From a candidate division FCPU426 bacterium (GTDB lineage Bacteria > Oederibacteriota > Muellerivitia > Muellerivitales > Muellerivitaceae): a stretch of 64,000 bases of DNA. Position numbers and translations under genes: made by a program. The notes beneath the pieces were generated by a model. That model saw only the letters and a program-made list of their open reading frames with translations. It did not search any database and was not told the DNA's origin. Below, in pieces: positions 1-64,000 of this stretch; the first letter of the stretch is position 1; every line of letters begins with the position of its first letter. Location: positions 64,001-128,000 of the forward strand of contig CAWCKJ010000006.1 of assembly GCA_963796105.1 (NCBI GenBank), read 5' to 3'.

Positions 1-1
1 G

Positions 2-487
2 GCCCGCATGGTGGGACATATCACCTATATGAGCGATTCATCCATGGCGGAAAAATTCGGGCGGCAAAAAAAAGCCCGTTTGGGTGCGGAAAAATTCACC
101 GCGGATTTCGAGGTGGAAGGATATCTCCGCTACCGCGGGGATACTTTCGTCAAGAGGTTTGACGCCAATTCCTACCTTTATATCACCAAAGCCATGGACA
201 ATTTCGACGCTTCGGCGGAAAGGCCCTTACAGCAGGCTTTGCGGGGAAAGAACTTGAAGGTCCTGGTAATCGGGTTTAAATCCGACTGGCTTTATCCCCT
301 TTACCAGTCCCAGGAGATCGTCAAGGCTTGCAAACTTGCCGGGGTCCAGGCCAGCTATTGCGAAATCGATTCCAATTATGGACACGACGCTTTCCTCCTG
401 GAAGTGGCGGAGGAATCCCATTTGATCAAGCATTTTTTGAAAAAAGTCTTTCACGGATATCAGGTGACCGATGAACTCGAAAATTAA
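2..487 (+). CDS. metX: Homoserine O-acetyltransferase, C-terminal part (5'-truncated by window edge)
   Basis: Motifs RFDANSYLYIT and YGHDAFLLE (catalytic His); overlaps metW. Confidence 0.9.
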   Translation, partial: ARMVGHITYMSDSSMAEKFGRQKKARLGAEKFTADFEVEGYLRYRGDTFVKRFDANSYLYITKAMDNFDASAERPLQQALRGKNLKVLVIGFKSDWLYPLYQSQEIVKACKLAGVQASYCEIDSNYGHDAFLLEVAEESHLIKHFLKKVFHGYQVTDELEN

Positions 488-1085
488 CGGGATAAGGCAG
501 GATCACCAGGTGATCCTTGATTGGATCGAGCCTGGCTGCTCTGTCCTGGACCTTGGATGCGGAGATGGCGAGCTGCTTTACCACCTGGTAAAGGGAAAAA
601 ACGTGAAGGGCCAGGGGGTGGAGATCGACGAACAGGCCATCTACAAGTGCGTGGCTAAAGGTTTGAATGTTTTCCACGATGATATCGAGGGCGGACTGAC
701 CGACTACCAGACTGGCGCGTTTGATTACGCTATCCTGGATCAAACTTTCCAGCAAATCCTTCACGTGGATAGGGCTTTGGACAGCGCCCTTCGAGTGGGA
801 AAGAAAGTCATCGTCGGATTCCCCAATTTCTCGTATTATAAATCCCGGTTTCAAATTTTCTTCCTGGGCAGGACACCTATCACGAAAGCCCTTCCTTACA
901 TGTGGTATGAGACACCCAATCTTCATTCTGTTTCCATTAAGGATTTCTACGATTATTGCGAAAAAAAAGAAATTCGGATCGAGAAAAGGGCTTTTTTGAA
1001 CGGCTCCAAACGAATTCATCTTTTGCCGAATTTCTTCGCCCAACTTGGCCTGTTTCTCATTTCTAAGCAGTCAACTATTTCTTGA
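471..1085 (+). CDS. metW: Methionine biosynthesis protein MetW (SAM-binding fold)
   Basis: VLDLGCGDG SAM motif, WYETPNLH motif, directly after metX. Confidence 0.92.
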   Translation: MNSKINGIRQDHQVILDWIEPGCSVLDLGCGDGELLYHLVKGKNVKGQGVEIDEQAIYKCVAKGLNVFHDDIEGGLTDYQTGAFDYAILDQTFQQILHVDRALDSALRVGKKVIVGFPNFSYYKSRFQIFFLGRTPITKALPYMWYETPNLHSVSIKDFYDYCEKKEIRIEKRAFLNGSKRIHLLPNFFAQLGLFLISKQSTIS

Positions 1086-1269
1086 AAATCCGTTCATTTC
1101 CTTCGGTATCGCCTGTAGTTCCCGGCTTCATATAAAAGAATAGAGTTCAATTACAACTTCATGGAAATGGGTTTAAAGCGAGTTTTGAAAAAGTTATGAC
1201 CTGCTTGATTGCCAGGTCTTTATTCATCCGTTAAACTATGCGGAAAGTTATTGAAAAAAAGGAAATTCC

Positions 1270-2034
1270 TTGCCGGATAACCGAACCCATCTTGTCATCG
1301 GTACTCCTTGTTTCGGAGGCCTGGTTAGCAGCCTCTATACAACATCCCTCATGCGCCTTCAATTGGCTTGCGCCCAACGGGGAAATATCGATTTAAGCGT
1401 TAATCTCCTTTCGGGCGACGCCCTGATCCCCCGGGCTCGGCAAAATATCGTGGCGCATTTCCTCGAAAATAAGATAACCACCCATCTTTTGTTCGTGGAT
1501 TCGGACCTCTCCTTCGATCCGGACCAGGTTTTCCGATTGCTGGATTTCGGGACGGATGTGGCCGCGGGAGTTTATCCCACCAAGCGCATTGATTGGACAA
1601 AAGTCAGCGCCTTCGCCAAGGAAGGGAAAGTTCCCCTGGAATCCGCGTCCCTTTCTTACGTGCTGAATTTCGAGGACCCCCAGCGCGTGGAAACCAGGGG
1701 CGGGTTCGCCAAAGCCCGCTATTGCGGGTCCGGATTTCTGATGATTCGGAGGGGGGTACTTTTACGGATGGTTGAGCACTACAAGGAATTAGCCTATAGC
1801 AGGGAACACCAAGCGGATGATCCCCTGCGGGACAGCAAATACAGATGCGCTCTTTTTAATTGCATCATAGACAAAAATACCGGGACTTATTTAAGCGAGG
1901 ATTATAGTTTCTGCCGCCGGTGGACGGACATGGGAGGGCAAATATGGATCGATCTTGAAAGCCGTTTAACCCACATCGGATCCATCGCATTCCATGGGAT
2001 GGTGAGCACACAATTCAATATGCCGGAATCCTGA
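1270..2034 (+). CDS. GT-A fold glycosyltransferase-like protein
   Basis: THLLFVDSD (DxD), GSGFLMIRR and YLSEDYSFC motifs; TTG start. Confidence 0.65.
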   Translation: MPDNRTHLVIGTPCFGGLVSSLYTTSLMRLQLACAQRGNIDLSVNLLSGDALIPRARQNIVAHFLENKITTHLLFVDSDLSFDPDQVFRLLDFGTDVAAGVYPTKRIDWTKVSAFAKEGKVPLESASLSYVLNFEDPQRVETRGGFAKARYCGSGFLMIRRGVLLRMVEHYKELAYSREHQADDPLRDSKYRCALFNCIIDKNTGTYLSEDYSFCRRWTDMGGQIWIDLESRLTHIGSIAFHGMVSTQFNMPES

Positions 2035-2359
2035 ATAGAAATGGCCAACGCATTTTAGGTTTATTAATATTCGATCCTGCTCAAATTGTATAGTTTGACA
2101 ATAAAGTTTTTACCAAATCTTCGCGGCAAATTTCTTAATTTTAAAATCTTTAGCTTTAAATTGAATTTTGTATTAGAAGAGGATTGGCTGAATTAGGAAT
2201 TTATGCTTTTTATAAAGCATTCTTGGTTATTTTCTTTATATGGGAGGTAAAAACGAAGAATAATTGAGCCTCCGATATGATGGCCGTCATCCCAATCGTT
2301 GAATCTTTTATCAATAATGCGCCGTTGCCGTAAAACCTTTAGCAGGGAAAGGAATAGCT

Positions 2360-4801
2360 ATGATGAGCAATTTCGGACGTACCGCCCGGCGTCTTTTGGG
2401 ATGCCTTGGAGCGGCATTTGCGGCCATGATTCTTTCTACCCCGGCTTTTGCCAGCGAGGCAGACTTGAAAATTCCGGATTTGGGCCAGATCTCCTTTCAT
2501 GGAATCCCAGGACGAACCCTTCTCTGGATTGGAATGCTCGTATGCGGAATGGGGGTTTTATTCGGGGTCTATATTTTCCGGTCCCTCCGCGACCTGCCAG
2601 TGCACAAGTCCATGCTGGAAATCTCGGAACTTATATATGAGACCTGCAAGACTTATCTGATTACCCAGATGAAATTCATCGGGATTTTATGGGCCTTTAT
2701 CGGCACAATTATCGCGGTTTATTTCGGCTGGCTGAAACCCGTGGGAGCCAGCAACGTGGTCATCATCCTGATTTGCAGCCTGGTGGGAATCGCCGGCTCG
2801 ATCACGGTGGCCTGGTTCGGCATCCGGATCAACACCTTCGCTAATTCTCGCACCGCTTTCGCGGCCTTGAAGGGAAAGCCCTTCCCGGCGCACGATATAC
2901 CCCTCAAGGCGGGTATTTCCATCGGCATGCTTTTGATCGCCATCGAGCTCATTATCCTGCTCTTTATTCTCCTGGAAGTCCCGGGAGACCTGGCGGGTTA
3001 TTGTTTCATCGGCTTCGCGATTGGCGAGTCCCTGGGCGCTGCGGCCTTGAGGATCGCGGGCGGTATCTTCACCAAGATCGCTGATATTGGTTCCGACCTC
3101 ATGAAGATCGTCTTTAAAATCAAGGAAGACGACGCGCGCAACCCCGGTGTCATCGCGGATTGCACGGGCGACAATGCGGGCGATTCCGTGGGCCCCACAG
3201 CCGATGGATTCGAGACTTACGGCGTGACGGGCGTGGCCCTCATCACCTTTATTCTTCTTGCCGTAGGGGACCCGAACAACCAGATCAAGCTCTTGGTCTG
3301 GATCTTCGTCATGCGCGTCATGATGATTGTCACTTCCTGGGTATCCTACGCGCTTAACAACTTCTGGGCCAAGGGACAGTATGGAGAGTCCGACAAGTTC
3401 AATTTTGAGACACCCTTGACCACGCTGGTGTGGCTTACTTCTATTATTTCCATCGTTCTCACCTACATCGTCTCGAATTTCCTCATCGGAGATATGGGAG
3501 ACGGGTCGCTTTGGTGGAAACTGGCGACCATCATCACTTGCGGGACCTTGGCGGGGGCCATCATCCCCGAACTGGTCAAGGTTTTCACTTCCATGAACTC
3601 CAAACATGTGAATGAAGTGGTGGAATCGGCTAAGGAGGGCGGCCCCTCCCTGACGATCCTATCAGGCTTCGTGGCGGGCAACTTCTCGGCTTATTGGATC
3701 GGCCTTTCCATCATGACTCTTATGGCCATCGCCTCATTTGTTGCGGGCTATGGATTAGACGCATTCATGGTGGCCCCATCAGTTTTCGCCTTCGGTTTGG
3801 TGGCTTTCGGCTTCCTGGGAATGGGGCCCGTCACCATCGCGGTGGATTCCTATGGGCCTGTTACCGACAACGCCCAGTCGGTTTTTGAACTTTCAACGAT
3901 CGAGTCCATCAAGGGCATCAACAAGGAAATCGAGCGTGATTTCGGTTTCAAGCCTAATTTCGAGAAAGCCAAGGCTTTCCTGGAGGAGAACGACGGGTGC
4001 GGAAACACTTTCAAGGCCACAGCGAAGCCGGTTTTGATTGGAACCGCGGTGGTAGGGGCTACGACGCTGGTTTTTTCCATCATCGTCCTATTGGCCAAAT
4101 CGGTTACTAACTCCGCTGGCATGATTAACAAGGACCAATTGGCGGCGGTGGCTGGTAACTTTTCGCTCTTGAACCCAGTATTCTTCCTGGGACTTATCGC
4201 GGGAGGGGCCATGATCTATTGGTTCACCGGCGCCTCAACCCAGGCGGTTTCCACCGGCGCTTTCCGGGCCGTGGAATTCATCAAGAAGAACATCAAGCTG
4301 GGAGCCGGGGCCAAGAAGGCCTCCATCGAGGACTCAAAGAAGGTGGTGGAAATTTGCACCCAGTACGCCCAAAAGGGGATGTTTAACATCTTCCTGGCGA
4401 TCTTTACCGCTACCCTGGCCTTCGCCTTCCTGGATTCCTATTTCTTCATTGGATACCTCATCTCCATCGCGATTTTCGGTCTTTACCAGGCCATCTTCAT
4501 GGCTAACGCCGGCGGGGCCTGGGACAACGCGAAAAAGATCGTGGAAACCGTGTTGAAACAGAAGGGAACACCCCTTCACGACGCCTCGGTCGTGGGTGAT
4601 ACGGTTGGGGACCCATTCAAGGACACTTCATCGGTTGCCATGAACCCGGTCATCAAGTTCACCACCTTGTTCGGGCTTTTAGCGGTTGAATTGGCCCTGA
4701 AAGTCGATCCTGGAACGAGCCATATTTTATTTGTGGTGTTCATGATCATCTCCATGTTTTATGTCTGGCGTTCCTTCTACAGGATGCGTATCAAGTCATA
4801 G
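2360..4801 (+). CDS. hppA: Membrane-integral ion-translocating pyrophosphatase (probably K+-independent)
   Basis: GGIFTKIADIGSDL, DDARNPGVIADCTGDNAGD, GGAWDNAKK and GDTVGDPFKDTS motifs; many TM helices. Confidence 0.95.
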   Translation: MMSNFGRTARRLLGCLGAAFAAMILSTPAFASEADLKIPDLGQISFHGIPGRTLLWIGMLVCGMGVLFGVYIFRSLRDLPVHKSMLEISELIYETCKTYLITQMKFIGILWAFIGTIIAVYFGWLKPVGASNVVIILICSLVGIAGSITVAWFGIRINTFANSRTAFAALKGKPFPAHDIPLKAGISIGMLLIAIELIILLFILLEVPGDLAGYCFIGFAIGESLGAAALRIAGGIFTKIADIGSDLMKIVFKIKEDDARNPGVIADCTGDNAGDSVGPTADGFETYGVTGVALITFILLAVGDPNNQIKLLVWIFVMRVMMIVTSWVSYALNNFWAKGQYGESDKFNFETPLTTLVWLTSIISIVLTYIVSNFLIGDMGDGSLWWKLATIITCGTLAGAIIPELVKVFTSMNSKHVNEVVESAKEGGPSLTILSGFVAGNFSAYWIGLSIMTLMAIASFVAGYGLDAFMVAPSVFAFGLVAFGFLGMGPVTIAVDSYGPVTDNAQSVFELSTIESIKGINKEIERDFGFKPNFEKAKAFLEENDGCGNTFKATAKPVLIGTAVVGATTLVFSIIVLLAKSVTNSAGMINKDQLAAVAGNFSLLNPVFFLGLIAGGAMIYWFTGASTQAVSTGAFRAVEFIKKNIKLGAGAKKASIEDSKKVVEICTQYAQKGMFNIFLAIFTATLAFAFLDSYFFIGYLISIAIFGLYQAIFMANAGGAWDNAKKIVETVLKQKGTPLHDASVVGDTVGDPFKDTSSVAMNPVIKFTTLFGLLAVELALKVDPGTSHILFVVFMIISMFYVWRSFYRMRIKS

Positions 4802-4817
4802 CCGAGTCTGCTGAGGT

Positions 4818-4855
4818 AAAAAGCCCGACCCTCATTTAGAGGGCCGGGTTTTTTT
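4818..4855 (+). terminator. Rho-independent terminator after hppA
   Basis: gcccgaccctc-attta-gagggccgggt stem-loop followed by a T run and preceded by an A run. Confidence 0.8.
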
Positions 4856-4968
4856 ATTTTAAAATCTTTTTAAGGGAGGATTGAGCTTAGGGGAAAATCC
4901 AACCGCGAAGATGGGGATAAAGTAATTATTAATTCGATTTTGACAAATTTACGGGTTGCCCGCGTTTC

Positions 4969-5182
4969 CTCCCCTGAAAGAGAGGGAACAAGGGGGAGTT
5001 AGCCTATCCGTACCGTTCTGTCAACGCCGAATACCCCCCTCTCCCCCCTTTTTCAAAGGGACGTATTTACTTCACTCCCGAAAGGACGATATGCCCGCAA
5101 ATAAACAAAAAACGCCTGAAAAAAAGAAGGCAAAAGAAGGAAAAGGGAGTTAACTATATAAGCCCCTTTTCAAAGGGGGGAA
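4969..5182. repeat. REP-like palindromic intergenic repeat cluster
   Basis: ctcccctgaaagagagggaacaagggggagttag plus cccctttttcaaaggg units; near-copy at 31908-32052. Confidence 0.6.
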
Positions 5183-5233
5183 TCATCACTAGGGACATTC
5201 TTTTCGAAATTTGCAAAAAAGTTAGATAATTAT

Positions 5234-5770
5234 TTATTTTCTTAAACGCCGCCAGTTTTCCGAGCGAATCTCTGGTATTTTTTTATAGATATTGTTCAGG
5301 TGGGTCTTCAAGGTGGCTTTGGAAATGAAAAGTTTCTGGGTGATTTTGGCGTTGGTGAAACCCTGGAGGCAGAGGCGCACGATTTCCATTTCGCGGCCGC
5401 TTAATCCGCGTCCCTTGAAACGCTTGAGCCAGTTATCATACGTCTTCCTCAGAGGATGAAGAAGGTTGACGCGGTATTGGTTTTCGCCCATAAAAACAAC
5501 GTCAAATAACTGGTTTCCCATCTTGATATTCGGGAAAAAATGGACCCCTTCCCGGTGGATTTTCAATCCGAGAGTTTTTTCACAAGCCGTCAAACAACCC
5601 TGCGGGCACTTTTTTTTAACGATTTTTCCGCATAGATTCCGGCAGGCCTCGTTTTGGTAAAGAACATTTTTCTTAGAATTTACAAAGCAAACGGGAATTC
5701 CGCTTTGGTTTAGAATTTGTTCCAATTTTGTAGGCAATTTTCCACCCGGGGGGTTGATTGCGATTTTCAC
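5234..5770 (-). CDS. LuxR-family HTH transcriptional regulator
   Basis: C-terminal LSGREMEIVRLCLQGFTNAKITQKLFISKATLKTHLNNIYKK; start codon uncertain. Confidence 0.85.
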   Translation of the reverse strand: MKIAINPPGGKLPTKLEQILNQSGIPVCFVNSKKNVLYQNEACRNLCGKIVKKKCPQGCLTACEKTLGLKIHREGVHFFPNIKMGNQLFDVVFMGENQYRVNLLHPLRKTYDNWLKRFKGRGLSGREMEIVRLCLQGFTNAKITQKLFISKATLKTHLNNIYKKIPEIRSENWRRLRK

Positions 5771-5831
5771 GTCTTTGACGGCACAATGTTGAGCGGCCGA
5801 TCAAGGCCATTTTTACCTTTGGAGGATTATA

Positions 5832-7097
5832 ATGCAAACCAGCGAACTGAAACCCCTCGATCCGCAAAAATATTACCGCATGCCATGGTCCCTCAGCGAC
5901 AACGGGATCTTCTGGCTGGAAGTCACCTCCCAATGTAATTTGACATGCGAGGGATGTTACCACGAGAACATCAAGGGGGCCCACAAGACCCTCGCGGAGA
6001 TTGAGGAGGAATTCAAGGTCATCAAGCAACTCCGCAAGGTGGATAGCGTTTCCATCGCGGGGGGAGACCCTCTCCTCCATCCCCAGATCCTGGACATTGT
6101 GAGATTGGTCCGCAAGTATGGCTGGAAGCCTATCATGAACACCAATGGATTGGCCCTCACCCCCGAATTGCTGAAGGACCTCAAGAAAGCCGGGGTTTTC
6201 GGGTTCACTTTCCATATCGACACCACCCAGAAGCGCCGCGATTCCCAGGCCAATACCGAGCAGGAGCATATCGCCCTGCGCCAGAAACTTGCCGAGTTGG
6301 TTTATAAAGAGGGGGGGATCGCCTGCGGCTTCAACCAGACGGTCTCCGAGCAGACCCTGGGCCAGATCCCGGACATCGTGCGTTGGGCTGAGAAATACCC
6401 GGACATGATCAATACGATGGTGTTCATCCTGTTCCGCACCCCAGGCATGTCCGCGAACTTCGATTTTTACGCTTTCGGCAAGAAAGTGGATCTGTATGAA
6501 ACCTACATCAAGACGTCATGGGGCGGGGAGAAAAACCTCAAAGCGCACGAGATCGTGGCGAAGATCAGGGAAGCCGATCCCGAGTACGAGCCGGCGGGCT
6601 ACTTGAACGGCACCATCGAGGCCAACGACATGAAGTGGACCCTGGCGACAAGAATCGCCAACAAAAAGAAGACTTTCGGTTACACCAGTCCCAAATTCAT
6701 GGAATTCGTCCAAACCTTCCACCACCGGTTTTTCGGGACCTGGTTGAGCTACGCCTCTCCCGCTCTCCTGCACGCGGGAAGATCCACTCTTTTATTCCTG
6801 GGATGGGGCGACAAGGCCATGAGGAAGGCGTTGTTCCGTTTCCTCCTGGATCCTACCGCCTGGTTCAGGCGAGTTCACTTGCAGAATTTCGCCATCATCC
6901 AGCCCGTGGACTTGCTCGCGGATGGCCGCATGAGCATGTGCGACAGCTGCCCCGACATCACGGTTCACGAGGGGAAGCTTTACTGGAGCTGCCGCCTGGA
7001 GGAAATAAAAAAATACGGCACTTTTGTGACAGCCGTGCCCAAGCCGGGTGTCAAAATGGGGCGGGAAAAGGAAAAAAAACAGGCTGCTGTCAACTAA
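5832..7097 (+). CDS. Radical SAM protein
   Basis: CNLTCEGC (CxxxCxxC), GGDPLLHP, extra C-terminal cysteines (CDSCPD, WSC); ggagg RBS. Confidence 0.9.
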   Translation: MQTSELKPLDPQKYYRMPWSLSDNGIFWLEVTSQCNLTCEGCYHENIKGAHKTLAEIEEEFKVIKQLRKVDSVSIAGGDPLLHPQILDIVRLVRKYGWKPIMNTNGLALTPELLKDLKKAGVFGFTFHIDTTQKRRDSQANTEQEHIALRQKLAELVYKEGGIACGFNQTVSEQTLGQIPDIVRWAEKYPDMINTMVFILFRTPGMSANFDFYAFGKKVDLYETYIKTSWGGEKNLKAHEIVAKIREADPEYEPAGYLNGTIEANDMKWTLATRIANKKKTFGYTSPKFMEFVQTFHHRFFGTWLSYASPALLHAGRSTLLFLGWGDKAMRKALFRFLLDPTAWFRRVHLQNFAIIQPVDLLADGRMSMCDSCPDITVHEGKLYWSCRLEEIKKYGTFVTAVPKPGVKMGREKEKKQAAVN

Positions 7098-7211
7098 AAC
7101 AAGGATTCATTCCGTCTTTGAGTGTGATAAACAGAAAAAAGCGATAAAATAAACAGGTGGTTTCGCGGATGGGCGCGGAGCCGCCTGTTTTTTTTCCCAA
7201 CGGGAGGAATT

Positions 7212-7922
7212 ATGGGGCTCATGGACATCTTCAACAAGAAAAGTCCTTTGTTTGACTGCAACAGGCATCTCGCCAATATCCCCGGCAAATTGTCGGGCGC
7301 GCCCATGATGACGGCGGATGGGGATTTCAGCGTTAACTTCGTACCCGACGATCCCCAATATCTTAACAACCGGAATAACGTCAAGAATTCCAACGGCCAA
7401 ATGGTACTCAAGGTGAAGGTCCTTCCCCAATACCGCCAATCCTTCCAGGACTCGGTCATCTCCATGGCGGGACAACCCGTTTTCGCGAGCGGGGTTTTGG
7501 TGAATGACGATTCACAGGGAGGAAGGGTTGAAATCCATCCCTTGGACCTTCTTTTCGCCCCCATAAACCCCGGGCATTTTCCGGGGTGGTTCAAAGATAT
7601 TCAAAATAACCTGAAGGATCCCAACGCGGCGTCCGCCTATCGGATTGTCGCGGCGAGCGACGCTTCGAAAAGCATGAAACCCCCTAAAGCTGAGGAAACC
7701 AGGCCCCTGAAAGTCAATTTTCCCTATCCGAACAAACCGAATATCCCGAAGATCAAGATCGATTTTGAGGTTCGAAAGAGCGCGAATGAGAAAGCGGACC
7801 TATTTCTCAGCAATGACCTCGTCCGGCAAAAGATCCAGATGGACATTACCGTTTCCAGCGTTAAGGACGATGGGCCTGGCATTTACGCGGGTGTTTTAGT
7901 TATATATTGGGGCAACGAGTAA
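7212..7922 (+). CDS. Hypothetical protein
   Basis: 236-aa ORF with strong ggagga RBS; no family recognised. Confidence 0.65.
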   Translation: MGLMDIFNKKSPLFDCNRHLANIPGKLSGAPMMTADGDFSVNFVPDDPQYLNNRNNVKNSNGQMVLKVKVLPQYRQSFQDSVISMAGQPVFASGVLVNDDSQGGRVEIHPLDLLFAPINPGHFPGWFKDIQNNLKDPNAASAYRIVAASDASKSMKPPKAEETRPLKVNFPYPNKPNIPKIKIDFEVRKSANEKADLFLSNDLVRQKIQMDITVSSVKDDGPGIYAGVLVIYWGNE

Positions 7923-8124
7923 AGACAGCGTCTGCTTCATTAAGCCATTCCCTGAATACCGTGGTTTTGGGCATATCATGATTGAAAAACCCTGGAATTC
8001 TTTAAGTTTTTCCATCCAAAGCCGTTAGAGAATAAGAATAAAAGAATACAATCAATAGTATCCGGGTATTCAGCCCGCTTAGAATGCGCGTTTCGGAATT
8101 TTTGCTGATTAAGGGATTAATTGA

Positions 8125-11100
8125 ATGGGGATGTACAGGTGTTTTTTTATTTTTTCGGGAATGGTCCTATTAAGTCTCGGCACACCAACCCTTGTCCTAG
8201 CCCAAGCCACGAATACGCCCTCGAATACCCCCACGGCGACTCTGACCCGGACATTTACCAACACCCCCACGAGCACCCGCACCCCCACATCGACACGTAC
8301 CCAAACCAACACCCCGACGATTACCTCCACCCCGACATCCAGTTTCACGCCGCTTCCCACCAACACGCCCACCAATTCCTTTACGCCCAATCCCTCTATG
8401 ACTCCTCCTTGCGGAGCCGCCGCGACTTTTTTTGGGAATAGCGGATACCTTCCTGGAAACGGGACGACCGGGCCCTTGAACTCTTATCCGGGAGTCAGGT
8501 TCAGCTACTATCCATTGAGTTATCCAGCGTCCGTGTACGCCATGATGGTTTACTCCGCGAATCCTTCCGCGGGTACATCCTTGATCGTGGGTATTTATAA
8601 TGGTTCCGCGGGCAATGTCGGCGGTGTGGTAGTTTCGTCCACTCCCCAGTTGGTTACCCAGAATTGGAATGGTTTTGTCCTTCCCCCCACTTATTTAGCT
8701 CCGGGGAATTACTGGCTGGCTTATATGTATAACGCCCAGGGTTATGACTCGACTTACACTGCCAACGCAGGGGCAAGCATTCTTGCTTGGACAAATACAT
8801 CGATGACTTTCGGTACAACCTTGCCCTCGGATGTTTCCTCCGATTCAGTCAGCTATGGAAGCGGCAACGAGGCCCTTTATGTTGTTTATTGCAAGGTCCC
8901 CACCAACACCCCCACCCCGACCGGTACCTTTACGAACACCCCTACTCTAACCGTAAGTCCCACTCCTACGATCACCTTCACCCCCACCAATACTGGAACC
9001 ATCTTGACCAATACACCCACCAGCACGAATACCTATACGCCCAGCTGGACCCCGACTTCCACTAATACCCTCACCTACACCCTCACCCCTAACTTAGCCC
9101 TCACCCCTCCCTGCGGTTCCTCCGCTACTTTTTTTGGAAACAACAATACCAGCGGACAGCCGGTTTCGATTCTTTCGCCACAAATGCGATCGACACGCTA
9201 TACCTTGACCCAAAACGGAACAGTTGTAACTATGTCGTTTTACGCATCCAGCGGGGATATAGGCTCTATCATCTTAGGGGGTATCTACACCAACGACCAA
9301 TCCACCACCACGATGGGTAATTTAGTGACTAGTTCCAGTAACGTGACCTTAACGGCCGGTTGGAACGCCTTCCAAGTTCCTCAAACTTATTTGACCGCGG
9401 GGGACTATTGGCTGGCTTATATGGTAAGCGCGCCGGTCAGTCTTATTCCCGTCTATAACCAAAGTTCCCCGGCTGAAAATAATTCATTGGCTTATTCAAC
9501 AGGAATAACTGTTTGGGGATTCCCGGCGAGCGGGTCCAATTTCGGCTATCCGGTTTCTTATCTTAATAACGATTACGATACTATCTTAACCGCCAACTAC
9601 TGCCCGGGAATAATCCTGACCAGCACCCCCTCCAACACGCCCACGAACACCCCCACGCCGATCCCGACGCTCGTGTCCGGGATCACGGATATCACTTCCA
9701 GCATCGGGGTGTCCTGTTTGACCGGCGATACAACCGGGACCGGGGACAAATATAACCAGCCCGTCACCCAGCCGGGTAACACCCTATTTACTTACGGGGT
9801 GGGGGCCCCTGACACCATCTATGGATTTACCCTGACCCAACCTACCGATCTCTTCATCAATCTTTGCGGGGCATCCTTCGATTCGGTGCTTTATTTGAGG
9901 ACCAATCCAACAGATCCCAGCACTACTATTGCACTGGACGACGACTCAGCGTTTTGCAGCAATGTTAACTCCTCGTCACTGGTGACGGGGGTCCTCCAGC
10001 CTGGAGCCTATTATGTGGTCGTGGATGGCTACAGCACGGGGGACTACGGGACCTTCTCGCTTTGCCTCACTCCCTTCAATCCGACCTGTTCGCTAACCCC
10101 CGTGGCAACGCCGGTAACGCTGGCAACCCCGGCCACCACCCCCACTAATTTGGGGACTGTGATGGTGGACGCGGTGGGGATCGGCCACGTTGATTATGAT
10201 TTCGAGTACACCAACGAATGGACCTTCACGCCGGGAACGGCGGGTAATTACGTGATCTCGCTGGATTGTTTCGACGATGGGACGGGGAAGGCCAGGGTGG
10301 CTTACGAACTTTTCGATTCGATCGATGCCTCGGTGGCCAGTTCGGCGGGAAATACGCCCTTGGATCAACTGACGGTGGCCTTGACCCAACAGCAGTACAC
10401 TGCCGTGGTTTACGCCTCCTCAGAGTATGCGCCGAGCGGGGATTACCGCCTGGTCATCCAAGCTCCCGCGATCCCACCGGCCCCGACTAAAACCCCGATC
10501 GCGACCTGGACCGGGACCCTGCCGACCACGACTTTCACCCTCACCCCGACTCCAACGGCCACTGCCACCGGAACGTTTACGTCAACTAATACCCCTTCCA
10601 ATACTCTTTCCCCTACTTTGACATCCAGCCCAACAAGTACCCCAACGATCACTTTCACGGGAACACCCACTAGAACGTTGACCATTACCCAAACACCTAC
10701 TTTTACCCCGACTTTCTCCCCGACCCTTTCGCCCACTATTACATCGACTCCCAGCTTAACAAACACACCTACCCTAACAACCACCGGAACCCCAACACGA
10801 ACCCAAACAAGTACCTTTTCCCCGACACCAACCTTGACTCCAACATCCACACTCACTTCGACCTATACCAGTGGAATATTCACATTTACTCCCACCTCCA
10901 CACCCACGGTTACATTGACACGCACAATAACCTCGACTCCAACAAGTATCCCCACAAACACCAAAACTTCAACCGTAACACCTACCTTGACTTTGACTAA
11001 TACCCCGACAGTGACGAATTCATTTACTGCGACCAAAACATCCACCTCAACCAGCACTCCTACAACCTCATTCACTCCTACCCCGACAGCCACACCCACT

Positions 11101-11853
11101 ATTACCTTGACTCCAACCAATACTCCAACAGGAACTTTGTCGCCTTCCAAAACTCCCACGATGACACCGTCTCCCACATTGTCATTTACCCCGACGATTA
11201 CTAGCACCTATTCATCAACGCCTACAAATACATTTACCCCCACTTTAACGAGTACCGCCACCAAGACTCCTACTACGACGTTCACGGTCACGCTAACTTC
11301 GACGCCGACATTTACGGCCACTTCAACATTTACCCCAACCCAAACGAATTCTCTGACCTTTACACCATCGCCAATAAATACATCAACAGGGACATCATCG
11401 CCCACGAATTCACCAACGGATTCGATGACGCCTACGGTCACGATGACCGATACAGCCAACCTAACGGCTACACCTACGTCTTCCTCAACGCCGACAAACA
11501 CCCCGACTGGTACCCTTACACCCTTGCCAAATACCTTGACCCCAACCTTGAGTCCAGTACCCATCGGGACGCCTGGTTCGAAACCGATTCTATATCCCAA
11601 TCCTTTGAAAGGGTCTGGGCCTATCACCCTTATGGTCACCTTTGACAAACCGCATGATTACGTGACCGTTAAGGTTTTCACCACCGCCTTCCGGAAAGTT
11701 TATGAGCATACCGATAATTATGTATCCGCCGGATCTTATCAATTGACCCTGGACACGGATCAATTCACGGGCCGCGCCGCAAATGGGCTTTATTACGCGG
11801 TTGTCACCATTCCTTCCCAGCGCTGGATCTCCAAAATCCTCATTCTTCGTTAA
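8125..11853 (+). CDS. Secreted Thr/Pro-rich multidomain surface protein with C-terminal sorting-like domain
   Basis: Signal peptide (VLA-Q), TPT linkers, two PPCG..ATFFGN domains, C-terminal LYPNP...NGLYY...KILILR. Confidence 0.85.
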
Positions 11854-12105
11854 AAATTAAGAACTTCTAAAATAAATTCTTGAATCCACCTCAAAACCCC
11901 AGAACTCTTCACGCAGAAGTGAATTGTCGTTGACAGTAAAAAAGAATATTTTTTAATGAACTTCCTTGGCTGTGTCTCTGTGACTCTGTGGTAAAAAGAG
12001 GTTTTGTCAGTGTCCCTTAATCTTTATTTTTATAAGTGGGTTGATTCTCCTGGATTACCTATCGTAAGTTTTCATTGAGAATTAGGTATCGATACGGGGG
12101 AGAAT

Positions 12106-12576
12106 ATGGAGAAAGCTACATTCGGAGCGGGGTGTTTTTGGGGCGTGGAGGAATTGTTCCGAAATTTAAAGGGCGTGTCATCTACGGCGGTTGGGTATGA
12201 AGGAGGCAAATTGAACCGGCCAACCTACCAGGCGGTTTGCACGGACCAAACCGGCCACGCTGAAGTCGTTGCAATCCAATTTGATCCTTCGGTTATTTCT
12301 TACGAGAGCCTTTTGGACGCCTTTTGGGAATGCCACGACCCAACCACCCTCAACCGCCAGGGGCCCGATTACGGCACCCAGTACAGGTCGGTCATCTTTT
12401 TCCATACCCCCGCTCAGGAAAAAACCGCCAAGGATTCCATGAAAAAATCAAGCCAATCCGGCAGGTTCAGGAACCCCATTGTTACCCAAATTGTTCCCGC
12501 CGAAACCTTTTGGCGGGCGGAAGAATACCACCAGCAATACCTGTTCAAACGGGGCTTGGGTAACTGCCATATCTAG
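12106..12576 (+). CDS. msrA: Peptide-methionine (S)-S-oxide reductase
   Basis: [18 protein letters not shown] and AEEYHQQY motifs. Confidence 0.97.
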
Positions 12577-12751
12577 CAGACTGCTGAAAAAATAAAAATA
12601 GGCCACAAAGCAGCCTGCGACCCCAAAGATTCCGCAGGCTTTGGTTTGAGGGTACATAGGGGATTTACCCTATGAGCGCTGTTGAATCGTGGGGTTTCCG
12701 CAAATGTCGTCAGCTGAAAAAGTCCGTTTGGGGGACTTTTTCAGCACCCTG
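12577..12751. mobile_element. 175-bp non-autonomous MITE-like element
   Basis: Terminal IRs cagactgctgaaaaa / tttttcagcaccctg, flanked by CTAG at 12573-12576 and 12752-12755; no ORF. Confidence 0.7.
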
Positions 12752-12874
12752 CTAGTTCCTGATAATGAAGATTAATTAGGTTGCATGCAAGAAGGGAATC
12801 TAAGCGTTCTGGACTGTAACACTTCGGTTGAAGCGTTACGGGAGACTTTGAATATTATTAATGAATAAAACAAA

Positions 12875-13889
12875 GGGGTCAGGCCATCATTCATCATTTT
12901 ACAAATAGTGTGAGTTGTTTACAATGCCCTAATGCCAAGGCCTAAACGGATCCATTACGAAGGGGCGGTTTACCATGTAACCTCGCGCGGTAATGAACGG
13001 CGAAAGATTGTTATGAATGACGCCGACCGCTGGATGTTTATTCGGTTATTGGGGGAAATGGTTGAAGAGAATGGTGTGTTATGTCACGCTTGGGTATTGA
13101 TGGATAATCATTACCATTTGATGCTGGAAACCCCAAGCGCGAATTTATCAGCAGCCATGAAACATTTAAACGCCCAATACACACAAAAATTCAATAAAAA
13201 GCATTATCGGAACGGGCATTTGTTCCAGGGGCGGTATAAGGCCATTATTGTGGAGAAAGACAGTTATTTAAAGGAATTAAGCCGGTATGTGGTATTGAAT
13301 CCGGTAAGGGCCCGGATGGTAAAACACCCCAAAGACTGGAAGTGGAGTAATTACCGGGCGACGGCGGGATTTGATAGGGCGGAAAAATGGCTGGAAGTGG
13401 ACTGGTTATTAGGGCAGTTTGGAAAGGAAAGAAAAAAGGCGCAAAAATCATACAGGACTTTTGTGGAAGAGGGGATGGGGAAGAAAGAAAAGCCTTGGGA
13501 TGATTTGTATTCGCGTATATACCTGGGTGGTAAGGAGTTTTTGGACAAGGTTCACGAAGTAGGGCAACGTCACAAACATTTGGATGTACCGAAATATCAG
13601 AAAAACGTGGTAAAGCAAGATCCGAAAGAAGTGCTGGAGAAAGTAGGAAGAATGTATGGTGAAAAAGCGGAGGAAATATTGAGGGCAGGCAAAAGGGAGT
13701 CGGAAGCCCGGGATATGGCGATATATTTATTAAAGAGAAAATCAGGAATGAGTTCCAAGGCGATAGGAATAAAGATGGGGGTGGGGGAAAGCGCGGTGGG
13801 AAACCGATTGATGAAGATCAAAAAAAGGTTGGCGGAAGACGAAAAGTTTGCACGAAAGCTGATAAAGTGATGAATGATGGCCTGACCCC
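12875..13889 (+). mobile_element. TIR-bounded element carrying a Y1/HUH (RAYT-like) transposase
   Basis: Perfect 22-bp inverted repeats ggggtcaggccatcattcatca at 12875-12896 and 13868-13889 enclose the gene. Confidence 0.8.
12932..13870 (+). CDS. REP-associated-type tyrosine (Y1, HUH) transposase with C-terminal HTH
   Basis: YHVTSRGN, LMDNHYHL (HUH), GHLFQGRYKA, YVVLNPVRA, WKWSNY; DnaA-C-like HTH tail. Confidence 0.9.
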   Translation: MPRPKRIHYEGAVYHVTSRGNERRKIVMNDADRWMFIRLLGEMVEENGVLCHAWVLMDNHYHLMLETPSANLSAAMKHLNAQYTQKFNKKHYRNGHLFQGRYKAIIVEKDSYLKELSRYVVLNPVRARMVKHPKDWKWSNYRATAGFDRAEKWLEVDWLLGQFGKERKKAQKSYRTFVEEGMGKKEKPWDDLYSRIYLGGKEFLDKVHEVGQRHKHLDVPKYQKNVVKQDPKEVLEKVGRMYGEKAEEILRAGKRESEARDMAIYLLKRKSGMSSKAIGIKMGVGESAVGNRLMKIKKRLAEDEKFARKLIK

Positions 13890-14360
13890 ATTGTTCATCT
13901 TCCGAAGGATTTTGAAAAAGCCAAGGTGGTGGGTGAAGTTCCTGAAACAGACCGGTTTGATTTAACCATTGGCCTTTCTATACGGAATAAAAAAGCTTTT
14001 GATCAGTATGATCAAGAACTGCACAGTATAAAAAACCCTCGAAAGCGCCATTATCTTACCCGTGATCAAGAAGAAAAGATGTTTTATCCGACCAAAAACA
14101 ATTATCAGGCCTTAATTGATTTATGCAAGTCGCACGGGCTGAAAATTAGAGGCACAGATCCTGATCGTCTTTTGTTGGCTGTAAATGGCACGATTAAAGA
14201 TATTCAAAAAATATTTCACATAAAGTTTCATAAATACCAGATGCCCAATGGTTTTGAATTCCGTTCGCCCGATCAGGAGCCATCAATCGATTTGGACGTA
14301 CCGATAGAACGTATAGATAGTCTCGGCGATTATTTTAGGGCAGTACCGGCTGAGAGGTAA
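13890..14360 (+). pseudogene. Stand-alone peptidase S53 (kumamolisin-type) pro/activation domain, 5' end abutting the transposase TIR
   Basis: Frame open from the TIR (IVHLPKDFEKAKVVGEVP...LTIGLSIRN...RHYLT...HGLKI...LLLAVNGTIKDIQKIF); no catalytic domain follows. Confidence 0.6.
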
Positions 14361-14385
14361 GAGCTTTTTTAACTGAGATTATTTG

Positions 14386-14422
14386 CCTGCACATGGCTGT
14401 CGCAAAAAGGATGGTGTGCAAC
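14386..14422. repeat. 37-bp direct repeat, copy 1 of 4
   Basis: CCTGCACATGGCTGTCGCAAAAAGGATGGTGTGCAAC. Confidence 0.97.
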
Positions 14423-14465
14423 GTCGTTAGCTGAAAAAGTCTGATTTGGAAACTTTTTCAACTAG
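14423..14465. mobile_element. Right-end remnant of the MITE at 12577-12751
   Basis: gtcgttagctgaaaaagtc...actttttca..ctag aligns with 12706-12755. Confidence 0.6.
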
Positions 14466-14494
14466 TTCGATTTAGCAGTAGGGAGGCGTATTAA

Positions 14495-14647
14495 GTGAAA
14501 TTTCTAAAAACGTTTAAACCAAACTGTTCATTCCAAAATGTCCTCAATGCTTTGCCCCTTTCCAGGAATAATAATCTTCAGGCATCACTTTCAATTACCG
14601 TTTTTACGCCCAGCACTCATTTGAAATTCTTTGGAGGCATTTCGTGA
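14495..14647 (+). CDS. Leader peptide 1 (50 aa, MKFLKTFKPNCSF...FGGIS)
   Basis: gggagg RBS; GTG start; stop overlaps the next start (GTGA); homologous to leaders 2 and 3. Confidence 0.7.
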   Translation: MKFLKTFKPNCSFQNVLNALPLSRNNNLQASLSITVFTPSTHLKFFGGIS

Positions 14648-15756
14648 AAAAAGAAAATAGAACCATTTTTTCAATGAGGTGGTTAAGAAAAGAGTTTGTT
14701 AGTGGGCTAACAACTATATTTCTTTTTAGTCTCGTTTTATCAATTGGTACTAAGACAGTTAATGCTCAAGACCATCCGGATCAAATAAAACATCCTTCTT
14801 TTTTTCAACCAGATGAAGAAGCAAAAAAAGTTTTTAATGATCGAATATATTTAGCCCAAAAGAAAGGCGAAAAAAGAAAGATAGTGGTATACGGCGAAGT
14901 CCATTTTGAAGAAAAATCTAAGGTTGAAACTAGCAAACTTTATTTTACCGATGGTCAAGGGAAAATCCTTAATACTTTTAATATTTACCCTAATTCTAAT
15001 GTTCATAACTGCCAAAGTGATATTCGCTTTTCGAAAAAATATCTTTCCATTCGAAGGACTTTTCGAGACGGAAAAAAAGAGGTGCTGGATGGTTTTGTGT
15101 TTAACAATGAAGGAACTGTTTTGTGGCATGTCCCAAAAGAAGATGTGTCCGGTTATATTTTCCCTTGTGATAAAACTGAAAGCGTGTTGACGATTGATGA
15201 TTGGAAAGGTCATTTAATAAATTACGATATTAATGGTGTCGAAAAGAATAATAAATACTTTTCCGATCAAAACGATGAAAAGTTTCCCGATTTGGCAACC
15301 CCAGATTCAGAGAATGCGGCAATTTGGGGAGGTTGCGCTTCTTCCGATGACGGCAATTATGTTGCCGTCGCTAGGTCGTCCAACGATATAAGGAATTTTC
15401 AAAATGAACTCACTTTGATTAATTCAACCGGGAAGGTTATATTCCAAAATAAAGATAATCAGTCACTTTTTAATTCTGTTTTGAAGGTTTATGAAGATCC
15501 TAATCTTATTGTTCTGTGGGGGAAAATTAAAGGAATGCCTTCGATGTTTAAACATGATGTAGGACATCATGAATATTTTGGATTTGATTTTACCGGAAAG
15601 TTGCTTTGGAAAGTTGATGGTGAAAAATATTATATCGATCCAACATTGATGAATTCCCGAATAGTTAGCCTGAGTGAAATTGACAACACAAATGGGAAAA
15701 CGCATTTACTGCAAAGTAATCTAACACTTAATGTCTCAACAGGGGAAATTAAGTAA
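14644..15756 (+). CDS. Exported protein, probable beta-propeller
   Basis: Signal peptide (VNA-Q); repeated G-x-x-L-W / DG..VAV blade-like motifs; AT-rich. Confidence 0.7.
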   Translation: MKKENRTIFSMRWLRKEFVSGLTTIFLFSLVLSIGTKTVNAQDHPDQIKHPSFFQPDEEAKKVFNDRIYLAQKKGEKRKIVVYGEVHFEEKSKVETSKLYFTDGQGKILNTFNIYPNSNVHNCQSDIRFSKKYLSIRRTFRDGKKEVLDGFVFNNEGTVLWHVPKEDVSGYIFPCDKTESVLTIDDWKGHLINYDINGVEKNNKYFSDQNDEKFPDLATPDSENAAIWGGCASSDDGNYVAVARSSNDIRNFQNELTLINSTGKVIFQNKDNQSLFNSVLKVYEDPNLIVLWGKIKGMPSMFKHDVGHHEYFGFDFTGKLLWKVDGEKYYIDPTLMNSRIVSLSEIDNTNGKTHLLQSNLTLNVSTGEIK

Positions 15757-15792
15757 TAAGTCCTTTTATAAATATTTTAGAAAGTTGATTAT

Positions 15793-16011
15793 ATGCTAAA
15801 AAAATACTTTTTTATTTTAGGTTTTTTTCTTTTTCCTTTTCTGGGTCATTCCCAAGAAATAACTTTTAGTTGGCCATTCCTAGATCCAGACGGAAATTTT
15901 CCATCTAAAGTTCAGCATATAATACGTCAAACCGTAGGTGCTTATCGTGGACCCCGAAATACTGCTACACCAGCAATAAGTGGGTCCCGTTTTCACCGAG
16001 GAGTGGATTTA
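15793..16011 (+). pseudogene. N-terminal fragment of a secreted M23-type metallopeptidase, cut at repeat 2
   Basis: Signal peptide, FSWPF, GAYR and FHRGVDL (HxxxD zinc motif); the second HxH motif is absent. Confidence 0.7.
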
Positions 16012-16048
16012 CCTGCACATGGCTGTCGCAAAAAGGATGGTGTGCAAC
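16012..16048. repeat. 37-bp direct repeat, copy 2 of 4
   Basis: Identical to copy 1. Confidence 0.97.
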
Positions 16049-16089
16049 CTCTCCTCCACCCACCAGTCAGTAGCAGGGAGGTGTATTAA

Positions 16090-16254
16090 ATGAAATTTCA
16101 CAAATCTTTTGAATCAAACTGTTCTTTCTGTTCGGCCTTTCAAGCTTTGCCCCTTTCCTGGAAAAATCATCGTTTAAACTTTTCCACATTTCCTAATTTG
16201 AAGACTTTGCCGAATACTGTTTACCATCAACCAACTTTCGGAGGAATTGAATGA
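16090..16254 (+). CDS. Leader peptide 2 (54 aa, MKFHKSFESNCSF...FGGIE)
   Basis: gggagg RBS; ATGA overlap with the gene at 16251. Confidence 0.7.
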   Translation: MKFHKSFESNCSFCSAFQALPLSWKNHRLNFSTFPNLKTLPNTVYHQPTFGGIE

Positions 16255-17222
16255 AAAAGGAAATCAAAAGCTATTTAGCCATTTTGCTTGCAACTTCGAT
16301 TTTAGGCTTTTTGTGTGCATCCTCCTTTTGTCAAGCTGCTACCGAATCAAAAATCTTTACTAAAAAAGAAATTTTATTTCTGAACTGGGGGAAGTCAAAT
16401 AACGAAGTCGGTTTGACAAAGAAAACGTTAAAGCCGTATCAAGGAGGCGGCATAAATTATTTTTATCCAACAGATTTTGGAATCGACGGAGAAGAAAATT
16501 TGTACATTCTTGATGCGCCTAACAACAAGATAAAAGTATTTTCTAAAAACGGTGATTTTATCAAGTCGTTTGACAATGAGTTGCCAAACATAAAAATGCT
16601 TGTGGGACAAGATGGAGAAGTTTATTTGCCGATCTACGCAGATAGTTTCAAAAAGCATTGGGTTTTACGGATCAAGAAAAATGGTGAGCAAATAAAGTAC
16701 ACAGGGGAATTGGGCGAGTATGTCGAAGGAAATACGATGTATCGCTGGGACGGGAAACCCGTAATGGTTTTTGAGGATAAAAAGAATAACGATTTTTCCA
16801 ATGAGCCTCCTCATTTATATCGGGAAAAGGATGTAACGCAAGATAATTTGCGCGAAAAGAAAATTTATATTAAAACAAAACAAATAAATAAATTTTTAAA
16901 CTTGAATGATAATCCGGATTTAGAACTGCCAATAGTCCAAAAGAAAAACATGTGGACTCACGGCCCCGAAGTCATCGGTGTAGATAAAAAGGGTAATATT
17001 TATCTTCACTACAACTTTGAATGGGCTCGTGCTTTGGTTGAGGAGGATTTGTATGTTTATTCCTCTCAAGGAAAATTAATTGGAAATATCCAGTTTTATG
17101 ACAAGCCCGCCACCCGAGAACATTACCGGGAAGATTTTATAAAAATTAGCAATGAAGGCAATGTTTATCAAATGTTAATCTTGGAAGATGGGGTTCATCT
17201 TTTCGAATGGCAAAAACAGTAA
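16251..17222 (+). CDS. Exported NHL-repeat / beta-propeller protein
   Basis: Signal peptide; YPTDFGIDGEENLYILDAPNNKIKVFSKNG NHL-like repeat; IGVDKKGNIY. Confidence 0.8.
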   Translation: MKKEIKSYLAILLATSILGFLCASSFCQAATESKIFTKKEILFLNWGKSNNEVGLTKKTLKPYQGGGINYFYPTDFGIDGEENLYILDAPNNKIKVFSKNGDFIKSFDNELPNIKMLVGQDGEVYLPIYADSFKKHWVLRIKKNGEQIKYTGELGEYVEGNTMYRWDGKPVMVFEDKKNNDFSNEPPHLYREKDVTQDNLREKKIYIKTKQINKFLNLNDNPDLELPIVQKKNMWTHGPEVIGVDKKGNIYLHYNFEWARALVEEDLYVYSSQGKLIGNIQFYDKPATREHYREDFIKISNEGNVYQMLILEDGVHLFEWQKQ

Positions 17223-17319
17223 AAAATATAAGCCGGTTTTTATTATTCACCACCATTTTTTTGGCACAAACTTGCCTACTTGTTCCACAAGCAAAAGCGG
17301 GGCCGTCTTCACTGCCGGT
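17207..17319 (+). pseudogene. 5' stub of a secreted-protein gene, cut at repeat 3
   Basis: MAKTVKNISRFLLFTTIFLAQTCLLVPQAKA-GPSSLP: complete Sec signal peptide with AxA site, overlapping the upstream stop. Confidence 0.6.
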
Positions 17320-17356
17320 CCTGCACATGGCTGTCGCAAAAAGGATGGTGTGCAAC
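17320..17356. repeat. 37-bp direct repeat, copy 3 of 4
   Basis: Identical to copy 1. Confidence 0.97.
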
Positions 17357-17464
17357 AAAATTAAAGTATTCTCATAATTTTTCTGGCAATTTTTTTAAAA
17401 CGTCTATTAACAGGTATTCAACCCTCTCCTCCACCCACCAGATAGCAGTAGGGAGGCATATTAA

Positions 17465-17584
17465 GTGAAATTTCTAAAAACGTTTAAATCAAAATGTTCA
17501 TTCCTATCAGCTCTTTCTGCTAATTTCAAACACGAAAGTTTAATCGAAAATCGTAATTCATTAAACATCGGAGGTTTGGAATGA
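17465..17584 (+). CDS. Leader peptide 3 (39 aa, MKFLKTFKSKCSF...IGGLE)
   Basis: gggagg RBS; GTG start; ATGA overlap with the ORF at 17581. Confidence 0.7.
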   Translation: MKFLKTFKSKCSFLSALSANFKHESLIENRNSLNIGGLE

Positions 17585-18657
17585 ATTCCTCTTCGTATAT
17601 ATCGAATATCCATAGGAGGTTATGCATGATAAAAGAAATTAAAAACGGAAATGAACTGAAATGGTTAACAAAAGAATTCAAAGGTGTACTTATTTCTGTT
17701 TATATAATTATTTCACCTTCTTTAACAAATTATCTATGGGGTGATACTTACACCCCAAAGGTGAAATATGAAAAAAAATATAAATTTGATTATAAATTCC
17801 ACATGGAAAAAGAAAATCCATCGTGTGTTTACATAATTGATTCAGGCAACGTTTACGAGCTTCATTACAAAAACCCTTATGTAGAGGTTTTCAATAACAA
17901 GGGAAACCCTTTACGGACTTTCAAATGCAACTGGAAGGGTGGCGAACCCAACGTTACTTATAGGCTATTGATGGATGATAAAGGGAATATGCTTGTCTAT
18001 ACACCATGGACCAACAACGCAAATAATTTCATCTTGGATAAAGATGGAAATTTATTAAAGACCTTTTTTTGTGGAGTAACTTGGCCTTGGAAAATCGGAT
18101 TTGAAAATGGTGTCGTTTATGACAAGGCAAATGGAATTGTATTAGGTGCTATTGACGAGAAACGGGGCGAAATTAAGCAAAAGATATTTTTTAAAGATAT
18201 TGACGATTTATATAACCCTCATGATTTACAGGAACCCCATCGTGGAGTAAAAATAAAAAAGCATATTAGACAAATAAAACTGCCGAAATATCTTCAACAA
18301 ATTGACGGTTCATATGTGGAAATCGAAAAAATCAAAGAAATGCCATTTGGGTTATATACAACTCCACCCAAAGGATTTGATGGAAAATTCAAATATGAAG
18401 AAATTATCGATATGGATGAGCAAGGTAACATTTATGCGAGATATGAAACGCCTCCGATTAGGATCGGCGATAAATACACAGGAAAAGTGAATCAAGCTTT
18501 CAAAATTTTCGTTTTTAATCCCAACTTTAAATTGTTGACTGTCCTAGATGCGAAAGATATTGGTTTTCCAGATCTTCCGACAAGAAATTTGTATGAATTA
18601 AAACCCGGACCAGAGCCGGGAGATATCAAGGTATATAAATGGGAAAAGATGCACTGA
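17581..18657 (+). CDS. Probable exported beta-propeller-like protein
   Basis: Blade-like motifs IDSGNVY, MDDKGNML, DMDEQGNIY; N-terminal hydrophobic stretch; alternative start at 17626. Confidence 0.7.
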   Translation: MNSSSYISNIHRRLCMIKEIKNGNELKWLTKEFKGVLISVYIIISPSLTNYLWGDTYTPKVKYEKKYKFDYKFHMEKENPSCVYIIDSGNVYELHYKNPYVEVFNNKGNPLRTFKCNWKGGEPNVTYRLLMDDKGNMLVYTPWTNNANNFILDKDGNLLKTFFCGVTWPWKIGFENGVVYDKANGIVLGAIDEKRGEIKQKIFFKDIDDLYNPHDLQEPHRGVKIKKHIRQIKLPKYLQQIDGSYVEIEKIKEMPFGLYTTPPKGFDGKFKYEEIIDMDEQGNIYARYETPPIRIGDKYTGKVNQAFKIFVFNPNFKLLTVLDAKDIGFPDLPTRNLYELKPGPEPGDIKVYKWEKMH

Positions 18658-18661
18658 GAAA

Positions 18662-18698
18662 CCTGCACATGGCTGTCGCAAAAAGGATGGTGTGCAAC
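18662..18698. repeat. 37-bp direct repeat, copy 4 of 4
   Basis: Identical to copy 1. Confidence 0.97.
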
Positions 18699-18781
18699 AG
18701 GAACAGTTTTTGGAGTGAGTTGCAAAATTGTAGTGTTTACCGGCGGAAATGCGGGTTTCCGGTGCATGTTCCTAGGCTCAA

Positions 18782-18900
18782 TAAAATCGAGGTTTTAACA
18801 GTCACCCCAAGTGTTAACACCAATAAAATTGCGGTGTTAACGGTCGCCCATAAGTGTTAACACCTGAAAAATTGCGGTGTTAACAGCAGGTGTTAACACC
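18782..18900. repeat. Cluster of six TTAAC / (G)TGTTAACA(C) palindromic sites
   Basis: TTAAC cores at 18795, 18814, 18837, 18857, 18880 and 18893; perfect GGTGTTAACACC at 18889-18900. Confidence 0.8.
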
Positions 18901-18948
18901 CTAATGTCGCCGGAAATGTGGGCGGGTTATCCTACCTGCCGACGGAAA

Positions 18949-19660
18949 CTCGAGTATCTTGGAACCTTGGAACTTTGGAACTGGCCTGGAACCACCGAAA
19001 TTCGAGAATCTTGAAACCTTGGAACTCTGGAACTCGCCTGGAACCACCGAAATTCGAGTATCTTGGAACCTTGGAACTTTGGAACTGGCCTGGAACCACC
19101 GAAGTTCGAGAATCTTGGAACCTTGGAACTCTGGAACGCGCCTGGAACCACCGAATTTCGAGAATCTTGGAACCTTGGAACTCTGGAACTCGCCTGGAAC
19201 CACGACACCCGGGAAACCTGGAACTCTGGAACTCCTGGAACCGGCCTGGAACCACGACACCCGGGAATCCTGGAACTCTGGAACTCCTGGAACCGGCCTG
19301 GAACCACGACACCCGGGAAACCTGGAACTCTGGAACTCCTGGAACCGGCCTGGAACCATGACACCCGGGAAACCTGGAACTCTGGAACTCCTGGAACCGG
19401 CCTGGAACCACGACACCCGGGAATCCTGGAACTCTGGAACTTCTGGAACCGGCCTGGAACCACGACACCCGGGAATCCTGGAACTCTGGAACTCCTGGAA
19501 CCGGCCTGGAACCACGACACCCGGGAATCCTGGAACTCTGGAACTTCTGGAACCGGCCTGGAACCACGACACCCGGGAAACCTGGAACTCTGGAACTCCT
19601 GGAACCGGCCTGGAACCACGACACCCGGGAAACCTGGAACTCTGGAAATCCTGGAACTGG
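18949..19660. repeat. 52-bp tandem satellite, ~13.6 copies, two subtypes, rich in TGGAAC
   Basis: Units at 18951, 19003, 19055, 19107, 19159 (type A), then 19201, 19253 onward (type B); resumes briefly at 22432 after IS21. Confidence 0.95.
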
Positions 19661-19823
19661 TGTCATTGGCCGCGAGCTTTAACCCCCTAGCTGGCCAAGC
19701 ACTTTGACCCCACCTCTGGCCAGTCACTTTGACCCCCTGTCTGGCCACCGACTTTGACCCCCTTGCCAAGGGCCTCTCTAACCGTCATTCCTTTCTTTTT
19801 TCACTTCATGTGAGGAGAACGGC

Positions 19824-21380
19824 ATGACCCGACAAGGGAGGCAGAGCGACATGGCGACTATTCGTGAGATTTTGAGGACTTACCAGGCCTTGGGCGGGTT
19901 CAAACCCACTGCCCGGGCCCTGGGATGCAATAAGCACACGGTCAAGCAATACGTGCGTTGGGCGAAAGAACATGGCTTTCTCCAAGGGGAACTTCCCCTG
20001 GAAAAGGATTTGGCGAAGGCTTGGGAAGACGGCGAAAAATCCACGCCCGTTCCCGCTCATGCCTTGGAGGCCCTCAAGGGAATCATCCAAGAATGGTTGA
20101 AGGAAGATTTCACCTTGATTCGCATCCAGGAGATGCTTCAAGAGCGGCACGGGTGGAAGGGGAGTTACTCGACCCTGAAGAGGTATACGGAGCCTTTTCG
20201 CAATGAGAAACCCGCCTACGTGAGGCTGGAGGTTGCGCCCGGCGAGGAGGCCCAAGTGGATTTCGGGCTTTTGGGCCGCTTGTGGGACGAGACGCGTGGC
20301 AAGCAAGCCAAGGCCTGGGTTTTCGTGATGACCCTTTCCCATTCCCGGCATATGTACGCCGAGATTGTATTCGCACAGGACGTGAGAACCTGGATCGCCT
20401 GCCACCGCCGGGCTTTCGAGTTCTTCAATTCAGTCCCTAAAAAAATCGTAATCGATAACCTGAAAAGCGCCATCGTCAAGGCGGCCCTCTATGATCCCTT
20501 GGCCAACCGTACCTACGTGGAATGCGCCAACCATTACGGCTTCATCATCTCCCCTTGCCGCGTCGCCACTCCACGCCACAAGGGTAAAGTTGAACGCGGC
20601 GTGCCCTATGTCCGTAATTCCTTCTTCAAGGGTCGTTCCTTCCAGGGCCGCACCGATGCCAACCATCAACTCCGCGATTGGGTGATGAACAAGGCAGGTT
20701 TACGGGATCATGGCACCACCCGGCTTCAACCCTTGGCCGTCTTCCAGAGCGTGGAACAGAAGGCCCTTTTGCCCCTGCCTACCGCGGCTTACCATCCAAC
20801 TTTCTTCAAAGAAGCCACTCTGCACCCCGATTGCCACGTAGTCGTGGAAGGTTCCTATTACTCGGCTCCCTACCGTCTTCGGGGCCAAAAACTACTGGCC
20901 CAATTAACCGACACCACCGTTGATATATTTCTCAAACACGAATGCGTGGCTTCCCACGCCAAGGCCACACGCAAGGGAACCTGGCGCACCAACCCGGGCC
21001 ACTATCCCCCTGAAAAAGCGGTCTTCTTGGAACGAACCCCACAATGGTGCCTCAAACAGGCCCAGGCCATTGGACCTAATACCCATCAATTAATCCAACT
21101 CCTGCTGGAACACTCCCACCCCCTGGACCACCTGCGCAAAGCCCAGGGCATCCTGCGCTTGAGGGAAAAGTACCTGCCTTCCCGCCTGGAGGCAGCCTGT
21201 CTAAGGGCCCTCCATTTCGGAAACTACACGTACCAATCCATCAAAAACATCCTTCAAAAGAACCTCGATCAAAACCCGTTGGAACCGCCGTCGGATCCTT
21301 CACTCAAACCCCAGTCGTCTTTCGATTTCGCCCGGCCCGCGGAGGATTTCCTCCGTGCCTTGGCTCTGGATAAAAATTGA
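19824..21380 (+). CDS. istA: IS21 DDE transposase
   Basis: PGEEAQVDFG, IVIDNLKSA, KGKVERGV, YSAPY; start may be 19851. Confidence 0.95.
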   Translation: MTRQGRQSDMATIREILRTYQALGGFKPTARALGCNKHTVKQYVRWAKEHGFLQGELPLEKDLAKAWEDGEKSTPVPAHALEALKGIIQEWLKEDFTLIRIQEMLQERHGWKGSYSTLKRYTEPFRNEKPAYVRLEVAPGEEAQVDFGLLGRLWDETRGKQAKAWVFVMTLSHSRHMYAEIVFAQDVRTWIACHRRAFEFFNSVPKKIVIDNLKSAIVKAALYDPLANRTYVECANHYGFIISPCRVATPRHKGKVERGVPYVRNSFFKGRSFQGRTDANHQLRDWVMNKAGLRDHGTTRLQPLAVFQSVEQKALLPLPTAAYHPTFFKEATLHPDCHVVVEGSYYSAPYRLRGQKLLAQLTDTTVDIFLKHECVASHAKATRKGTWRTNPGHYPPEKAVFLERTPQWCLKQAQAIGPNTHQLIQLLLEHSHPLDHLRKAQGILRLREKYLPSRLEAACLRALHFGNYTYQSIKNILQKNLDQNPLEPPSDPSLKPQSSFDFARPAEDFLRALALDKN

Positions 21381-21393
21381 GGAGGAAGCATAT

Positions 21394-22173
21394 ATGGAAA
21401 ATAAACATCAGTTGGAGCCGCACCTGAGAAGGTTAAAACTCGCAGGAATGTTGGAGACGCTGGAAATCCGAAACCAGCAGGCCATTGAATCCCAGATCGG
21501 TTATATGGATTTCCTGGGCCAGTTACTGTTGGATGAGCTGGAGCGCCGCCAAGTGGGCCAACTCCAAAGAAGGCTGAAAAAGGCGGGCTTCTCAACCCAT
21601 ATGACTCTAACGGGGTTCGATTTCGCCTTCAACCCGGCCATCAACCGGCAACAAATCCTGGATTTGGGTACTTGTTCTTTCGTGGAGCGAAAAGAGAACC
21701 TATTTTTCATCGGTCCCTCAGGTGTGGGCAAAACCCATTTGGCCTGCGCTTTGGCCCATGAAGTCTGCCGCAAGGGTTATGAGGTACTCTTTATCAAGAC
21801 CTCGCATGCGGCCCAACGATTAGCGGCCTCGCGCGGGGACGGTACCCGGGAAAACCGATTCGCATCCTTCCTGAAACCCGACCTCTTGATCCTGGACGAC
21901 TGGGGTCTCAAGCCCTTCGACACCAAGGTCGCCGAGGATTTTTACGACATCATCTGTGAGCGTTATGAAAAGGGCTCCTTGATTTTTACCACCAACCGCA
22001 GTCTGCGGGAGTGGCCGGAGCTTTTCGGCGACGCCCTCCTAGCCTCGGCTGCCATGGACCGCCTGGTCCACCATGCCACTGCCGTCGTCATTCAGGGCCC
22101 TTCCTTTCGGACCCGTTCCATGCGCGAAGAAATGAAAAAAGAACACAGCAGGGAAAAAGAGGCAAAACTATGA
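21394..22173 (+). CDS. istB: IS21 helper AAA+ ATPase
   Basis: GPSGVGKTHLA Walker A, LLILDDWG Walker B, MDRLVHH; ggagg RBS before ATG 21394. Confidence 0.95.
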   Translation: MENKHQLEPHLRRLKLAGMLETLEIRNQQAIESQIGYMDFLGQLLLDELERRQVGQLQRRLKKAGFSTHMTLTGFDFAFNPAINRQQILDLGTCSFVERKENLFFIGPSGVGKTHLACALAHEVCRKGYEVLFIKTSHAAQRLAASRGDGTRENRFASFLKPDLLILDDWGLKPFDTKVAEDFYDIICERYEKGSLIFTTNRSLREWPELFGDALLASAAMDRLVHHATAVVIQGPSFRTRSMREEMKKEHSREKEAKL

Positions 22174-22587
22174 GAAACCCATCGTTCGATGCTGTCTTAT
22201 TCGTGCAATCTTGCGCCTATTGGTTACGGGATTTGCGCGGGACTTCGTATCATCCAATGTTGGGGAAGCAAAACGCATCTTGTGAAAGGAGTTTGATGGG
22301 TCTAAATTAATCTAAAAAAGAGGCCCCGCAAGGCAGGGGTCGAAGTCCCCGAAACAGGCACCCCTCGAAGTGCCCAAAAGAGGGGGGGCAAAGTAGGCGG
22401 CCAGGGGGGTTAAAGTGGCTGGCCAGTGACAACTGGCCTGGAACCGTAGAAAACAGGGGATATTGGCTGACTCAAGAACAAATGAAGGGGTTTTATATGG
22501 CTCAAGGATTATCTGAAGTTTTGGAATGGTTGGGTCAGGTAGAGGTTATTAAAAACCAATTACAAAAGGATCCTCAATGCCCCAGGG

Positions 22588-22854
22588 CAAGCCGAGATAA
22601 CCTGGGAACAGCAGGACTTAAGCCGGGAACAAGCCGAGATAACCCGGGAACAGCAGGACTTAAGCCGGGAACAGGCTGAGATAATCCGGGAACAGCAGGA
22701 CTTAAGCCGGGAACAGGCGGGGATAACCTGGGAACAGGAAGACTTAAGCCAGGAACAGGCTGAGATAACCCGGGAATAGCTGGACTTAAGCCGGGAACAA
22801 GCCGAGATAACCCGGGAACAGCAGGACTTAAGCCGGGAACAGGCTGAGATAACC
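22588..22854. repeat. 42-bp (2x21) tandem repeat, ~6.4 copies
   Basis: caagccgagataacccgggaacagcaggacttaagccgggaa unit; one frame reads (EQAEITREQQDLSR)n with a TAG at 22777. Confidence 0.9.
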
Positions 22855-22970
22855 ACGGGAACTACTGGGGTGAATCGGCCTGATAAGCACTTTTGTTTTG
22901 GTTTATTCCCCGAATTGTTGGGTGTAGGCTTATAGGGCGATTAAGGATTTTTGAATAAAAGGATAAAGAT

Positions 22971-23564
22971 TTGAGTCCCCTCCATTATGGGCCGTCGGAT
23001 ATCAATAATCCCCGTTATCTTCCTTTCGCTAATGTCCCGGAAAGTTTCTGGCTGACCAAGGTACTCTTGTTTGATTTCGATTGGATTGTGCGGGAAGCGG
23101 CCGAAGATAACCGTGCAATGCCGGACCACCCGGAAATCCAAACCAGTAGTGAAGATTTAAAGAAAACCTTTTTAACCTTGAGAGGGTATGAAATCCGCTT
23201 AGGAATCACTTCCAATTTGAAACAAGAAATCGTGATTCCCGAGCTGTCACGGTTGAAATTAGCGGATGACTTTGACTGCATCCGCTGTTTGGGGGACACG
23301 AGTAACCCAAAGCCGTTCGCGGAACTTCACATGGCCGCTTTGGAGACATTGGGCGTCCGCCCAGCCAGGGCATTGGCTTTTGAAACGACAGAAGCGGGGG
23401 TCAAAGCCGCGAAGACCGCCGGGATCTTTTGCGTGACCATGGGAGATTCGCCAAAAGGGGATTATGTTTTGAAATCCTTGCTGGAGAGACCCATCCTGCA
23501 TGTTTTAGAGGAAATGGATCGGTTAAATCGTTCTTGTCAGAGTTTGAATGTGTCCGTTAAGTGA
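22971..23564 (+). CDS. HAD-family hydrolase-like protein
   Basis: VLLFDFD motif I, KP motif III, ALAFE..EAGVKAAKTAGI; start uncertain. Confidence 0.7.
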   Translation: MSPLHYGPSDINNPRYLPFANVPESFWLTKVLLFDFDWIVREAAEDNRAMPDHPEIQTSSEDLKKTFLTLRGYEIRLGITSNLKQEIVIPELSRLKLADDFDCIRCLGDTSNPKPFAELHMAALETLGVRPARALAFETTEAGVKAAKTAGIFCVTMGDSPKGDYVLKSLLERPILHVLEEMDRLNRSCQSLNVSVK

Positions 23565-23865
23565 ATGAACTGCTTCTGCTTGACCAAATTGTTGCTGCTT
23601 TTCGTCTGTTTTACCCCTCCTGCTGGGGCTTATTTCCCGGCGCGAGAGGCGGATTTACCATCGCTACTAAACAAAAAACACGGAAAGACTTTTGTTACAC
23701 CCCACAACCCACTAAGGTGAATGGAAAGATTTGGCCTATATTAGGCAAATACCTTAAAATTTTTATTTCAAATGAAGATATCTCTAGGCATGAATTAAGG
23801 GGCCTTCTGAACCTTTAAAACGGGTTGATAAAATTCGTTTTATTTTTATCATGAGGTATTAAGCG

Positions 23866-24099
23866 ATGAAAACGACGAATTATTTCCAGAATCAAGTTTT
23901 AAGAAAAAGGCCATATATCAAAATGAAGTGGGTGGAAAGTGCCTTTAAAAACCCAATAAAACTGGAGACGCAACCGGATGGACGAATCCGGGCTTGGATT
24001 TAGGTGGAGGAAATGGGAAAATACTTGCGAGTAGTTTTTCTTGAAGACGGTGAGAGTGTCCATAACGCTTTCTTCGATAGGGGATTTAAGGGGGTATGA
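23866..24099 (+). pseudogene. Putative small type II toxin gene with premature TAG at 24001
   Basis: MKTTNYF...RKRPYIK...DGRIRAWI*VEEMGKYLRVVFLEDGESVHNAFFDRGF; directly upstream of a DUF2283-like gene. Confidence 0.7.
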
Positions 24100-24100
24100 A

Positions 24101-24313
24101 ATGAAACTTCATTACGACCGTGAAACCGATTCGCTTTACATCGAATTAATGGAAAAACCGGGTGTTGACAGCGAAGAAGTGGAAGACGGGATTGTATTGG
24201 ATTTCGATAAAAACCGTCATTTGGTTGGAATCGATGTCCAACACGCTAGCAAGAACATTGATTTGAAGCATTTAGAGGCAGGTTCTTTGCCTTTGGTTGG
24301 GGCTGGTAAATAA
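24101..24313 (+). CDS. DUF2283-like putative antitoxin
   Basis: MKLHYDRETDSLYIEL...GIVLDFDKNRHLVGIDV. Confidence 0.8.
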   Translation: MKLHYDRETDSLYIELMEKPGVDSEEVEDGIVLDFDKNRHLVGIDVQHASKNIDLKHLEAGSLPLVGAGK

Positions 24314-25132
24314 AGCTAGACCTATGACGGATCAGGAAATATCAGCGATAAAAGATCACCTTAACAATTTAGAAAAACAGGGACCCCGCAAAGGCAGGAT
24401 AAGGCTTTTACGGGGTTTTTCTTTTTATGACTGATCTAACATTGAAGCTCTACCCTTTGATCGGGGAGACGGTCAAAAGTCCAAAGCCAGCCGATCCGAC
24501 GGGGGGTGTGAACTACACCATAACTTTGTATGGAATCGCTTAACCAGAACGGTTACTTAAAAATTTTGTTTTGATATAGGATTGTTAGAAACCCAGGCAA
24601 TTCCTCGTAAAGGCTTGTATAACATCCCGGTATTGGTAAGCAACGCTGGGAAAATCGTTGTGGTTGATCCCCTTAATTTCCAACCATTGTTTTGGTTCTA
24701 CGGCCAACTTGAAAACCTCCCGCCCTAATTCGATAGGAATAACCGTATCCTTTTCCGCATGAAGCTCCAGAAGGGGACAGGCGCGGTTTTGGACATAGTT
24801 GCCGGTCTCGAATTTGTCCCAAATCAGGAAGGACGGCAAAATCAGCCAAGGGTTTCTTTGTCGGCTGATAGATTTCATGGAGGGGAAAGCACCCTCGAGG
24901 ATGAGTCCCGCCGGATGGTTTTGGGTGGCTAGTTTCGCGGCCACGGATGAGCCTAGGGAATGACCCCAGATCATGATCCGCTTTTCTGGGATGCTTTTTG
25001 CCTTTAACCATTCGTAAGCGGCCTGGGCATCGGTATCTAGGGATTGTTCGCTTAAGTCTCCCTGGCAGCTGGAACCATAGCACCTGTAATCGAATAAAAG
25101 GGAGTCGAAGCCGAAATCGTAGAATATTTTTG

Positions 25133-26120
25133 AATGCCTCTCCAAACGGTACCTGTTGAAATAAAGGAATACAGGAGTATACTCATTGTTGGAGGGGCAA
25201 ATTATGAACTACCAACGGATGAAGGGGATTGAGATTTTCAAGGAAATCGATACAGAAGAAAAGGCACGTCAATGGGTGTGGAAGAGCCGTTTTGCCGGAA
25301 AAGACTTTGTTTGCCCACAATGTGAAGGAGAAAGTTTCTGGCAACACAAAAACCGCCCCGAAGTGCGGGAATGTGACTATTGTCGAAAGCAAATACGGCT
25401 TCGAGCCGGAACGATCTTCCGGAAATCCAAGATCCCAATCTTAACCTGGTTGAGGATGATTGGATTGGTGATGCAAGGGAAAAGGGGCATTTCAGCCCTG
25501 GAACTTCAGCGGCAATTGGGAATGCCCTCCTACGATACCGTTTGGAGGATGTTGCATAAGATTCGGGAAAGTCTTCGACAAAGGGATGAAAATTACCAAC
25601 TCAAGGAAATCATTGAGTTGGATGGGGCTGTATTCGGCAAGAGAGAAAAGGAAAACCAGGCTGAAGTGCTGGTGGCGGTTGAAAGCAAAGAATGGATAGA
25701 TGAGAAAGGGCGCAAAAAAGAGAAAGCGGGTTTTGCAAAGATAAAGGTGACCGCAGAAACCAAGTGGGAAGCCCAAGCATTCGTCGATCAAGCAATCCAG
25801 AAAGGCGCCATGATAAACACGGATGCCAGTCCCAGCTTGAGAAACTTGGAAAACGTGGATGTGGAGTACCAGGTAACAGCCAATGACCCAGTGGTGTTAA
25901 ATCACTGGTTACCTTGGGTCCACCGATTCATTTCCAACGCCAAGGCTTGGATCCTAGGAACCCATCATGGAGTCAACGTGAAATATCTGCCTGGATACTT
26001 GAGCGAATATACTTATCGGTTCAATCGTCGCCATGACCCAGATTCCTTATTTCACCGGGCCTTAACCGCTTGCGCTTTGGCAAAACCCATTACTGCGCAA
26101 GCGTTGTTCGGATAGGCATG
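25133..26120 (+). mobile_element. IS1595-family insertion sequence
   Basis: IRs atgcctctccaaac / gttcggataggcat; 8-bp duplication TATTTTTG at 25125-25132 and 26121-26128. Confidence 0.92.
25204..26115 (+). CDS. IS1595-family transposase
   Basis: Zinc ribbon CPQC...CDYC, IELDG, INTD, YLSEYTYRFNRR. Confidence 0.92.
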   Translation: MNYQRMKGIEIFKEIDTEEKARQWVWKSRFAGKDFVCPQCEGESFWQHKNRPEVRECDYCRKQIRLRAGTIFRKSKIPILTWLRMIGLVMQGKRGISALELQRQLGMPSYDTVWRMLHKIRESLRQRDENYQLKEIIELDGAVFGKREKENQAEVLVAVESKEWIDEKGRKKEKAGFAKIKVTAETKWEAQAFVDQAIQKGAMINTDASPSLRNLENVDVEYQVTANDPVVLNHWLPWVHRFISNAKAWILGTHHGVNVKYLPGYLSEYTYRFNRRHDPDSLFHRALTACALAKPITAQALFG

Positions 26121-26519
26121 TATTTTTGAGACTTCAGCCAAATCCGAAAGGCAGGCCGCGTTCCCATGGCAATACAAAAGAACCGGCCTTTGAATTCCTG
26201 ATTTGGAATGTGAAACCCACCAACCGGTCAAGACGACGCCATCGGGGGTCCTAAAACTCACCGGTTGATAGGGAACCGAATAATTGCCTGGAGTGGTGCT
26301 ATTTAGCCCTTTTGGATGGTAAATTAGCTGTCTTTGGAAGGCCACATAAGCCCCGGCCACGGATAGGTAAGCCAATAAAACCGGAATGAGTAATATTTTG
26401 AGGAGCTTCATCAGGGTCCCAAAGTGTTATTTTTTCGGTGATTTTAACAAAAAATACATCCCCAAACCGGTTTTTAAGGCTAATAATAGTGACGGTAAAA
26501 ATCAAAGGACCTAAAAAGT

Positions 26520-26888
26520 ATGCGATTGAATTTCAACAAGATCAGGCCCATCCGGACAAAAATAAGCCAGGAGGAATGGGGAAGCATGGAATGGCTGATG
26601 GACGACACCCTCGTTCCGGAAGTCGGGATGAGCGCGGCGATTATGACAGTCCATGCGGGTAAAACTTCCCCCGCTCACGCGCACTCCAACTGCCATGAGT
26701 TCATCCATGTCATAGAAGGTTCTATAGAGGTGAATTTCGGGAATAACGAAAGAATTATACTGAATCCCGGGGATTCTTCCTTGAATCCCGCGGGAAATCC
26801 CCACGGGATCAAGAACGTCGGGGAAGTGGAAGCGCGGATGTTTCTTTCCTATTCGGCGGGACGCCGTAAATACGAGACCGTGCCTTAA
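26520..26888 (+). CDS. Cupin-domain protein
   Basis: PAHAHSNCHEFIHVIEG...PAGNPHGIKN. Confidence 0.85.
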   Translation: MRLNFNKIRPIRTKISQEEWGSMEWLMDDTLVPEVGMSAAIMTVHAGKTSPAHAHSNCHEFIHVIEGSIEVNFGNNERIILNPGDSSLNPAGNPHGIKNVGEVEARMFLSYSAGRRKYETVP

Positions 26889-27165
26889 AATAAAATCTAG
26901 TGAACAAAGATAAATAAAATCAGGAGTTCTTAAGTCCAAAAGGCGTTAAGCAAAACCAAGTCCTTTGCCACGGATTCAGGGGATGCACTCGGATAAGACA
27001 AAAAAGGCTATAAATCTTTATTTTTATTAAATCCCATGAATCCCATGCATCTGTCCCCTTTGGCCCTTTAGGCCAAAGAAATCGGGACAATACCAATCTC
27101 ATTATTTTTTTATAGAAGATTGGCATGTGGCTAGAGTCTATTGTGGACAGTTTTGATGTTAGAAA

Positions 27166-28824
27166 CTAAATTTCAATAAACAGACTCTTTTCTTTCGTCA
27201 GGCTTACCATTCCCAAAGGGCCTCCTGGGATCCTCTTGACGTTCTTTTTCTCGGTGTAAATCACGGTCACCTTGCTCCCTTTAGAGGCCTTGCTATGGGA
27301 CGCGGCCATTTTGGCGGCTTTCAGGATCAGCTCCTCCGAAGCCACGGCATTGCGTTGAAGCCTGCGAAGGATGACATGCGCTCCCGGCATATCCCGCACA
27401 TGAAACCATAGGTCATCGGGCTGGGCCAATTGGAAGGTGACGTATTCATTGGCCGCGGCTGAGGCTCCGGCGCAAATCTCGTATTCTTTTCCGATTTGTT
27501 CCCGCAGGATATTGGGCGTGGGTACTTTGGCCTCAACGGATTTTTTAGGCTTGGCTTGGGGCTCCTTTTTCAACGGGAACAAGGCCCGATGGGCGTTTCG
27601 AATCTCCAACACATCCTTGAGGGCTGGCAGGCTTCTTTGCGCGGCTTTCAAGTTCTCAATGCGGTCCTTGATTTCCTTTTCCCGTTTCTCTACCTGGGCC
27701 AAGCCACGGGACCCCTTCTGGGCCTTTTTAAAAAATCTCTGGGCGTTTTTAAGGGGGGTGATTTCCGGGTCGAGGGGAATAGGGACAATCGTCTTGGTTC
27801 CCCGGACCAAATCCTCAAGGTCCGCCTGGCTCGAGTGGAGCTTGATTTTATGAAGCTGGGACATGACCAATTCCCCCCACCATTGGTACTGGTCGGCTTT
27901 CTCCGCCTCGGCACGGTCTTTTTTCAATTTTTCCACGATTCGTTTTTCATGCTTGAGGGCTTTGGCGATATCCGTCTCGAGTTTCGTCTTGGCCGAAGCC
28001 AATTGTCCCTGGTGGGATTCAAGGGTTAGCAGGCGCTCCAAGGCTTGGCTGGCGGTCGAAAAAGACTGCCGTTCTACCTTCGTTGGGATGTCTTCTGGAA
28101 AAATCTTCAGGAATGGGGGAGATCCCGCGAAAAGGGTGAAATGCCCCCATCCTTTATCCAAGATTTCCTCTTTCAAATGCTCCCATTGCTCAAAGGCATG
28201 AGACCCAAAGCAATCCAGGAAAGAGGCTAATTCCGGATCGGTACCCCTAAAAGAATTACGAATCCAATCAGCAATTGGAGGTTTTTCCGATTTTTCCCAT
28301 AGGGCGGCCAGTTCCTGGCGGGTTAAATCCCAGAAGTTGGATTTTTCCAATGGCTGAGGCGGGGGAGCATAGGGAACCTGGGGAAGAACCGGCCGCTCCA
28401 CTTCCTCCTTGTATCGGAGGGCGCTGATGATGAGGCCATCGTGTCCCACCAGTATCAAGTTCGGGTATTTCGGAATTCCCTCAAAAACCAATTGATAAGT
28501 TCCCTCATGGGTTTTGAAAAGGAAAAATAAGATCCGCTCACCGGGTTTGTAACGTATGTCCTCTACTTGGGCGTATTCAAGGTGTTTGCGGAGGGAACGG
28601 CAGAAGTTTGGGGGCTTTTGAAGGGCGGATCGTTTTTCCGTGGATAAGAACAGAAATGGATTCCTGGGAAGGATGGAAGCCACCAGGTGGCGGTTGGCCC
28701 GGTCCGGATGATAAAAAGTCAGCTCCAGGGTTTCGTTCGCGGATTGGGAGATGTGGGATAGGCGCGATGAGAGTATTGATTTTTTTAATTCCCGGGATAG
28801 AACGGCCAATAAGAGAGGGGTCAA
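27166..28824 (-). CDS. rqcH: NFACT/RqcH (Rqc2, FbpA-like) ribosome quality-control protein
   Basis: NFCRSLRKHL, ERIL, NAQRFFKKAQK, DDLWFHVRDMPGAHVIL. Confidence 0.85.
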   Translation of the reverse strand: MTPLLLAVLSRELKKSILSSRLSHISQSANETLELTFYHPDRANRHLVASILPRNPFLFLSTEKRSALQKPPNFCRSLRKHLEYAQVEDIRYKPGERILFFLFKTHEGTYQLVFEGIPKYPNLILVGHDGLIISALRYKEEVERPVLPQVPYAPPPQPLEKSNFWDLTRQELAALWEKSEKPPIADWIRNSFRGTDPELASFLDCFGSHAFEQWEHLKEEILDKGWGHFTLFAGSPPFLKIFPEDIPTKVERQSFSTASQALERLLTLESHQGQLASAKTKLETDIAKALKHEKRIVEKLKKDRAEAEKADQYQWWGELVMSQLHKIKLHSSQADLEDLVRGTKTIVPIPLDPEITPLKNAQRFFKKAQKGSRGLAQVEKREKEIKDRIENLKAAQRSLPALKDVLEIRNAHRALFPLKKEPQAKPKKSVEAKVPTPNILREQIGKEYEICAGASAAANEYVTFQLAQPDDLWFHVRDMPGAHVILRRLQRNAVASEELILKAAKMAASHSKASKGSKVTVIYTEKKNVKRIPGGPLGMVSLTKEKSLFIEI

Positions 28825-29148
28825 TCATTTTTCCTGTTTAAGGAGTTGGAGAGAATTTTACCATCGCGTTCCTTGATAGAATACCTGTAAAACATCCATT
28901 CTTGAAATAGAATCCAAAATCGGTAGTGTGTTAGTTCGATTTTTAATTTGGATGTCTTCGCGGGATAAAACTTTAAGCATTATTTAAACTTAGGTTGCTT
29001 CGTCATGATCACCCCGCTATACGCGGGGCATTCCTCGCAATGACAGCAAAACTGAGACGCAACTCATAACCGAAAGGTTTGACAGCTTTTGGAGAGGGCT
29101 TTAAACTGGGAATATTGTTGGATAAAAGATCCAGGGGAGGAACGTAAT

Positions 29149-30846
29149 ATGGATTGGCCGTGGCTCTCTTCCTATGACCAGGGCGTCTCCCCTACACTCA
29201 ACTACCCCGAAACAGTCCTTCCCGACTTATTGGAGCAAACCGCTTCCCGCTTTCCTGACGTGGCGGCCCTATACTATTTCGGTTTCCGGATGTCCTACAA
29301 GAAGTTGAACGAGGAAGTCAACCGCTTCGCCAACCTGCTGATCCAGGAGGGGGTCCAACCGGGGGACCGGGTGGCCCTTTACCTTCCGAATTGCCCCCCG
29401 GCGGTCATCTCCTTTTTCGGGGCTTTGCGCGCGGGAGCTATCGTCACCCAGCTCAATCCCATGAATTCCTCGCATGAAACCGCCTTCCAGTTGAAAGATT
29501 CTGGGGCCAAATTCGTTGTGGCCCTGGACCGATTCGGGTCCATCCTGGTGCAGGTAGCGGCGGAATGCGGTTTGAAAAAAGTCTGGCTGACCCGCATCAA
29601 CGATTACTTTCCTGCTCCCTTGAAGTGGTTCTTTCCCCTGAAGGCCATGTTGAGCAAAACCTGGATTGAATGGCCTTCCGGTCCCCTCTTTCATAGTTTT
29701 GTCCAGGAATTGAAAGGTTCGCCTAAAAAAACCTTATGGATGCCCTTGGCGTTGGATGAAACGGCCCTGCTTCAATACACGGGAGGCACAACCGGCGTCG
29801 CCAAGGGGGTCATGCTGAGCCACAGGAACCTGGTGGTGAACGCCAGCCAATGCCGCCAATGGCTACCGGGCGTGGCGGAAGGGAAGGAAGTTTTCATGGT
29901 GGTCATTCCCATTTTTCATTGCTACGGAATGACCGTGGGTATGAACTGGGCGGTCATGATGGGAGGGACCATGGTCCTGGAGCCCAAATTCGACGTCAAA
30001 AGGATTTTCCGCGAAATCCAGAAATACAAAGTGACTCTTTTTCCCGGAATCCAGGCCATGTATGTGGCCGTCAATAACCACCCGGACGCGAAAAAATTCA
30101 ACCTGAAAAGCATCAGGGCCTGCCTTTCAGGGGCGGGACCCCTTCACCAGGAAGTCCAGACCAAGTTCGAGGGCTTGACGGGAGGCAAATTGGTGGAAGG
30201 TTACGGCCTGACCGAGGCTTCTCCCGTGACTCACTGCAATCCCTTTTTCGGAAGGCGCAAAATCGGGTTTATCGGAGTTCCTCTCCCCGGGACGGAATCG
30301 AAGATCGTGGATTTGGAGACTGGGACCAAAGATTTGAAACCGGGTGAAATCGGGGAAATAGTGCTGAGAGGACCCCAAGTCATGAAAGGTTATTGGAACA
30401 ATCCAAGTGAAACAGCCCTTGTCCTGAGAAATGGGTGGCTCTATACCGGGGATATCGGTTCCATGGATGAAGAGGGCTTTTTCAAGGTGGTGGACCGCAA
30501 AAAGGACATGGTGAAGATGGGCGGGGAGAATGTGTATCCCAGGGAGGTAGAGGAGGTCCTTTATCAAAACGAAAAAGTCCGGGAATGCGCCGTGGCAGGC
30601 GTGCCTGATCCCATCCTGGTGGAAAAACTAAAAGCCTACGTGGTCCTGAAGCCGGAAATGAAAGCGGAACCCCAGGAAATTATCGATTATTGCAAGGGAA
30701 GGATCGCTAAATACAAGGTCCCCAAGGAAGTGGAGTTTAGGGATTCTCTCCCCCAAAACCTGGCGGGCAAAATGCTTCGGCGTCAATTAGTGGATGACGA
30801 AAGGAAGAAAGTCCAGGATTTGAAGAAAGACTCATCAAGCAATTAA
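29149..30846 (+). CDS. fadD: Long-chain fatty-acid--CoA ligase
   Basis: LQYTGGTTGVAKG, EGYGLTEASP, GWLYTGDIG, DRKKDM; ggagg RBS. Confidence 0.9.
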   Translation: MDWPWLSSYDQGVSPTLNYPETVLPDLLEQTASRFPDVAALYYFGFRMSYKKLNEEVNRFANLLIQEGVQPGDRVALYLPNCPPAVISFFGALRAGAIVTQLNPMNSSHETAFQLKDSGAKFVVALDRFGSILVQVAAECGLKKVWLTRINDYFPAPLKWFFPLKAMLSKTWIEWPSGPLFHSFVQELKGSPKKTLWMPLALDETALLQYTGGTTGVAKGVMLSHRNLVVNASQCRQWLPGVAEGKEVFMVVIPIFHCYGMTVGMNWAVMMGGTMVLEPKFDVKRIFREIQKYKVTLFPGIQAMYVAVNNHPDAKKFNLKSIRACLSGAGPLHQEVQTKFEGLTGGKLVEGYGLTEASPVTHCNPFFGRRKIGFIGVPLPGTESKIVDLETGTKDLKPGEIGEIVLRGPQVMKGYWNNPSETALVLRNGWLYTGDIGSMDEEGFFKVVDRKKDMVKMGGENVYPREVEEVLYQNEKVRECAVAGVPDPILVEKLKAYVVLKPEMKAEPQEIIDYCKGRIAKYKVPKEVEFRDSLPQNLAGKMLRRQLVDDERKKVQDLKKDSSSN

Positions 30847-30981
30847 GATGGTTGAAGGATAATTCCGTTTTTTCCACCCGGCGAATGACAGTTGTTGACC
30901 GGCTGATTTCAGGCCCCGGCCAAGTGGCGATTCGAAGGATCGTCCCTTGACGGCCACCATTTAGGCGAATAGTATTTTCTT

Positions 30982-31830
30982 ATGCCCCATAAAATTAAAA
31001 AGAATTCATCCAAATTTCTGACCCTTGAGCAGCTTCGGAAGAAGCGCTTGAAAAACCGTTATAAGATCGGTTTAGCCCTTTGCGGCGGCGTGGTCCACGG
31101 CCTTTCGCAAATCGGTGTTTTAAAAGTCCTCGAAAAGGCCGGGATTAGGATTGACTGCCTGGCGGGAACCAGTTCCGGTTCCATCATCGCGGCGGCTTAT
31201 GCCTCCGGCCTTCCGATTTCACGTATCGAGGAAATCGCGACCCACACTACCTGGAAAGAACTATTCTCCATCCGCCCCCCTTTCCGGCAAGGGCTTGTTT
31301 CCTCGGGACCTATCGAGGAGTACATTCGGAAATATTTCAAGGTGGCGACCTTTGAGGAGCTTAAAAAACCCCTGGCGGTTGTCGCGTCCGATATCTGCAC
31401 GGGGGAAGAGGTGATTTTCACCAGCGGGGCATTGGATAAGGCCGTAAGGGCCTCTTGCTCCATTCCGGGCATCTACAGCCCGGTGGAAATGGAAGGCAGA
31501 CAGCTCGTGGACGGTGGAATGGCGGAGAACGTACCGGTTCACGCCTTGCGGAGCCTGGGGGCCGACGTGGTCATCGCGGTGAACGTTTTCGGCCACCATC
31601 AGGTTTTCCCCCCTGCCTCCAATGTTTTCCAGATCCTGATGCGGGTTTGGTATTTCTTTGTCCAGGAGGAAACTACCTGGCGCGACCATGTGGACATCCT
31701 TATTGAACCTGACCTGAGGGCCTATGACCTTTTCGACTTCAAGGACGCCAAGGCGGCTATCGCGACCGGGGAAAAGGAAACCAAGCGCCATTTAACAAGA
31801 ATTAAACAAATCGTCCGAAGCCGTTCTTAA
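30982..31830 (+). CDS. Patatin-like phospholipase
   Basis: GLALCGG, GTSSG (GxSxG), LVDGG. Confidence 0.9.
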   Translation: MPHKIKKNSSKFLTLEQLRKKRLKNRYKIGLALCGGVVHGLSQIGVLKVLEKAGIRIDCLAGTSSGSIIAAAYASGLPISRIEEIATHTTWKELFSIRPPFRQGLVSSGPIEEYIRKYFKVATFEELKKPLAVVASDICTGEEVIFTSGALDKAVRASCSIPGIYSPVEMEGRQLVDGGMAENVPVHALRSLGADVVIAVNVFGHHQVFPPASNVFQILMRVWYFFVQEETTWRDHVDILIEPDLRAYDLFDFKDAKAAIATGEKETKRHLTRIKQIVRSRS

Positions 31831-31907
31831 ATGAAGGACTAAAATCGATCCCGGGTTTTTCCTTTAAATTTCTCGACTTTGATAAATTCAATCTGGACGC
31901 ACTACAT

Positions 31908-32052
31908 CTCCCCCTCTGAAAGAGGGGGAATAAGGGGGAGTTAGTCTTTTCTTGCTGCTTTGCCAAAGGCTAAAACCCCCCTATCCAACAGCCTCATAGG
32001 GAAACCCCCCTATGGTACCCACAAACCGAACTGCCCCTTTTTCAAAGGGGGA
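31908..32052. repeat. REP-like palindromic repeat cluster (second copy)
   Basis: ctccccctctgaaagagggggaataagggggagttag ... cccctttttcaaaggggg. Confidence 0.6.
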
Positions 32053-32138
32053 AATGGACGTTCACAACGCGTCTTTCAAGATTTGCCAAAGTTGAGTAAA
32101 TTTGATTGTTTCCAGGTCCTTTTCGCCCTAACACCCTC

Positions 32139-32167
32139 TTGACGGAAAAGCCCGATGTTCTTATGAT
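32139..32167 (+). promoter_or_regulatory. Sigma70-type promoter of groESL
   Basis: TTGACG-N17-TATGAT just upstream of CIRCE. Confidence 0.75.
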
Positions 32168-32175
32168 TTCACCCC

Positions 32176-32202
32176 TTAGCATTCACCATTGGTGAGTGCT
32201 AA
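32176..32202. promoter_or_regulatory. CIRCE operator (HrcA site)
   Basis: TTAGCATTC-N9-GAGTGCTAA, one mismatch to consensus, upstream of groES. Confidence 0.93.
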
Positions 32203-32452
32203 TTTCGAGGGGCTTGATTAGCTTCTTGAATTCCTGGTTTTCGGGAAATCCCGTCCTTGGCGGGATAAGTAGAGGGATCAGGCTGTGCCCGATTTCGTGT
32301 CCAAATTCGCCGGACTTCTTCGGCGAACCATCAAAGAATCGGGCTTCATGGATCTTCGGGTTTGTCCGAAGGCCCATTCACTAGCTTGAGCCTTTTAATT
32401 TCGTTTCATTTCCAGTGCTCCAAGGGCACAAACTTTAAATGGAGGTTGTTCC

Positions 32453-32743
32453 ATGAAGATTAGGCCGTTACATGACAGGATTTTGGTCGAGAGGCTGGAA
32501 GAGGAAGAGAAGACGAAAAGCGGGATCGTGATTCCCGACTCGGCGAAGGAAAAGCCGCAAAAGGGAAAGGTCATCGCCGTGGGTTCCGGAAAAATCAATG
32601 AAAAAGGCGAAAGGGTCAAGATGGACGTCAAGGAAGGCGACCAGATCCTGTTCGAGAAATACGGCGGGAACGAAATCAAGGTGGATGATAAGGAACTTCT
32701 CATCATGCGGGAAGAGGACGTGTTAGCTGTCATCGAGAAATAA
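32453..32743 (+). CDS. groES: Co-chaperonin GroES
   Basis: [23 protein letters not shown]. Confidence 0.98.
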
Positions 32744-32756
32744 ACCAAATTTATAA

Positions 32757-34429
<1,673 letters not shown>

Positions 34430-34468
34430 TCAAAACAAGTTAGTAGTTGAGAGTTAGGAGTGGGCGAT

Positions 34469-34503
34469 AAGCTCCCGGGGGGTAACTTCCGGGAGCTTTT
34501 TTT
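34469..34503 (+). terminator. Rho-independent terminator after groEL
   Basis: agctcccgg...ccgggagct followed by a T run. Confidence 0.85.
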
Positions 34504-34601
34504 GTATTTTAGCATTCAATGCACAGCCGGGTTGGCGTTGACACCACCTTGGCTAAACCCTATATTTAATACAACTTAACACCCAGGGGAGAGGTAGTAA
34601 A

Positions 34602-34901
34602 ATGCCGACATATGATTATAACTGTCCTAAATGCGGGCACTTCGAGACATGGCAATCCATCAAGGATAACGCCCTCGCGGTGTGTCCAACCTGTGGAAGC
34701 AAGGTTGAAAGGCTTATTTCAGCCAATATTGGTTTTGTCCTGAAAGGCTCGGGTTTTTACCAAAACGACTATAAAAAAAAGGCGCCGGCCAAGACGAAAA
34801 AGAAAGTTGAGGCTAAGGCGGAAACGAAAACCACCGGGTCTCCCGATACTTGTTGCGGCGGATGCGGGGACGCGAAGTCTTGTACGGCGGAGAGTAATTA
34901 A
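34602..34901 (+). CDS. FmdB-family zinc-ribbon protein
   Basis: MPTYDYNCPKCG...CPTCG...FVLKGSGFYQNDY. Confidence 0.9.
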   Translation: MPTYDYNCPKCGHFETWQSIKDNALAVCPTCGSKVERLISANIGFVLKGSGFYQNDYKKKAPAKTKKKVEAKAETKTTGSPDTCCGGCGDAKSCTAESN

Positions 34902-34973
34902 AGAATTAGTGTTTTCTTAATATGCGGTTTATGAAGAGAAAGCCTTGAATATCTCACTTAACGGGAGGTTTTT

Positions 34974-35156
34974 GTGGCACCAGGATGGATTTTAGGAATC
35001 GTCGCCGGATATGTTCTCTTTAACATGGGACTTTGGAAGTCGGATTCTTCCCCCAAACCGCAAGATACCCTGTGGGCCCTCATTATGCTGGGGGGGACGA
35101 TTCTCATGTTTATATCGGTCCTGCTCTGGGCGGTCCCGAATTTCTTCAACTCTTAA
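34974..35156 (+). CDS. Small membrane protein
   Basis: ggagg RBS, GTG start, two hydrophobic segments. Confidence 0.45.
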   Translation: MAPGWILGIVAGYVLFNMGLWKSDSSPKPQDTLWALIMLGGTILMFISVLLWAVPNFFNS

Positions 35157-35232
35157 ACCCCTTGTTCTTATCCGCGCCAGCAGACAAAACGGCCATTCAT
35201 GACCCATAACCGGTTTTTTTGGAGGAATTAGG

Positions 35233-35580
35233 ATGAAGGAATTAATCACTGAGGAACAAGCCGGAATGATCGTCATGCTGCTTTCCCTGGGAGTCACTCT
35301 TGTGGGAATCGGATCTGGTTTTTATCTCGGAAGGAAATGCTCCGGGGAAGAAAAAAAGAGAGTTTGGGCCCAGGCCGTGATTTCCGCCCTGGCGGGGCCC
35401 GTGATCTGGTTATTCTGGGGAGTTTACAACTCCATAGAGAATTACTACGGTTTGGATTCGTTGAAAGCGCTAAAAATTAACTTCGTGATCGCGTTGGGGC
35501 TTGGCGTTATTTTCTTTTTTCTCTACCGTTTCATACCCGGCTGGGTGACCAAACGGCAAAACGAGCCGGGTTCCCCTTAA
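35233..35580 (+). CDS. Hypothetical membrane protein
   Basis: ggagga RBS, three hydrophobic segments. Confidence 0.7.
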   Translation: MKELITEEQAGMIVMLLSLGVTLVGIGSGFYLGRKCSGEEKKRVWAQAVISALAGPVIWLFWGVYNSIENYYGLDSLKALKINFVIALGLGVIFFFLYRFIPGWVTKRQNEPGSP

Positions 35581-35635
35581 GCCTTTTTAAGCCATAGGCC
35601 CAACACAAGTTGAACGGGAATTCGTCTAAAACCAT

Positions 35636-36517
35636 ATGAAACCTACCGATCCACTTTCCATCCTTCATGAAGTCCGCCGCCTGGAAATCGTCACGAGAGG
35701 GGCGGTCGATACCCTTTTAAAGGGCTCCTATAAGAGCACCTTTAAGGGACAGGGCCTGGAGTTCCACCAGGTCCGGGAATACACACCCGAGGACGATTAC
35801 CGCACCATCGATTGGAATGTAACCGCGCGCTTGAACACTCCCTTTGTGAAGACCTTCGTGGAGGAAAGGGAGCTCCAGATTATTTTGGCCGTGGATTTAT
35901 CAGCCTCCCTTTGGTACGGCACGGGAGCCCACAGCAAGAGGGAAACGGCCCTCCGCCTTTGCGCCATCCTGGCCTTCGCCGCGGTCCAGCACCAGGACCG
36001 GGTCGGACTCATGGTTTTTACCGACCGCGTTGAATTTTACGCACCGCCGAAGAGGGGAAAGGGCGCCACGATGTCGATCCTAAGGAAACTCATCGAATTC
36101 AAGCCCGCCGGGAAGATGACCAACTACCGTCCCGCCTTCCAGATGTTGACTAAGGTTTTGAAGAGGCGGAGCGTTCTTTTCTTGGTCTCGGATTTCACCG
36201 ACCCACTTCCCATGGAATCCGCGAGCGTCCTGGCTAGGCGCCATGACATGCTGGCCGCGGTCATCAAAGACCCTATGGAGGAGGGATTTATTCTTCCCGC
36301 CCGTATCGCGGTCAGGGACCCTGAAACTGGCAGGGTTGGATACCTTTCGCCGCGATCCCAGACCGCTTTCCGGAAAGCCTCGGAATTCCGGGAAGGACAG
36401 TTGAAAGCCCTGGTGGCCAAGGGTGTGGACCGGCTGGAACTCAAGGCGGGGGATAACGTGGTTCCTCCATTGATGAATTTCTTCAGAAGGAGGATGGAAA
36501 GGATGGGCCGGAGGTGA
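35636..36517 (+). CDS. DUF58 domain protein
   Basis: GQGLEFHQVREY, IDWNVTAR, FVEERE, LVSDF. Confidence 0.92.
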   Translation: MKPTDPLSILHEVRRLEIVTRGAVDTLLKGSYKSTFKGQGLEFHQVREYTPEDDYRTIDWNVTARLNTPFVKTFVEERELQIILAVDLSASLWYGTGAHSKRETALRLCAILAFAAVQHQDRVGLMVFTDRVEFYAPPKRGKGATMSILRKLIEFKPAGKMTNYRPAFQMLTKVLKRRSVLFLVSDFTDPLPMESASVLARRHDMLAAVIKDPMEEGFILPARIAVRDPETGRVGYLSPRSQTAFRKASEFREGQLKALVAKGVDRLELKAGDNVVPPLMNFFRRRMERMGRR

Positions 36518-36605
36518 GGGTGTCCTTAACCATCGGTGGAAGACCGACAAAATACTTTTTACTTTAGCCTGGAGTGTTGGACCTGAAAATTACGGGAGAT
36601 TGTGA

Positions 36606-37718
36606 ATGGACTTGCAGGGTTTTCATTTCGCCAATCCTATATGGCTATATTGGCTGCCGGTATTGCCCTTATGCCTGGTTGGTTTCTTTTTAGCCTCAAG
36701 GGCCAAACATTCCACCTTTTTCATGGGTAACCCCCGGTTGGTGGAGAAAACCCATGGCGTCATCGCGGGACAATGGTTTCCTTGGCTTCTTCGTTTACTG
36801 GTCATCCTTCTTTGCTTTATCGCCGCCGCGAGGCCCCAGGCGGGGCAGAAAAAAGTGGAGGAAAAGAAACAAGTCACGGATCTTTGGGTCACATTCGACG
36901 TTTCCGGATCCATGATTACCCCCGATTTGAAACCCAACCGCATTACGGCGGCGAAGAAACTTCTTTCGGAATTCCTGGACAAGATCCAAAACGCAAGGGT
37001 GGGTATGACCATTTTCGCCCGAATCAGCTTTACCCAATGTCCCTTGACCTCAGATGTGCAAATTATGAAAAAGCTTCTTGAAAACGTGGAGCCCGCGCCT
37101 TATTCCATAAAACTAGACGGAACCGCCATCGGGGACGCTTTGGTATCCAGCCTCAACCGGCTTAAAGAGGGGGAGAAAGGGGTATTGGAATCCGAAGCCA
37201 AAAAGAAAACAATGCTTCCAAAGTGGCTGGGCGATAAAACAGAAGAGAATACCGAGGTTCCGAACCATGAGGCCATCATCCTGATGACCGACGGCGGGAA
37301 CAATTGCGGTTCGGTGGACCCTTTCCAGGCGGCGAAGATCGCCGCCAGCCAAGGCGTTAAGATTTACACGATTGGAATGGGAAGCAATAAAAGGACGCCT
37401 ATGATTGTGCGGTATCCCGACGGCCATATGGGGCCTTTCATCGACCCTAGAACAGGGGAAATCGCGATGGAAGACCCCGTCGATATGGTGGCCTTACGGG
37501 AAATCGCAAGAATAAGCGGAGGAAAGGCCTATGCCGCCACTGATAACCGAGCTTTAGAAGAGGTTTTGGATGAAATCGCCAAACTGGAGAAAAGGGAAGT
37601 TTCTGTGACAACCCATTGGGAATACAACGAGTTGGCTTCCAATTTTCTCTTGGTGGCCTTTTTTCTCTTGGCGTTGGACATGGGTTTGGGGACCACCTTG
37701 TTGAGGACGTTGCCATAA
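36606..37718 (+). CDS. VWA domain membrane protein (BatA-like)
   Basis: DVSGSM MIDAS, GTAIGDAL, ILMTDG. Confidence 0.9.
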   Translation: MDLQGFHFANPIWLYWLPVLPLCLVGFFLASRAKHSTFFMGNPRLVEKTHGVIAGQWFPWLLRLLVILLCFIAAARPQAGQKKVEEKKQVTDLWVTFDVSGSMITPDLKPNRITAAKKLLSEFLDKIQNARVGMTIFARISFTQCPLTSDVQIMKKLLENVEPAPYSIKLDGTAIGDALVSSLNRLKEGEKGVLESEAKKKTMLPKWLGDKTEENTEVPNHEAIILMTDGGNNCGSVDPFQAAKIAASQGVKIYTIGMGSNKRTPMIVRYPDGHMGPFIDPRTGEIAMEDPVDMVALREIARISGGKAYAATDNRALEEVLDEIAKLEKREVSVTTHWEYNELASNFLLVAFFLLALDMGLGTTLLRTLP

Positions 37719-37784
37719 TTAATAGAAATGGTTCGCGTAAAAGAATTAAGTACGGTTAAAAATGAGCGAATTTTTGAGGATTAA

Positions 37785-38774
37785 ATGAATTTAGAGAACA
37801 TGAACTGGTTCTGGCCGCTCCTTTTGCTGTTCCTGGCAGGATTAGGATTGGCTCTTTATTCCTTGGGGCGCGACCGGCGGGACTTGGAAATGTTAGGTTA
37901 CCACAACCTTGTACTGTCACCCCTTGCGGTTTGGGTCCGCAGGTTGATCAAGGGGTTTTTAATCCTATTAGGGCTTTTCCTTTGTCTTTTAGGGGCTGGG
38001 CGCCTGCAGGGGAAGCTCATTCCGGAAGATTTAAACTTGCGGGGTGTGGATGTGATGATCGTTTTGGACGTATCCAAAAGCATGTTGACCCAAGATATGG
38101 ATCCCAACCGGTTGGATGCGGCGAAAAAAGCCCTCCTCGCGTGGATTCAAGTCAGGAGCGGGGACCGGATCGGTTTGGAGTTATTCGCGGGGCAAGCACT
38201 CGTTCAGGTTCCCTTAACGCTAGACTTGGAGGCGGTATCCCTGGTCTTAAGCAAGGCCGACCCTGACGCGGTGGACCGTGGGGGAACGGATATTGGCGAG
38301 GCCATACGAACAGCTCTCACGGCTTTTGACAAGGATGAAACGAAAAAAAGAGGAAAAGCTATTTTGCTGATCACGGACGGGGAAATCACCGAGGGGTCAG
38401 CCATATTGCCCGAGGCCTGCAAAGAGGCCAAGGAAGCAAACGTGCCTGTTGTCGCGGTTGGGATCGGAACGCCCCAAGGACGCCCAATTCCGGATGGCAC
38501 TTCCTTTTGGGGAGAGGCTGTTTATAAAAAGGACCGGTCGGGGAACATTCATGTCAGCCATTTGGATGAAGGAAATTTGAAACAAATTGCCTCGATCACG
38601 GGAGGGGTTTACATCCAGGGAGAAAGCGACCGGAGCCTGGCTTCTATCGGTGATCATCTGGATGGTTTGGAGAAAACCATGATGAAAGATAAGGGCGTTA
38701 TGAGGCGCGAGGAACTTTCGCCGGTTCTCGGGGCGTTTGCCGCGGCGACATTGATTCTTTCGTCAGTTTTGTAG
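37785..38774 (+). CDS. VWA domain membrane protein (BatB-like)
   Basis: DVSKSM MIDAS, GTDIGEAI, LLITDGE. Confidence 0.9.
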   Translation: MNLENMNWFWPLLLLFLAGLGLALYSLGRDRRDLEMLGYHNLVLSPLAVWVRRLIKGFLILLGLFLCLLGAGRLQGKLIPEDLNLRGVDVMIVLDVSKSMLTQDMDPNRLDAAKKALLAWIQVRSGDRIGLELFAGQALVQVPLTLDLEAVSLVLSKADPDAVDRGGTDIGEAIRTALTAFDKDETKKRGKAILLITDGEITEGSAILPEACKEAKEANVPVVAVGIGTPQGRPIPDGTSFWGEAVYKKDRSGNIHVSHLDEGNLKQIASITGGVYIQGESDRSLASIGDHLDGLEKTMMKDKGVMRREELSPVLGAFAAATLILSSVL

Positions 38775-38789
38775 GGAGGAAATTAGATC

Positions 38790-39701
38790 ATGGGCGTGAG
38801 TTTTCGTGTTTGGGCCATTTTAACCGCTGGACTGGGTATTTCTATTTTGCCGCCCCATCCAATATTCGCGGACACTCTTTCTGACGGAAGAAAAGCCTAT
38901 GAACAACAGGATTACGAAAATGCTGAAAAATATTTCAACGAAAAAGTCCAAAAATCGCCTGACGACGCCGCGAATGCGTATGCTTGGGGGAATTCCCTCT
39001 ACAAGTTAGGGAAATACGAGGAGGCTGAAAAGGCCTACGAACAGGCCCTTCAAACAAAACCCGGTTTAGAGCAAGGCTGGTACAACCTTGGAAACGCCCT
39101 TTTTCAACAGGACCGTTACAAAGATTCTATTGATTCATACCAAAAGGCTTTGCAATTGGACCCTAAGGATTTGGACGCCAAGCACAACATGGAACTGGCC
39201 CAGAAAAAGCTGAAGGAAAATCCAAAATCCGATAAAAGCCAAAAAAAGAAAGAGAATCAACAGGCGAAGAAAAATGAAAAACAGCAAAATCAGAATAAAA
39301 ATTCCGGCCAACAGAACCAGGCTGATAACAATCAAAAAGGCCGGAATAAACAGCAAGAGAAGAAACAAGGCCCTTCCGAGGGCAAGAATCAACAGGCCCA
39401 AAACCAGCCAAGCCCCGGAAATGACCAGGAAAAGACAGCCCGGGAGAACAAGGAGGACCAGCAAAAAAGGCAGGAAGCCAAGAAAGAGCTGGGCATGAAC
39501 GATAAACAAATCCAGGAATTGTACTCAAAACTTCAAAAACAAGAGGAACAAACCCAGCAATATTATTCAGCCAATCCCCGTAAAGACCAACAAAATCAAA
39601 ACGACATGTGGAATTTTTTACCCAGGGAACAACAGGAGTTCATGCGACGCTTTTTCGGTAAACCGGATAAAAATGCTAATCAAGTGGAGGAGGATTGGTA
39701 A
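38790..39701 (+). CDS. TPR protein (BatC-like)
   Basis: WYNLGNALFQ TPRs, Q/K/N-rich tail, C-terminal EDW. Confidence 0.88.
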   Translation: MGVSFRVWAILTAGLGISILPPHPIFADTLSDGRKAYEQQDYENAEKYFNEKVQKSPDDAANAYAWGNSLYKLGKYEEAEKAYEQALQTKPGLEQGWYNLGNALFQQDRYKDSIDSYQKALQLDPKDLDAKHNMELAQKKLKENPKSDKSQKKKENQQAKKNEKQQNQNKNSGQQNQADNNQKGRNKQQEKKQGPSEGKNQQAQNQPSPGNDQEKTARENKEDQQKRQEAKKELGMNDKQIQELYSKLQKQEEQTQQYYSANPRKDQQNQNDMWNFLPREQQEFMRRFFGKPDKNANQVEEDW

Positions 39702-39796
39702 TGTTTCCAAGGATGTTTAATGAGCGCCAAAAGACGGTTAAAATGCAAAGCTTGTTTTTAGAGCAAGGGTTTGAAAATCCCGGAAGGAGGAGTCCG

Positions 39797-40777
39797 ATGA
39801 AATTGAAGGTTATTTTTCAATCAGTGCTTTTTCTGACTCTCCTTTTTCCCTGGCCATTAGGAGCACAGCAAGAGGAAGCAATAGGTCTAAGGATGGAGGT
39901 GGATAAACGGCAGGTGGAAGTGGGAGACGGCTTAACCATTTCGCTCGAGTATAAACAGGTCGGAAACACAGGCGGCTCGTCCTTTCAGGAACCATCCTTG
40001 CCTACTCCCGAGCATTTCCAGATTAACGGTACATCCTCCTCAACCCAAGTGACCATCATCAACCAACAGACAGCCCAAATTTCCACCACGAAATTACGTT
40101 TGGAGGCGACGAAAGCCGGGTCCGAAACACTGGGACCGGCCATCCTGATCTATTTGGATCCCCAGGGCAAGAAAAGAGAATTGCAATCCAACGTTGTGAA
40201 CGTGACGGTGGTGGAGAAAAGTGGATTTTCCTTCTTCAAAAAAAAGAAGGACCCTTCCCCAGATCCGAATCAAGCCAACCCGCCCCCAGGGGCCCAACCC
40301 CCGGCGGATGCGGAACTGCACGGGATCAAACCTTTATTAGACGATTCCCATAATATTTTTAAAGCCCTAGTTTGGATCGTCATCCTGGTTTTGATTGTTT
40401 GGTTCATATGGCGGCAATTTAACCAGCCTAAGAAGAAGGTAACTATATCCCGCCCCCTGGGAGCGGACGCCCAATTGAGGGAATCCTGGAGAAAACTCTC
40501 GAACGAGGAACTTTCGGCAATGGAATTTTGCCTGGCTCTTTCGGGGCTTGTCAGGGAATGCCTTCAATACAGCTATGGTTTTCCGGCTGTGGACTATACG
40601 ACCGAGGAAATATTTAAGGAGTTGGAAAAGCATAAGCTTACGAATAATGAAATGGAAGCCGTTGAGAAATGCCTGAAGACTTGCGACAGGGTCTTGTACG
40701 CCGACGGCAACCTGACGGGCAGGGATAATTTGCGTTCCATTTGCTCGTCTTTGCTTCCTAAAGTCACGAAAAATTAA
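39797..40777 (+). CDS. BatD-like protein
   Basis: Signal peptide, VDKRQVEVGD Ig-like start, SSSTQVTIIN, one TM helix; ggagg RBS. Confidence 0.75.
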   Translation: MKLKVIFQSVLFLTLLFPWPLGAQQEEAIGLRMEVDKRQVEVGDGLTISLEYKQVGNTGGSSFQEPSLPTPEHFQINGTSSSTQVTIINQQTAQISTTKLRLEATKAGSETLGPAILIYLDPQGKKRELQSNVVNVTVVEKSGFSFFKKKKDPSPDPNQANPPPGAQPPADAELHGIKPLLDDSHNIFKALVWIVILVLIVWFIWRQFNQPKKKVTISRPLGADAQLRESWRKLSNEELSAMEFCLALSGLVRECLQYSYGFPAVDYTTEEIFKELEKHKLTNNEMEAVEKCLKTCDRVLYADGNLTGRDNLRSICSSLLPKVTKN

Positions 40778-40831
40778 TGCAAAAGCTTGAGAATCACCGC
40801 GTTATCGCGGCAAATCATTAAGGAGAAAGAA

Positions 40832-41821
40832 ATGGCGAACCAGAACGAGGAACTTACCCAAGAAGCTCAGCGGCTCAGCGAGCAGTTCCAGAAGGCCAAG
40901 GAAGAAGTAAAAAAAGTCATCGTAGGTCAGGAGGATCTGTTAGAGAGGCTTTTATTGGGTCTGCTTGCCAGGGGACACCTGCTTTTGGAAGGGCTCCCGG
41001 GATTGGCCAAGACCTTGGCTGTGCGGACTCTTTCCGAGACGCTGGGGGTCACTTTCAGCCGGATCCAATTTACCCCTGACCTTTTGCCAGCGGACCTAGT
41101 TGGGACCCGTATTTACATGCCCGCAAAAGCGGATTTCAAAACCCAAAAGGGCCCTATATTCGCGAACCTCGTATTGGCGGATGAGATCAACCGCGCACCC
41201 GCGAAGGTGCAGTCCGCTCTTTTGGAATCCATGCAGGAACATCAGGTGACCATCGGACCGGATACCTTCAAGTTGGATGAGCCCTTTTTTGTCATGGCCA
41301 CCCAGAATCCGATCGAGCATGAGGGAACCTATTCCCTCCCGGAAGCGCAAGTGGACAGGTTTTTAATGAAGATATTCGTGGGTTATCCTGGTTTCGAGGA
41401 TGAGAAAGAGATCGTCACCCGCATGACTACGGGGGCCACGATCAAAGTAAACGAGGTTCTTTCCGCCCAGGCCATCTTGAAGGCGCAAAAAGTCGTGGAT
41501 GGAATCTATGTCAGCGAGACTTTGAAGGATTATGTCGTTCATTTGGTCACCGCGACCCGGAATCCCAGTGCTTACCAGATGGCGCACCTTTCAGCCCTGA
41601 TTGAGTATGGGGCTAGCCCAAGGGCCTCCATGGGATTGACCGTGGCCGCCAAGGCCCGGGCATTTTTAAGCGGCAGGGGATACGCTATTCCTGAGGATGT
41701 GAAGGCACTTGCTCCCGACATCATGCGCCACAGATTGATTTTGACCTATGAGGCTGAGGCCCAAAACCTCACCAGTGACGGAATCATCGAGCAAATTCTC
41801 AATAAGGTTCCAGTGCCTTGA
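40832..41821 (+). CDS. MoxR-family AAA+ ATPase
   Basis: EGLPGLAKT, RIQFTPDLLPAD, LADEINRAPAKVQSALLE. Confidence 0.95.
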   Translation: MANQNEELTQEAQRLSEQFQKAKEEVKKVIVGQEDLLERLLLGLLARGHLLLEGLPGLAKTLAVRTLSETLGVTFSRIQFTPDLLPADLVGTRIYMPAKADFKTQKGPIFANLVLADEINRAPAKVQSALLESMQEHQVTIGPDTFKLDEPFFVMATQNPIEHEGTYSLPEAQVDRFLMKIFVGYPGFEDEKEIVTRMTTGATIKVNEVLSAQAILKAQKVVDGIYVSETLKDYVVHLVTATRNPSAYQMAHLSALIEYGASPRASMGLTVAAKARAFLSGRGYAIPEDVKALAPDIMRHRLILTYEAEAQNLTSDGIIEQILNKVPVP

Positions 41822-42843
41822 GGATTCTAACGCAAACCAATTCCAGCCGTTTAGGGGCGAAAGTCCCCAATAAGGCTGGTTTAATTTATTCACGCATTTT
41901 GGGGTTATTGTTTTTGTCAGTCATGGTCCTATTGGCCGGATGCCGGGCTAAACAACCCTACAAACAAAATACCCTACCTCTTCCTCCTGGAACCGATAGC
42001 GGAGTTTATGGGGACAAATTTGTTCAGGTTGAGTATGGTTTTGGTTTTCCCTTTCCCCCAAAATGGATTTTCGCGAAACTTTCCGCCGATCAAGAGGAGG
42101 ACGAGGTCGCCAGATTCCTGGACCCCTCCAAATTACTTTTGGCGCGTTTCTCCGTTCAATTGCTGGGAACCGGGGCTGAATTTTATACGAAAACTTGGGC
42201 TTCCGGAATCGAGCAGGACCTGAAAAACCGGCAATACCAGGTTTTGAAGGAAGATTCCATGCTGGAATGGAAAACATCCGATTCGCATCCCTGGTATGAG
42301 GTCCCATTCCACCTGGAGGATTCCAAGAAAAAAGGCTGGTATGACGAGGAGTGGGTTTTGAACCGGGATGATATGTTGATTGAGGCCCATATAATCCTGG
42401 CCCAAAACCAGGCTGATACAGAAAAAGGGAAAAAACTTTTGAAACAGCTGGAAGCGTCCCTGAGCCAAATCCAGTGGTACACGCCGATTGGTTCGCGTGG
42501 AATCTCGGTGGAAAGGTTCGAACTCAGGAAATTCACTGAGGATTTTTGCCAGGCGTTGGAAAGCCGGGATCCCAGCAGTTTTAACGGTTTTTTTGACGAG
42601 ATGTATCCGGAACTGCCCCAATGGAACGCCTGGTATCAGCAGGCGGTCACGGGAGACCCCAAGACCATCGAGCTGAAGGCGGACCTTTCGGGGTTGATCA
42701 TCAACGGCGATTATGCCACCGTCATATTTTCCCTGACCCGGAAGGAAAAAGGGGGCCATGCAGAGAAATCCGAGAAAGGTTTTAAGCTTTCCAAAAAAGA
42801 AGGGACATGGAAAATAGAAGCCCCTATCCAAAAAATGAAATGA
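41818..42843 (+). CDS. Putative lipoprotein
   Basis: LLAGC lipobox; start uncertain. Confidence 0.7.
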   Translation: MRILTQTNSSRLGAKVPNKAGLIYSRILGLLFLSVMVLLAGCRAKQPYKQNTLPLPPGTDSGVYGDKFVQVEYGFGFPFPPKWIFAKLSADQEEDEVARFLDPSKLLLARFSVQLLGTGAEFYTKTWASGIEQDLKNRQYQVLKEDSMLEWKTSDSHPWYEVPFHLEDSKKKGWYDEEWVLNRDDMLIEAHIILAQNQADTEKGKKLLKQLEASLSQIQWYTPIGSRGISVERFELRKFTEDFCQALESRDPSSFNGFFDEMYPELPQWNAWYQQAVTGDPKTIELKADLSGLIINGDYATVIFSLTRKEKGGHAEKSEKGFKLSKKEGTWKIEAPIQKMK

Positions 42844-43042
42844 ATAGGTGAGCTTTTGATGTGATAACGATAGGGGTTGATTTAGGGTCTGATGTTTTTC
42901 TGGAGAGTTATATTTTAGGCTTTCGTTGTTTTAATTCACTTTTCCCGAATAAACCTAATGAAGCGCTTTTGTTTCTTTCGCGCACCCTTTCCTCATGATT
43001 ATAATCTTTAAGCGATAATGGCATTAAATTCCTGGAGGCGTT

Positions 43043-43915
43043 ATGCGCAGTATGACAGGTTTCGGCCGGGGCGAGGGGCAGTCCAAGCTCGCCCGGATAG
43101 TCGCGGAAATAAAAACAGTCAACCATAAATACCATGATATTTCCTTGAAAATCCCGCCTTCCTTCCAGTTCCTGGAGCCGGAATTGAGGGAATTGATTCT
43201 TACCTCAGTGACAAGAGGGAAAGTTGATTTGTTCCTAAAAGATCTTTCCTCCGGGAAAACAAGGACAGTCGGAATCAACGAGGAACTGGTCGAGGATTAT
43301 CTTCAGCTCGCCAAACAAGTCGCGCGTAAATTCAAACTTAAAGGGGAACTATCCATCGAGTCCTTGATCAAATTGCCGGATGTGATGACATCTTCTGAAC
43401 CCGAGGGAAGGGAATTGGAGCAACGTAAGGCCGCGCTTGAAGCGGTCCGATCGGCATTGAAGGCGCTCGATAAAATGCGCCAATCGGAGGGGGCGCGTCT
43501 TGGAAAAGACATGGTGGACCGGGTTAAGGAGCTGTCGGGACTCGTTCAGCAACTCAGGAACCAACACAAGACTGTCCTAGCTGAAAAAATAAAATTGTTC
43601 AGGGAAAAAATCACCACGTTCCTCCCGGAACCCCTCCAGGACCAAGCCCGCCTTTCCACCGAGGAGGGAATCCAACTTCAGCGCCTCGATATTTCCGAGG
43701 AGTTGACCCGTTTGGACAGCCATTTGGTGGAGTTCCAGTCGGCTTTGAAGTCGAAAGACAGCGTCGGCCGAAAGCTGGATTTTTTGATCCAGGAGATGAA
43801 CCGAGAGGTCAATACCATCGGGTCCAAGGCGGGAGACGCCAAAATGGCCCATGCCGTCGTTCGTTTGAAGGAACTCATGGAGCAGTTAAGGGAACAAATC
43901 CAGAATATTGAATAA
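43043..43915 (+). CDS. yicC: YicC/YloC-family endoribonuclease
   Basis: MRSMTGFG, GRKLDFLIQEMNREVNTIGSK, REQIQNIE. Confidence 0.95.
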   Translation: MRSMTGFGRGEGQSKLARIVAEIKTVNHKYHDISLKIPPSFQFLEPELRELILTSVTRGKVDLFLKDLSSGKTRTVGINEELVEDYLQLAKQVARKFKLKGELSIESLIKLPDVMTSSEPEGRELEQRKAALEAVRSALKALDKMRQSEGARLGKDMVDRVKELSGLVQQLRNQHKTVLAEKIKLFREKITTFLPEPLQDQARLSTEEGIQLQRLDISEELTRLDSHLVEFQSALKSKDSVGRKLDFLIQEMNREVNTIGSKAGDAKMAHAVVRLKELMEQLREQIQNIE

Positions 43916-44005
43916 TCATCATTTTGAGGAAGTTGGTTTGAAATTAATGAGTTTTTGTGGTTATCGCCGCGCATTCCTAACAAATAAAGAATGGGTCGGT
44001 AATTC

Positions 44006-44608
44006 ATGAAGCATCCCGGATTGATGATAGTCATGTCCTCTCCCTCGGGCGGGGGGAAAACAACTATCGCCGAATTGTTGATGAAGAAGGATTCAAATAT
44101 CATCCGTTCGATTTCCTGTACTACGCGGGAGCCAAGGATCGGGGAGAAAAACGGCAAGGATTATTTTTTCATTTCAGATGCCCGATTCAAAAAGTTGGCT
44201 TCTCATGGGGAATTTTTGGAATGGGCTAAAGTTCACCGCCACTACTACGGAACCCCGCGCAAATGGGTTCAGGAACAGCTTTCGAAAGGTAAAGATGTCT
44301 TGATGGTCATCGATGTCCAGGGAGGGAAGGCTATCAAGGCGCAGAATCCGCAGGTTCTTCTTATCTTTTTGAAACCTCCTAACTTGTCTGTCCTAAAAGA
44401 ACGACTAATAGGCCGGAATTCGGAGGATGACGCATCCTTGAGTGAAAGGCTGAAAAACGCGAAGAAGGAAATGAGGGAAGGTGAAAAGTACGACTATCAA
44501 GTGACAAATAACCAATTGGCCAAGGCTGTCGCTAAAGTGAGGGGGATTATTTTAAAGGCACGTAAGAGAAAAACCTTTGCGGCCAAATTTAAAGGAAATC
44601 CCTGTTAA
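44006..44608 (+). CDS. gmk: Guanylate kinase
   Basis: SPSGGGKTT, SCTTREPR, YYGTP. Confidence 0.97.
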   Translation: MKHPGLMIVMSSPSGGGKTTIAELLMKKDSNIIRSISCTTREPRIGEKNGKDYFFISDARFKKLASHGEFLEWAKVHRHYYGTPRKWVQEQLSKGKDVLMVIDVQGGKAIKAQNPQVLLIFLKPPNLSVLKERLIGRNSEDDASLSERLKNAKKEMREGEKYDYQVTNNQLAKAVAKVRGIILKARKRKTFAAKFKGNPC

Positions 44609-44757
44609 ATCCTTTTAAACACCAGAATTTCCATCGAGGAAGTTCATCCTTAATCAATAATTCTTTTCGTTTTATCATTACGATTTCCAGGAATGTTGGG
44701 TATAATCACCGTTTCCTAAAACACCTGTTTCACCTTAATCCCCATCGGAGGGTATGA

Positions 44758-44985
44758 ATGAGCGAAGAAAATAAAGACATGCCCACGGACGTCATGGAAA
44801 ACCGTTACATGGCGGTTTTGGCGGCCTCGAAACGGGCGCGCCAATTGCTAGATCGCGCTGAAAAGCACAAGCTAACCGTGGATACAGAAAAAGTCATCCT
44901 GCAAGCCTTAAACGAATACATGAGCCGTAAAGTTACTTATATCCAGTTTGATAACACCGCTAAGAAGAAAAAAGAAAAGGATTAA
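44758..44985 (+). CDS. rpoZ: RNA polymerase omega subunit
   Basis: NRYMAVLAASKRARQL; gmk-rpoZ-coaBC synteny. Confidence 0.88.
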   Translation: MSEENKDMPTDVMENRYMAVLAASKRARQLLDRAEKHKLTVDTEKVILQALNEYMSRKVTYIQFDNTAKKKKEKD

Positions 44986-45065
44986 TAGCGGCTGTCTTCA
45001 TCCGGGTACCGGTTGATAACTTTCATCCGAATTCCGGAAACTTCCTTTAAAAAAATTGGTTATCT

Positions 45066-46322
45066 ATGGCATCCATCCTTAAACCCAGAATCCTCCTGGG
45101 GGTCAATGGAAGCATTGCGGCTTATAAGGCCGTAGAGCTGATATTCCTCCTGAAAAAATTCTCGGATGTCCGTGTCGTGGCGACAGAGGCGGCCTCTCAT
45201 TTGGTGGATTTGAGGGAACTGCGTAAAGCCTCCGGGGCCCCTGTTTGGACAAGTTTATTCAAGGGTTCCACCCCCATTCCATCCGGTACTCCCAGCGGCA
45301 CCCATCCATTGGCGGTTGTTCCGCACATCGAATACGCTAAGAGTGCGGATCTCATCTTAATCGCCCCGGCCACCGCGGATTTCATGGCAAAAATGGCCTT
45401 GGGCCTGGCGGACGATTTACTCTCAAGTCTTTGTCTTTACGCCACCTGTCCTTTATGGGTGGCCCCCGCCATGAACGTCAATATGTGGAAGCATCCGGCG
45501 ACGGCGCGTAACCGGAAACTTTTATTTGAAAGGGGCGTTCGTTTTATTGGTCCGGATCAAGGCCACTTGGCCTGCGGGGACGTGGGCGAGGGACGATTTG
45601 TCGAACCCACTGAGATCGCATTCCAAGCCGAAAGTTATTTCAACCGATTTGGAAATTGGCGGGGAAAGAAAATCCTGGTGACGGCCGGGCCCACCCAGGA
45701 AGCCATTGATCCTGTGAGAATCATCACTAATCGCTCCAGCGGAAAAATGGGTTATGCGCTTGCCCAAGCCGCTTTGAACCGGGGGGCGGAAGTCACGCTT
45801 ATCCATGGGCCTGTTTCACTCTCACCCTTAACCGGCGCGAAAATGGTGCCTGTCATGACCGCGTTGGAATTAAATGACAAGGTTCTAGGACTTTTGCCGC
45901 AAACGCACGTTCTAATTATGGCCGCCGCGGTCGCGGATTATTCCGTCGCGAAACCGTCGAAAAATAAAATAAAAAAGAATAAAAATGAAATTTTACTCAA
46001 TCTGCGCAAAAATCCAGATATTCTTGGCGAGGTGCTTAATAAAAGAAAAAAAACACAGATTGTAGTTGGATTTGCCGCGGAAACGGAAAAACTCAAGAAA
46101 AACGCTAAGGAAAAATGGGAAAAGAAAAGATGCGACCTTCTTGTTGCCAATCTTGTGGGCCGGAAGGGAACCGGATTTGACAGCGATCAAAATGAGTTGG
46201 TTGTTTTCAGTAAAAAAATGGTTAACCCTATTCACATGAGGAAGGATTTGAAAAGCCGGCTGGCTGAAAAGATACTTGATCTGGTGGATGCTTTTTTTCC
46301 CCGAATAATTACAGAGAAATGA
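45066..46322 (+). CDS. coaBC: Bifunctional PPC decarboxylase/synthetase
   Basis: GSIAAYKA, PAMNVNMW, TAGPTQEAIDPVR, GFAAET. Confidence 0.97.
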   Translation: MASILKPRILLGVNGSIAAYKAVELIFLLKKFSDVRVVATEAASHLVDLRELRKASGAPVWTSLFKGSTPIPSGTPSGTHPLAVVPHIEYAKSADLILIAPATADFMAKMALGLADDLLSSLCLYATCPLWVAPAMNVNMWKHPATARNRKLLFERGVRFIGPDQGHLACGDVGEGRFVEPTEIAFQAESYFNRFGNWRGKKILVTAGPTQEAIDPVRIITNRSSGKMGYALAQAALNRGAEVTLIHGPVSLSPLTGAKMVPVMTALELNDKVLGLLPQTHVLIMAAAVADYSVAKPSKNKIKKNKNEILLNLRKNPDILGEVLNKRKKTQIVVGFAAETEKLKKNAKEKWEKKRCDLLVANLVGRKGTGFDSDQNELVVFSKKMVNPIHMRKDLKSRLAEKILDLVDAFFPRIITEK

Positions 46323-47107
46323 GTTTAATGAAACACTTCCCGGAACATATCAAAAGACTCGGGATAAGATACTTGCCTCCTGATTATTTAAAGGCGGAAA
46401 CCCCGGGTCTTACTGAGTCATCTGCGCGAAAAACAACCACCGAAAAACCAATATTAGAACCAAATCCCAAAATAGACGAATCGGGCCCTTATAAGCCAAC
46501 TTACCCCAAATGGCTGACGGCCTCCCATGAAAGCATTTCAGCGATGGAGCTGATGGCTTACGATAAGGATATTTGCCAGTGCCAAAATTGCGCCCTGGGA
46601 AAAACCCGCAGGAATTTTGTGTTCGGAAGCGGAAATCCCCAGGCTGAAGTGATGTTTATCGGGGAAGCGCCGGGAGCGGAGGAGGACGCCCAAGGACTTC
46701 CTTTCGTCGGCGCCGCAGGACAACTGTTGACGAAAATCGTTGAATCCACAAAAACCTGGAAAAGATCCGAGGTTTTCATCTGCAACATATTAAAGTGCCG
46801 CCCTCCTGGCAACCGCACCCCTTTGCCGGAGGAGGTGGAACCATGCCGTCCGTATTTGGAGGAACAGATTAGAATCATTCATCCCAAATTCATCATGGCC
46901 CTCGGCGCAACCGCCGCCCAGGAATTGTTGAAGACAAAAGATTCCGTGGGGAAGCTTCGGAATAAATGGCATGATTTAGGGGGAACTCCATTGAGAGTGA
47001 CCTATCATCCGGCGGCTCTCCTGCGGTTTGACGGCTATAAAAAAGACGTTTGGGAAGACATGAAAGAATTGACGGCCAAGTACAACCTTGAAAAAGGGAA
47101 GACTTGA
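46319..47107 (+). CDS. Family 4 uracil-DNA glycosylase
   Basis: [26 protein letters not shown]. Confidence 0.93.
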
Positions 47108-47298
47108 ATTTCATCAAAAGATTAATTCCGCATCCCCAAAATGGGCCTTTTTCAATGCTTTTCCCATCTGCAATATTTATTAAATCAAAGCAAACACCTT
47201 TATTTCCTTAATGAAAACCGTTAAAACATCACGAAACTTTGGTTTCTAATAACCTGTTATAATTTGCCTATCAATTTCTTCTCGAATGGGTCCGGCTC

Positions 47299-50200
47299 AT
47301 GCGTTTCCGAAAAACAGCATATTTTTTAATGTTTTTTTTCGTGTTTTTGACCCAAACACGCATTTTTGTTCACGCCGCCACTATCCAATCGGTTCAATCG
47401 GGAACTAACACCATTGCTGCGCCTAATTCTGCTATTACTGTGACGTTGCCACAGGCAGTGACTCCGAGCAATTCCTTTTTGATATTCAGCACATCCTCCA
47501 ATGGTCCAGCGCCAAACAATACCTTTGTAACAGGACAACTTGATGCCTCCAACGGTGCTGCATTGACATTTTCATGTGCAATTGCGCCTGGACCGGCGAC
47601 TCCCGTCTCAATCCAATGGTATGTGGCTCAGTTTACGCATGGAGTGACGGTCCAAAGGGGCTCGGTAGCTATGAATGGAACTACAGTTAATGTTCCTATA
47701 CCCACTGCCGTTGATTTATCGAAAAGTTTTCCAATTATCAGTTTAAAAACTTCTGATGCAACTTTTGGCGGTGGTGAATTCATTCAAGCGGCGATTAGTT
47801 CTACGACTAATCTCCAACTTTCCGCTAATAACATTCCAACAGCACCTTCCACCGTATCTTGGCAGGTCATCCAATTTGATAATGTAAGCGTCCAATATGG
47901 AACGATTTCACTTCCTGCAGGTGCCTTTAGCACGGACGTCCCTCTCTCCTCACCAATAATACCTTCCCAATCTTGGCTATTGTTTACTAATTCTACAAAT
48001 TTTGCTTCTAACGATATGAGGCAAAACCTTTTGCAGAGTTCGATCACGGGAGCTAATGACCTCTTGTTTACTAGAAATGGTTTCGGCATTACTTCCGTTC
48101 TTAACGTGAGTTGGTATGTTGTCCAATTTTCGGATGGAACCGCGGTTCAAAGTGGGACAGAAGCATTCCAGCCTACGGATTTGACCAATGGCGCTTTATT
48201 GCAGAGTATCGCTTTAAATCAAAGTATCGCCTCAGCGGGAGGACTTTATTACGGGGGCGGGGATGTATTAACCAACACTCAAACTAATCCGGAAGTGGCC
48301 ATGGGTTTGCTGGCGTTAACCAGTACTACAAACCTTCAGATTACAAGGGCTACTAACGGCGGTGGTGCCGGATGGGCGTCGAATTTTGGATGGAATGTTG
48401 TTCAATTTCCTTTAGCTACCGCCACTCCAACAAAAACATCCACATTTACTTCCACAAATACAAATACGAATACACCGACTCCAACTTTAACACCGACTCC
48501 CACCTTTACAAATACTCCAACGAACACGCCTACTTATACGCCAACTCAACCGGCAATATCGATCGGAGTGTGGACGCCGACCCCGGGAAACTCAACCCAA
48601 ATACCTGGGGCATCAAGCGTTCAAGAGATGAATTTGCAAGTAATCAATAACAGTAATGAAGGGGTGAGCTTGGACTATTTGGTGTTAAAGGCTACGGACC
48701 TAAGCGGCGCTAACTCTGGAACTGGAATTTACTCGGTAGATCTTTATAAGAGTGGGGAGCTGTTGGCAAGTTCGACCTATTCAGGTGCAAACGGGGTTGT
48801 AACTTTGGGTGGTTATCCATTAGACACTCTGACGGCAACAGGGTCGGCTGGAGCCACGGCAAATTACCAGGTGGAATATGATTTTTCGGCTGCCGCTCCT
48901 ACCGGAACATATCAAGGTATTATTACAGGAAATGCAAACTTGGTTGGGGCTGGGATTTCCTCACTACAACCGATTCTGGTGACTGGTGCTCCAATAAATG
49001 GGGCAACCATCACGATCGCGACACCAACCCTGACACCAACGCCGACAAATACGTCAACGAACACACCGACGGATACGCCGACGCCGACCTACACACCGAC
49101 TCCGACTGCTACTCCGACCTATACCCCCACAGACACACCCACATACACTCCAACAAACACGCCAACCAACACCCCGACCCCAACTCCCACGGATACTCCT
49201 ACTCCGACGCCCACGGATACCCCAACGCCGACGCCAACAGATACATCCACTGACACACCGACCCCGACCTTTACATCAACAAGTACGCCCACTCCGACGC
49301 CATATTTGTTGAGCGTGGCAACGGTGTCAGGGACGCCGCCGAACACGGTTCAGATCCCCGGAGCGCAAAACGTGGGGGTATTGCAGTTCAGCTTGAGCAA
49401 TCCTGGGACGTCGGCGGTGACCTTATACGGGCTGGTAATGCAGGCTGTGGGGAATGGGACGCAAGTGTCCGGGGTCAACCTGCTGGATGGGGGAGGGTTG
49501 ATACTGGAGAGCAAGGCATATAGCGCCGGGTACGTGACGTTGGGAGGAGCCCCGCTGACGGTTCTGGGGAGCGGAGTGGTGACTTTTGGAGTGAGTTATA
49601 ACTTCCAAACGACGGCGGCGACTGGGGATTATGGGGTGTCCTTGACGGGTGTCCGAGGAATAGATGACACGGGTCAGGTGGCTCAGGTTAGCGGGATACC
49701 GGTAGGTGGGGCAACCATCACGATTGCGACTCCAACCCCGACACCAACTCCGACCTACACATCGACGAATACACCGACGGATACGCCGACTCCGACATTC
49801 ACCCCAACGCCAACCGATACACCAACCTATACTCCCACAGACACACCCACATCCACTCCAACGAACACGCCAACCAACACTCCGACCCCAACTCCCACGA
49901 ATACACCAACCCTGACACCGACCAATACTCCTACGCCGACGCCAACTTATACCTCTACTGACACGCCGACGAACACCCCGACGGCGACGCCGACGCCGAC
50001 CTATACGCAGCAGGCTGTGCAGATAAGCAATGGAACGCCTGTAGTGGCCGGGGCGACGGTGATCCCTGGAGCGATGAGCGTGACGGTGATGAACCTGCAG
50101 GTACTCAACCAAAGCACGGAATCTGTGACGTTGAGTACGGTAACCTTGACGGCGTCGGGAAGCGGGAATGACGCTGGAGTGACGGTGAAGCTGTACAAGG

Positions 50201-53200
50201 GAACGACACCGTTGGCCATCGGGGTATATGGGACGGACAATGGCCAAGTGGTACTAGGATTTGGAAGTGATGTGGTAGGGGCTGGATTGACGCAGAATTA
50301 CCTGGTGACCTATGACTTCCCGATAGGGGCAAGCACAGGAACATACCAGGCTAGCGTGGCACAGAACACGGACTTGGCTGGGACAGGGGCATTCCGGGCA
50401 ATCCTGGTGAATGGGGCGCCGGTGACTGGGGCGGTTATCACGGTGGCCCTGCCGACGGCGACTTTTACTCCGACCTACACATCGACGAATACACCGACGG
50501 ATACGCCGACTCCGACATTCACCCCAACGCCAACCGATACACCAACCTATACTCCCACAGACACACCCACATCCACTCCAACGAACACGCCAACCAACAC
50601 TCCGACCCCAACTCCCACGAATACACCAACCCTGACACCGACCAATACTCCTACGCCGACGCCAACTTATACCTCTACTGACACGCCGACGAACACCCCG
50701 ACGGCGACGCCGACGCCGACCTATACGCAGCAGGCTGTGCAGATAAGCAATGGAACGCCTGTAGTGGCCGGGGCGACGGTGATCCCTGGAGCGATGAGCG
50801 TGACGGTGATGAACCTGCAGGTACTCAACCAAAGCACGGAATCTGTGACGTTGAGTACGGTAACCTTGACGGCGTCGGGAAGCGGGAATGACGCTGGAGT
50901 GACGGTGAAGCTGTACAAGGGAACGACACCGTTGGCCATCGGGGTATATGGGACGGACAATGGCCAAGTGGTACTAGGATTTGGAAGTGATGTGGTAGGG
51001 GCTGGATTGACGCAGAATTACCTGGTGACCTATGACTTCCCGATAGGGGCAAGCACAGGAACATACCAGGCTAGCGTGGCACAGAACACGGACTTGGCTG
51101 GGACAGGGGCATTCCGGGCAATCCTGGTGAATGGGGCGCCGGTGACTGGGGCGGTTATCACGGTGGCCCTGCCGACGGCGACTTTTACTCCGACCTACAC
51201 ATCGACGAATACACCGACGGATACGCCGACTCCGACATTCACCCCAACGCCAACCGATACACCAACCTATACTCCCACAGACACACCCACATCCACTCCA
51301 ACGAACACGCCAACCAACACTCCGACCCCAACTCCCACGAATACACCAACCCTGACACCGACCAATACTCCTACGCCGACGCCAACTTATACCTCTACTG
51401 ACACGCCGACGAACACCCCGACGGCGACGCCGACGCCGACCTATACGCAGCAGGCTGTGCAGATAAGCAATGGAACGCCTGTAGTGGCCGGGGCGACGGT
51501 GATCCCTGGAGCGATGAGCGTGACGGTGATGAACCTGCAGGTACTCAACCAAAGCACGGAATCTGTGACGTTGAGTACGGTAACCTTGACGGCGTCGGGA
51601 AGCGGGAATGACGCTGGAGTGACGGTGAAGCTGTACAAGGGAACGACACCGTTGGCCATCGGGGTATATGGGACGGACAATGGCCAAGTGGTACTAGGAT
51701 TTGGAAGTGATGTGGTAGGGGCTGGATTGACGCAGAATTACCTGGTGACCTATGACTTCCCGATAGGGGCAAGCACAGGAACATACCAGGCTAGCGTGGC
51801 ACAGAACACGGACTTGGCTGGGACAGGGGCATTCCGGGCAATCCTGGTGAATGGGGCGCCGGTGACTGGGGCGGTTATCACGGTGGCCCTGCCGACGGCG
51901 ACTTTTACTCCGACCTACACATCGACGAATACACCGACGGATACGCCGACTCCGACATTCACCCCAACGCCAACCGATACACCAACCTATACTCCCACAG
52001 ACACACCCACATCCACTCCAACGAACACGCCAACCAACACTCCGACCCCAACTCCCACGAATACACCAACCCTGACACCGACCAATACTCCTACGCCGAC
52101 GCCAACTTATACCTCTACTGACACGCCGACGAACACCCCGACGGCGACGCCGACGCCGACCTATACGCAGCAGGCTGTGCAGATAAGCAATGGAACGCCT
52201 GTAGTGGAAGGCATGACGGTGGCCCTGCCGACGGCGACTTTTACTCCGACCTACACATCGACGAATACACCGACGGATACGCCGACTCCGACATTCACCC
52301 CAACGCCAACCGATACACCAACCTATACTCCCACAGACACACCCACATCCACTCCAACGAACACGCCAACCAACACTCCGACCCCAACTCCCACGAATAC
52401 ACCAACCCTGACACCGACCAATACTCCTACGCCGACGCCAACTTATACCTCTACTGACACGCCGACGAACACCCCGACGGCGACGCCGACGCCGACCTAT
52501 ACGCAGCAGGCTGTGCAGATAAGCAATGGAACGCCTGTAGTGGCCGGGGCGACGGTGATCCCTGGAGCGATGAGCGTGACGGTGATGAACCTGCAGGTAC
52601 TCAACCAAAGCACGGAATCTGTGACGTTGAGTACGGTAACCTTGACGGCGTCGGGAAGCGGGAATGACGCTGGAGTGACGGTGAAGCTGTACAAGGGAAC
52701 GACACCGTTGGCCATCGGGGTATATGGGACGGACAATGGCCAAGTGGTACTAGGATTTGGAAGTGATGTGGTAGGGGCTGGATTGACGCAGAATTACCTG
52801 GTGACCTATGACTTCCCGATAGGGGCAAGCACAGGAACATACCAGGCTAGCGTGGCACAGAACACGGACTTGGCTGGGACAGGGGCATTCCGGGCAATCC
52901 TGGTGAATGGGGCGCCGGTGACTGGGGCGGTTATCACGGTGGCCCTGCCGACGGCGACTTTTACTCCGACCTACACATCGACGAATACACCGACGGATAC
53001 GCCGACTCCGACATTCACCCCAACGCCAACCGATACACCAACCTATACTCCCACAGACACACCCACATCCACTCCAACGAACACGCCAACCAACACTCCG
53101 ACCCCAACTCCCACGAATACACCAACCCTGACACCGACCAATACTCCTACGCCGACGCCAACTTATACCTCTACTGACACGCCGACGAACACCCCGACGG

Positions 53201-56200
53201 CGACGCCGACGCCGACCTATACGCAGCAGGCTGTGCAGATAAGCAATGGAACGCCTGTAGTGGCCGGGGCGACGGTGATCCCTGGAGCGATGAGCGTGAC
53301 GGTGATGAACCTGCAGGTACTCAACCAAAGCACGGAATCTGTGACGTTGAGTACGGTGACCTTGACGGCATCGGGAAACGGAATTGACGCTGGAGTGACG
53401 GTGAAGCTGTACAAGGGAGCGGCTCCGTTGGCCATCGGGGTATATGGGACGGACAATGGACAGGTGGTACTAGGATTTGGAAATGATGTGATTGGCGCGG
53501 GACTATCCCAGAATTACCTGGTGACCTATGACTTCCCGATAGGGGCAAGCACAGGGACATACCAGGCTAGCGTGGCACAGAACACGGACTTGGCTGGGAC
53601 AGGGGCATTCCGGGCAATCCTGGTGAATGGGGCGCCGGTGACTGGGGCGGTCATGACGGTGGCCCAACCGACAGCGACCTTTACGCCAACCTACACGTCA
53701 ACTAATACAACCACGAATACACCTACTCCAACACTCACCTTTACACCTACGAAAACTCCTACAAATACTTCCACGAACACACCCACTCCGACACCGACCT
53801 TCACTCCGACGAACACACCGACCTTTACACCCACATTTACTCCTACGAATACGCCGACGAACACCCCTACGGCCACCCCGACGCCGACCTATACGCAGCA
53901 GGCGGTGCAGATAAGCAATGGAACGCCTGTGGTGGCAGGTGCAACGGTGATTCCCGGGGCGATGGGAGTTACGGTGATGAACCTGCAGGTACTCAACCAA
54001 AGCGCGCAGTCGGTGACGTTGAGTACGGTGACCTTGACAGCGTCGGGAAGCGGAATTGACGCCGGGGTGACGGTGAAGCTTTATAAGGGAACGACGCCGT
54101 TGGCCATCGGGGTATATGGGACGGACAATGGACAGGTGGTACTAGGATTTGGAAATGATGTGATTGGCGCGGGACTATCCCAGAATTACCTGGTGACCTA
54201 TGACTTCCCGATAGGGGCAAGCACAGGGACATACCAGGCGAGCGTGGTACAGAACACGGACTTGGCTGGGGCGGGAGCTTTCCGGGCGATTCTGGTGAAC
54301 GGGGCGCCGGTGAATGGGGCGATTATGACAGTCGCCCTACCGACGGCGACCTTTACGGCGACAAATACGTCGACGAACACACCAACACCAACAAACACTT
54401 TTACGAGCACGCCCACTTACACTCCGACGAATACACCCACATCAACCCCGCCGGTTTTATTAGTGGCCACGGTGGTGGGAACACCCCCTAATTCAACACA
54501 AATTCCAGGGGCTACGGGAGTGCCGGTGTTGCAGTTCACGGTAAAAAACTCAAGCCCGGACGTGGTTAATATGGGTTCTATTGTGCTGGCGGTGGGAACT
54601 CCGACAGGAGGATCTGTTACGGAAATAACCCCGACTTTGTGGAAGGGAACGACGGTTATATTCAGCTCGGCCACTTGGTCTGGTGGAAACCTCACATTAA
54701 GTTTCAGCGACACACTGCCAGCCGGGCCCTCTTCTCAAACCTATCAAGTGACCTATAGTTTCTCGAATTCTTCTGCGACGGGGGCCTACTCAACTTCCTT
54801 GCAAACTTTGCAAGGAGTGGATAGCGTTTCGGGGCAGTCGGTGCAGGTGAGCGGGGTGCCGGCGGCTGGAGCGGTGATCACTATCGCCCTGCCCACAGCG
54901 ACCTTTACTTCAACATTTACGCCGACGAGCACACCCACTCATACACCGACCTTTACGCCGACCAACACGCCCACAAATACGTACACTCCCACGATGACCC
55001 CGACATCCACCCCATTGCCTCCTGTTCAGCTTGTGTTTTTAACGCCTTCTCCAGCATTGACTCCTTTTTCGGCAGGTTTAAACGGCGGCCCCCTCGTGAT
55101 CGAGGCGCAAAATTCCCAGGGGCAACCAGCCACCTTAACGGGAATCTTAACAATTAATCTATATTCTAATTCGACAGGTGAATATTATTTTCTGGATTCC
55201 TCGGGCGGCACAACCATATCCGCCTTGACCATTTCACCTGGATCCTCCGCGGCTACAATCAACTACCTGGATTATAAAGCCGGGGTTTGGGCTCTCACCG
55301 CCACATCCTCAACTTTGGCGCCGGCTGGTTTGCCTGTAACGGTATCGACGTCTACTTACGCCCAGCTTCAGGTGCTTTTGCCGGGCGAATCGGCTGATCC
55401 GGGAAAACCTTTATTGGATCCCTTAGGCCATACCGGCAGTCCTAGTAATGAACAAGCTGGTTATCCTTTTTCGGCCACAGTAAATGCCGTGGACGCTTAT
55501 TACAATGTTTTCACAGGTGCCGGCGATCCCTTGACCTTTACCGTTAGCGACCCTAATTCGCCCGCTCAAGGAGTCACCACCCTTAATCAAGGAACCGCCG
55601 TAAACAACAACATCGTGATGGATACGCCCAATAGCAGTCAGGCAGTTACGGTAAAGGATTTAAGCAACGCTAAAATTGGCGTTAGCGATCCTGTGTTCAT
55701 ATTGGCTGGAAGTCGAAGCCTCATCCTGAATGTGACCCACTATTCGCCTAAACTTTCCACTGTAACAGGAGGCCAGGCTGGTATCACCGTATTGGCCCTT
55801 GATTTCAGCGTGAAACAAGGCAGTGACCCCATATCCATCATGGGACTTGTCATCCACGCCGAGGACGATAAAAACAATCCGGTGCCATTCGGGACAGCTT
55901 TCCAAAATCTTTGGTATACCGGGGGTGGAGGCATAAATGGCTCAATGAATGTCGCCGGGTCCTCTTCTGATATGGTGACACTAGGAACTGCTCTTACGGT
56001 ACCTGCTTTGTCCTCGCTATCCGTCACCATTGGAGTAGATATGGCCCCTCAACCCACCGCCAAGAGCGTCAAGCTCTCATTGGATGGACCTGGGTCCTTT
56101 AACGCTGAAGATCCGGTCGCGCCAGCCACCGTGGCTGGGGTTACCACCATCGGCGACAGTACCGGATTCCCCATCCAATCGGAAACAATGGCTTTCCTTT

Positions 56201-56496
56201 CTCCGGATGTAGCGTCCACATTCGGCAACTATCCGAATCCATTCAGGGCGGGTTTGGAAAGCACGACCATCGAGTTTAACTTGACCACGCCCACGGAAGT
56301 GTCATTGCAACTCTATGATGTCATGGGTTCCAAAGTGATAACGTTGTTGGAAAATAAAACACTATCAGCCGGTCTTCAGAGAATATCCTGGGATGGCCGA
56401 AATGGCACGGGTTCCTATGTCCTTAATGGAGTTTATTATGCCCAACTTAGCGTCAATGGTAATAAATACCTGTTGAAAATCGCGGTGGTGAAATAA
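47299..56496 (+). CDS. Giant (3065 aa) secreted surface protein: repeated beta-sandwich domains with Thr/Pro linkers and a C-terminal FlgD-Ig/sorting-like domain
   Basis: Signal peptide (VHA-A), N-terminal VQ.G repeats, NYPNPF...WDGRN...NGVYY...KIAVVK tail. Confidence 0.9.
49747..54360 (+). repeat. Intragenic 720-bp tandem repeat with one 336-bp deleted unit
   Basis: Units start at 49747, 50467, 51187, 51907 (336 bp), 52243 and 52963, then a diverged unit from ~53683. Confidence 0.95.
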
Positions 56497-58157
56497 TGGC
56501 AATAACAATCCGAGCTAATACTCAACAACGCAAAATTGCTCTATTTTATTTTATCGTCCTTGGAGTTCTGTTTCCCTCGATGACTTTTTCACAAACCCCG
56601 CAAACCGGGGGAATCGAATCGCCCTTTGAATTGGGGGGATCGGCCAGGGCTTTAGGTATGGGGGATACTTCGGCGGCCGTGATTGGGGATGGAAACAGCT
56701 TTTTCTCGAACCCGGCGGCTTTGGCGGCCTTAAAGAATTATGAAATTCTTACTCTTCACGCTCCCCTTTATCAAGATACTGCCTATGACGCGGTCGGATA
56801 TGTCCACCCCGTAAGTGGCCACGCCGGTTTGGGAGCCGCTTTCATCCAACTGGGCACGTCTGATATTCTTAAGACCCAGAACAATATTTTGCCTATTTCC
56901 ACCTTTTCTTCCCAGCAAATGGAGGGGGTAGTAGGCGGGGGATTTCGCTTGCCTGGCGGGTTGGATTTCGGGGCTTCCGTGAAGTATTTGCGCGAGCAAA
57001 TGGACACCTACCAGGGCAGCGGTGTGGGTGTTGATGTCGGACTTTTATACAGGTTTTCTGAAACTTCCTCCGACTTCCGGCGGATTGGGCTCCGAAATCT
57101 AGCCATCGGGTTATCCGCCTCTAATTTACTGGAGCCCCAAGTCAAATTATTCCAGGCGGCGGATCAGCCGGTCAGGGTCTTTAGGCCGGCCCTTTCTTAT
57201 TTTTTACAAACTTCCGGGAAAGATACCCTCTGGTTGACGTTCGAGGGCGAGCTTGTCCAGGGAGGCGAAAATCTCATTAAGGCTGGAATGGAGTACGGTT
57301 TCAACAACATGATTTTTGGACGAGCGGGTTTTGATGGAATCAGCCCCACTTTGGGAGCCGGTCTTAGTCTTTATGGGTTCGAATTCGATTATGCTTTCAA
57401 CCAAAGGGATTTGGGGGCTCTTCATAGATTTTCCCTGAGTTATCGTTTCGGGGCATATCGGGACCCTTTACAGGCCCAGAGATTGGATCTTTTGAAATGG
57501 GTGGCCCGCAGTTATTCTAAAAGCGACGATTTCAGCCCAGCCATCCGGGCCTGGAAGAACGTTTTAAATGAATACCCTGATGACGAGGAAGCTCCCGGGG
57601 CCGTCCGGAATCTTGAGAAACGTAGGAGCTCAATGGTTTCGGAACAATTGGATGTCGTCCGGAAGGAAATCAAGAATGGAAATTACGACAAGGCTTTGCC
57701 CCTTTTAGGCAAGGTCCTTTCCATTGATCCTGGAAATCCCGACGCGCAATCGCTCTTGAAGATGGTCGATAAGGGAATGATGCTTTCCACGAATTATGTT
57801 CGGGGAGTGGAAGCGTATAGCCGGGAGGATTACGCCACCGCCGTGGATAACCTTCAGGCCGTTTACCAGATCGATCCCGAATATCGGGATGTGAAATTCC
57901 TTTATCACGACGCGGAAAGCCACTATCAGCCTTTGGAGGCCATGCCTAAGGAAATTACCAACCTTTATGCCAAGGGAGTCGAAGCCTACCTGACAGGTAA
58001 ATATCAGGAGGCGGTCGTTGATTGGGAGAAAGTTCTCGCGCAAAGTCCTAAGAACTTTCTCATTATGCGAAATCTAGAGGAAGCCCAGAAAAGATTGAAC
58101 GAATCAAAAACACCCGAGAAAAATTCAAACAGTGGTCAAGAAGGCAGTCACCCATGA
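56496..58157 (+). CDS. PorV/PorQ-like outer-membrane barrel fused to TPRs
   Basis: GGSARALGMG...NPAAL N-terminus, FDYAF...HRFSLSYRFG barrel end, helical TPR tail. Confidence 0.8.
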   Translation: MAITIRANTQQRKIALFYFIVLGVLFPSMTFSQTPQTGGIESPFELGGSARALGMGDTSAAVIGDGNSFFSNPAALAALKNYEILTLHAPLYQDTAYDAVGYVHPVSGHAGLGAAFIQLGTSDILKTQNNILPISTFSSQQMEGVVGGGFRLPGGLDFGASVKYLREQMDTYQGSGVGVDVGLLYRFSETSSDFRRIGLRNLAIGLSASNLLEPQVKLFQAADQPVRVFRPALSYFLQTSGKDTLWLTFEGELVQGGENLIKAGMEYGFNNMIFGRAGFDGISPTLGAGLSLYGFEFDYAFNQRDLGALHRFSLSYRFGAYRDPLQAQRLDLLKWVARSYSKSDDFSPAIRAWKNVLNEYPDDEEAPGAVRNLEKRRSSMVSEQLDVVRKEIKNGNYDKALPLLGKVLSIDPGNPDAQSLLKMVDKGMMLSTNYVRGVEAYSREDYATAVDNLQAVYQIDPEYRDVKFLYHDAESHYQPLEAMPKEITNLYAKGVEAYLTGKYQEAVVDWEKVLAQSPKNFLIMRNLEEAQKRLNESKTPEKNSNSGQEGSHP

Positions 58158-60556
58158 AAAAACCGGAGTTTTTCGCTGATTTATTTTCATCTTTTTCCTT
58201 CCAAACAAAAAGACACACCTTGAGGCTGGAAGTGCCGGCGGAAGAAATCGAGCTGTTGAAAATAAAAGATTTCATTCAAAGGGTTTGCGATGCGGCGGGT
58301 TGCACCCCCAAAGAGGCTAATTCCCTTACATTAGCCGTGGACGAGGCCTGTACCAACATCATCCGTCATGCCTACACCGGCAAAAAAGATGGAGAGATCG
58401 AGTTGGAAGCAGGAATCGGCCTTTACGACCTAAGGATAAAGGTCATTGACCATGGGGAAGCCTTTGACTTCAACTCGGTGAAAGATCCCGATCTGGACCA
58501 TTACGTGGATATCGGTAAAAAGGGAGGACTGGGCATCTGGCTCATCAAGAAAGTCGTGGATCGGGTCACCTACAGGGCTTACGGGGATCGCAATGAAATG
58601 GTCCTTTACCGGAAGCTTTCCAACGCTCCCCCCAAGGAATTGGGGCTAAGAAAAGGCTCTATTCCTATCACCGCCAAGTTCACTATCGGATCGGCGCTAT
58701 TGGTGACAATGCTTATTCTCTCCGTCTTTTTCTTTCTCAGTTACAAGCAGGCTTCTTTTATTGCCCGTCAGCAAACCGAGAAAGTGAACATGATCATTGA
58801 GACTATCGCTTCAGAGTCAGGTCCGGCAGTCATTGGAAAGAACGATCTGGAATTAGACCGAATGATCCACCGAGTTATTTCCCAGGACCAATTTAATATT
58901 CTAGACTATCTATTTATCATTGGGGAGGATGGCAAGTTTATCGCTCATTCCGACCTAAATCAGCTTTTCAAAATTTACCACCCCCCCGTGGGAGCCAAGA
59001 TAGTGAAAACCCCTGGCATCCGGACCTTTGAGGTTTCCACCCCGCGCGGATCAGTTACTGATTACACCTCACCCATTTTTTTCCGAGGCAAATGGGTGGG
59101 TGAGGCGCACACTGGGGTGAGTGTTCGGGCCATCGATCATTTGTCCAGCACCGTCAAATCAGATTTCCGAAGACTCATCTTTTTCATGTTCCTGATCAGC
59201 ATTATCGGCCTTTATTTTCTTTCCCTCATCGTCATTAGGCCGTTCCGAAAAATCCTGGCCGGCGTTCATGCTGTTTCAACCGGTAATTTCAACGCCCGAA
59301 TCAATTTAGAAAGCCAGGATGAGTTCGGGCAACTCGCCAATATCTTTAATGACATGACCAGCCGAATCCAGGATTCGCAGAAAGGGATGATGGAGCAGGA
59401 AAGGATTCAGAAAGAAATGCAGGTGGCCCAGGAAATCCAACATACTTTACTTCCCGCTGAGTTTCCTCAGATTGAGGGCTATGAAATCGGAGCCACTTAC
59501 CGCGCCGCCAAAGAGGTGGGCGGAGACTATTACGATTTCTTCTGGGTGGATCCGACTACATTGGGGATCGTCGTGGCGGATGTTTCTGGCAAAGGCGTGC
59601 CCGGATCCATGGTGATGACCATGATCCGTACGGCGATGAGATTGGAAGCCCGAAATAACAAATCCGCGTCGAACGTTCTCGCCAAAGTCAACAGCCACGT
59701 CACCTCGGATATGAAAAAAGGAATGTTCGTTACCATGTTTTATATCATCTTGGATTCCAGGAACAGGACCATTAATTTCGCCAGCGCGGGGCATAATCCC
59801 ATGATTCTTTATCGTGGCGCTACCAAGGAACTTTATTACCTCAAACCCAAGGGTTTTCCCGTGGGAATTGATCTCCCGGAAAAAGAGATGTTCGAAAACA
59901 ATATGGCGCCCCAGAAAGTCAGCTTGCAAAAAAACGATATCCTAGTGATTTACACAGACGGAATCACGGAAGCAATGAACCTCAAGAAGGAACAATTTGG
60001 GGAGGCCAGGCTGAATGAGGTCATCAAAGCCAACGCCCATCTAACACCGCAGGAATTCGTTGAAAAACTCAATGAAGCCATTGCGCAGTTTACCAAGGGG
60101 GCGGAACAACACGACGACATCACGGTTGTGGCTATCAAAGAGAAAATGAAAACGGATAATGCGGTTTTCAATTTCAGAAAAAAACTCCTGGATCTTGTGA
60201 AAAAGGATGGACTTACAGTGGCCGAAGCTTGCAGAAAAATGAATATTTCAACCCAAGCCTACTACCGCTATCTGAACATTATGAGGACAAAAGGAAACGC
60301 GGGCTTGAAACCTGTTTTTCCTAAAAATCGAATAAAGCTCCGGGAGTTATCCCAGCCACAAAAAGAAGCCGTAATGGAAATCCTTAAGAAAGATCCTCTG
60401 CTAAGCCCAAAGAGCATTTCTGAAACACTACGAAAAAGCAAGCAACCACCAATGAAGGTGGACCCTACCCTGATCTATGAGTATTTGAAGCGAAAAAATT
60501 TAAGCAACGTGAAACAAAGAAAGGCGTTCGCTTTGAGTGAGGTTGACAGCGTTTAA
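58154..60556 (+). CDS. Anti-sigma-type HATPase + TM/HAMP + SpoIIE(PP2C) phosphatase + C-terminal HTH fusion
   Basis: AVDEACTNIIRHAY, GGLGIWLI; QDEFGQLANIFNDM; EVGGDYYD, ADVSGKG, YTDGITEA, DDIT; TVAEACRKMNIS..YYRY. Confidence 0.9.
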   Translation: MKKPEFFADLFSSFSFQTKRHTLRLEVPAEEIELLKIKDFIQRVCDAAGCTPKEANSLTLAVDEACTNIIRHAYTGKKDGEIELEAGIGLYDLRIKVIDHGEAFDFNSVKDPDLDHYVDIGKKGGLGIWLIKKVVDRVTYRAYGDRNEMVLYRKLSNAPPKELGLRKGSIPITAKFTIGSALLVTMLILSVFFFLSYKQASFIARQQTEKVNMIIETIASESGPAVIGKNDLELDRMIHRVISQDQFNILDYLFIIGEDGKFIAHSDLNQLFKIYHPPVGAKIVKTPGIRTFEVSTPRGSVTDYTSPIFFRGKWVGEAHTGVSVRAIDHLSSTVKSDFRRLIFFMFLISIIGLYFLSLIVIRPFRKILAGVHAVSTGNFNARINLESQDEFGQLANIFNDMTSRIQDSQKGMMEQERIQKEMQVAQEIQHTLLPAEFPQIEGYEIGATYRAAKEVGGDYYDFFWVDPTTLGIVVADVSGKGVPGSMVMTMIRTAMRLEARNNKSASNVLAKVNSHVTSDMKKGMFVTMFYIILDSRNRTINFASAGHNPMILYRGATKELYYLKPKGFPVGIDLPEKEMFENNMAPQKVSLQKNDILVIYTDGITEAMNLKKEQFGEARLNEVIKANAHLTPQEFVEKLNEAIAQFTKGAEQHDDITVVAIKEKMKTDNAVFNFRKKLLDLVKKDGLTVAEACRKMNISTQAYYRYLNIMRTKGNAGLKPVFPKNRIKLRELSQPQKEAVMEILKKDPLLSPKSISETLRKSKQPPMKVDPTLIYEYLKRKNLSNVKQRKAFALSEVDSV

Positions 60557-60601
60557 AAACCCGGGGATAATAAGCCTTTGCTGAATCATTTCGGAGGAAG
60601 C

Positions 60602-60964
60602 ATGGAAAATATATCCGTTAGCGTATCTGAACACCCTAAGAATAAAAGCATTACCCTTTTATCGGTCAAGGGTTTCATCGATACTACTACCGCTCCAGAA
60701 TTTGAAAAAAAATTCTTATCGGTTCTAAATGATAATAAATACAAACTGGTAGTGGACTTGAAAGATGTAAATTACATTTCAAGCGCAGGTTGGGGTATTT
60801 TTGTCAGCGAGATCAAGCGGATCCGAACCCAGAAGGGTGATTTGGTTTTATCTGGCATGAACCCCGAGGTATCGGAGGTATTTGAGTTGCTCGAATTTAA
60901 CACCATTTTGAAGGCCTTCCCGAATGTCGAAACGGCTGTCAAACGTGGCTTCGGAGAAAATTGA
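60602..60964 (+). CDS. STAS-domain anti-sigma-factor antagonist
   Basis: GFIDTTTAP, VDLKDVNYISSAGWG, VSEVFELL. Confidence 0.92.
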   Translation: MENISVSVSEHPKNKSITLLSVKGFIDTTTAPEFEKKFLSVLNDNKYKLVVDLKDVNYISSAGWGIFVSEIKRIRTQKGDLVLSGMNPEVSEVFELLEFNTILKAFPNVETAVKRGFGEN

Positions 60965-61214
60965 AGATCTCAATAGGATTTCTTGTTTTCTAGATAAAAA
61001 ATACATCTGGAATTAGTTGTTTTTTTAGTGAAAAGTGATGAATTATAGTGCCTGTTGACGTTAGTTATACTTTGCGAATATCAGTATTCCGGGAAATCCC
61101 AAGTTTTCCAAGGAACGAATTTAAGGTCTTATCAGTTTGTTGGGTGTTTCGGGGTTAATTGTTAATTCGAATAAATTTGAAGGTCATTTCCGGATTTGAA
61201 GATCCAGAAAACGG

Positions 61215-62357
61215 ATGAATATGGAAAAGTTGTCGTTAAATTCCCTCATCGAAATTGAGGGGAAGAATTTTACTGTAGAAACCACCCCTTTGACGGGTAA
61301 GAACCGTTTGACATCGATTATTCAGCTCGCGGGAAGGGCTATTTCCCAAAGAGAATTCGACCTGCCGGAAGGGCTTGATGAGGCGGGCTTAAAACAATTC
61401 CTGCAAGATACCCATCGAATCCGATCCGTCGAACTTGAGTCCATCTTCCGGTTGAACAAAAAAATTAACGAAAAACCCTCGGCGGATGCCTGCTGGAAAA
61501 TAGGCGTCATTTTTCTTTCCAACGGTTTTTATGATGATGCGCGCCAAAGATTCATGAAGGCCATGGAATTGGATCCTCAACATCTCCAGGCGGTCAAAAG
61601 TTACGGCATCACCCTGACGCTTTTAGAGGATTACGATGGTGCCCTGGCTATTTTAAATCGGGCCAAGGAAATGGGGCCCTCCTTCGCTGATATTTATTAC
61701 CACCTTGGTAATGTTCACCTTTACAAAAGAGAGATTGATGAGGCCGTCCAATGTTATTTGCAAGCGCTTCAAATTAACCCGCGTTATGCGGATGCCCGTT
61801 TACGCTTGGGAACATCCTGCGTGGGTTATCTCACGCAGTCTTCCGGGTCGCTCAACGAAGCGAAGACTCAGGAATTGGTGGAAAGGACCAAGACGGAAGT
61901 GGAAACGGCGGCCACCTTAAATCCCAAGGTGAGAAACCGAGCCTTTATGATCTCAATGGATTACCTGAAAAACAGGAAGTATTCACTCGCATTCCAGTCT
62001 TTCCTGGATGTCCGTCCGCGTTATGTCCCGAGGATAGGGGATGAGATTATCTTTTTTTTCACTTTGACTTTGCTTTACGGCAATGAAGGAATCGACTTGC
62101 AAATGACCGAGCAATATATCAACAAACTCGCAAAAGTGATTGAGGAGTATCCCCATTACGCTGACCTTCATCACCATCTCGGTGTCGCTTACTTGATTCT
62201 TTGCCGATTCGAGGTGAGCAAAGCCATGAAGGAATTTAAAAAGGCTTTGGAAATAAATCCCCAATTTCAAAGGGCACTTACGAACGCGGTTGACGCTGAG
62301 GATTTACACAAAAAAGTCTTAACCAGCTTGAAGAAAGCCATCATTACTCAGAATTAA
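61215..62357 (+). CDS. Tetratricopeptide repeat protein
   Basis: FADIYYHLG, ALQINPRYADA, YADLHHHLG, ALEINPQF. Confidence 0.88.
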   Translation: MNMEKLSLNSLIEIEGKNFTVETTPLTGKNRLTSIIQLAGRAISQREFDLPEGLDEAGLKQFLQDTHRIRSVELESIFRLNKKINEKPSADACWKIGVIFLSNGFYDDARQRFMKAMELDPQHLQAVKSYGITLTLLEDYDGALAILNRAKEMGPSFADIYYHLGNVHLYKREIDEAVQCYLQALQINPRYADARLRLGTSCVGYLTQSSGSLNEAKTQELVERTKTEVETAATLNPKVRNRAFMISMDYLKNRKYSLAFQSFLDVRPRYVPRIGDEIIFFFTLTLLYGNEGIDLQMTEQYINKLAKVIEEYPHYADLHHHLGVAYLILCRFEVSKAMKEFKKALEINPQFQRALTNAVDAEDLHKKVLTSLKKAIITQN

Positions 62358-62455
62358 TTGGTGAATCCGGAGGATTGAAAGAGGGACGTAGGATCGGAAA
62401 ACCTTTTAGAAAAGTCTGAATAAAAGGATTATCTTTTTAAACCTTTGAATGGTTA

Positions 62456-62848
62456 TTAGGACGTTAGATTAACTGGTGCGCTGCTTAAGGAGTAGTTTGT
62501 TTCCAGAAACTTAACATGTTCCTGGGTCATTTTTTCAAAATTGACCCCATAAACATACCGGCCCATGGATTTCATGGGATTTTTACGGACCCAGACAACT
62601 TTTCCTTCATAGTTCACATTATGGCTTCTGTCGAGTGAGCCTAACTCAAGGCGGAGGGATCGGCCGTTGTCCAAAACCTTGTTGGAGTAAATCTGGCAAC
62701 CCGTCGAACTGACATTAATCAATTGGGCCCGAAAAGGCTCAGAATCCTTTAAGGACTCAAGGGTAATGCCTTTGATGGATTTAACCATCATGACACGTCG
62801 ATTGGTTCTTTTATTGCGGGGGTTTTCAGGTTTATGGGTTTTTTTCAT
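62456..62848 (-). CDS. PilZ-domain protein
   Basis: RTNRR (RxxxR), NVSSTG (D/NxSxxG), GKVVW, GVNF. Confidence 0.85.
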   Translation of the reverse strand: MKKTHKPENPRNKRTNRRVMMVKSIKGITLESLKDSEPFRAQLINVSSTGCQIYSNKVLDNGRSLRLELGSLDRSHNVNYEGKVVWVRKNPMKSMGRYVYGVNFEKMTQEHVKFLETNYSLSSAPVNLTS

Positions 62849-63174
62849 TTAGGTAAAACTTCCCTTCTCGGATTGACAGTCCATCAGACGAGCAAGGATT
62901 TCTGCATGGATCTTATTTCAGCCGAGTTCCTGTTGAATTGATTTGGAACTGTAACTCAATTAGGATAACATTTTCAATTGTTTTCTGGGAAAAAAACAAA
63001 CTCTGACAATTATTTTGGCTAATCGAATTTCATGCCTCTTTTTTGAGCAGTACTGATTGACTATCCGCAAGGATATTTACGGCCTTGAATTTAAAGGGGT
63101 TGGCTCGAGGGCAATCCATTGGGTTTACTTGCCGCAGTGGGAACTCGAAACTAATCCTAAACATTAGGGAAAAA

Positions 63175-64000
63175 ATGTCAAATGTTCGCGTAAGATTCGC
63201 ACCGAGCCCTACTGGGTATCTTCATGTGGGTGGAGCGCGTACCGCTTTGTTCAACTGGCTTTTTGCCCGCCACCATGGAGGAAAGTTTGTTCTCCGGATA
63301 GAGGATACTGACCGAGAAAGATCGAAGGCGGAATACGAAGAAAACATCATCAGAGACCTTCAATGGCTCGGGTTGGATTGGGATGAAGGCCCCTCCATCG
63401 GCGGTCCTTTTGGACCCTACAGCCAAACAGACAGGGCGCCGCAATACCGGGAACAATTGAAAAAACTACTCCAGGCCGGCGCCGCCTATCCATGTTTCTG
63501 TACTTCAAAGGAGTTGGAAGCGGAACGAAGTGAGGTTCAAGCGCTCGGTAAAAGCTACAGGTATTCCGGAAGGTGCAGGGATCTATCGCCGGCTGCATTA
63601 GAGAACCATCAAAAATCGCATCATCCCTACTCAGTTAGATTGAAAATACCTGAGGGCCATATTTCCTTCTTCGATTTGGTTCGTGGGGAGGTTTCGATTG
63701 AAAATGCGGAATTGGATGACTTCATCTTGGTCAGAAGCGATGGGGAGCCGACCTATAATTTTGTGGCAACCGTGGACGACGCCTTGATGAAAATTTCACA
63801 TGTTATCCGTGGCGAGGATCACTTGTCTAATACCCCGAAACAAATCCTGCTTTACAGGGCTTTAAGTTTGGAACCACCTTCTTTCGCCCATATTCCCCTT
63901 ATTTTAGGCCAAGATCGGTCACCTCTTTCCAAGAGGCATGGCGCGAGTTCCATCGGAGAATTCAAACGCCAGGGATACCTGCCAGAGGCGATGCTCAATT
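63175..64000 (+). CDS. gltX: Glutamate--tRNA ligase (3'-truncated by window edge; absent from the ORF track)
   Basis: [50 protein letters not shown]. Confidence 0.95.

What the first reader, a model, noticed from the sequence alone, without database searches (positions are those of the whole stretch)
14473..17584. Unannotated homologous leader peptides translationally coupled to every cargo gene
Seen: each spacer has a (tagcagta)GGGAGG-N8-start followed by a 39-54 aa ORF: MKFLKTFKPNCSF...FGGIS (14495-14647), MKFHKSFESNCSF...FGGIE (16090-16254) and MKFLKTFKSKCSF...IGGLE (17465-17584). All three stay open despite length differences, and all end in a GTGA/ATGA overlap with the cargo start. Spacers 2 and 3 also carry ctcctccacccaccag just upstream, whose CCTCC can pair with the GGAGG RBS. 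These ORFs fall below the 60-aa ORF-track cutoff. Inference: a portable expression module (RBS-sequestering hairpin plus coupling peptide). It could also be the feature by which the capture machinery picks these loci.
Basis: partly seen in the sequence, partly recalled or inferred. Interest (0 to 1): 0.72.

Follow-up and report, generated by a model that had tools for sequence, protein, structure and literature searches.

The report
Coupled leader ORF of secreted-protein operons
A short open reading frame with a strong ribosome-binding site precedes unrelated secreted-protein genes in one genus of uncultured bacteria, inside and outside a CRISPR-like array; it is likely translated to pass ribosomes to the next gene, an ordinary kind of control element, and is probably not the array's capture signal.

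Summary
The three ORFs, their ribosome-binding sites and stop/start overlaps are as described. Five more copies lie outside any array: two in this genome, three in a same-genus genome with no repeat found. All 7 full-length copies stay open for 39-54 codons, while neutral simulation expects 7.5-10 stops (P<=0.002; 0.03-0.10 on the best-aligned block). The amino acids are barely constrained (pN/pS 0.81, control gene 0.33). So translation likely matters, not the peptide. Exact stop/start overlap holds in 5 of 7 copies, and spacer 3's true cargo start may lie 45 nt downstream. The anti-SD helix is 5 invariant pairs with no covariation. The capture-signal idea fails: 3 of 63 inter-repeat segments carry the leader, at 41-108 nt from the repeat. 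Best reading: a genus-specific upstream ORF heading operons of a secreted beta-propeller/FN3 gene plus a giant predicted wall-hydrolase gene, carried into the array as a passenger. This is a new member of a known kind. Unexplained: why 3 of 3 spacers here start at such operon heads.

The parts
14386..14422 (+). 37-bp CRISPR-type repeat 1 (context)
   Evidence: exact copy; 14 copies in genome; one lies directly behind cas1 and a cas2-sized ORF at G000:C5
14423..14468 (+). half of a dispersed REP-like repeat in place of the anti-SD region of spacer 1
   Evidence: 80-87% matches at 9 other places in the genome
14481..14486 (+). leader 1 Shine-Dalgarno GGGAGG
14495..14647 (+). leader ORF 1, 50 codons, GTGA overlap with cargo 1
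14644..15756 (+). cargo 1 (gene A), 370 aa, predicted signal peptide, weak beta-propeller-like lead
   Evidence: lead only; homologues in 5 other family genomes
15793..16011 (+). 5' end of gene B (predicted M23-peptidase-like secreted protein), cut by repeat 2 at codon 73
   Evidence: 51% identity to the gene behind a cargo-1 homologue in G010, which has a weak M23 match, E 0.027, below cut-off
16012..16048 (+). 37-bp repeat 2
16053..16064 (+). C-rich anti-SD motif CCTCCACCCACC
16076..16081 (+). leader 2 Shine-Dalgarno GGGAGG
16090..16254 (+). leader ORF 2, 54 codons, ATGA overlap with cargo 2
16251..17222 (+). cargo 2 (gene A), 323 aa, NHL-type beta-propeller, predicted signal peptide
   Evidence: homologues in 8 of 30 other family genomes
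17207..17319 (+). 5' end of a likely gene B (signal-peptide-like), cut by repeat 3; in relatives gene B carries a SpoIID domain
   Evidence: same 16-nt overlap with gene A as in G016, G021, G030; SpoIID matches there
17320..17356 (+). 37-bp repeat 3
17362..17367 (+). retained -10-like hexamer TAAAGT of the native promoter block (-35 cut off by the repeat)
   Evidence: alignment with promoter-bearing copies; read by eye, not flagged
17428..17439 (+). C-rich anti-SD motif
17451..17456 (+). leader 3 Shine-Dalgarno GGGAGG
17465..17584 (+). leader ORF 3, 39 codons, ATGA overlap with ATG 17581; the same frame continues to a second ATGA at 17626-17629
17581..18657 (+). cargo 3 (gene A), 358 aa from 17581 or 343 aa from 17626, weak NHL-like match
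18662..18698 (+). 37-bp repeat 4

Best explanation
The element is a genus-specific upstream ORF at the head of operons for secreted proteins, open in all seven full-length copies, and it is likely translated for the sake of the ribosome's passage rather than for its peptide: ribosomes would start at the strong GGGAGG site, likely damped by a short anti-SD helix, cover the C-rich leader RNA and re-initiate at the adjacent cargo start. Shown: conserved SD and start, open frame, weak amino-acid constraint, stop at or within 24 nt of the cargo start, a promoter-like block about 100 nt upstream in the four full-length non-array copies, and a C>G bias. Inferred: translation itself, hand-over of ribosomes, and protection from Rho. 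The three copies in the array are passengers on fragments cut from such operons; each fragment has lost at least the -35 box.
For: Eight copies: 3 in the window, 2 elsewhere in G000, 3 in G001. 7 of 7 full-length copies are open for 39-54 codons; in their first 150 nt the leader frame has 1 stop against 30 and 27 in the other two frames. Distinct stop columns over 39 codons: 0 against 9 and 9. Neutral simulation: 7.5-10.4 stops expected, P(all open) 0-0.002 in 1500 runs for each of 4 roots. SD-to-start identity is 0.92, against 0.52-0.57 for the leader body; one copy swaps GTG for ATG. pN/pS is 0.81 (bootstrap 0.60-1.11) against 0.33 for a paralogous cargo pair of similar DNA identity. G at codon position 1 is 0.13 against 0.29 in low-GC genes. 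Exact RTGA overlap in 5 of 7. C exceeds G in every leader (26-36 vs 11-21) and in the five native-type UTRs (21-29 vs 4-8), while the cargo genes have C<G. Two Rho genes pass the family cut-off. Precedent: four coupled uORFs shown by mutation in S. meliloti, one before a type I secretion operon (PMC13285730, section 16 read).
Against: On the gap-free first 22 codons alone the simulation gives P 0.03-0.10 (0.06-0.16 without spacer 3), and over 24 codons the stop-column test gives 0.09. The frame was first chosen because it is open in three copies. The overlap is inexact in 2 of 7: 17-nt overlap in c3a, 24-nt gap in g1c. Leader 3 may stop early. Cargo start regions are not unusually structured (z -1.6 to +1.8), and in a synthetic system an exposed second RBS allowed de novo initiation and prevented effective coupling (PMC11602170, passages), so dependence may be partial. 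The same promoter block precedes another secreted-protein gene with no leader (C3:512769). Cargo homologues in other genera show no match to the leader (10 loci, 5). The anti-SD helix shows no covariation and is missing in spacer 1.
Confidence: 0.55

Rival explanations
1. The leader is translated but is only a constitutive booster, like a natural bicistronic design, with no regulation; the anti-SD match is incidental or binds something else.
For: No sensing motif is conserved in the peptide; the helix has only 5 pairs around a 19-nt loop, with pairing probability from 0 to 0.99 by copy and window; spacer 1 lacks it; the 12-mer is conserved beyond the 5 paired bases.
Against: CCTCC is invariant in 6 of 6 copies that keep the region, and the leader SD is predicted mostly paired in those copies (mean unpaired 0-0.17). 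The motif plus SD occurs only at these loci in 99 genomes.
Confidence: 0.2
2. The region is a conserved non-coding 5' UTR; the open frame is inherited by chance, and the overlap merely reflects GGAGG-N6-ATGAAA cargo starts.
For: pN/pS is not distinguishable from 1; codon-position composition is unlike genes; any ATGA start supplies a TGA; conservative tests give P 0.03-0.16.
Against: 0 of 18 distinct stop columns fall in this frame; full simulation P<=0.002; the best-conserved block is an SD, a fixed 8-nt spacer and a start codon; four full-length copies were found by DNA similarity, blind to frame.
Confidence: 0.12
3. The peptide itself acts, as a small protein or as a ribosome-arrest sensor of the TnaC/SpeFL/CruR kind.
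For: M-K-F-x-K-x-F is invariant; signal-peptide regions give a similar pN/pS of 0.70, so a loosely constrained peptide is not excluded.
Against: Only 6 invariant columns, all within the first 12 residues, where DNA is about 90% conserved over codons 2-8; no conserved C-terminal motif; no Pfam match for 3 leaders, no NCBIfam match for 2, no usable Atlas hit; 2 hits among 1.84 billion proteins, both tandem-repeat proteins.
Confidence: 0.08
4. The leader is the feature that Cas1-Cas2 or a helper recognises when it captures kilobase spacers.
For: 3 of 3 spacers in this array begin within 108 nt of a leader, which random capture from a 4.5-Mb donor would not give (rough 7e-5 per spacer).
Against: 0 of the other 60 segments carry the leader or any coupled 25-70-codon uORF in their first 300 nt. 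Distances to the repeat are 72, 41 and 108 nt, and spacer 1 begins in a different repeat element. G001 has 3 leaders but no repeat and no match to this Cas1 (93% complete). Arrays in G016 and G030 border related cargo genes without this leader.
Confidence: 0.05

Closest known systems
Translationally coupled uORFs with ATGA overlap in Sinorhizobium meliloti (PMC13285730; abstract and section 16 read)
   Same: Own SD and start, short ORF, ATGA stop/start overlap with the main gene; one case heads a secretion operon. The paper reports this overlap in nearly 10% of its predicted uORFs.
   Different: Here one homologous leader precedes several unrelated cargo families and has an upstream anti-SD motif; coupling is untested here.
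Plasmid leader peptides Tap (R1), RepY (IncI1) and RepR (IncI2) coupled to repA/repZ (PMC8053102; passages read)
   Same: A leader whose translation is the control point and which overlaps the downstream start.
   Different: Those leaders control replication genes and are blocked by an antisense RNA or a ProQ/FinO protein; no antisense RNA was shown here, and the cargo RBS is not predicted to be buried.
uORF-dependent Rho attenuators tnaC, speFL, cruR, mgtL, corL (PMC12360218; passages read)
   Same: Translated leader, C-rich RNA, Rho present in the genome.
   Different: No conserved arrest or ligand motif in this peptide; no termination site is known; the stop abuts the next start.
Synthetic coupling elements (synTCE, PMC11602170, passages read; bicistronic design recalled from memory)
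   Same: Upstream cistron with an internal second SD and overlapping stop/start, reusable before different genes.
   Different: Natural; about 50 codons long; the second SD is not in a strong hairpin.
Kilobase-spacer Cas1-Cas2 arrays
   Same: The window's four repeats belong to such a system, and genes are cut at the repeats.
   Different: The leader is not part of that system; it belongs to the captured DNA.

Membership tests
Translationally coupled uORF / leader cistron | Own SD and start codon at a workable spacing | tested here: met
   GGGAGG-N8-RTG in 7 of 7 full-length copies
Translationally coupled uORF / leader cistron | Reading frame kept open under selection | tested here: met
   P<=0.002 on 39 codons, 0.03-0.10 on the gap-free 22 codons
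Translationally coupled uORF / leader cistron | Stop overlaps or lies close to the downstream start | tested here: met
   exact RTGA in 5 of 7, 17-nt overlap in 1, 24-nt gap in 1; spacer 3 start ambiguous
Translationally coupled uORF / leader cistron | Downstream RBS buried unless the leader is translated | tested here: inconclusive
   local folds no more stable than shuffles, z -1.6 to +1.8; SD region unpaired 0.24-0.58
Translationally coupled uORF / leader cistron | Downstream expression falls when the leader start is mutated | not testable with these tools
   needs reporter fusions
Antisense-controlled leader (Tap/RepY type) | Antisense RNA complementary to the leader RBS region | tested here: inconclusive
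   the exact complement of the 12-mer occurs at one other place in the genome; a cis-antisense transcript was not testable
uORF-dependent Rho attenuator | Rho present and C>G leader RNA | tested here: met
   two Rho genes over cut-off; C/G counts
uORF-dependent Rho attenuator | Conserved arrest or ligand-sensing residues in the peptide | tested here: not met
   no invariant residue after position 12 in 7 copies
uORF-dependent Rho attenuator | Conditional premature termination | not testable with these tools
   needs Term-seq with and without a Rho inhibitor
Small-protein gene | Purifying selection on amino acids | tested here: not met
   pN/pS 0.81 (0.60-1.11) against 0.33 for the control gene
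Known cis-regulatory RNA (Rfam) | Match to a curated model | tested here: not met
   window 12000-19500: 4 matches, all far below gathering score
Spacer-acquisition motif (PAM-like capture signal) | Present at most spacer ends at a fixed distance | tested here: not met
   3 of 63 segments; 72, 41 and 108 nt from the repeat

The most novel reading that the evidence does not exclude
The kilobase-spacer Cas1-Cas2 array here works as a library of protective genes: each spacer keeps an intact first gene (a candidate immunity or partner protein of a secreted wall hydrolase) with its plug-in translation module and drops the hydrolase gene behind it. The shared leader, freed from its promoter and in one copy from its anti-SD, would make such captured genes expressible at once, and selection for that would explain why 3 of 3 spacers start at a leader.
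Probability: 0.15. Interest if true: 0.72.

Novelty: new member of a known kind. Interest (0 to 1): 0.3.

Why it matters
As a leader it adds one more natural coupled uORF, unusual only in being reused before several unrelated secreted-protein genes, and so far found in two genomes of one genus. It matters more as a clue to the array: it shows that these spacers are heads of kin operons, that the first gene is intact while the hydrolase-like gene behind is cut, and that the leader is not the capture signal. If the first genes protect against the hydrolases, the array would be an acquired-immunity gene library written by Cas1-Cas2.

Tried and rejected
Collection scans: the 25-nt leader pattern gave 0 matches in metagenome contigs and genome contigs; the peptide alignment gave 474 pattern hits and 0 confirmed. 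These tools may leave out this genome and close kin. DNA search of 31 family genomes: strong hits only in G000 and G001; six short 20-32-nt hits in four other genomes were set aside as chance. Protein-profile search: two weak hits at E 0.04-0.05 set aside. Sequencing runs: none was listed, which is no evidence on expression. A NusG-paralogue antitermination (ops-like) reading was considered and dropped: one NusG found. An antisense gene is unlikely: no reverse frame is open across copies. The promoter and terminator scan of window 12500-19000 was at chance level. A complex prediction of gene A with the SpoIID domain of gene B was not available, so binding is untested. Literature searches listed no paper on this leader family or on kilobase-spacer Cas1-Cas2 arrays; for most papers only listings and abstract starts were seen, and the library lacks most subscription journals. 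Supplements were not read. A paper search on a guessed phylum name was not used.
Full report
Observation. The three ORFs exist at the stated coordinates, with GGGAGG 8 nt before the start and a GTGA/ATGA overlap with the next long ORF. They lie in the three spacers between four identical 37-bp repeats (14386, 16012, 17320, 18662). The anti-SD motif is present in spacers 2 and 3; in spacer 1 half of a dispersed repeat element takes its place. Two cautions apply. The similar C-termini are the cargo's own GGAGG-N6-RTGA read in the leader frame. In spacer 3, the start that aligns with the other cargo starts is ATG 17626, with its own GGAGG; both protein forms are in databases.

Context. The repeat has 14 copies in this genome. 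One lies directly behind cas1 and a cas2-sized ORF on contig C5, and 6 of 60 relatives carry it, with mostly kilobase-sized gaps. Earlier unreviewed notes of this scan describe such arrays in other genomes.

The leader is independent of the array. Homologous copies lie at G000:C3:664685 (c3a, full) and C3:194580 (c3b, 5' end cut by an IS200-like element, with a 1-nt deletion before the cargo). Three more lie in G001, the only other genome of the genus, where neither the repeat nor this Cas1 was found (93% complete). The four full-length non-array copies share a promoter-like block, TTGA(C/A)-N17-TAGAGT read by eye, about 100 nt upstream. The array copies have lost at least its -35 box. The anti-SD plus SD motif was found in 2 of 99 phylum genomes, only at these loci. 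Cargo homologues in other genera, and one in G001, show no match to the leader.

Is it translated? All 7 full-length copies are open for 39-54 codons. In their first 150 nt the leader frame holds 1 stop, the other two frames 30 and 27. Over 39 codons, 0 of 18 distinct stop-bearing columns are in the leader frame (7e-4 if columns are independent). Neutral simulation on the fitted tree expects 7.5-10.4 stops and leaves all seven open in 0-0.2% of runs. On the gap-free first 22 codons alone P is 0.03-0.10, and 0.06-0.16 without spacer 3, so the result leans on the less certain part of the alignment. Identity is highest at SD-to-start (0.92) and codons 2-8 (0.90) and falls to 0.52-0.57 in the body. 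pN/pS is 0.81 (0.60-1.11), against 0.33 for a paralogous cargo pair and 0.70 for that pair's signal-peptide region. Codon-position composition is unlike genes. No family or credible homologue was found. I infer selection for an open frame, not for a protein.

Coupling and hairpin. The exact overlap is kept in 5 of 7 copies; c3a overlaps by 17 nt and g1c stops 24 nt short. Pairwise gap lengths inside the leader were multiples of three in only 23 of 63 cases (alignment-dependent), so strict phase conservation is not shown. Cargo start regions fold no better than shuffles, so the cargo could probably initiate on its own; PMC11602170 (passages) saw this for an exposed second RBS. The CCUCC:GGAGG helix is the consensus fold in 6 of 6 copies that keep the region, with no covariation; its pairing probability ranges from 0 to 0.99, though the SD is mostly paired in some register. 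Leader and native UTR are C-rich and G-poor, unlike the cargo, and the genome has two Rho genes, so leader translation could also shield the RNA from Rho (precedents in PMC12360218, passages). This step is inference.

What the leader heads. The cargo genes fall into several families that share at most an N-terminal stretch: NHL-type propellers, a weakly propeller-like family (lead only) and FN3-like proteins. In G016, G021 and G030 the cargo-2 family precedes secreted genes with a SpoIID domain, up to 1633 aa. In G010 the cargo-1 family precedes a gene 51% identical to the fragment at 15793, with a weak M23 match. Spacers 1 and 2 are thus operon heads cut inside gene B. That gene A is an immunity protein is a guess from gene order; binding is untested.

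Capture signal. I extracted 63 inter-repeat segments: 7 from this genome and 56 from 20 fetched stretches of six relatives, not all their repeats. Only the three window spacers carry the leader or any coupled 25-70-codon uORF in the first 300 nt. The distances to the repeat differ (72, 41, 108 nt). Still, 3 of 3 in one array is not random (rough 7e-5 per spacer). Selection for an intact, translatable first gene from a same-genus donor is my preferred explanation; a local capture hot spot, for example near the IS200-like element that often flanks these loci, is not excluded.

Verdict. The feature is real. It works like, and meets the sequence-level criteria of, a translationally coupled uORF (PMC13285730, section 16; PMC8053102, passages); dependence of the cargo on it is untested. 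It is a new member of a known kind, found in two genomes of one genus. The capture-signal reading is not supported. Interest 0.3; the novel case (array as a library of protective genes with plug-in leaders) has probability 0.15 and interest 0.72 if true.

Noticed in passing
G000:C5:44443-45874; G025:C15, C16, C3: The Cas1 beside the 37-bp repeat is 100% identical in protein to three copies in G025, a different genus, which suggests recent transfer of the cas1-cas2 module.
   Followed up: partly
window 14386-18698: This array has no cas gene beside it, and its first repeat lacks the flank seen before the repeats at C5:45838 and C3:497669, so it looks like a detached piece.
   Followed up: partly
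L067:7737-10400 (G016:C66); L084 (G030:C113): In other genera too, repeats cut a SpoIID gene B or sit directly before a cargo-1 homologue, so these operon heads recur at array junctions without this leader.
   Followed up: partly
L066 (G021:C46): Tandem A, truncated B, A, full B (1633 aa, SpoIID-Kelch) without any 37-bp repeat; the junction carries the end of the IS200-like element. It resembles orphan modules of polymorphic loci.
   Followed up: partly
window 12869-13895: IS200-like (Y1) transposase with 33-bp terminal inverted repeats, in several near-identical copies; copies lie next to leader loci in G000 and G001 and one interrupts a repeat at C4:1471836.
   Followed up: no
window 13926-14360: Isolated pro-kumamolisin activation domain (Pfam E 1e-18) between the IS and repeat 1, without the peptidase domain.
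   Followed up: no
spacers listed: Most long ORFs in the spacers appear to lie on the same strand as the repeat orientation; seen by eye, not counted.
   Followed up: no
G000:C8:117361 and C4:477600: Two full-length Rho genes, both over the family cut-off.
   Followed up: no
window 18942-19764 and 22546-22881: 52-bp and 21-bp tandem repeats flank an IS21-family istA/istB pair; similar 52-bp arrays occur at many places in the genome.
   Followed up: no
G000:C3:512769-512637: The same promoter-like block precedes a 546-aa secreted-protein gene with no leader ORF.
   Followed up: partly

Follow-up and report, generated by a model that had tools for sequence, protein, structure and literature searches.

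Gene-sized DNA between CRISPR-type repeats in a candidate division FCPU426 bacterium: probable capture of long fragments by a Cas1-Cas2 lineage

Introduction

The accepted picture of Cas1-Cas2 is that of a ruler for memories of 30–40 bp: in canonical CRISPR adaptation, it joins the ends of a fragment to the repeat and duplicates the repeat. Integrons, which have an IntI integrase and attC sites, stack promoterless cargo, all facing the same way, downstream of the site of integration.

Three published systems come close to the locus described here in one respect or another. The nearest printed case that we found is the SiL-E1 pseudo-spacer of Sulfolobus islandicus LAL14/1, a foreign piece of ~2 kb between perfect CRISPR repeats; the accessible part of that report presents it as one exception in a normal array, and ascribes it to faulty processing or recombination (PMC3718332). 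The rAID orphan-immunity arrays of Bacteroidales are defined, in the available portion of their description, by a tyrosine recombinase together with whole-gene cassettes (PMC12247911). Polymorphic toxins, in the sections of the two accounts at hand, are large secreted modular proteins with an exchangeable enzymatic tip and a coupled small partner; orphan partner modules also occur (PMC3482391, PMC7073777). No relevant paper on long- or giant-spacer Cas1-Cas2 arrays was found, the subscription literature being mostly beyond reach.

Here we analyze a stretch of 64 000 nucleotides from a candidate division FCPU426 bacterium (GCA_963796105.1 CAWCKJ010000006.1:64001-128000), called the window below, with positions counted from its first letter. 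It contains an array in which exact CRISPR-type repeats enclose pieces of DNA the size of a gene.

Results

The array in the window

A 37-bp repeat occurs in the window in four exact copies, at 14386..14422, 16012..16048, 17320..17356 and 18662..18698; 100 shuffles gave none. Between them lie three spacers of 1589, 1271 and 1305 bp. All three are in the same orientation, on the plus strand like the repeats, and each consists of a common leader, one intact gene (‘A’, 323–370 aa) and the start of an ORF (‘B’) that runs into the next repeat.

Spacer 1 (14423..16011, 35% GC) contains a MITE remnant, the leader, a small ORF (14495-14647), gene A1 (14644..15756; 370 aa, intact, with a signal-peptide-like N-terminus) and stub B1 (15793..16011), 73 codons from the beginning of a secreted protein with an M23 tip. 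Spacer 2 (16049..17319, 37% GC) extends from mid-leader onward through a small ORF (16090-16254) and gene A2 (16251..17222; 323 aa, a predicted secreted beta-propeller) to stub B2 (17207..17319), a signal peptide and a few residues. Spacer 3 (17357..18661, 33% GC) contains gene A3 (17626..18657; 343–358 aa depending on the start), a distant relative of A2 (HMM E 1e-7), and a possible stub of seven codons, B3 (18639..18661).

The array forms part of a 10.3-kb insert (12570-22890), recognized as such because msrA directly adjoins the HAD gene in G001, a genome of the same genus. The left edge of the insert is a MITE (12573..12760, without assigned strand) with 40 blastn matches in the genome. 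A REP-associated tyrosine transposase element on the plus strand (12869..13895; ORF 12932-13870, 33-bp inverted ends, NF047646 above cut-off) adjoins the array and has probably removed its upstream part: what precedes repeat 1 is the remnant of an earlier captured piece (13896..14385, plus strand), with a kumamolisin pro-domain gene (PF09286, E 1e-18) whose 5′ end the element has cut. An IS21-family element (istA, istB; 19661..22431, plus strand) is within the same insert, outside the array. There are no cas genes in the window; the cas link is the identical repeat on other contigs. Among the 14 window proteins scanned with Pfam, none matched an IntI integrase and none was a tyrosine recombinase upstream of the array; the gene found there encodes a Y1 transposase.

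The leader and the 5′ ends of the spacers

In its native setting the leader is ~370 bp long and has a −35/−10-like pair in four of four copies. All three spacers begin downstream of the −35 box, so that the cassettes are without the putative donor −35. Their 5′ ends are ragged, as the original prediction had it: that of spacer 1 falls in a MITE remnant (38–46 bp, 80–87% like the MITE end, with eight other matches in the genome), and the start of spacer 2 is deeper in the leader than that of spacer 3, by exactly 67 bp. The hairpin that had been proposed at the start of spacer 2 was not borne out; the leader folds no better than its shuffles (z −0.36 and +0.85).

A promoter and terminator scan of the region gave nothing beyond chance, with 17 promoter-like sites versus 17.3. 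The lack of the putative −35 box in all three spacers counts against their retention by selection, since selection for expression driven by the cassettes themselves would have kept it. Spacer 3 begins downstream of the −35 box of the putative donor promoter but ahead of its −10 box; because the putative −10 box thus lies within the spacer, an RNA origin of spacer 3 was rejected. For three leader-starting spacers, a chance origin from the cell’s own chromosome has a probability of ~1e-13 to 1e-15, and capture of that kind is excluded.

Stubs and native operons

The original prediction took the spacers to be fragments of operons with the order leader, gene A and large secreted gene B, with A intact and B lost. 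Paralogues support this. The ORF from 15793 reads to FHRGVDL at 16011, where the repeat begins, and is, as predicted, an M23-like stub cut after its HxxxD motif. In genome G010, an A1 homologue (34%) stands 13 bp ahead of the gene for a protein of 2,525 aa, in an operon that lacks the repeat; this protein has both M23 motifs as well as Kelch/NHL propellers, and stub B1 is 47% identical to its start over 73 aa. The objection that the stubs are natural short ORFs fails on this match for B1 and, for B2, on the overlap and alignment described below. A protein search with B1 among longer proteins had given no match; the G010 protein was recovered by a genome search.

Stub B2 is the signal-peptide stub that was foreseen: its ATG at 17207 gives a 16-nt overlap with the A2 stop, and 37 codons and 2 nt follow to the repeat. 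The A2 family is present at 13 loci in 9 of 99 genomes of the phylum, all of one family, and at 8 of the 13 the ATG of B is inside the last Trp codon of A, which gives the 16-nt overlap also seen in the window. What stands downstream varies: a B of >1000 aa at three loci, a B stub at six, nothing at three and another A at one. Stub B2 aligns with the N-termini of the B genes behind A2 homologues, weakly over its 37 aa, and is likely, on sequence grounds, to be the start of a SpoIID-tipped giant secreted protein. Two of the six stubs end at a repeat and four have none; B is lost or cut without a repeat at 8 of the 13 loci, and its loss is therefore not specific to the repeat, which qualifies the operon-fragment account.

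In spacer 3, an ATG at 18639 does overlap the end of the cargo gene, as predicted, with seven codons and 2 nt to the repeat and an N codon that spans the junction; as to a B stub there, none of three A3 homologues has a long ORF from the corresponding ATG.

Loci where B continues without the 37-mer had been expected for the donors. Paralogous loci of this kind exist; exact donors were not found, as blastn of the spacers against the genome itself and 31 family genomes returned only leader paralogues and repeats. The alternative that the 37-mer is a normal part of donor operons can be set aside: it has no match in 14 scanned loci, and it is absent from G001, which has the leader three times.

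The repeat and Cas1-Cas2

The whole genome has 14 copies of the 37-bp repeat in seven clusters, with one orientation per cluster. At the C5 locus, a copy is found 22 bp downstream of cas1 (TIGR00287, E 2e-74) and a gene of 111 aa with a Cas2 fold; the copy at C4:1.34M is preceded by a broken cas1, and a C3 copy by the end of a cas2. The catalytic E-H-E motifs of Cas1 are kept in eight of eight aligned sequences. Homologues of the C5 Cas2-fold gene match PF09827 in 10 of 10 cases, all below cut-off, and a model of the protein (pLDDT 75) matches Cas2 structures at E 3e-5 (the single-sequence fold, at pLDDT 39, was unusable). Its strand 1 is without the usual acidic residue.

Linkage of this kind extends to relatives. 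A related 37-mer is found near the gene at 15 of 15 cas1-homologue loci (13 by script and two by eye; four of the loci are from one assembly), with at least two copies at 8 of the 15. At these loci cas1 appears to be effector-less and is nearly always accompanied by cas2; cas1-cas2 beside the repeat array is thus a property of C5 and its homologous loci, not of the window. A degenerate pattern made from the repeat matched 6 of 61 relatives.

Inspection by eye, up to 5 kb from each of the six other repeat clusters and in the window region, showed no effector-like ORFs. The genome also has three ordinary CRISPR arrays, with other repeats and with spacers of 32–38 bp, and these other systems may use the 37-bp repeat in trans. 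None of 104 ordinary spacers extracted from the genome (only four of them from the C6 array) matches the long pieces.

Inter-repeat pieces across genomes

Pieces between related repeats were collected from the fetched loci; the 68 considered are those <13 kb from these loci, not the content of all arrays. Their median length is 1288 bp and their range 30–12,145 bp, with four under 100 bp, so that the suggested length constraint on captured pieces is not seen. A PAM-like flanking motif, also suggested, is likewise missing: donor flanks at nine 5′ and nine 3′ ends (some from paralogues of 88–95%) had no repeat remnant and, by eye, no common motif, and no shared motif was found inside the spacer ends.

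The pieces are cleanly cut and variable. Several overlap one another but end differently; one of 971 bp contains, at 100% and in opposite orientation, an 885-bp piece from a different genome; and one is cas1(104-346)-cas2 itself. In the 59 pieces >300 bp, coding is mainly on the repeat strand in 38, on the opposite strand in 18 and on neither in three. Most spacers in relatives carry miscellaneous DNA: IS, glycosyltransferases, OMPs and Rhs ends (87 ORFs scanned). Genes of the A1, A2 and A3 families are present in only 4 of the 68 pieces, three of which belong to the window array. The spacer at L013 is nearly one whole, intact A3-family gene, with margins of 22 and 26 bp. In G016, which is of another genus, A2 is followed by a SpoIID stub of 191 aa that is cut off at a related repeat, and a full A-B operon stands behind.

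One side observation belongs here. One DNA run yielded a 151-bp contig, of depth 2, in which an A2-like C-terminus ends at a related repeat and the sequence after the repeat is the same as in G016; this is a weak hint and is not counted as evidence. The related loci are not independent of one another, which speaks against any strong claim of selection.

Gene A and the tip of B

The B proteins have a common propeller stalk and a differing N-terminal tip (M23, SpoIID, GH18 or unnamed); several have a weak FlgD/CHU_C match at the C-terminus. Tips and A genes go together. Behind the A2 family, B has a SpoIID-like tip wherever it is long enough (PDB 4RWR, E 2e-11), and an A2-like gene stands upstream of nine of 10 SpoIID tips, with an IS upstream of the tenth. 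The M23 tip is paired with A1 in one clear operon; the A of a second M23 operon (L089) is without a match to A1. GH18 tips are preceded by an Fn3-like A (two pairs, 35%), and an unnamed tip (39%) is preceded, in two cases, by a fourth A family of its own (24%).

The A proteins have a signal-peptide-like start and are without a sorting tail. A1 has no family assignment in Pfam or NCBIfam, and A2 and A3 have weak NHL-propeller matches only. In seven of seven operons, A (32–40% GC) and the 5′-terminal 1.2 kb of B (39–48%) are AT-rich; along the body of B the GC content climbs to 50–62% in six of them, and is ~50% in the seventh. Exchange of A together with the B tip on a conserved stalk looks like a toxin/immunity pattern, mirrored with respect to described systems; in such a pattern A would be the cognate periplasmic inhibitor of an exchangeable toxin tip.

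Discussion

That the pieces were captured by Cas1-Cas2 is very probable. By extension of canonical adaptation chemistry, Cas1-Cas2 would attach a long fragment to the repeat at either end and duplicate the repeat. Cutting would be blind to sequence, and the common anatomy of the window spacers would come from selection. As B overlaps or abuts the stop of A, a piece of ~1.3 kb with an intact A of 1 kb has to begin within the leader and stop inside B or at its border; for the same reason no separate mechanism is required for the stub, and the point to explain is the repeated presence of an intact A. We suppose that B acts as an antibacterial lytic protein against which A gives immunity, and that the promoterless cassettes would be read from an upstream promoter.

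Taken as a whole, the account we prefer, as probable though well short of secure, is that kilobase spacers are inserted by an apparently effector-less Cas1-Cas2 that does not measure length, and that A is kept as a neutralizer of competitors’ predicted cell-wall-lytic B tips. If Cas1-Cas2 capture is granted, retention of A by selection as an immunity-type gene is slightly favored. Points that weigh against the account are the few pieces with A-family genes, the loss of B at repeat-free loci, the missing −35 box, the unmatched A at L089, the atypical Cas2, the pieces coded mainly on the opposite strand, and the lack of cas genes and exact donors. A bolder version is tentative, and somewhat more likely wrong than right: gene-sized arrays would be an adaptive memory of interbacterial warfare, in which the immunity genes of T9SS-type, N-terminally tipped lytic polymorphic toxins are captured and the toxin is dropped.

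Selection may be dispensed with. That is, the leader, as AT-rich promoter and UTR sequence that the REP-associated transposase often hits, may be a hot spot of breakage, or one tandem donor island may have supplied the pieces, with A captured by Cas1-Cas2 and carried unselected in the array. Such neutrality accords with the position of all three 5′ ends in a stretch of ~110 bp that is bounded by the −35 box and the first ribosome site; with the transposase element beside leader-led operons (at C3:194k and C3:664k, in G001 and in L083); with native islands of several A-B operons in tandem (L048, L084, L146); and with cassettes that are promoterless. It is harder to reconcile with three A genes that are mutually unrelated or distant and yet all intact, with margins of 4–255 bp after the stop. 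The L013 spacer was cut 22 bp before the start of its A3-family gene, outside a leader of the window type, and A outlasts B at repeat-free loci too. We consider neutral capture unlikely, if still a serious contender.

A different role for A would keep both capture and selection: A may be a chaperone, a secretion aid or an adhesin partner, of B tips that remodel the cell’s own wall or degrade polymers. SpoIID, M23 and GH18 domains also have housekeeping or nutritional roles, and housekeeping SpoIID genes are present in 31 of 31 family genomes. In addition, A is upstream, not downstream as in the polymorphic toxin pairs described in the accessible part of one account (PMC7073777). A dedicated helper would be worthless without B, however, and A persists at 10 of 13 loci that have no full B; nor does a helper sit well with an AT-rich A and tip that are swapped on a conserved stalk. 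We judge this role improbable.

Cas1-Cas2 itself would be incidental if the 37-mer were a small mobile or recombination site, MITE- or REP-like and moved by the neighboring transposase into a native island, with deletions between copies. The transposase element does adjoin repeat clusters at C6, C4:1.338M and C4:1.472M, and many repeat copies are single and distant from cas genes. At C4:1.472M, though, the element cuts into the repeat; no half-sites of the repeat were found in the genome, and no target duplications; the sequence beyond each repeat never resumes the gene cut before it, the remainder of B1 being absent from the genome; and the repeat diverges in step with cas1 while its place behind cas2 is fixed. 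A mobile site is thus a very remote prospect. Tandem duplication of one cassette, or an assembly artefact, might be suggested by the common leader and similar unit length, and is refuted, at a negligible residual chance, by unique cargo (genes unalignable beside leaders 76–95% alike and repeats 100% identical) and by the same architecture in independent genomes.

A Cas1-Cas2 lineage that did write kilobase pieces would give genomes a new way to acquire genes, through a natural integrase that is site-specific, needs no PAM and accepts DNA of gene size. The locus has cargo traceable to defined donor operons, with a consistent bias (the partner kept, the lytic protein cut) that hints at the purpose of the system; thanks to these two properties, four small proteins are enough for a direct test of integrase and function. 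What is new here is the donor operons, whose polymorphic lytic proteins, N-terminally tipped and with the partner upstream, may form a class of their own.

Comparison with known systems

Likeness to a CRISPR adaptation module is seen in a Cas1 above the TIGR00287 cut-off, a Cas2 fold, exact repeats around unique inserts, and a weakly palindromic repeat of 37 bp directly behind cas2. The differences are as plain: spacers here have a median of 1.3 kb and extremes of 30 bp and 12 kb, in place of a near-constant ~20–50 bp; the leader is ~20 bp; there is no PAM-like flank; the Cas2 is atypical; and neither an effector nor Cas4 was seen at the C5 locus. SiL-E1, as presented in the accessible part of its report, is a single event, whereas long inserts here are the rule across a Cas1 lineage.

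In what it accumulates, the array has other relatives. Like an integron it stacks promoterless cargo in one orientation; unlike one it has an invariant 37-bp repeat, and the ends of its cargo are cut through genes. Like the rAID arrays, so far as the available portion of their description goes, it has co-oriented partner genes without toxins and conserved intergenic motifs; it differs from them in Cas1-Cas2, CRISPR-type repeats and ragged ends, and in cargo whose immunity role is putative. The donor operons share with polymorphic toxins, as the sections at hand portray them, variable enzymatic tips (M23, SpoIID, GH18, unnamed) on conserved Kelch/NHL bodies. Here, in all examined operons, the tip is N-terminal and the partner upstream, rather than C-terminal and downstream; the stalk is a Kelch/NHL propeller with a T9SS-type C-terminal domain, and toxicity is a prediction. 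The system thus resembles CRISPR adaptation in its machinery and rAID arrays or integrons in its output, and it fails a defining feature of each.

Further spacer contents

The gene-sized spacers carry more than leader-A-B material. In relatives' loci, further spacers start in the interior of an Rhs gene (L009:5874-9365, L104:12594-15786, L105, L100:2340-3135 and L137), retaining its C-terminal end and a small gene downstream; one has a phage-lysozyme tip. Rhs end and small gene make a putative second toxin-immunity cargo type. In L017:9969-11123 and L101 the cas1-cas2 module is itself a spacer within the array, cut at codon 104 in one of them; the end of these spacers coincides precisely with the leader-repeat junction, and the module may be self-copying.

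A 6-kb stretch of metal-transport genes, 99.4% identical across two genera (L107:5051-11120; contig C16 of the source genome, G000:C16:9752-15822), is spacer-borne in one genome and without the repeat in the other. Inverted repeat pairs, 110-145 bp apart, lie at array ends (L116:6253-6470, G025:C3:400723-400905).

Other genes and repeats

A conserved leader ORF of 50-54 codons lies upstream of partner gene A and is coupled to it (window 14495-14647, 16090-16254); it is broken in spacer 3. Upstream of many A-B operons, and divergent from them, is a small secreted protein family of 115-145 aa (L079:14103, L081:12879, L083:14524, L085:6324, L088:2510, L146:7146).

Tandem arrays with units of 52 bp and 21 bp, which are scattered throughout the genome, also occur in the window, as does a gene containing tandem units of 720 bp (18942-19660, 22546-22880, 48970-54400). 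The source genome has three ordinary CRISPR arrays (C2:354-367k, C6:309-317k, C16:42.9-46.2k) whose repeats differ from the 37-mer; two genes at the C6 locus encode products of 1299 aa and 614 aa, the latter Cas4-Cas1-like.

A REP-associated tyrosine transposase element (window 12869-13895), with about eight near-full copies in the source genome at 98% identity, adjoins three repeat clusters, in one of which it cuts into a repeat (C4:1471836), and also neighbours leader-A-B operons. It behaves like an active IS.
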